A DNA stretch of 46,668 nt from Octopus bimaculoides (lineage: Eukaryota): positions 8,229,191 to 8,275,858 of the forward strand of contig NC_068982.1 in the NCBI RefSeq assembly GCF_001194135.2, in the 5' to 3' direction. Positions 1-46,668 of the stretch are shown here, piece by piece. The notes below the pieces were generated by a model. It did not search any database. It was not told where the DNA came from and saw only the letters and a program-made list of their open reading frames with translations. Position 1 is the stretch's first letter; every line of letters starts with the position of its first letter. The translations under genes and the position numbers were made by a program.

Positions 1-448
1 TCCTCCATCTACTTCCTTCCCAAGATCCACAAACCTAACAACCCTGGCCGCCCCATTGTCTCTGCTTGCATTTGCCCCACCGAACTCATTTCAAAATACC
101 TCGACCATATCCTATGCCCGTTAGTTGCTGCCCTCCCATCCCACATACACGACACTAATCACGCCCTTCGCCTCTTCAATTCCTTTTCTTTCCCACCAGG
201 CCCCTCACACCTCCTCTTCACCCTGGACATCAAATCCCTATACACCGTGATTCCACACAGCGATGGTCTCTCAACCCTCCAATACTTCCTTGACTGCCGC
301 CCTGACCCCACACCTAGCACCCCTTCCGTGCTTCGTCTGGCAGAACTCGTCCTCACCCTCAACTGCTTCACCTTCGCTGGAGATACCTACCAAAAGGTCT
401 CGGGGGTCGCGATGGGAACGAGAATGGGTCCCAATTATGCCAACCTCT
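1..448 (+). mobile_element. Penelope-like retroelement reverse transcriptase ORF (partial; truncated by window start and N gap)
   Basis: Frame 1 open for 149 codons: SSIYFLPKIHKPNNPGRPIVSAC...LFTLDIKSLYTVIP...YQKVSGVAMGTRMGPNYANL. LPKIHK/GRPIVS, DxxSLYT and GxAMGxxMGPxYANL are PLE RT motifs. Confidence 0.9.
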
Positions 449-548
449 NNNNNNNNNNNNNNNNNNNNNNNNNNNNNNNNNNNNNNNNNNNNNNNNNNNN
501 NNNNNNNNNNNNNNNNNNNNNNNNNNNNNNNNNNNNNNNNNNNNNNNN

Positions 549-599
549 TGTCTGGCATGAAAGATTCATCGTTCATCGATTCTGACAGATCACACAACA
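549..599 (-). CDS. Unit A discoidin-like exon 1, partial (LCDLSESMNDESFMPD), runs into N gap
   Basis: Acceptor catttttcag; 49 of 51 nt match the start of exon 2449-2708 in register. Confidence 0.85.
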
Positions 600-720
600 C
601 TGAAAAATGAAAGAATTGCCTCTTAAATAATGGAAAATTAAGGTACAGTGTTAATCTGTTATATATAAGGGAAAGAAATGAATCGTCCGATTTAAGAAAA
701 ATTGTATGACTATTACTCAC

Positions 721-783
721 ATTGAAGAGGGGTTGATGGGCTTGGAAAAAGTTTTGAAGTTGCCATGGCAGTGGAAGCAGGTT
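721..783 (-). CDS. Unit A 63-nt S/T/P linker exon (QPASTAMATSKLFPSPSTPLQ)
   Basis: ataatgcag/gtgagt boundaries, phase 1-1, paralogous to 2830-2892 and 4836-4898. Confidence 0.85.
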
Positions 784-1581
784 CTGCATTATAAAATACG
801 CATCGGATGAAGGAAGTATAAAACGAACGACATCAGTTTATACGATTTATATTCAATATTTTTGATGCAAACGAGATACACATTTGAAGTGATATAAAGA
901 GAAAAATGAGCGACAAATAAATATTTGTTGATGTGAGAATTCAGAATTCCTGTTCAGATTTGAGAATCTAAAAGAATATTGTTTGAATTGGCGAAGTTCC
1001 TTGTTGATGATGAAATATTTGTATAAAATATATTGAAAATGCCATGTAGAGGGCATATGTGGACATCCGTCCTGTGAATGATGCACTGATATAGACAATT
1101 GTGATATGTAGAAGTGGAACCCTTAGAATTGAGGAACAAATTCTGTGGGGAATTGAGGTTGGGCTCTGTCAATATAATGAGATCTCAGTAACTCCCTAAG
1201 GGAATACATCTTAATGACACTTTTGGAAACATGAAAATTCTAGGTGCAACGATCGAGATAATTTTGTTTTTATGGTTGGGAAATGAACGTGAATTAAAAC
1301 TTTTCTCAACCTTAATATCATACAAACTTTTACGAATATTGTGGAAATGACAAATTGGTGTTGGTCATATCAATTCTTCAATGTAATTATTATATGCGCA
1401 AAAGATCTGACTATATAAATCGGTTTCCCTCAGTCATTGAAAAGGAATGCACCCGAAAAATTTGGCAACACCTAATAAGAAAGATTTAGAAAATTTCTGT
1501 GAGAGTAGTTTCAAATTGCTGAATGTGCAGCTTTTTTGAGAAACTTGTGTTAATTTTCTTTTGTAGTGATAGTTGTATATT

Positions 1582-1793
1582 CTTTTCTATTCGAGCACAA
1601 GGCCAGAAATTTTTGGAGTTGGGGTCAGTCGATTAGATCAAGCCCAGTACGCAACTGGTACTTAATTTATCGACCCCAAAAGGATGAAAGACTAAATCGA
1701 TCTCGACGGAATTTGAACTCAGAACGTAAAGACAGATGAAATACCGCTAAGCATTTCGTCCGGCATGCTAACATTTCTGCCAGATCGCCGCCT
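1582..1793 (-). mobile_element. tRNA-derived SINE, family 3 (head GGCGGCGAGCTGGCAGAA; body CCTTTCATCCTTT-GGGGTCGATAAATTAAGTACC)
   Basis: Matches copies at 14681-15404 and 22578-22768; degenerate 15-bp TSD TGATAGTTGTATATT / TGATGTTTGTATATT. Confidence 0.85.
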
Positions 1794-1899
1794 TATGATG
1801 TTTGTATATTGAATGAACAATCCGCGTTTGATCAGTACATTAGAAACAATATTAGGAAATTTTTATTTTTGGGGTACTAATATTTATAAGAAAACTCAC

Positions 1900-1968
1900 G
1901 TGGACTAGTTCTTTGTACACTCGATGGAAGTGGTGATGTGACTGTTGGCATTACTGTTGAGATAGGCT
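1900..1968 (-). CDS. 69-nt S/T/P linker exon (QPISTVMPTVTSPLPSSVQRTSP)
   Basis: attgcag/gtgagt, phase 1-1, paralogous to 3942-4010 and 5981-6049. Confidence 0.85.
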
Positions 1969-2115
1969 CTGCAATATAAAATGAAATGCAAAGCACACGA
2001 TAGAAAAAAAGAGCTGCATTTCGACGACATTGTTAATAAAATTCTCTCAGCTGGAGAATATAACTTGTTACAGATCATTGTGTTTTATTTCTAAATATGA
2101 ATCTGTAGTACGTAC

Positions 2116-2242
2116 GTTTACAGAGTTTTGCAGATACAGTTACTAACATGTCTTCATTTGGTTTCAATGGACGTAGTACAATTGTTACAGTTGTCTGTCC
2201 ATTGCCTTGTGGGATGTTAACCATTTTATCTGGACTGGACGT
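2116..2242 (-). CDS. Unit B discoidin-like exon 2 (TSSPDKMVNIPQGNGQTTVTIVLRPLKPNEDMLVTVSAKLCK)
   Basis: tttgttag/gtacgt, 127 nt, phase 0-1, paralogous to 6186-6312. Confidence 0.88.
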
Positions 2243-2448
2243 CTAACAAATGAAATGGATTTTATTACACTAAAACATAGTTCATACATGTTTCATGCAA
2301 ATGTTTCATTTATAAGTATCCACAGTTTCGATTAATCGAATAAATTATTGTCGAGTGAGTACAGCAATAGAATATATCTTTGAAACAATGAATAATAAGA
2401 TTTAAAACGTTCAGTGATTATAGCGAAAAAAGAACTACTTGTGTCTAC

Positions 2449-2708
2449 CTTGAATGTATTATTTGCAATAGGACTTGATAACAAAATGGTATACGTTTTC
2501 ACATTGACATGTTGAATAAGGCGAATTATAGCGCCAGCATCTAGATTTGGGCCAATATCTAACGTGATAAACCTCTCCCTTTTCGAATTAGTTATCCATC
2601 CAACATCTGGTCTGATGTCACCGGGATTGCCAACTGGTGGATTGAGAGAGATGGCTGTGTCTGGCATGAAAGATTCATCGTTCATCGATTCTGACAGATC
2701 ACACAACC
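2449..2708 (-). CDS. Unit B discoidin-like exon 1 (WLCDLSESMNDESFMPDTAISLNPPVGNPGDIRPDVGW...VKTYTILLSSPIANNTFK)
   Basis: ttggcag/gtagac, 260 nt, phase 1-0, inside ORF 2332..2898; paralogous to 6559-6818. Confidence 0.88.
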
Positions 2709-2829
2709 CTGCCAAATAAAAGAATTGCCTCTTAAATAATGGAAAATTAAGGTACAGTGTTAATCTGTTATATATAAGGGAAAGAAATGAATCGTCCGAT
2801 TTAAGAAAAATTGTATGAATATTACTCAC

Positions 2830-2892
2830 ATTGAAGAGGGGTTGATGGGCTTGGAAGAAGTTTTGAAGTTGCCGTGGCAGTGGAAGGAGGTT
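2830..2892 (-). CDS. Unit B 63-nt linker exon (QPPSTATATSKLLPSPSTPLQ)
   Basis: ataatgcag/gtgagt, phase 1-1. Confidence 0.85.
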
Positions 2893-3941
2893 CTGCATTA
2901 TAAAATACGCATCGGATGAAGGAAGTATAAAACGAACGACATCAGTTTATACGATTTATATTCAATATTTTTGATGCAATCTAGAGAGACATCGGCAGAG
3001 ATATAAAGAGGAAAGGTAGCGGCAAATAAAGATGCGTGGATATGGACGAAAATGTTATCGTTGTTTTATTTGTAGTAAGAAATGTAATATTGATAGAGAT
3101 ATCTTACATGAAATTCAAAGGAGTTTGCATAAAATACCTGTGCTAAGCAGAATACGGGAGAAAGGAATTACTTAAACATCAAAAGGATTCCGTTTAATGA
3201 GGTGATTAATTTTCAGACAAATTCAGTATATAAGGTAAGGTTTAGTGATTTTCTACAGATTGAGAATTAATAATCCATGTTTAGATGAAAACAACGAAAG
3301 CAATGTTGTTTGGAATAGTGAACGTCGTTTGGGATGTAGAAATATTTGTGTAAAATATTTTGGAAATGCTGTGTAGAGAGCATATGTGAACATGCGTACG
3401 ATGAACGATGCACCGATCTAGTAATGGTGCGAAGTAGCAGCTGCATTGTATGAAGATTTTGGTTGTCAGTTCAACAACGGGAAATGACAGTAACATCCTA
3501 ACAGAATGTAACCCAATAATATTGCTGAAAATATAACATTTACAGCAGTTCTGAAGGAAAAGTAAAATTTGAATTTTCTCAACCTTAGCATCTTACAAAA
3601 GATTGCGGTCATTGTGCAAAGGAGAAGCTGGTGTTGATCCGATTCATTGTTCAATGAAATTATTAATTGCTCAAAAGATCTGAGAACATGATTCTTTTTC
3701 TAATTGTCGTAAAAATACTTTGAGATTGATGAATTTAGCAATACTTGGTACTAAAGAGTGAGAAAAATCCGCGAGATTTGTGTTGTTGTTTATGAATGGT
3801 CAGTGGTTTTCTGAAAGAAAATTATTCTCCTTTGCATTGATTAATGTATATTGAATGAACATGCTGCGTTCGATTACCTCATAGGAATTATGTTTGGAAA
3901 ATAATATCTTTTAGTACAATTACGTATAGAATAAAACTCAC

Positions 3942-4010
3942 GTGGACGAGTAGTTGGTAGTGTTGATGCAGTTGCTGAAGTGACTGGTGCCGTTGTTGTT
4001 GAGATAGGGT
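3942..4010 (-). CDS. 69-nt linker exon (HPISTTTAPVTSATASTLPTTRP)
   Basis: attgcag/gtgagt, phase 1-1. Confidence 0.87.
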
Positions 4011-4146
4011 CTGCAATATTAAATGGAGTGCAAAATATTTGATAGATAGAATTACTTGAATTTCGATGAAATTATAAAGATATTGCATCCATTAGAAAAC
4101 GAAGTAAAGGCAATGAAAGATTGAAAGTTTCATGTAAACTACTTAC

Positions 4147-4224
4147 GTTTACAGAGTTTTGCAGAGAGAGATACCAACATATCTTGGGTTGGATCGGTTG
4201 GTAAAAGTTCAATTTGTACCACGG
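4147..4224 (-). CDS. Unit C discoidin-like exon 2, 3' part (VVQIELLPTDPTQDMLVSLSAKLCK); remainder and exon 1 presumed in gap 4225-4722
   Basis: Donor gtaagt; near-identical to 6186-6263; the acceptor-flank sequence of exon 1 reappears at 4723. Confidence 0.82.
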
Positions 4225-4835
4225 NNNNNNNNNNNNNNNNNNNNNNNNNNNNNNNNNNNNNNNNNNNNNNNNNNNNNNNNNNNNNNNNNNNNNNNNNNNN
4301 NNNNNNNNNNNNNNNNNNNNNNNNNNNNNNNNNNNNNNNNNNNNNNNNNNNNNNNNNNNNNNNNNNNNNNNNNNNNNNNNNNNNNNNNNNNNNNNNNNNN
4401 NNNNNNNNNNNNNNNNNNNNNNNNNNNNNNNNNNNNNNNNNNNNNNNNNNNNNNNNNNNNNNNNNNNNNNNNNNNNNNNNNNNNNNNNNNNNNNNNNNNN
4501 NNNNNNNNNNNNNNNNNNNNNNNNNNNNNNNNNNNNNNNNNNNNNNNNNNNNNNNNNNNNNNNNNNNNNNNNNNNNNNNNNNNNNNNNNNNNNNNNNNNN
4601 NNNNNNNNNNNNNNNNNNNNNNNNNNNNNNNNNNNNNNNNNNNNNNNNNNNNNNNNNNNNNNNNNNNNNNNNNNNNNNNNNNNNNNNNNNNNNNNNNNNN
4701 NNNNNNNNNNNNNNNNNNNNNNTAAAAGAATTGCCACTTAAATAATGGAAAATTAAGGTACAGTGTTAATCTGTTATATATAAGGGAAAGAAATGAATCG
4801 TCCGATTTAAGAAAAATTGTATGAATATTACTCAC

Positions 4836-4898
4836 ATTGAAGAGGGGTTGATGGGCTTGGAAGAAGTTTTGAAGTTGCCGTGGCAGTGGAAGGAGGTT
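4836..4898 (-). CDS. Unit C 63-nt linker exon (QPPSTATATSKLLPSPSTPLQ)
   Basis: Same sequence and boundaries as 2830-2892. Confidence 0.85.
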
Positions 4899-5980
4899 CT
4901 GCATTATAAAATACGCATCGGATGAAGGAAGTATAAAACGAACGACATCAGTTTATACGATTTATATTCAATATTTTTGATGCAATCTAGAGAGACATCG
5001 GCAGAGATATAAAGAGGAAAGGTAGCGGCAAATAAAGATGCGAGGATATGGACGAAAACGTTATCGTTGTTTTATTTGTAGTAAGAAATGTAATATTGAT
5101 AGAGATATCTTACCTGAAATTCAAAGGAGTTTGCATAAAATGCTTGTGTTAAGCAGAATAGGAGGGGAAGCGGTTACTTAAACATCAGAAGTATTCTGTT
5201 TAATGAGGTGCTTAATTTTAAGAAAAAGTATATAACGTTTGGTGTTATTCAATAGATTGCGAATTAATAATCCATGTTTAGATGAAGACAAGGAAAGAAA
5301 TGTTGTTTGGATAGGTGAAAGTCCTTTTGGATGAAGAAATATTTGTAAAATATTTTGGAAATGCTGTGTAGAGGGCACATTGTGATCATCCGTACGGTGA
5401 TCGGTGCTCCGATGTAGGCATTGTGAAAAATATCAGTGAAGCGATAAGAGTTGAATAAATTGACAGCTGAATTCTATGAGAATTTAGGCAGTCAGTTTAA
5501 CAAAAGTACTTCATAACAGAACTTAACGCAATAACATCGGCGGAAATATGAAATTTACAGCAGTTCTGAAGTAAATTCGCTTATTGTAATGTATAGGAAA
5601 GAAATGAAAATTTAGAATTTCGTCAACCGTAGCTTCTTACGAACGATTGCATCCATTGCATTGTGCAAAAGAGAAACTGATGTTGATCCAATTCATTGTT
5701 CAATGAAATTATTATATGTGCAAGAGACCTGATCAAATGATTTGCTTTCTAATTATCGTGAAAATAGATTGAGTCTGATCAATTTAGCAATACTTGATTG
5801 AGAAAAATCAGCGAGACCTCTGTTATTTTTTAGGAATATGCTGTATTTTTCTGAAAGAAATTATTCTGTTTTGCAGTGATTAATGTATATTGAATGAACA
5901 TGCTGCGTTCGATCACTTCATAGGAATTATGTTTGGAAAATAATATCTTTTAGTACAATTACGTATAGAATAAAACTCAC

Positions 5981-6049
5981 GTGGACGAGTAGTTGGTAGA
6001 GTTGATGCAGTTGCTGAAGTGACTGGTGCCGTTGTTGTTGAGATAGGGT
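5981..6049 (-). CDS. 69-nt linker exon (HPISTTTAPVTSATASTLPTTRP)
   Basis: attgcag/gtgagt, phase 1-1. Confidence 0.87.
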
Positions 6050-6185
6050 CTGCAATATTAAATGGAGTGCAAATTATTCGATAGATAGAATTACTTGAAT
6101 TTGGATGAAATTATAAAGATATTGCATCCATTAGAAAACGAAGTAAAGGCAATGAAAGATTGAAAGTTTCATGTAAACTACTTAC

Positions 6186-6312
6186 GTTTACAGAGTTTTG
6201 CAGAGAGAGATACCAACATATCTTGGGTTGGATCGATTGGAGAAAGCTCAATTTGTACCGTGGTTTGACCATTATGTTGTGGAATGGCAACTGGTCGATC
6301 TGGAGTTGATTC
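6186..6312 (-). CDS. Unit D discoidin-like exon 2 (ESTPDRPVAIPQHNGQTTVQIELSPIDPTQDMLVSLSAKLCK)
   Basis: tttattag/gtaagt, 127 nt, phase 0-1. Confidence 0.88.
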
Positions 6313-6558
6313 CTAATAAATGAAATGAAACCTTAAGCTGAAATAACCTCGATGAGTAGGAAAAGCGTGAAAATTATACAGTTCGTCTTTTTAAGGATTG
6401 AAAGTGCTCTATTATATCTACGGTTGAATATTATTCATGAATTTAGCAAAATATATCGATCGATTCAGTTAGGAAAAGTTTGGGCTTTGATACAGTGTAT
6501 TGAGTACTTCGACATGTTTCCGTGATTAGAATGAAAAAAAAGAGCCACTACTGAATAC

Positions 6559-6818
6559 CTGGATTTGTCTTTTTGCAGAAGGATGTGATATGAAAACTGT
6601 ATAGGACTTCACATTCTCGTGTCGAACAAGGCGAATTGAACCTCCAACATCTAAGTTGGGGCCAATATCTAATGTGATAATCCTTGTGTCATTCGTATTA
6701 GTTCTCCATCCAAAATCGGGTCTGATGTCACCGGGATTGCCAACTGACGGCTGGAGTGAGATGGCAGTGTCTGGGATGAAAGATTCATCGTTCATCGCTT
6801 CTAATTGATCACACAACC
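6559..6818 (-). CDS. Unit D discoidin-like exon 1 (WLCDQLEAMNDESFIPDTAISLQPSVGNPGDIRPDFGW...SAKRQIQ)
   Basis: tttgacag/gtattc, 260 nt, phase 1-0, inside ORF 6526..6834. Confidence 0.88.
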
Positions 6819-6933
6819 CTGTCAAATAAAGCAATTCTCATAGAATGGAAAATTAAGTTAAAGCGTAATTATGTTGTCTATGGTTAAGAAAGCAAGCGGT
6901 AGATATCCCTAAAACTGTGAACTTGTAACTCAC

Positions 6934-7002
6934 ATTGACTCGTCGTTGATATCCTTGAAAAGACTCCCGAAGTTACAGGTGCCATTGTAGTGCTTGTAGT
7001 TT
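6934..7002 (-). CDS. S/T linker exon (ETTSTTMAPVTSGVFSRISTTSQ)
   Basis: tatattgtag/gtgagt, 69 nt, phase 1-1. Confidence 0.82.
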
Positions 7003-7456
7003 CTACAATATAAAAGTACGTTCCGTCAACAAAATCTTATATGTAACTGTATTTACTAATTTTTGCGGCATTGAAATGAAGAAAAGTTTATACTTTGCAA
7101 CAAAAATTACAAGGTTGATGCATATTCAATCGTACGCTCTAAATTTAAATGATTACCTCTTTTGTGTGCTAGCCAAGATATCAAATTTCTGGAGTATGTA
7201 TGATTTTTCTACCTCTGATTGTTTCTATGCAACAACTTAATTATATAAGGCGAATGTTTACAAAAACTTGTTTGGGTTTTACTCTTGTGTAGCCCACCTG
7301 TATATTGCCTTCTCTATTAATTAATTATACATTAAGGTAGAAAATCTTTGGTATGGATGGAATGTTTATTTAAATAACATGAGTTTATATCTTCTCTCCA
7401 CCTCTATACTCCTTATAAGGACTGATTTATAACTTATTTGAGAAAGTTTCGGTCTG

Positions 7457-7765
7457 TGGAGGCATATGGCCTTGAGGTTAGAGCAGCGGATTCGTGGTCG
7501 GGGGATGACGGGTTCAAATCTCAGACTGTGTGATGTGTGCATATGGTTACAAACGAAGCACCTAAGTTCCACGCGGCTCCGCAGAAGGTAATGGCGAACT
7601 TCCGTTGACTCTTTCGCCACGACTTTCTCTCACTCTTGTATCTAGCAGCTCACCTGTGACGGACCGGCATCCCGTCCAGGCGGAAAACCTATACGCCAAT
7701 ATAACTTGGAAACCGGGCCTTATGATCCAGGCATGGACCGAGAAGGAACATACAACAACAAAAAC
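7457..7765 (+). mobile_element. tRNA-derived SINE, family 2 variant (head GGAGGCATATGGCCTTGAGGTTAGAGCAGCGG; (ACA)n tail)
   Basis: A/B-box-like head (GGTTCAAATC); internal block shared with 36212-36582. Possibly one of the tRNA-Arg-derived octopus OR SINEs (name unverified). Confidence 0.75.
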
Positions 7766-7886
7766 ATAGTTTTGGTATACTCAAAAATTTGCTTTGATTA
7801 CATTGAAAATGTGGAGTACGGAGACAATGAATGTAAAAATATTATTTTATTCATCAATGATTATTTTGTAAGAATGTTTCCCTTAC

Positions 7887-7985
7887 CTGTAGCATAAGTT
7901 GGTCTCTGTGTGATGGTAGATATTGTGAAGACCAATCTTGTTGCTGGTTTTTGAACATTTGTTGAAACTTCTAGTGTACTGACTA
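7887..7985 (-). CDS. S/T-rich exon (VVSTLEVSTNVQKPATRLVFTISTITQRPTYAT)
   Basis: cttattcaacag/gtaagg, 99 nt, phase 1-1. Confidence 0.82.
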
Positions 7986-8704
7986 CTGTTGAATAAGATG
8001 GGATAACTGAAATGAAAATGAATACATTTGAAAAGTGATACAGAAATACCTCGCTTTACAGAAATAATGCGTTCCTGAAATATTCTGGTCGTAATGCAAT
8101 CCTAATGTGCAATTAATTTCCCTGCAGATTTTCGTGTTATCAAGTGAGATTACGTCCGTGCGTACGTTTTCGAAAAGACAAAACAGCATAAGAAATCAAC
8201 AGAGAACAAGCAACACAGTTACATTTATTCATGAAAATACTAATTTCTAAACACTCACAATATGACACATTGGGTTGGTGCATAATTACTGCAGCTTTTT
8301 CTCAACGAATTTTATTCAACAAAAACAATAACAACATGTAACAAAAACATCTTAAAATGATTATTCCGGAGCATATTCACCATCTACTTCAATTACTGCT
8401 TGGCAGACAGTCAACCCAATACATACATGAAGTACATACAATATAGATACATAAAAAACACGAAAACATTTCTAGAGGAATGTATTAGGAAATTAATTCG
8501 TTAGGTGACTCGGTACATTGTCTTCTTAAAAGTTTCAAACCAACCTTTTTAATTAGGAGGGATTTTAATTAGAAGTTTCACCTTATTTCTGCAAATCGGA
8601 AGATAAACTTTTGGCATTTTAAAAAATTATCATCATGTTTATCGGTACTTTACGCCGACCCATAACATTCAAGAGTCATTCCGTCTTAAGTGTTGCATTG
8701 TCAA

Positions 8705-8883
8705 GTGGCACTCCGTCGGTTACGACGACGTGAGTTCCAGTTGATCCGATCAACGGAACAGCCTGCTCGTGAAATTAACGTGCAAGTGACTGAGCTCTCC
8801 ACAGACATGTGTTCCTTTAATGTAGTTCTCGAGGAGATTCAGCGTGACAGAGTATGACAAGGCTGGCCCTTCGAAATACAGGT
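8705..8883 (-). mobile_element. SINE family 2, 3' half
   Basis: Matches 36212-36375 (GGCACTCCGTCG...GATCCGATC...GAAATTAACGTGCAAGTG). Confidence 0.8.
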
Positions 8884-9259
8884 TTCTTCCTGTTTCTGTT
8901 GAAACCTGCTCAGCTAATACCTCAACGTTTCCTCTTCCCATTAAGTTTAGTTATAGAAAGGCATATTCTCCCGCTACCAACCTAGCAATTCATTACGAAA
9001 TACGTCTGAGTAAATACCAATTTATGTCAAAAACTTTCTAGTTGTGTATTTAATTCATTACACGTACATCTATGCATACATATACAATGTGCTACTGAAA
9101 CAGTTTTAAAAACACAACATAAATGGTTTGATACAACACTCAGAAATCTACAAAGAATGATTAAATTTTTATGTACAAATAATATTTTATTGGTAAGTGT
9201 CCCTCAAATGCATACTTTTTCTACCATCAATAAAATATAATTATTGATAAAATTCCTAC

Positions 9260-9405
9260 CACAATCATGTTCATCAGATCCAGAAAAACAGTCCATATTT
9301 CCATCACATATCTTGGTTTTATTTATACAATGACCATCTTCGCATTGGAACTCGTCTTCATGGCATTTACAGGTATCACATGTCATGTTTCCACTTTTAC
9401 AAGTG
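9260..9405 (-). CDS. vWC-like end + LDL-receptor class A repeat (CTCKSGNMTCDTCKCHEDEFQCEDGHCINKTKICDGNMDCFSGSDEHDC)
   Basis: tttttatag/gtagga, 146 nt, phase 2-1; canonical LDLa Cys and acidic pattern. Confidence 0.93.
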
Positions 9406-9764
9406 CTATAAAAATAAATAAAAACAATAAAATTGTCCCAAATTAGTTTAATTATATAACAAATAAAATATTACATCTCATGAAGCTAATTAGTGCAAGA
9501 CATATTTCTAGGTATGAGGTAACACGAAAAAACAAAAAAACAAATTCATTGAAATTCATTAAAAAAAAGACTTCTGTCCGTAAGAAAATATTTTACTTTA
9601 ATCAGTTAAAAAAAAAGTAAGTCTCCGTATTCTTTATAACTATTTGATATATATATACACATATATATATATATATATATANNNNNNNNNNNNNNNNNNN
9701 NNNNNNNNNNNNNNNNNNNNNNNNNNNNNNNNNNNNNNNNNNNNNNNNNTATATATATGACTAT

Positions 9765-9960
9765 GTGTTTCTTTGTGTCTGTGTTTGTCCTCCATCACTG
9801 ACTGATAGCCAGTGTTGATGTGTTTGCGTCCCTGTAACTTAGCTTTACAGGAAACCGATAGAATAAGTAGTAGGTTTTACAAAAAATAATAAGTACTGGG
9901 TTCGATATGTTTTCGAGGCGGTGCCCCAGCATGGCCGCAGTCTAAAGATTGAAAAAAAAG
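9765..9960 (+). mobile_element. SINE family 1, 3' half after microsatellite and gap
   Basis: GTGTTTGTCC...GATAGAATAAGTA...GGTGCCCCAGCATGGCCGCAGTC, as in 23485-23912. Confidence 0.75.
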
Positions 9961-10001
9961 GACTGATAAATGATATGATTGAGATAAGGTTAAAAACTTA
10001 C

Positions 10002-10098
10002 CAATTTTTGCAAGAAGCTACGAAAATTTTAGTTCCTGATGGATACAGTTTTCCTTCATATAAACAAGGGCAACTTTCTTCAGGAATACATTTTCCTC
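10002..10098 (-). CDS. TIL end / vWC-like exon (GGKCIPEESCPCLYEGKLYPSGTKIFVASCKN)
   Basis: aactgcag/gtaagt, 97 nt, phase 1-2. Confidence 0.92.
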
Positions 10099-10277
10099 CT
10101 GCAGTTTGAATAAAATACCATTACAAAATATTGCTAAAACACATCATCATTGTAAGTGCACATTTATATACGTGACTATGTTTGCATGCAAACATATAAG
10201 TATATTCAGGTGACAAAATAAATGTTATATGAATATATTTGGTGACGCAAAGAGGGAAATTAAAACTCAATACGTGA

Positions 10278-10318
<41 letters not shown>

Positions 10319-21943: not shown

Positions 21944-22072
21944 CCGTGCTGGATTTAGGACAAATGAGGTCCTGTGCTAATTAAGTTATGAGGCCCCTTG
22001 CTTGGACAGAGCCCCGTTGACCAGGGGCCCTGTGCTTAAGCACACTTCAGCCCAATGGTAAACCTGGCACTG
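21944..22072. mobile_element. Short MITE with degenerate TIRs
   Basis: GTGCTGGATTTA ... TAAACCTGGCACTG with a GGGGCCC core. Confidence 0.5.
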
Positions 22073-22332
22073 CCTCCACCAGACCAAATCTTCTTTTGTC
22101 TCTCCCATCATTCTTTGACCTTTCCAATACTTCACATAAAGGAACCTCTCTCTGTACTATTCTCCTTCTCAGGTGTGGGATTTTGGGGTTTTGTATTACA
22201 AGTGACTTCACTAGTGTATACGTATATGAATACACACACACACACACACACTCACACACACTTTACACAGTGGAAATTGTTTTCGACTATGAATTTAAAA
22301 TAAGATTAGGCTTAAAGTGTTTCAAATCTCAC

Positions 22333-22385
22333 CTGGGCAACTATCTGTTTTTCTTTCATCTTTCCATACTCCATTGGTACATGTT
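22333..22385 (-). CDS. vWC-like end exon (TCTNGVWKDERKTDSCP)
   Basis: cttttgcag/gtgaga, 53 nt, phase 2-1. Confidence 0.87.
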
Positions 22386-22577
22386 CTGCAAAAGTAACAT
22401 TTTCATGGCATCAAAATATTTTGAAAGATATAGATCAAACTGGAATCTTTTTCAGTCACTGCCATGGTTCTGAACTTAAATTTTGCTGATGGAAGTAAAA
22501 CAGTTTATTCAGGCAAATAAAAAAAAAAGAGTTTAACAATGAAAATAGCTTAAAGCTTTCATTATCTTGTTCTTAAT

Positions 22578-22768
22578 AAGGGGCGATCTGGCAGAATCGT
22601 TAGCACGCCAGACGAAGCGCTTATCGGTATTTCGTCTGTCTTTACGTTCTGAGATCAAATTCTGCCGAGGTCGACTTTACCTTTCATCCTTTTCGGGTCG
22701 ATAAATATATAATTGATTGCCCCCCCCCCTCCCTCCAAAATTTCGGGCCTTGGGCCTAGAACAGAAAT
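22578..22768 (+). mobile_element. SINE family 3, near full length
   Basis: Head plus body; 18-bp TSD CATTATCTTGTTCTTAAT / CATTATCATGTTCCTAAT. Confidence 0.85.
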
Positions 22769-22804
22769 CATTATCATGTTCCTAATGATCTATGAATTTT
22801 TTTT

Positions 22805-23009
22805 ATATTCTTTTACTTATTTCAGTCGTTTGACTGTGGCCATGCTGGATCACCATCTTTAGTCAAACAAATCGACTCCAGGACTTATTCTTTGTAAGCC
22901 TAGTACTAATCTATCGGTCTCTTTTGCCGAACTGCTAAGTTACAGGGATGTAAATACACCAACATCAGTTGTCAAGTGATGGTGGAGGGACAAACACAAG
23001 CATACAAAT

Positions 23010-23062
<53 letters not shown>

Positions 23063-23228
23063 CGATGGGCTTCTTTCAGTTTCCGTCTACCAAATTGACT
23101 CAAAAGGCTTTGGTCAGTCTGAGGCTATATTAGAAGACACTTGCTCAAGGTGTCACTCAGTGGGACTGAACTCGGAACCATGTAGTTGGGAAGCAAGCTT
23201 CTTACCACACAGCCACTCCTGCACCTAT
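22805..23228 (-). mobile_element. SINE family 1
   Basis: Family consensus, internal (CA)n. Confidence 0.85.
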
Positions 23229-23289
23229 AGTGCCTGTATTTTTTTCAACTCATTAAAAGTTTAGGTAAAGTTTAGGCGCATTAAAAGCT

Positions 23290-23455
23290 TAGGTGCAGCA
23301 GTGGCTGTGTGGTAAGTAGCTTGCTTATCAACCACATGGTTCCGGGTTCAGTCCCACTATGTGGTACCTTGGGCAAGTGTCTTCTACTTTAGCCTCGGGC
23401 CGACCAAAGCCTTGTGAGTGTATTTGGTAGATGGAAACTGAAAGAAGCCTGTCAT
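23290..23455 (+). mobile_element. SINE family 1, 5' half
   Basis: AGGTGCAGCAGTGGCTGTGTGGTAAG...GGAAACTGAAAGAAGCC. Confidence 0.85.
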
Positions 23456-23484
23456 ATATATATATATATTTACGTACGTATATA

Positions 23485-23648
23485 TAGGCACAGGAGTGGC
23501 CGTGTGGTAAGTAACTTACTTACTAACCACCTGATTCTGGGTTCAGTCCTACAGCATGGCATCTTGGGCAAATGTCTTCTACTTTAGCCTTGGGCTGACC
23601 AAAGCTTTGTGCGTGGATTTGATAGATGGAAACTGAAAGAAGTTCACC

Positions 23649-23693
<45 letters not shown>

Positions 23694-23912
23694 TGTGTAT
23701 GTTTGTGAATCTGTGTTTGTCCCCCCCAACATGGCTTGACAACCGATGCTGGTGTGTTCACGTCCCTGTAACTTAGCGGTTCGACAAAAGAGACCAATAG
23801 AATAAGTACTAGGCTTACAAAGAATAAGTCCTGGGTTCAATTTGTTCGAATAAAGGTGGTGCTCCAGCATGGCCGTAGTCAAATGACTGAAACAAGTAAA
23901 AGAGTAAAAGGA
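23485..23912 (+). mobile_element. SINE family 1
   Basis: Family consensus, internal (GT)n, tail AAACAAGTAAAAGAG. Confidence 0.85.
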
Positions 23913-24391
23913 TATCAAAATACCTAACTTATACATAAGGATCTTACATAAAATTATCACAGAAAATTTTAATTCGACCATGGACATAGTGTTTTCAAAT
24001 TTTGGCACAAGGCCAGCAATTTTGGCCTTCTTGCTAATCACAAATAACAACCACAGTAAAACAGCCAGCGTGCTCACCCAGAGACCCCCAAACTCTGGGT
24101 GAGACTTGGGACAGCACTTATAAAACAAAACAAAAACAATGTAAACAATTATAATAATTATTATTATAATAAAACTCTTAGTTCTTGCTTCTCCTGAAAT
24201 GACTAAATGACAATCATAGTCGATGACCAATAACAATTTGACAAGAAGCAGCTTTATGAAATGTAATGTCTACCAGGAATTTTTGTTAATTTTAATTCTA
24301 CTACTTGCTTTGCTATCTTAACACAACATACGTTTTCTTATAATGCGTAGACATCATCAAACGGAATGTGATGATTATGTTAAATACTTAC

Positions 24392-24483
24392 AGATCACTA
24401 CAGCCAATTTTCAGCTTGCTCCTTGCAATCATCCACGTATCTCCATATTGGCATGGACAGTCCTCAGGTGGGACACAAGTTCC
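24392..24483 (-). CDS. TIL' end / vWC-like exon (GTCVPPEDCPCQYGDTWMIARSKLKIGCSD)
   Basis: aaaatag/gtaagt, 92 nt, phase 0-2. Confidence 0.9.
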
Positions 24484-25057
24484 CTATTTTTGGATGAAAA
24501 ATAATTTTTATACAATACAAAGAAAAACAACTTAAAAAACAAATGAGTGTAAGATCATTATAGTTAATTTATGATAATCTTTAAACTATCTTTAGTAATA
24601 AAACAAACTGTTATAGCCTACACTATTGAATCAGCAACACAAATCTGTGAGCCTAAGTGAAATACAAATGAAAATCATTCAAAAACCATCAAAATATAAA
24701 ATGGAATATTTTAGGATTATTTTATTATACTTTCTTTTCAATAATTAGCTATAATTAAATATTAATGTTAATAAGATATGACTACATTAATTGATATTGA
24801 AACGATTACATCAGCCAACAAAATAAAATTTATATGGTCACTAAAAACGCTAAACTAACTGTAACCAATTCTCCTTCAAACCACATACTATTGGCTTTTT
24901 TTTTTTAAAGTGACATTGGAAAGTTTGGTCCCAGAAACAAAAGACTGGATAGATATTGCTAGAATGATTAGTGCTGAGCTGGTCTGAAACAACAACAATA
25001 ATAAAAACAACTTTTTATTTGTAGTAAAGATTGTTTGCCAACATAACATGGCAGTCC

Positions 25058-25231
25058 TGGTTTATGACGAATGTTGCTGTAATTTAGCCCCCAGAGACAT
25101 CGTCTCCAGCTGGCTATACGACATGATCTGTGTCCTTATATTTTTGAACAAGGGAATCTAGCACCCCCACTCAGCTCGAAACAATATCTGTGTATCACGA
25201 TTTCTGGGTTACTTCCCTTCATCAGCACAGA
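25058..25231 (-). mobile_element. PLE-type terminal-repeat fragment carrying a hammerhead motif
   Basis: Homologous to 15770-15880; contains CTGATGAAGG...GAAA as in PLE termini. Confidence 0.6.
25187..25231 (-). ncRNA. Minimal type I hammerhead ribozyme motif, core boxes intact
   Basis: TCTGTG-CTGATGA-A-GGG-AAGTAA-CCC-A-GAAA-TCGTGAT-A-CACAGA. Confidence 0.68.
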
Positions 25232-25347
25232 ATAATATTGTCAAATAAGGTAGTCTTTCTTAAGTAAAATTCATAGTTTACCATGAAGTATATAAGACAG
25301 TATGTTTGAAATAAATTGATCTTAATTGGTAAAAGACAAAATCTTAC

Positions 25348-25543
25348 ATTTGGGGAAAGAACTAAATACTTAGGACATCGACAACCTTCAAATTCATTTT
25401 CAAAAACCATGCATTCTTCAGGTTTGGATAAAGTTGAGCAAGTTTCTTGGCATCCAGTTGCATTTGTAATCCATATTTGGTTTCTTGGACAAATAACTTC
25501 TTCAAGTGTTGGCACACACTTCCATTTTCCTCGAATGCAAGTA
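25348..25543 (-). CDS. vWC-like end + TIL' exon (CTCIRGKWKCVPTLEEVICPRNQIWITNATGCQETC...GCRCPKYLVLSPN)
   Basis: tcttgcag/gtaaga, 196 nt, phase 2-0. Confidence 0.93.
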
Positions 25544-26955
25544 CTGCAAGAAATAATTAACAGAGGAAGGATATTTCTTAGTTGTGTTAATTGGTAAACA
25601 TGAGTTGCAGAAAAGAAACAAAAAAAAATAAAGGAAAACAATACCACCAAATAGTTTTCATTTTCAATTTTCTTAATCGTTGGAATCAAACAAACATCAC
25701 CTCATTTAAAGCAACCTCCTAATTCTTGGGTGCCTTCAGCAGAGTTTGTACCAATATAAGCACTTAGACCAGACAGTCTGTTTCAGAAAACGGCAATTCT
25801 AGTGCTTTTTCATTCAGTTATAGTTTCACAGAGTTTCAAGGCTTTCTGAGGAAGAGTTTGCCAGCAGATAATGTAGGGTCTCTGTTAGCCAAATTATAAT
25901 CATGTAATTATGCAGAAAGCACTGGATTTATATAAGTTCATTCAAGATAATAGTGTGGCAACTAAAATACACAAGAGGACTGCTAGAAATAACAGCTTGT
26001 TCTTCCATTAATCATACACTAAAGTTTAAAAAAGACACATTTAATGTGATGTAGGTTCCCTACACACAGGGAAAAAGACAGAGTGATCATGGCTGGAATA
26101 CTTTTGGTTAGGGGTCTGCTGAGCCAAGGCTGTTCGGAATCTAAATAATGACAACAACACAACCCATTCACTCATTGGTTCATTTCCATTTATCTCTCTT
26201 TCAATAAGTATATTTTTTACTGCAAAACTATCTCAATATTTTACTAGATTGAATAAGAAAAGGTTCACTCAATATTTCTTCCATTTTATGCTTAATATTC
26301 ATGAACTCAGACCAGCACCGACCTTACTTTTCTTTCATGAGACAAAGCTGTCTTAATCTTTAAACTAGTCTATCGCTGCTATCGTTTCATCATCCTTCTC
26401 AAGTTAGTTTCTATATTTATTCAGAATAATTTTCTCTTCAATTCATCTCTCTCATTTGGTCATTAGCAGCAAAGATCTCCAAGAATTTTTAATAAGCCTC
26501 TCTCTGCCTACCTCTTAGATCTTTTGCTATTACATTTGAACCTCTTTGAGAACCAAAAATCGTTTTAATGTCAAAATGTATTGTGGAACCCTGTTTCAAC
26601 TTACTTGTTCACATCTTCCCATCAATCACTTCCAATCTTCCTAAAATCAAATTCCTTTTCCTGAAGGTGAAATACTATCCCTATCCCAGACCAGTCTCTG
26701 TTTCTATCTTACCCCTAAGCCCAGTCTTTACCTCGTCCTAATAATTTCTGGTCTCTCTTGCTATCTGAATTCTGCCTAATAAAAGAAACCTACAACACAT
26801 TAACTAAAAACAACATTCACATGTTTGCAAACATGTGGGTAACTGGTGGAAGCTACCATAAATCCAAACAAATTATTCTTGACAGCAAATGTGTTTCATC
26901 ATTGATGCATCCAAATCAGCAATGCAGATGATAAAAAAAGTCCCCTCTTACTAGG

Positions 26956-27153
26956 CAGTGGTGGACTGGTCAGGTTGCCTTCTTGCCCAATGGCAAGTGG
27001 GCTCCTGCGCCATTAGAATCCATATATGGGGGCTCATGTTAGTATCTAGGGGGCCTGTCCCCTCAAGTTTGAGAATTTTTTACTCACTCCTAGAAGAATG
27101 CTTTAATTATTTCAGCCTGGCTGTGTTTGCAGACAGTTGAAAAGAATACATTT

Positions 27154-27204
<51 letters not shown>

Positions 27205-27276
27205 AATGTATTGTAGTTTCAGGTGGGCCCCTTTAGTCTCCTGGCAACCAATATTTTTAGACCCAGTCTGCCACTG
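26956..27276. mobile_element. hAT-type MITE containing a ~45-nt A run
   Basis: TIRs CAGTGGTGGACTGG / CCAGTCTGCCACTG; 8-bp TSD TTACTAGG / TTACAAGG. Confidence 0.8.
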
Positions 27277-28049
27277 TTACAAGGTGTGTTTCCCAATTCC
27301 CTTTACATGACCAAAACCCACTATCAACAAGACCACAAAGGTTTCACATGAATCTATTCTGTACTTGTACTAGAAGAGAAAATTTATTAAAATTTACTGC
27401 GACCATCTGGAATTATTCAGTTTACATGAGAAAACATCCAGATGACTAACAGAAAAAAAAAAGCAATGGTTGCCCTTTATGCATCGCACTCCTTGCTAAC
27501 ACTCTCACTTCCCAAATGGCTGTTTAACTTCCTGTTTTTTTTTTCAAAAACGTCTTTGCTGCCTTGAAGAATTCTATAATTTGTTTTTCCCAAATAAGCA
27601 TGTAGAAAATATCCACACATTTGTTTCCTACTTTAAGCATTACTCTGAAGGCATCCAGCTAAAATCCTTCCTAAATCACTTCCCCAAACATATTTGTTTT
27701 GCTACTTGCACCTCTAAGCAAAGTCACTGATAACCACCAAACTGATTATGCTATTCCTTCTAATATCCTTAAAGTGCTTCTCTCAAAAGACCAATTCTGA
27801 AATGTATTTGGAAATTATATCTTGTGAAATGCATCACAATGTATCATTGCTCAGGGTACTTAACCCTTTATGACTGTTTTTTTTCAAATGGCCACAATGA
27901 TGTTATATTTCAGTGCACTACACAAGGAATCGCTGTTCTCCATTAGCACTGATAGGTCCTCAGTTTCATATGGTATGTCTTTATCAACAGTGTCTACGTA
28001 TTTGAGAGAATTTCATCCTCCATTAAGGTGCTGAAGTTTCAAAAATGTT

Positions 28050-28500
28050 TAAAAAATCAGCAATTCTTATGGCATGCAGTTCAGAATGAGATCATTGGCA
28101 GTCAAAGCCTATGCTGCACTGTGCACCAATAGCAGAGGAAGGTAGAATGTGGCCATAGATTGCCACTTTGGACTTTACTCCTGCCATGAAATGCTTTATG
28201 CTCTCATGGCATGGAATGCCATTGGGGCAATCATAAAGTTCCTTCTTTAGAGTCCAGGTTCTGGTGTCATAGAAAAGAATGCTCTCTACATATGGCCTAA
28301 AGAATATCAGCTTTTGTGATTCTGAAATACTTGATTATCAGACCTGTTGACCTTTGTTGGAGGTGCTTGAAGCTTGTTCCATGCATGTCAAGAAGTCTTT
28401 CTTGTTGTTAGTAGAATAGGATCCAAGGTACTTGAAGTCACTGGCCTCATTGAGTTGTGTACCATTATTAGAGTAAATGAGCAATGCTGTACACTAATAC
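28050..28500 (-). mobile_element. Decayed RTE-clade LINE ORF2 fragment
   Basis: Translates piecewise as DFKYLGS...KDF...KLIFFRPYVESILFYDTRTWTLKK, with stops and frameshifts. Confidence 0.7.
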
Positions 28501-28736
28501 ATGCTAACAGTTAATCAGATTGTTCCAACAATGGCAAATTAGAAGCATGTATTGCAGTACATTGCTATTAGATGTAAAAGACGGCAAAATATATTTTCTT
28601 CTTTCACAACTGCAATCAAATTAATTATTCTTAAAGCATATGAAATAAATAAATGAATAAATTTTGTAACACTCCAGCGACAGCCTTAGAACAACATCAT
28701 CAAGATAATAAGAATAATAGAACCATTCAGACATAC

Positions 28737-28989
28737 CAATCGAGTTGTCTCCTATGGATCACTTCTCCAGCTTTGTAGTGTTTCTGTTCAAATTTATTGA
28801 AGCATGTACATTTATCGATTGCTACACAATTTCTCCGATTATCCAACAATGTTCCATTGGGACAACGACATCCAAATATGCATCCTTCTTCGCATTGCAT
28901 TCCCTCTTTGGAAAGATCATTACAAGAAGATTGGCATGAAGATCCACAATATGTATACTTTTGACCACTTCCAGAAGGACACTTTACAA
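28737..28989 (-). CDS. TIL2 + vWC-like exon (VVKCPSGSGQKYTYCGSSCQSSC...GCIFGCRCPNG...QLD)
   Basis: ttgacaatag/gtatgt, 253 nt, phase 1-2. Confidence 0.94.
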
Positions 28990-29354
28990 CTATTGTCAAA
29001 ATAGAATAAATTTCTTGTTAACAATACACAATATATGTTTTACTGAAGTATATTGAAATAGTTACATAAGTTATATTAGTTTCACTAATTCATAGACAGA
29101 TCATACTTTCATTCATCATTTTTTTTACTTCTATTTCTATTAATATTTCCAAGAGGTTTCTGCAGGTTCTATTTCTAATTTATTAATTTTCCCAGAAAAA
29201 GAATAAAGAAATTTTCATTTTTAAATAAAGAAATAACATAATACTGCTTTACTCAGAGCTTTGTTTTCCTGTTCAATAATTGACAAGAATTAATTCCAAG
29301 CATTAATGTTCTTCAATACAATCTCTGTTATTAATATTTTATAAATCATTCTTT

Positions 29355-29558
29355 TATCTTCTATCTTTTACTTGGTCCAGTCATTAGATTGCGGCCAAGC
29401 TGGGGCACTGCATTAAAGAATTTTAGTTGAATGAATGGAGTCTAGTACTTATTTTTTTAAAGCCCAGTACTTAATCTATCAGTCTCTCTGGCTGAACTGC
29501 TAAGTTAATGGAACATAAACACACCAGCATCAGTTGTCAAGCAGTGGTGGAGAACAAA

Positions 29559-29602
<44 letters not shown>

Positions 29603-29609
29603 CACACAC

Positions 29610-29640
<31 letters not shown>
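29355..29640 (-). mobile_element. SINE family 1, 3' half
   Basis: Family consensus followed by (CA)n. Confidence 0.7.
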
Positions 29641-29907
29641 TAGTATAAAAGGGATAAATTATCCTGGTGGATACTGTGTTATCTCACAAATTGACAGAGA
29701 TGGCAGTGGAGGTTTATTCACATCCAAAACTCTTCTTATTAAAAAGTTTCATGCTGCATATATAACCCTAACCCTACATAAGTTTCGACTGTGTTGAAGC
29801 GTATGTAGGTTAGTGTTATATATGCTGTAGAAAACATTTTAATAGAAATGTTTTGGATGTGAATAAATCTCCACTCTCCTCTTTGTTATTAATTATATAT
29901 ATATATA

Positions 29908-30260
29908 TCATCATCATCACCATTGTTTAACGTCCGCTTTCCATGCTGGCATGGGTTGGATGGTTTGACTGAGAGCTGGAGAACCAGATGGCTACACCAG
30001 CCTCCAATCTGATCTGGATATATCACGTTGGGGTTATAATATTTTTATTGATGCCAGAGCCACTTGACTGGCTCCTGTGCTGTTGGCACGTAAAAAGCAC
30101 CCACTATACTCTTGGTGTGGTTGGCATTAGGAAGGGCGTCCATCTGTTGAAACATTGCCACATCAGATTGGAGCCTGGTGCAGCCACTGGCTTTCCAGAC
30201 CTCAGTCAAACTGTCCAACCCATGCCAGCATGGAAAACAGAATTTAAACGATGATGATGA
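29908..30260. mobile_element. Foldback-like element (family 4) with ~100-bp inverted arms and (CAT)n/(ATG)n ends
   Basis: 29908-30013 is the imperfect reverse complement of 30161-30260. Confidence 0.8.
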
Positions 30261-30374
30261 TATACATACATACATATATACATATATGTATATCATCATC
30301 ATATATACATACATTCATATATATGATATATATATACATACATTTATGTATATATATATATATAGATATATATA

Positions 30375-30540
30375 TATGATTGGGTTCTTTCAGCTTCTGT
30401 CTAGCAAAACCACTCAAGGCTTTGGTCAGCCAGAGGCTATAGTGATAGACACTTGTCCAAAGTGTCACATAGTGGGACTGAGTCCAGAACCATGCTGTTG
30501 GGAAGCAATCTTCTTACCGTATAGCCCAACCTGCGCCTAT
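30375..30540 (-). mobile_element. SINE family 1, 5' half
   Basis: Family consensus. Confidence 0.75.
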
Positions 30541-30701
30541 ATTAATTGTATTTGTGTTTGATCTACACGAATTTTTGTAATACATAACATAAATTATTAA
30601 ATATTTCTTGCTTTTGAGAATAAAATTATCGATAAAGGATAAGCAAAGATATGAATGTTTGCTACCAAATTCTTCACTCATACAAAAAATATTATACTTA
30701 C

Positions 30702-30939
30702 CGCATAAATTATTAAGAGTCCTGTTTGATCGCCAGTCCACTATTATTTTGTTATCAGCACATTCTTTTGTATAGGATTGCATGGCAGTACAAAATCCTT
30801 TTGAACTGAATACTTCACTTGCGCATATATCTCTCATGCATAAATCATAATATGGTTTGATTGCAACTGTATCACGACATTGCAAAAATACAGGGCTTTC
30901 TTGAAGGTAGCTACAATATTGCTTGGCAGTTACTAGGTT
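30702..30939 (-). CDS. C8 domain of D2 (NLVTAKQYCSYLQESPVFLQCRDTVAIKPYYDLCMRDIC...VDWRSNRTLNNLC)
   Basis: tatttctag/gtaagt, 238 nt, phase 0-1. Confidence 0.93.
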
Positions 30940-31146
30940 CTAGAAATATATGTTAACAGTTTTTGATTAATAATAAGAAACCTGCATAAATCATTTTAAA
31001 ATGTTGCTATTTAAAAAACAAAATCATCTTTGATATGACTTCTGTAATCATAAATGCTATGAGAAAGATAATAGGGAAATAATGGGAATGACATCAATGT
31101 GTTTAGCAATTGATTGTATGCATTGTTTGAATGTATGTATATTACT

Positions 31147-31583
31147 GGCACCCGTGCCAGTGGAGCGCTAACAGCACCATCTGAGTGGGATCACTGCCAG
31201 AGCAGTCGTCTCGCTCCCATGCCGGTGGCATGTAAAATGCACCATTTGAGCGTGATCGTTTCCAGCTTCGCCTTACTGGCACTTGTGCCAGTGACATGTG
31301 AACAAAATATTGGACTGACTCCTGTGCAGGTGGCACATAAAAAAACACCATTTTGAGCGTGGCTGTTGCCACTATCGCTGGACTGGCCCTCATGCTGGTG
31401 GCACATAAAAAACACCCATTATACTCTCAGAGTGGTTGGCGTTAGGAAGGGCATCCAGCTGTAGAAATTCTGCCAAATCGGATTGGAGTCTGGTGTAGCC
31501 ATCCACTTTGCCAGTCCCCAGTCAAATCGTCCAACCCATTCTAGCATAGAAAGCAGACGTTAAATGATGAAGATGATGATGAT
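31147..31583. mobile_element. Family 4 element with internal sub-repeats, one terminal arm
   Basis: GGTGGCACATAAAAAACACC repeated; ends GCAGACGTTAAATGATGAAGATGATG. Confidence 0.7.
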
Positions 31584-31787
31584 TACAAAATGAAAACTGT
31601 TCAATTGTTGAGCAAAGATATATAATAGTAAGGTGTTGTTAATCATATTGGTAAGCTCTTATGAATGAAGCTTAAATTTTTGTAATGAACGGAATCTAAA
31701 AGGAAGATATGGGTACTTATTCTCAAAGATGAAAGTAATATTTTAAAATGACGAGGAGATTTTAAAAATGATGGAAATGATGCTTAC

Positions 31788-31955
31788 ATCAACATATACT
31801 GAACAGGGTTCTATTTCAATGTCTTCTCTTTGATCAGCGAAGCATGAAGATGCCAGGAACTCCTGAGTAAACTTAGTTTTGTGTAAAGATAATCCATTAA
31901 GGCCAACAAATTCATTATTTATATTAGAATCAAAATTTCCACAGAGACCTTGAAC
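31788..31955 (-). CDS. vWD2 C-terminal exon (VQGLCGNFDSNINNEFVGLNG...EPCSVYVD)
   Basis: cttaatctag/gtaagc, 168 nt, phase 0-0; not in the supplied ORF track. Confidence 0.93.
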
Positions 31956-32264
31956 CTAGATTAAGATTAAAAAAAAAAAACATACGAATATAAAACTCAT
32001 GAGATTATATATTAGAATACATTCAGGTGGAAAAGATAAGAACATGAAAACATTAACTGGTAATGAAAACAACATAACATGGATATCCATAACATGGATA
32101 AGAGGGATATTTTAGTTCTATACAAACATTTAGAACATTCTATGAGTTTACAAGCATTTCCCCTTTTGATATTGAGACCAAAATTTCATGAAATGTAGAC
32201 ATGAAATATCAAAAAGGGCTTGCATAAAAAAACAAAACAAAACAAACTATTGACAAAAATTAGG

Positions 32265-32415
32265 CATAGCTCTGTGTTTGGCAAGCTTCCTTCCGAACTA
32301 TGAAATCTTGGGTTCAGTCCTACTGTGTGGTACTGTGAACAAGTGTCTTCTACAAAGCCCTAGGCTGATCAAAGCCTTGTAAGTGAATTTGGTAGATGGA
32401 AACTGAAAGAAGCAG
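32265..32415 (+). mobile_element. SINE family 1, 5' half
   Basis: Family consensus. Confidence 0.7.
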
Positions 32416-32974
32416 ACAAAACCCAACAAGGCAGAAATATTCATCCAACATTCTCACTATTGCTGTTGGAGGATCCTCATCCATTACTCATATAATTATG
32501 TGTTTTTAAACACATTGTATCCATGAAATATATTATTCTTGGATGAATACCACAGTTAATTTGCCTTTCACGATGTATGTGTATTAAGTATGATACACAG
32601 ATGGCTATTTTAATCTAATACTGCTTCTGTGGCATATAAAAAATAAAAAAAAACAGAAAAATAATAGCATAAACCACAAGACATGAAACATATTCTTAAC
32701 CTTGATACTTATTGGTAAAACATTTTATATCTAGCTATAACACACTTGACTCACACAAATTATCCTCTTCATATTATGATAAAGATACAAAGATGATGTT
32801 AAATACAAACTTGTTACCAGTTCTAGAATTTATTACTTTAATTTTGAAAAAGGCTTATACCCAAGGTTTTTTGCATGGCTTAAGAAACCAGACAGATTGA
32901 TTCATTAACATTCCTTTCAAGCTATTGCAAGTTGGTGGCTGGAAGAAAGACATATGTAGAGAGGGGATTCTCAT

Positions 32975-33093
32975 GGTTCCAGGTTCATTCCCACTGCGTG
33001 GCACCTTGGGCAAGTGTCTTCTACTATAGCCTCGGGCCTACCAAAACCTTGTGAATGGATTTGGTAGACAGAAACTGAAAGAAGCCCGTCGTA

Positions 33094-33126
<33 letters not shown>

Positions 33127-33235
33127 NNNNNNNNNNNNNNNNNNNNNNNNNNNNNNNNNNNNNNNNNNATTGTTGTACTTGGGGATTGTCATATTGCCAG
33201 TTTATATATATATATATGTATATATATGTGTGTGT

Positions 33236-33282
<47 letters not shown>

Positions 33283-33515
33283 TGTGTATGTGTATATGTT
33301 TGTGTGTCTGTGTTTGTCCCCCCAACATCGCTTGACAACCGATGCTGGTGTGTTTACGTCCACCATAACTTAGCGGTTCGGCAAAAGAGACTGAGAGAAT
33401 AAGTACTAGGCATCCAAAGAATAAGTCCTGGGGTCGATTTGCTCGACTAAAGGCGGTGCTCCAGCAAGCATGACCACAGTCAAATGACTGAAACAAGTAA
33501 AAGAGTAAAAGAGTA
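32975..33515 (+). mobile_element. SINE family 1 with gap in its microsatellite
   Basis: Family consensus on both sides of the gap. Confidence 0.8.
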
Positions 33516-33576
33516 AATGAATATAGAAATCTGCAATAAATGGATTATTTGCTAGAACTATATTGTGTTTTCTTAC

Positions 33577-33882
33577 CTTTTTCCTAAAACTTGACTGAAA
33601 TTTCATGTAAATCTCTTCTCCAGGATTGTACATAATATTGAAATCTGGTCCATCAATGACATAAAAGAGAGAGGACGCTTTCATTATGGAAATAATTTTA
33701 CCCATGTAATTCAGTTTTGGATTGTAGTCTCCATTGATATAAAGGCCATGCTGGGTAATTTTAGCAGTAATATCTTGTATATCAATACGAAGAGAAACTG
33801 AACAATTGAATATGCTTAGAAATGGTTTCATACATGAAGTAAATTCCAAAGACACTTTCAGAATATTATTTCTAGCTTTTGT
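33577..33882 (-). CDS. vWD2 middle exon (TKARNNILKVSLEFTSC...FNIMYNPGEEIYMKFQSSFRKK)
   Basis: tttttcag/gtaaga, 306 nt, phase 0-0. Confidence 0.92.
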
Positions 33883-34347
33883 CTGAAAAAAAAAAAAGTC
33901 CAGCATTAGAGACAACAAACAAATACATATNNNNNNNNNNNNNNNNNNNNNNNNNNNNNNNNNNNNNNNNNNNNNNNNNNNNNNNNNNNNNNNNNNNNNN
34001 NNNNNNNNNNNNNNNNNNNNNNNNNNNNNNNNNNNNNNNNNNNNNNNNNNNNNNNNNNNNNNNNNNNNNNNNNNNNNNNNNNNNNNNNNNNNNNNNNNNN
34101 NNNNNNNNNNNNNNNNNNNNNNNNNNNNNNNNNNNNNNNNNNNNNNNATATATATATATATATAAATATATAGTTTTAAGGAAAAGAACCAAGGTCTATG
34201 AACTCATCGATGAAAATTCACTGTCACATATAGAAAAATTAATAATTAAAAGCACAATAAATAAGTATAATATAATACAATATAATACATTTCCTGTATT
34301 TAATTCAAATATGAAAGTGAAAGTTGAAATATATGTTTTTTTGTTAC

Positions 34348-34489
34348 CTGAACAAGGGTATATGCACAAGCCACAGGTTCTAGAGTATAGGTGAGTTTGT
34401 CAAATGTTACAATAGTGTTACGTCCCAATATAGTACAAGTTGATGGGCATTTTCTTTCTTCACAAGTCCACTTCCCCTTATAACACATG
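34348..34489 (-). CDS. vWC-like end + vWD2 start (CMCYKGKWTCEERKCPSTCTILGRNTIVTFDKLTYTLEPVACAYTLVQ)
   Basis: cttttgcag/gtaaca, 142 nt, phase 2-0. Confidence 0.93.
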
Positions 34490-35029
34490 CTGCAAAAGTA
34501 AATGATAAAGTGCACTGTTCTCCATTTAAGCATTTTAATATCATTTTATGCAAACGAAATGGAAGACGATATCTTAGTATCACTTGTAGTAGAGAACTGG
34601 TGTGAAGAAATCAGAAAACTATTTTGAAAAGTAGAATATGGGAAATAATGAAATAGCTGCTGATTAGACAGTAGGCGTTGTTCTATGATAACCATTTATG
34701 TCTTAATGAGATTGTTAGCAGACAGAAATGGATATAAAGTTATTTCTTAAAGCTAAGAGATGAGGTAAAAATTTAAGTTTCATTATAACAAAAAAATGCA
34801 GATAGAAAATTTAATTGATGAAATCCTGGTGATTCCTGAGTGTTTAATCTATAATCTCCTGCTTGCCTACCATGCTTGTGTCATTGTGTACCATGTGACA
34901 ATGCAATTGTGATACATATTCTACTGAGAAAAGTTAGCTAAGAAACTGAAGAAGCCATTATTTTTTAAATGCTAATAAGAACCATCTGGAACAGTATTGC
35001 TCAAATTTGTTTCAGTTACTGCTCTTTTT

Positions 35030-35560
35030 GTTTTATACTCTTACTCTTTTACTTGTTTCAGTCATTTGACTGCACCCATGCTGGAGCACCGCCTTTATAG
35101 CCGACCAAATCGACCCCAGAGTTTATTCTTTGTAAGCCTAGTACTTATTCTATCAGTTTCTTTTGCTGGACCGCTAAGTTACGGGGACACAAACACACCA
35201 GCATCGGTTGTCAAGCGATGCTGGGCAGACAAACAAACACACACACACACACACATATATGATGGACTTCTTTCAGTTTCTGTCTACCAAATCCACTCAC
35301 AAGACTTTGGTTGGCCCGAGGCTATTGGAGAAGACAGTTGCCCAAGGTGCCACGCAGTGAGACTGAACCCGGGACCATGTGGTTGGTAAGCAAGCTACTT
35401 ACCCCACAGCCACTCCTGCACCTTTATCTTTATCTTTTCTTTTACTTGTTTCAGTCATTAGACTGTGGCCATGCTGGGGCACCACCTTGAAGTTTTAGTC
35501 GAATAAATCGAACCCAGGACTTATTTTCTAAGCCTGGTACTTATCCTATTGGTCTCTTAC
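35030..35560 (-). mobile_element. SINE family 1 (35030-35425) plus adjacent partial copy
   Basis: Family consensus. Confidence 0.8.
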
Positions 35561-36211
35561 TAAAACTTCCATTGGCCTCTTATTATGATTCAATGCTTCC
35601 TTTACAACGTATGTACATATCAACCCAAGGTAAATTAATTCCAGGTACTAGCTTGTCATAAGACTACTTACCAAAGTATAATCTTACTATGTGCTAATAT
35701 TTGTCATCCTTACATAGTAATCCAACCATTAATATGTGGCTTTAGTCAAACTCAGACATATATTCTCAGTGTTTTATATATGCTCAGTATCTAACAGATA
35801 TATAGAAATAATTAGTAGAAAGGGAACGAATTAAATTAAATATTTTTAAAAGAAATAAACCCACTACCAGCATTCCTTACCCAGGGAATGGTAGCATTTT
35901 TGTGATGTAGTAATAAAATAAATAATCAGACTATGGATGACTAAATTACAACAGGTATATAGCCCATTCTTTGTATTATAGTGCATTGTTGTACCATTGA
36001 AAACTTTTTATTCTTTACAGACAATACACAAAACTTCAAGCGAACTACAATACTCTCCTAAATGACATTAGAAATCTTGCAACCTGAAATACAGCAAATT
36101 GTCTTGGCTACAATGCTAGTTTGACATGAAGCTGGTATGGAATTTATTGATAAATGAAGAATTTAATTTTTTGTGTTTAACTGCACTTGACCATTGTACA
36201 TAATGTTAGTT

Positions 36212-36582
36212 AGTTGGCACTCCGTCGCTTACGACGTTGAGGGTTCCAGTTGATCCGATCATCGGAACAGCCTGTTCGTGAAATTAACGTGCAAGTGGCT
36301 GAGCACTCCACAGACACGTGTACCCTTGGGGATATTCAGCGTGACACAGTGTGACAAGGCTGACCCTTTGAATTACAGGCACAAAAGAAACAGGAAGAAA
36401 GAGTGAGAGAAAGTTGTGGTGGAAGAGTACAGCAGGGTTCACCACCATCCCCTGCCGGAGCCTCGTGGAGCTTTAGGTGTTTTCGCTCAATAAACACTCA
36501 CAACGCCCGGTCTGAGAATCGAAACCGCGATCCTATGACCGCGAGTCCGCTGCCCTAACCACTGGGCCATTGCGCCTCCACT
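36212..36582 (-). mobile_element. tRNA-derived SINE family 2, full length
   Basis: Head GGAGGCGCAATGGCCCAGTGGTTAGGGCAGCGGACTCGCGG (TCG anticodon-like, tRNA-Arg-related); body shared with 8705-8883. Confidence 0.85.
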
Positions 36583-37239
36583 GTACATAATTTAGAGATA
36601 AGAAATTGTATATCATGTGCAATAGTAAAATACCGAAAACAACAAAAAATATACCATTTTCTTCTACTTAATTGATACCGAACATTATGTAAAAAATGCA
36701 GTTTCTCAACTATTGAATATATTTTTAGAATCAGAAAATGATCCAACAAAATGCAAGACTCATTGCACATAAAGCATTGCCTTCTGAGCTGGTAGAAGTG
36801 GATTCATGTCAAAGAGTAATGATCTATGAGACTGCTATCTAGGTAATATCATCCATAGACAGATGAAACAATACCACAATAAATGTTGCATATCAATGTC
36901 CAAGTTCTACTATACTACAGGGAACCATACAACAGAGATTCCTCCTCCTCCTCCTCCTCCTCCTATGCATTCCTATCAAGCCCAGTTAAGGAGGTGTGAC
37001 AATGGAGATGACTCTGTATCTATGAAAATCCATAGTGCATTTCAGAATATTACATACCATAAGCATTGTATAGAATTATTCTTTAGATGTATTATCAATA
37101 CTTTCTGTTTGTAAATAGTCTGTATAAATATTTACAGCTTGGATCCTATTTAGCTTGCTAGATGTCAATAAAACAATAAATTTCATAAGGAAAATTAATA
37201 AGAACCAAAATGCTTAGAAAATGAAGATTTGTTTTTTAC

Positions 37240-37480
37240 CAAAGATTACATTCCATTTTGACTTGAGATTTGGCTGGAAATTTCTTCCCTTCATATTCAC
37301 AAGGACAATCTTGTAGATCAATACACTTTCCATTTTCATAGATTTTATTTTCAGGACAATGGCATCCAGGAGTGCAGAAGAAATTGCATGCAGAAATCTC
37401 TTTTCCTAAAACACTGGCACATGTTTTGGGACATGGTGGGGCACAATCACTGTATACCATGCCAAAAAGACATTCTTGTC
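37240..37480 (-). CDS. TIL1 + vWC-like exon (QECLFGMVYSDCAPPCPKTC...PGCHCPENKIYENGKCIDLQDCPCEYEG...ECNL)
   Basis: tatttcttag/gtaaaa, 241 nt, phase 1-2. Confidence 0.95.
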
Positions 37481-37714
37481 CTAAGAAATATAAATTGTAG
37501 TCAGCTTATGCTAATTTATTCATAAAAAAACAAAACAAAACAAACTGGTAGAATAATGTAAACAACACTCAAAACAACACCAAAGCTGGTATAATGATAA
37601 AATGACATCATGTATTAAATATGGAAACCATAATTGACATAAAACAGAATTTGGAAAGCATCATCATCATCATCATCATTTAGCATCCATTTTCCATGCT
37701 GGCATGGGTTAGAA

Positions 37715-38035
37715 CAATGCTTCTCACCTGGGATCCATATGGTCCCTCAGTGTCCATATAAAATTTTTTTTGAGCCCATGCAACGAAATAGCAAACTGGG
37801 GATCCAGAAGAGAATTTGAAGGGCCTCTGTAAAAGTTTTGCTTCAAATGTATGCATTGGTATGTATTGTAAGAAACAGCCACGTTTCTTTCTCTAACATT
37901 TTACATCAGTTCAACCTACACAAGTTAATGTGTGAAAAACAAAATAGGAATTCTAGAAGATGTTTCTATAAGACTACTGTTTAAACATCGAATGGTAATG
38001 GGGGTCCACCAGAATAAAATGGTTGAGAACCCCTG
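37715..38035. mobile_element. hAT-Charlie-like MITE
   Basis: TIRs CAATGCTTCTCACC / GGTTGAGAACCCCTG; 8-bp TSD GGTTAGAA / GGTTAGAC. Confidence 0.8.
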
Positions 38036-38080
38036 GGTTAGACAGTTTAACTGGGACTGTTAAACCAGAGAGCCATACCA

Positions 38081-38208
38081 GGCTCAAGTCTCATTCGCCT
38101 CCAGTCTCATTCGGCTCCAGTCTCATTTGGCTCCTGTCTCATTCGGCTCCAGTCTCATTCGGCTCCAGTCTCATTTGGCTCCTGTCTCATTCGGCTCCAG
38201 TCTCATTC
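38081..38208. repeat. 16-bp minisatellite x8 (GGCTCCAGTCTCATTC)
   Basis: Eight units counted directly. Confidence 0.95.
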
Positions 38209-38255
38209 TATGGCTGGATGCTCTTCCTAACACCAACCACTCCAAGAGTCTAAGG

Positions 38256-38774
38256 CAGTGGTTCCCAACCTGGGGTCTGCGGACCTCTGGTGGTTCACAA
38301 AGGTAGTACTGGGGACCCATGAACAGAATTCAAAATTTCGTATATATATAATATATATATATATACCAGGGATGTGCCATCTAGGTAGGCAAGGTAGGCA
38401 CTGCCTACCTTGAATAAAATAGATCGATAGCAACATTTCCCTTTTATGGCAAAATATGCTCCTAATTCAATAAAATGATGAAGGTTACTCTGATTACTAT
38501 GTATAAAATGCAAGATATTTGATTTTTTGTAGATTATGTAAGCATAATTCGCCCCTGCCTTTCAATCTCAGTATTTGAGCTATGCATAGCAATGCTGTAA
38601 TACAGTGTGTTGTATACATTCCTACAACACCATTTTCTTTACATGTTATAAAGGCAGAAGTAAATCTACCTTCAACTCATTTGTGTGCCTGTGTTTCACT
38701 TATTTTTTTGAGTGTTTTACTACATAAAAAGTCACCAACAGCCTACCCTGAGTAATTACTGACAGCACATGCCT

Positions 38775-38872
<98 letters not shown>

Positions 38873-38962
38873 CATAAGGATAAACATATTAAAAGGGGTC
38901 TGTGGGAAAACTCATTTAGACAAAAGGGGTGGAAACCATTGTGAAAAGGTCAGGAACCACTG
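38256..38962. mobile_element. hAT-Charlie-like MITE containing a second MITE (38367-38775)
   Basis: Outer TIRs CAGTGGTTCCC / GGAACCACTG; inner TIRs CAGGGATGTGCCATC / GACAGCACATGCCTG. Confidence 0.7.
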
Positions 38963-39479
38963 ATCTAGTGGGTGCTTTTTTATGAGTCACTGGCACGGGT
39001 GCCTTTTATGTGTTACCAGCATGGGATCATCATCTTCATTTAGCATCCGCTTTCCATGCCGGGAATGGGTTAGACAGCATCTTTTGTTATCACAAGTAGA
39101 CTTATTTTTGGTGTGGAGGAAATGGACAGTGATGGTAGCCATGAAAGGTTCAATGGGGCCAGTGAGATCAATGACCCCTGCAAGTAGTGAGATCAACACT
39201 GTTCGTGTTTCTTATGAATAATTGCAAGTTGACAAGTGCAGAAAATGGATATTGGCAATGGGGAAGAATTCTAGATAGCCAAAGTTTGCTTCCCAACCAC
39301 ATTTCTGGGTTCAGTCCCACTCCATGATACCTTGGGCAAGTGTTTTCTACTATAGGTTGTGCAGTGAGTAAAACAGATACTAAATAGTGAGGATTATTTG
39401 AAATTGATAATCATTGGGCATTTTCAAAGGGTTTTCTAAATCTCACTAAAAATATGAATATTGAACAAGCAATACTCAC

Positions 39480-39642
39480 TACAAGGTGTATTAAGCCTCC
39501 AGTTTGGCACCGGAGAGCCAAATGATAAGCATTCAAAGGAAATCTCTGCCATTGCAGTACAAGCTGCTTGATATGATTCTTCTTTGGTTCCAGCTGCTCT
39601 CACAGAATTGTAACAATGGTACTTGAGCATTGGATTTGTAAT
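39480..39642 (-). CDS. C8 domain of D1, 3' exon (ITNPMLKYHCYNSV...ACTAMAEISFECLSFGSPVPNWRLNTPC)
   Basis: ttcaattag/gtgagt, 163 nt, phase 0-1. Confidence 0.9.
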
Positions 39643-40120
39643 CTAATTGAATAAAATAATATAATCGAATCAGAATAATTAATTTTGAATACAGCAGTAT
39701 TCTTACATCATTTAATTTTTATTTCTTACATCATTTAATTCATATTTAACATGATTATCTATAATATATCATTTCAAAATAACATACAATTCAAATTTGA
39801 ATATAAATTTTGTAGGAATATAACTTGAGAGTCAATTTTCATAGCTCATTCAACAATAGACATTCATAGCTTGACAACAGAAAATATAATTTTATTCTAA
39901 TTTTATTGATATTTAGAATGAAACACTGTTAATAATTGAGAATATTTAAAAATTATTATTGATACTGCTTTTCCCACCCCAAAATTATACTATAATATTT
40001 AGCTAACTTTTTTTTATAAAACTGTGGAACTAAATTCTCATTATATTTTTGACGTTCTAAAAAATCATAAAGATTGGGAGAAAAAAGAAGAATGAAACAA
40101 ACACAGCAATCATAGATTAG

Positions 40121-40178
<58 letters not shown>

Positions 40179-41416
40179 NNNNNNNNNNNNNNNNNNNNNN
40201 NNNNNNNNNNNNNNNNNNNNNNNNNNNNNNNNNNNNNNNNNNNNNNNNNNNNNNNNNNNNNNNNNNNNNNNNNNNNNNNNNNNNNNNNNNNNNNNNNNNN
40301 NNNNNNNNNNNNNNNNNNNNNNNNNNNNNNNNNNNNNNNNNNNNNNNNNNNNNNNNNNNNNNNNNNNNNNNNNNNNNNNNNNNNNNNNNNNNNNNNNNNN
40401 NNNNNNNNNNNNNNNNNNNNNNNNNNNNNNNNNNNNNNATAAAAAAACAAAATACAAAAATGTTTTTTGCCTTTTGAAGTTCTGTATATTTTGTAAATTC
40501 ACATTTATTGCAATAGATTGCCAGTTTGCAGGATTTAACAATATTTATTTGGCCAAATATTGCTTTCAGTAAATCATTCAAAATATGATTGCTAACAAAT
40601 TTATTCTAAGGTAATTTATCACTAAATATTATTGAATATTTAAAATATAGATAAATAAAAACAACTTATTTATGATATATTTTTTTCCCAAATTTTTTAG
40701 GGTTACAATTAATGCAGTATTATGTTACTATAATAAGCTTCATTAATTTAATACTAAAAGCTTATGAGAGCTGCAAGCAAAAAAAAAAAAAAAAATTAAA
40801 ATGACTAATACTACATTTTCTGTACTGGAAAATTGCTTACAGTCATGTTTTGATACTGCTTAGATTAAATATTGTAACAATAGCTTTATTAAATAAAATC
40901 ATTTAATAAAAGACTTTGTTACTTTGCAGTAGTGAAAATCATATCTCTTATATGGAAATGAATGAGTCCTTCTAATGCTACAAACAAAATTAATTTTAAG
41001 TGACAGATCATGATGAAGCCAGGAGGAGATGATGAACGGTGGTTTGGCCACCTCTGCTAAGCCACCAATGGTGGCATGTTACAGTTTAGCAGTGAAACAT
41101 CCAGTGATTATTGGATACCATAGAATGACATTAGTTTCTCCTGGTCAAAACTCGATTCACTTTGGTGAGTTGAAAAAAAGCACCTTTTTGCAGGTGTTAT
41201 CAATAACATATTAACGATATCTTTCCTAAATAAAACTACTTAGTAAAAATTTTGACCATTTGCAGTGGTGACAATCATATCACTCCTATGGAAATGAATG
41301 AGTCCTTCTAACGCTCCAAACAACATAAATTATAGGTGGTGGGCCTTGATATTTTAGCTGTATAACGTTTTACAAATTGAAAAGAATATTGGTGTTTAGA
41401 TTGTTTAATTACATAC

Positions 41417-41515
41417 CAAAAGTGGACACTTGTCAAACAGTGAGGCCAAAAGACAGATACTGTTAGCTTCTGGAAATCTGCTATCCATTTCAGAAGAAAA
41501 CTTATTGGTGAGACA
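41417..41515 (-). CDS. C8 domain of D1, 5' exon (CLTNKFSSEMDSRFPEANSICLLASLFDKCPLL)
   Basis: atatttccag/gtatgt, 99 nt, phase 0-0; not in the ORF track. Confidence 0.82.
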
Positions 41516-41649
41516 CTGGAAATATATGACCGAGTTACATTTGTATAATTATATGATGTAACTAATAAAGAATCATAAAAATATAATTATTGTAAATCCA
41601 TTCTGTAAATAATAATTCTGTTATTTACACAAGGCAAGTATTTTTGTTA

Positions 41650-41780
41650 GGAGAGAAGTGGTACTGTTTTTCCATGCCAAATCAGACTGGAACCTGGTGC
41701 AGCTGTTATGCTTGCCAGCTCTGGTCAAAGCATTCGATCTATGGCAGCATGGAAAGCAGATGTTAAATGATGATGATGGT
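41650..41780. mobile_element. Family 4 terminal arm
   Basis: ATCAGACTGGAACCTGGTGCAGC...GCATGGAAAGCAGATGTTAAATGATGATG. Confidence 0.65.
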
Positions 41781-41829
41781 GGTGGTGGCGGTGGTGGTGA
41801 TGGGTGTAGAGGAAGGAAGAAGGGCAACG

Positions 41830-42080
41830 ACCTTTGTAGGATTTCTGAGATTGGTGAGATTGATGGCATTAATGTTATTTTTCAACTGTTGCAAGTTGAT
41901 ATCAGCTGAAAGGACATGAGCAGGGAGGAGAACCAAGGAAGCTGATATAATGGGGGAAGAAGGACAAAGTGTAGTACTTAGTGCAGAACTTGAGGTGAGG
42001 TTGCACACATAGTAAGCATAATGGGTGAATTGGGAGTGCTGGAGGTGGAGGACAAGCTTGTTCCAAGAAATAGAAGCTAT
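41830..42080 (-). mobile_element. Decayed CR1/L2-type LINE 3' end
   Basis: Piecewise translation CTKYYTLSFFPHYI / LPAHVLSA...QQLKNNIN resembles the SFFPxxIxxWNxLP...FK C-terminus. Confidence 0.55.
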
Positions 42081-42084
42081 CATA

Positions 42085-42252
42085 GGAGAGAGGGAGGGGC
42101 AGAGGGAGGGAGGGAAAAAGAGAAGAGAGAGAGAGAGAGGGGCAGAGGGAGGGAAAAGAGAAGAGAGAGAGGAGCAGAGGGAGGGAAAAGAGAAGAGAGA
42201 GAGGGAGAAACAAAGGGGAGAGAAAGAGTGAAAGAGTGAGAGGGAGAGGAGG
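42085..42252. repeat. Polypurine (GA-rich) tract with ~30-bp sub-repeats
   Basis: Almost purine-only; GCAGAGGGAGGGAAAAGAGAAGAGAGAG recurs three times. Confidence 0.9.
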
Positions 42253-42777
42253 CAATAAACCTGTGGGCATGAGGCTTGAATATGTCTGAGTAATTTTATT
42301 CTAATAATTCATGTGATTTTTCTCTGGATGTAGTCCAGGGTGCACTTTCATGTGCATGTGTGTGCATGTACACACGCATACACACACGCATGCACACACA
42401 CACACAGCCACCTACGCAAGGACTGATAAAATATAATAGGAAACAAGGTAGACGAGGAAAATGTGTCACCCCCGAATTTTTCGAAGATATCGGGGGCAAA
42501 GTTTGGGTACGAGGCTGTGTGCACCCGTAATTGACAAGATCTAAAAATGGCGAAATGCACCTGGCTTTATGCTAACAGTGGTCGGGACGATATTTCGTTT
42601 TCTTCCTATAGAGTGTGTTTAACACACTACGTCTATAAAAGATTTTATCTCGGACAAAGACCTTAGAATCTTGCCTGTTAATGGCGTATCTACATTATAT
42701 ATGATGTAAGGAAGGTTATCTTAATTTAATGCTGCTTCAATTGCGTACGACGGATTTTTATTCAGCCTGGTGACACA

Positions 42778-42860
42778 TACAACGCCCGGTCTGGGAATCG
42801 AAACCGCGAACCTCCGACCGCGAGTACGCTGCCCTAACCACTGGGCCATTGCGCCTCCAC
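42778..42860 (-). mobile_element. SINE family 2 head
   Basis: Matches 36505-36582. Confidence 0.8.
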
Positions 42861-42915
42861 GTTTTGCATTTATAATAAAACAAATATATACAAATTATAA
42901 AAATAAAAAAAATAT

Positions 42916-43005
42916 ACAGTACAATACTGTTTCTACTTCACGGATTTTCGCCTATCGCGGGTTTTTTTGGAACGTAATACCCGCGATAGTCGAGGGATTA
43001 CCGTA
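42916..43005. mobile_element. Degenerate Tigger-like MITE
   Basis: Right end CGAGGGATTACCG|TA; internal CTATCGCGG / CCGCGATAG inversion. Confidence 0.5.
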
Positions 43006-43103
43006 TAGAGATATTACACGAACTCAACGCAGATATAGTCGAATCCAATAACAATGGAAATGCGAGTGTTTCATAGTATAAAAAGTATGCAATAAAATAA
43101 TAC

Positions 43104-43183
43104 CTTGTATGGGGGTGTTATGTAAGCCTCAACAAATTCCTCAAAATCCTTCAGGTAAACGCCGTCTGGCCTTTTAAAATCAT
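43104..43183 (-). CDS. vWD1 end exon (NDFKRPDGVYLKDFEEFVEAYITPPYK)
   Basis: aatattttatag/gtatta, 80 nt, phase 1-0; xDFxxPDG...F motif continues GLCGDYDKNPS; not in the ORF track. Confidence 0.87.
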
Positions 43184-45489
43184 CTATAAAATATTTGGTA
43201 AGAGAATTATTAATATCATATAATTCTGCATATCCGCCTTCATCTATTATACAATTGATAATTGCATTATGAGTTCCGAAGGCAGAAATCTCTTCAGGGC
43301 CAAAATCGACATATTCATCTTTACATCCTAATAGATTGGGTTTTCATTATAGACTAAGATAGCAGCATACGTTTTTTTTGTGTGTGTGAGTGTGTGTTAG
43401 AATATTCGCCTTTAAGCTTAATTGTCACACATCCACACACACAGAGAAAGAAGACACATACGACAATTAAGAGATTTCTACCTTCGGAACTCATAATGCA
43501 ATTTTTAATTTTATAATAAATGAAGGCGAATATTGAAACGATCGTAGGCATTATGTAATCGACAGTTATGTACATAAATTGATTTTGCTGTATTCAAACT
43601 CTCCGTTTTCTTTATATTATACTACTATATATATACATACAAACACACATATATATATACATATATGTGTGTGTGTGTGTGCGTGCGCGGACGTGTGTGT
43701 TAGGCTTTGGCTCTTCAGGTGTATGTGAGTTGGGTCCTTAGAGCATTCTAGTTGTTTACACTAATTCGCAATAGTTTTGAAGCGGAGTTTTGGAAGTAAC
43801 ACGTGGCTGTAAACTTTTTCCGACAATTTCTTCAACTTCATGTTTTAAACATCACTTACAACTCGATAAAATAGTTTTAAACCATTTCTAGTTTCATGTT
43901 GATAGATTTATGACTTCACCACACTATTTCTTCATCTCACTAAACCCATCACATCTAAATTTACATATTTCTGAAAGTGGCTTCCCCCTCTTGAACTGTA
44001 CACACCATTTCTTATTTGAATTTTTATCTTTCCGATGGTGACCTTTCCCATGTATTTAATTGCTTTCCTAAATAAATATATACTCTCCTTTAAAGGATCT
44101 GAGAAATCTATAAGATGATGTACAAGCACTCAGCTCTAAATATACCGCATTTTATAACAGAAACAGCTGTAAGGTAATAAAGTTGATTACGTAACTCCTG
44201 TTCCTTTGCCGTTTTGTTAATTTTATATTACTCTCTGCACTCGCCTAACGTTTTATTCTCAGGGATATGTACATCGAGTGCTAACAACATGGTATTAGCC
44301 ACGCTATGGCTAAAGGAAATCGTAAAATATGTTTACGTACATAGATTTGTTAATATGCATAGGTGGGAATATGTATCTATGTAAGTATACACGAATGTTG
44401 ATGAACCATGCTTGTCACCACTTAAGCAAAATGGGTATTTTCATATTGTTTCTTGTTGATATTATGGCTAGTCAACAGGAATTTTTGAATAAAACATCCC
44501 TTACCTGAAAATCAGTTAAAGGTTGGTGACAGGAGCAGCATCCAGTCATGAATCTTGCTTCAAATAACTTCCCAGTCCAATGCATGCGAGCATGTAAAAT
44601 GGGCTTTAAACATACACGTACACACACGCAAACACACACATACACACATACACACTAAACACACACTCTCTCGTGTGCGTGCACGTTGTGAGAGCATGTG
44701 TGTATGGTTGTATATGCATGTACACACAAACACGCTCTCTCTATCTCCCTCACAAACACGCACATATAAATATTATGGAGATAGGGTTAAAATTCAAGCT
44801 GTGTCTTCTGCTTATACGAGTATTCCAAATCCGTATGTATTATTTGCTTCCCTGTCTGAACAGTTTCTAATAGGGGATAGGTTACATGTTCCTACTACAT
44901 GTACAAGTTTGTAACTCCTATTAGCAAATGAAACATGTGTATTGGTGAATAAATAATACCAATACATTTTCCAATCTTCTATTTTGATATACATACATAA
45001 ATACATACATCACCCACACACCCACACCCACACACACCATCAACAATCAAAACAANNNNNNNNNNNNNNNNNNNNNNNNNNNNNNNNNNNNNNNNNNNNN
45101 NNNNNNNNNNNNNNNNNNNNNNNNNNNNNNNNNNNNNNNNNNNNNNNNNNNNNNNNNNNNNNNNNNNNNNNNNNNNNNNNNNNNNNNNNNNNNNNNNNNN
45201 NNNNNNNNNNNNNNNNNNNNNNNNNNNNNNNNNNNNNNNNNNNNNNNNNNNNNNNNNNNNNNNNNNNNNNNNNNNNNNNNNNNNNNNNNNNNNNNNNNNN
45301 NNNNNNNNNNNNNNNNNNNNNNNNNNNNNNNNNNNNNNNNNNNNNNNNNNNNNNNNNNNNNNNNNNNNNNNNNNNNNNNNNNNNNNNNNNNNNNNNNNNN
45401 NNNNNNNNNNNNNNNNNNNNNNNNNNNNNNNNNNNNNNNNNNNNNNNNNNNNNNNNATATATATATAAATTTTAAAAACTGATACTTAC

Positions 45490-45657
45490 TGGAAGGGTTT
45501 TTATCATAGTCTCCACATAGACCTTTCAACTTAAGATCACCAAGTAATATCTCATTAGGTGTTATTTGAATAAATAATTTCTCGTCCATCAAAATTTTAA
45601 TTGGTATTGTTGAAATCTCTATTGCCATATACTCATTGTGTTTATAGACAAAAACAT
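45490..45657 (-). CDS. vWD1 C-terminal exon (VFVYKHNEYMAIEIS...KLKGLCGDYDKNPS)
   Basis: ctatttcag/gtaagt, 168 nt, phase 1-1; upstream exons lie outside the window. Confidence 0.9.
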
Positions 45658-45934
45658 CTGAAATAGTTAACCATCAATTCTCATTTCAAACGCCAACAAA
45701 TCAATAGAACATGAAAAAAAAAAAAAAATTGAGAATATAATGATACAGTATATTAAATATGAATCTAGATGTAAAACAGCGGTAGATGAATACTGAACGA
45801 TGTTGTGATATTTAAAACAAAATGACACATTTAAATGTGTAGAAATTCCCTGTAGAGAATTAAATATTTATTGATTTTTCAACTTTGTAATGTCTTCTAA
45901 ATTCTATCTAAGTTTGGTGTTTTTGAAACCTTGC

Positions 45935-46085
45935 TTTCTGGTAAGAAGTTTGCTTCACAACCACATGTGTTCCGCGTTCATTGTCACTGCGTGAAACCTT
46001 GGGCAAGTATCTTTTACTATAGCTTTGATCCGACCCAAGATTTAAGAGTGGATTTGGTAGACGGAAACTGAAAGAGGCCATCGTA

Positions 46086-46168
<83 letters not shown>

Positions 46169-46366
46169 CTTTGTGTTTGTTCCCCACTGCCGCTTGGCAA
46201 CCGGCGTTGGTACGTTTACTTCCCCGTAAAAGAGCGGTTCAACAAAGATATCGGTGGAATAGAAGCTCAAAAAAAGTACTGGGGTTGATTCGTTCGACAA
46301 AATTTCTTCAAAGCGGCGCTCCAGCCTGGCCGCAATCTAATGACTGAAACAACTACCAGATAAAAG
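45935..46366 (+). mobile_element. SINE family 1, diverged
   Basis: Family consensus with (AT)n(GT)n core. Confidence 0.8.
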
Positions 46367-46506
46367 TCACACGTCTTCAATCTATGTTCCATTATTTTCC
46401 TATTTGTTGGTGACAGATTGTGCATCTGCTCGACCAGCAGAATTCCGACAAGCACATCTACCCTTAATGCAATCCTCGGGTCAAATCATTGTGCACAATG
46501 TGACAT

Positions 46507-46668
46507 AGGTGCAGGCATTTGCAATCATATGGTTTCGACTTCAGTACCACAGTATGGTACCTAGGGTAAAGGGTCCTCTGCTAAAGCCCCGGGCTGGGCA
46601 ATGGCAGTGAGTTTAGTAGACGGAAACTGATAGAAGCCAGTCGTATATATATATATATATATATATAT
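46507..46668 (+). mobile_element. SINE family 1, 5' part
   Basis: AGGTGCAGGC...GGAAACTGATAGAAGCCAGTCG(TA)n. Confidence 0.7.

Follow-up and report, generated by a model that had tools for sequence, protein, structure and literature searches.

A tandem array of predicted discoidin-like modules behind D3 and LDLa in a VWD-C8-TIL glycoprotein gene of Octopus bimaculoides

Organization of the gene and its repeat array

The window analyzed (46,668 nucleotides of Octopus bimaculoides contig NC_068982.1, forward-strand positions 8,229,191 to 8,275,858) carries a minus-strand gene that probably encodes a large secreted glycoprotein of the VWD-C8-TIL family, whose members include gel-forming mucins, hemolectin/hemocytin, and SCO-spondin; the region described here would be the start of its central repeat. 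Pfam searches of the minus-strand exons at 10001-39642 detected VWD (E 4.9e-35 and 8e-10), C8, and TIL domains. The architecture ahead of the repeats is D1(part)-D2-D′-D3, one LDLa exon (Ldl_recept_a, E 2.2e-10), and a 120-nt S/T-rich exon, and the reading frame is unbroken from the LDLa exon through the S/T-rich exon into the first repeat unit. The D1-D2-D′-D3 series of VWD-C8-TIL units that marks the N-terminus of gel-forming mucins is present by Pfam with D1 in part: D1 is represented by its C8 and TIL, its VWD lying outside the resolved part. At the other end, the gene continues past the low-coordinate end of the window. Because the C-terminus is outside the window, we infer polymerization and subfamily. 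In the direction of transcription, the features are:

10001-39642, minus strand: upstream exons of the same gene, with C8 and TIL of D1 and VWD-C8-TIL of D2 (open frames and Pfam)
10001-39642, minus strand: upstream exons continued, with TIL of D′ and VWD-C8-TIL-E of D3 (open frames and Pfam)
9260-9405, minus strand: single LDL-receptor class A exon, 146 nt, phase 2 in and phase 1 out (Pfam)
7887-8006, minus strand: S/T-rich exon before the array, 120 nt, 40 aa, phase 1 to 1 (AG/GT boundaries)
6934-7002, minus strand: unit 1 linker exon, 69 nt, B type, ETTSTTMAPVTSGVFSRISTTSQ
6559-6818, minus strand: unit 1 260-nt exon, N-terminal two thirds of the predicted discoidin-like domain (family profile E 1.2e-35)
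6186-6312, minus strand: unit 1 127-nt exon, C-terminal third of the domain, ending SAKLCK
5981-6049, minus strand: unit 2 linker exon A, 69 nt
4836-4898, minus strand: unit 2 linker exon B, 63 nt
4225-4722, no strand: assembly gap; expected content, the unit 2 260-nt exon, an intron, and the first 49 nt of the 127-nt exon
4147-4224, minus strand: unit 2 127-nt exon, final 78 nt, VVQIELLPTDPTQDMLVSLSAKLCK
3942-4010, minus strand: unit 3 linker exon A, 69 nt
2830-2892, minus strand: unit 3 linker exon B, 63 nt
2449-2708, minus strand: unit 3 260-nt domain exon (family profile E 6e-32)
2116-2242, minus strand: unit 3 127-nt domain exon
1900-1968, minus strand: unit 4 linker exon A, 69 nt
721-783, minus strand: unit 4 linker exon B, 63 nt
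549-599, minus strand: unit 4 260-nt exon, first 51 nt, LLCDLSESMNDESFMPD, cut by the gap at 449-548
449-548: second assembly gap, which cuts unit 4

A complete cassette consists of exons of 69, 63, 260, and 127 nt (519 nt, 173 aa, a single open frame) with phase 1 at both ends, and all splice sites visible in the array are AG/GT. Direct-repeat families spaced 2006-2109 nt apart give the cassette a period of ~2.0-2.1 kb, and the cassettes themselves recur every 2.04-2.11 kb. All four exons are present in unit 3, open and each bounded by AG...GT. Unit 1 (6186-7002) has three exons only, a single B-type 69-nt linker exon followed by the 260- and 127-nt exons; in unit 2, both linker exons and the final 78 nt of the 127-nt exon are visible, and in unit 4 the two linker exons are followed by a 260-nt exon that breaks off at the gap after 51 nt. 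Complete domain copies are thus confined to units 1 and 3, and a family profile run on the whole window found two complete 260-nt exons. The original prediction, made from the letters of the sequence, had described this phase-1 cassette of 173 aa, its period, and its placement behind D3 and one LDLa, and all of these were borne out. It had also put the repeat number at four or more; four units are indeed traceable, but one has three exons and two are interrupted by gaps.

The 69- and 63-nt exons are individually phase 1-symmetric, and the 260- and 127-nt exons jointly so, which means that units could be gained, lost, or skipped without a break in the frame. The S/T/P linkers are presumably O-glycosylated; they are 57-64% P/T/S and run to 23-44 aa, and the long central PTS domain characteristic of gel-forming mucins was not found within the window.

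The sequences flanking the larger gap are in register with the other units, position 4224 matching 2193 (unit 3) and 6263 (unit 1) and position 4723 matching 2717 and 6823. A single missing unit segment would measure 523-559 nt, compared with 498 N in the gap, and the stub at 4147-4224 has the reading frame expected from the homologous exon. With flanks in register and stub in frame, it is plausible from the sequence that the array runs on across the gap with a single unit segment missing. Because a 100%-identical repeat abuts the gap, extra collapsed units may lie within it.

Relatives of the module and the family of the gene

A full HMMER scan gave 24 matches. Homologues were found only in cephalopod-type data, and all the named ones are from Octopus (RefSeq models of O. 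bimaculoides and O. sinensis); among the matches is a spliced marine metatranscriptome sequence, whose 260/127 exon junction falls at the identical position. Copies of the two-exon domain are also present at other loci and in other species. A gap-free orthologous contig (L002) has D3, a single LDLa, and then one domain copy, and in a further gap-free contig (L004) three copies lie at 4.2 kb intervals. In a related contig, the donor site of one linker exon has been lost.

A paralogous O. bimaculoides chromosome locus (L005) has three domain copies and a PTS stretch of ~150 aa, flanked by a VWD/LDLa model on one side and a TSP1/TIL model on the other. On one strand the order is VWD/C8/TIL/LDLa, the three modules, and TSP1/TSP1_spondin/TIL exons. 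Judged by this exon order, the arrangement is SCO-spondin-like, and the three adjacent RefSeq models at the locus look like pieces of one SCO-spondin-like gene. The TSP1 repeats that follow the modules at L005 point as much to relatives of SCO-spondin type as to MUC5.

The octopus gene shares with SCO-spondin the sequence of VWD units then LDLa (one in the window, at 9260-9405), and its paralogue, bearing the same module, runs on into TSP1/TIL repeats. On the other hand, no TSP1 exon is visible within the window, and the gene has multiple discoidin-like modules with PTS linkers, whereas the F5/8C domain that is reportedly also present in SCO-spondin is single and canonical. It is quite possible, if somewhat short of an even chance, that the window gene is a SCO-spondin-like or hemolectin-like paralogue whose product makes a fibre, clot, or adhesive and not a mucus gel, in which case TSP1/TIL repeats or two more VWD units, not a long PTS, would be expected after the array. 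Besides the exon order at L005, LDLa directly behind D3 is a SCO-spondin trait (PMC4948705), and a limpet adhesive protein combines VWD, C8, TIL, and LDLa (PMC7333891). Against this stand the PTS stretch that the paralogue also has and the position of the downstream part of the window gene, which is outside the window; moreover, such an assignment alters the subfamily name and leaves the described structure as it is. Octopus skin mucus contains both SCO-spondin-like and VWFD proteins (PMC11431876).

Predicted fold and origin of the 128-residue domain

The domain is compact, its 128 residues being spread over the 260- and 127-nt exons. Cys2 is conserved wherever a copy includes the beginning of the exon, and Cys127 in those full-length copies whose sequence extends to the C-terminus; the two sit at the positions of the terminal cysteines of F5/8C domains. 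The motifs GW, ITLDIG, VKTYTILLS, VTIVLRP, and SAKLC, noted beforehand along with one Cys at each end, are all in unit 3.

The proposal that the domain is discoidin-like fared differently in sequence and structure searches. Pfam F5_F8_type_C (PF00754) gave no match at E<=10 to the window copies or to any of the 25 family members, so that the HMMER check suggested with the prediction did not bear it out, and a profile search of PDB sequences returned nothing real and no discoidin. The AlphaFold and Foldseek check did favor it. The AlphaFold (AF2) model of the window domain had a pLDDT of 88.4 and a pTM of 0.83, and that of a 35%-identical paralogue a pLDDT of 89.0. The best PDB matches in Foldseek were neuropilin b1 (NRP1/2), factor VIII C1/C2, lactadherin C2, the DDR2 DS domain, and the CASPR2 discoidin domain, with CBM32, IFT25, and APC10 also in the top list (E 3e-4 to 1e-2, TM 0.5-0.64 for the top matches); the E-values are modest, and generic jelly-rolls of the viral library score similarly. 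The paralogue model additionally matched APC10, CBM16, F-type lectins, and the Eph LBD. Because APC10, CBM16, and F-type lectins are among its matches, placement in the galactose-binding-like fold is firmer than placement in F5/8C proper. Together, the models support a discoidin-like jelly-roll β-sandwich.

Aligned by hhalign with six real F5/8C domains, the octopus domain gave 78 collinear columns from the N-terminal Cys (probability 7%, P 0.005), with the motifs C-x-GM, I-D--I, R, GW, I-vDlG, and VK-y-v in the same order. The score of 22.6 exceeded those of 200/200 column-shuffled decoys (mean 11.7, sd 2.4, max 18.8) and of a reversed decoy (11.6). The domain thus resembles F5/8C domains (neuropilin b1, FV/FVIII C2, lactadherin C2, DDR DS, CBM32) in predicted fold, Cys at both termini, and collinear motifs, but is ~25 residues shorter and without significant sequence match. 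On the strength of the models, it is probably a strongly diverged, shortened member of the discoidin/galactose-binding-like fold.

The silence of Pfam on every family member, the low hhalign probability, the TM-scores of only 0.5-0.64, the shortness of the domain, and the APC10, CBM16, F-type lectin, and Eph LBD matches of the paralogue would also fit a lineage-specific jelly-roll β-sandwich of another or new galactose-binding-like family, not descended from F5/8C. Such a module would not chiefly be a lectin; like CysD, it would serve in the main as a spacer that is non-glycosylated and resists proteases, or as a homotypic cross-link. We consider this unlikely, given that F5/8C proteins make up most of the head of both Foldseek lists, that the hhalign alignment is collinear and above all decoys, that the terminal Cys pair is common to both, and that the position is the one F5/8C domains occupy in hemolectin and lophotrochozoan mucin-like proteins (PMC4948705).

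In hemolectin, F5_F8 domains follow the third VWD unit, and such domains are characteristic of lophotrochozoan mucin-like proteins (PMC4948705). Like hemolectin (3+2 VWD), the octopus gene has three N-terminal D assemblies and then discoidin-fold domain(s), a match at fold level only; in both, a small PTS adjoins the discoidin-fold region, and both are secreted proteins of protostomes (PMC4948705). Unlike hemolectin, it has a 128-aa domain unseen by the Pfam model, an LDLa ahead of the array, and multiplication of the domain in at least four units (two of them gap-cut) as 2 kb cassettes with S/T/P linkers between.

MUC2, MUC5AC, and MUC5B resemble the octopus gene in having D1-D2-D′-D3, then glycosylated PTS alternating with small disulfide-containing globular domains, in a repeat architecture prone to copy-number change. 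However, CysD has ten Cys and WxxW, whereas the octopus domain has two Cys, a predicted jelly-roll, and no WxxW, which makes these different folds, and Pfam gave no CysD (Mucin2_WxxW) match; PTS segments are tens of residues in the octopus gene versus hundreds in the mucins, and the octopus unit is split over four small exons versus one giant exon in vertebrates. With linkers this short, the label mucin-like fits only loosely. The idea that the module fills the CysD role amounts to analogy. F5/8C after D3 is the ordinary protostome condition (PMC4948705), as in hemolectin and lophotrochozoan mucin-like proteins; the module has more likely descended from that domain, by divergence and multiplication, than replaced CysD. 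The octopus array represents a lineage-specific form of an architecture that invertebrate mucin-like proteins are known to have.

Identity between units is 79-87% in exons versus 46-69% in introns, and dN/dS between copies is 0.44-0.54. By these measures and the recurrence of the two-exon domain in other loci and species, the module pattern is beyond chance, as far as sequence can tell. Unit 2 is a mosaic, matching unit 3 at 100% identity on one flank of the gap and unit 1 at 97-100% on the opposite flank; the middle part of the long intron diverges by ~20% between units 2 and 3, so that the two are distinct copies. That the array is non-functional, made of decaying pseudo-exons or mis-scaffolded near-identical repeats, is suggested by its two gaps, this mosaic, the lack of an annotated protein found for the locus, and the lost donor site in the related contig, but is very improbable in view of the open exons and canonical splice sites throughout, dN/dS <1, the distinctness of units 2 and 3, the presence of the domain in gap-free contigs (arrayed in L004, single in L002), and its presence in RefSeq models and a metatranscriptome sequence.

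Proposed role and significance

Overall, the evidence makes it likely that the gene encodes a VWD-C8-TIL glycoprotein in which S/T/P linkers alternate with discoidin-like β-sandwiches, and that tandem duplication of a ~2 kb genomic cassette enlarged the array. In such a protein, the N-terminal D assemblies would form polymers via disulfides, as in mucins and VWF, and stiff glycosylated stalks would hold the discoidin-like knobs apart. The knobs might then bind multivalently to glycans, lipid, matrix, or each other, and so could cross-link a mucus, adhesive, or clot-like gel. Bolder, and in our view rather unlikely, is the suggestion that the module is a cephalopod-restricted, unclassified ‘mini-discoidin’ that serves as the repeating knot of cephalopod mucus or adhesive polymers, a glycan-binding analogue of CysD whose unit number varies; as part of that suggestion, phase-symmetric cassette gain and loss across individuals and species might tune the gel or adhesive (e.g., of skin, suckers, or egg coats).

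Because the literature already describes invertebrate mucin-like proteins with discoidin domains behind D3, the surprise to specialists is moderate. The module is nevertheless a domain family missed by current libraries, as a result of which octopus gene models are fragmented and labeled ‘uncharacterized’. In this array, a protostome VWD glycoprotein builds a mucin-like beads-on-a-string structure from small phase-symmetric exons, not from one giant PTS exon. With a Pfam-style model of the module, cephalopod genes for mucus, adhesives, and extracellular matrix would be better annotated, and octopus mucus proteomics would gain a named target.

Structure and completeness of the exon cassette array

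The repeated unit was resolved most fully in unit 3. Reading the reverse complement of window 1850-4224 placed the gene on the minus strand and delimited four small exons with canonical boundaries.

Exons of unit 3
3942-4010, minus strand: linker exon, 69 nt, boundaries cag/ACCCT...CCAC/gtgagt
2830-2892, minus strand: linker exon, 63 nt
2449-2708, minus strand: domain exon, 260 nt
2116-2242, minus strand: domain exon, 127 nt

When spliced, these exons give 519 nt in one open frame of 173 amino acids, with phase 1 on entry and exit, as in the four-exon unit originally proposed. The product reads H-PISTTTAPVTSATASTLPTTRP-QPPSTATATSKLLPSPSTPLQ-W and then continues into a 128-residue domain, LCDLSESMNDESFMPDTAISLNPPVGNPGDIRPDVGWITNSKRERFITLDIGPNLDAGAIIRLIQHVNVKTYTILLSSPIANNTFK joined at the exon junction to TSSPDKMVNIPQGNGQTTVTIVLRPLKPNEDMLVTVSAKLCK, and contains all the domain motifs named in the original prediction. 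The 69-nt and 63-nt exons are each phase-symmetric alone; the 260-nt and 127-nt exons are symmetric only as a pair. Direct-repeat analysis gave spacings of 2006-2109 nt for the repeat families, and TRF did not detect the array in the window because the repeat period exceeds 500 nt.

Representation of the other units
6186-7002, minus strand: unit 1, with one 69-nt B-type linker exon, then the 260-nt and 127-nt exons
5981-6049 and 4836-4898, minus strand: both linker exons of unit 2
4147-4224, minus strand: last 78 nt of the unit 2 127-nt exon; the remainder up to the linker exon falls in gap 4225-4722
1900-1968 and 721-783, minus strand: both linker exons of unit 4
549-599, minus strand: first 51 nt of the unit 4 260-nt exon, truncated by gap 449-548

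The proposal of at least four repeats thus holds for the number of units represented (4) but not for complete domains, of which there are only two; units 2 and 4 are cut by gaps, unit 1 has a single linker exon, and a family profile run against the whole window found exactly two complete 260-nt exons, both on the minus strand. Beyond the 100-N gap at 449-548 lies a GC-rich open frame on the plus strand (window 1-448) with reverse-transcriptase-like motifs of retroelement type (FLPKIHKPNNPGRPIVS...); it had no Pfam match at E≤0.01. The gap separates this frame from the array, so that the frame probably belongs to a different contig and the continuation of the array is missing.

The flanks of the gap within unit 2 are compatible with one uninterrupted in-frame unit, which is not proof of it. 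Position 4224 has its homologues at 2193 (unit 3) and 6263 (unit 1), and position 4723 at 2717 and 6823, respectively; the missing segment of one unit would therefore be 523-559 nt, versus the 498 N in the gap. The stub at 4147-4224 is in the codon phase expected for that stretch of the 127-nt exon, and the spliced frames are open on either side (284 amino acids upstream, 261 downstream). Unit 2 is a mosaic: above the gap it is 100% identical to unit 3 (4723-5022 vs 2717-3016), and below it 97-100% identical to unit 1 (4011-4224 vs 6050-6263). Double assembly of a single sequence as units 2 and 3 was rejected because their long introns differ by ~20%. The mosaic points either to gene conversion among the units or to mis-scaffolding driven by the repeats. 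Because a mosaic of near-identical repeats breaks short-read assemblies, there may be extra collapsed units.

Gene context and coding status

Pfam matches in open frames, and one connecting exon, define the region upstream of the array.

Upstream features
37239-37505, minus strand: TIL
34545-28730, minus strand: VWD, C8 and TIL
25225-25701, minus strand: lone TIL
18506-12714, minus strand: VWD (E 4.9e-35), C8 and TIL
9260-9405, minus strand: single Ldl_recept_a (LDLa; E 2.2e-10)
7887-8006, minus strand: S/T-rich exon of 120 nt joining LDLa to unit 1, all phases agreeing

These domains correspond to the end of D1, D2, D' and D3, followed by one LDLa, which bears out the placement of the array after D3 and a single LDLa. 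The window is interrupted by gaps at 9682-9749, 10879-11832, 14975-15243, 33127-33168, 33931-34147, 40179-40438 and 45056-45456, most of them adjoining (TA)n, (CA)n or (TATG)-type microsatellites, as is typical of short-read scaffolds. The 954-N gap could in principle hide D3 exons or a second LDLa. A second LDLa is unlikely because the orthologous contig L002, which is gap-free and from a more distant species, argues against it: it is collinear with the window, and its single LDLa is followed by an exon of the 260-nt type that shares 40% identity with that of the window. The 127-nt exon of this first L002 module did not turn up in the 1.5 kb of contig beyond, a transposon fragment intervening; the intron following the first module exon carries a transposase-like fragment at L002 19500-19750 (…TNGHTTVGRTTKTYNDQLCADTVCCLEDLPRSMMRD…).

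Introns of the window gene also contain repeats. Short, dispersed SINE-like elements, 73-87% identical, lie at 1560-1810, 14680-14974 and 22576-22706, at 7430-7770 and 36399-36581, and at 8690-8900 and 36215-36379; they occupy several introns, unit 4's long intron among them. ARAGORN found no tRNA-like head in them, and there are no tRNAs in the window. Two overlapping plus-strand open frames of 144-165 amino acids lie within an intron at 19824-20493, beside a long (CA)n tract, and one of them, with the pattern FKQRFRNHQSSF...WKIIE...CKICI, is reminiscent of a repeat-derived ORF.

Indirect evidence suggests that the exons are coding and constrained. All visible splice sites of the gene are canonical. 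Between units 1 and 3, identity is 79-87% in exons and 46-69% in introns, and dN/dS among domain copies is 0.44-0.54. The two-exon domain is also used in RefSeq models of O. bimaculoides and O. sinensis, and a marine metatranscriptome sequence (P0009) spans the 260/127 junction at the identical residue. At a related O. bimaculoides locus (L001, LGKD02103269.1, ~3015-3077), a B-type linker exon retains its acceptor and an open frame but carries AT for GT at the donor, and the RefSeq model LOC128251500 skips it; linker exons can thus drop out with the frame kept. Word-indexed homology searches, which returned very few proteins, found no annotated full-length protein for the window locus, so that the gene cannot be named by orthology. 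The nearest related DNA, L003, is 82% identical, and L001 is 70-76% identical.

Sequence and predicted fold of the repeated domain

At the sequence level the domain is an orphan: single copies, and all 25 family members, lacked a Pfam match at E≤10. Against PDB sequences, phmmer and hmmsearch gave only chance or low-complexity matches, among them the "Pizza" designer propellers, whose score came from six repeated 22-residue matches. Among 1.84 billion representatives, a full HMMER scan found only 24 proteins, nearly all single-exon fragments, the named ones all from Octopus. A bacterial protein of 1226 amino acids (P0025) from the representative search was judged spurious, being a repetitive FN3-like protein whose match lay on 'PDTAI..GP'.

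When the module was compared by hhalign with six genuine F5/8 type C (F5/8C) domains drawn from the PDB search output, 78 columns aligned collinearly from the N-terminal Cys (C..GM, I.D..I, R, GW, I.vDlG, VK.y.v), with a probability of only 7% (P 0.005). Nevertheless, the score of 22.6 was higher than that of any of the 200 column-shuffled decoys, which averaged 11.7 (sd 2.4) and reached 18.8 at most, or of a reversed decoy (11.6). The module is ~25 residues shorter than F5/8C and keeps a Cys at each end. The proposed discoidin relationship is read here as remote homology, which is probable but short of proof.

The AlphaFold2 model of the domain, built on a 25-sequence alignment, is all-beta and confident (pLDDT 88.4, pTM 0.83). 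Its top Foldseek matches in the PDB were neuropilin-1/2 b1, factor VIII C2, lactadherin C2, CASPR2 discoidin, CBM32 and IFT25 (E 2.6e-4 to 2e-3; TM 0.5-0.64 on query). A second model, of a paralogue 35% identical (P0011; pLDDT 89.0), matched DDR2 DS, neuropilin b1b2, IFT25 and FVIII, and also APC10, CBM16 and F-type lectins. Foldseek against a viral library gave only generic, uninformative jelly-roll matches. The matches of both models therefore assign the predicted fold securely to the superfamily of galactose-binding-like jelly-rolls, within which F5/8C is the family that fits best; the predicted fold is thus of the kind anticipated.

Relatives, known systems and possible function

Three module copies, 4.2 kb apart, occur on the gap-free contig L004, and three more at a paralogous O. 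bimaculoides locus (L005, CM046602.1:7748395-7779607) that includes 4.7 kb of N. Three consecutive RefSeq models lie there on one strand: an upstream model with TIL, VWD, C8, TIL and LDLa that terminates in the first module's 260-nt exon, a middle 'uncharacterized' one (XP_052821907) comprising the module and ~150 residues of PTS, and a downstream one with TSP1/TSP1_spondin/TIL repeats. They look like fragments of a single SCO-spondin-like gene. The window gene is a paralogue of this gene, with 35% domain identity; it may be mucin-like, hemolectin-like (3+2 VWD) or SCO-spondin-like, its downstream part lying outside the window.

In hemolectin, F5_F8 domains come after the third VWD unit; very small PTS adjoin these domains in some insects, F5_F8 typifies the mucin-like proteins of lophotrochozoans, and CysD domains were inserted in the same region (Lang et al., 2016, PMC4948705). 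In protostomes a discoidin domain is therefore to be expected after D3, and it does not stand in for CysD; the original observation is confirmed, and its interpretation is supported in part. What is new is a divergence so strong that the domain escapes Pfam, its shortening, its multiplication in the form of a 2 kb cassette of four exons, phase-symmetric and interleaved with S/T/P linkers, and its apparent restriction to cephalopods.

The analysis establishes the domain order, cassette structure, fold prediction and conservation; a mechanism is suggested by the families involved. The protein would be secreted and would polymerise by disulfides through its D assemblies, the linkers (57-64% P/T/S, with 12-19 Ser/Thr each) would be O-glycosylated, and the discoidin-like knobs would provide multivalent binding. 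Carbohydrate as their specific ligand is a guess, and a rather doubtful one; lipid, collagen and peptide ligands are known for discoidin domains as well. Octopus skin-mucus proteomes include SCO-spondin-like and VWFD proteins (PMC11431876), and VWD, C8, TIL and LDLa occur together in an adhesive protein of a limpet (PMC7333891), which is circumstantial evidence that the octopus protein may have a mucus or adhesive role.
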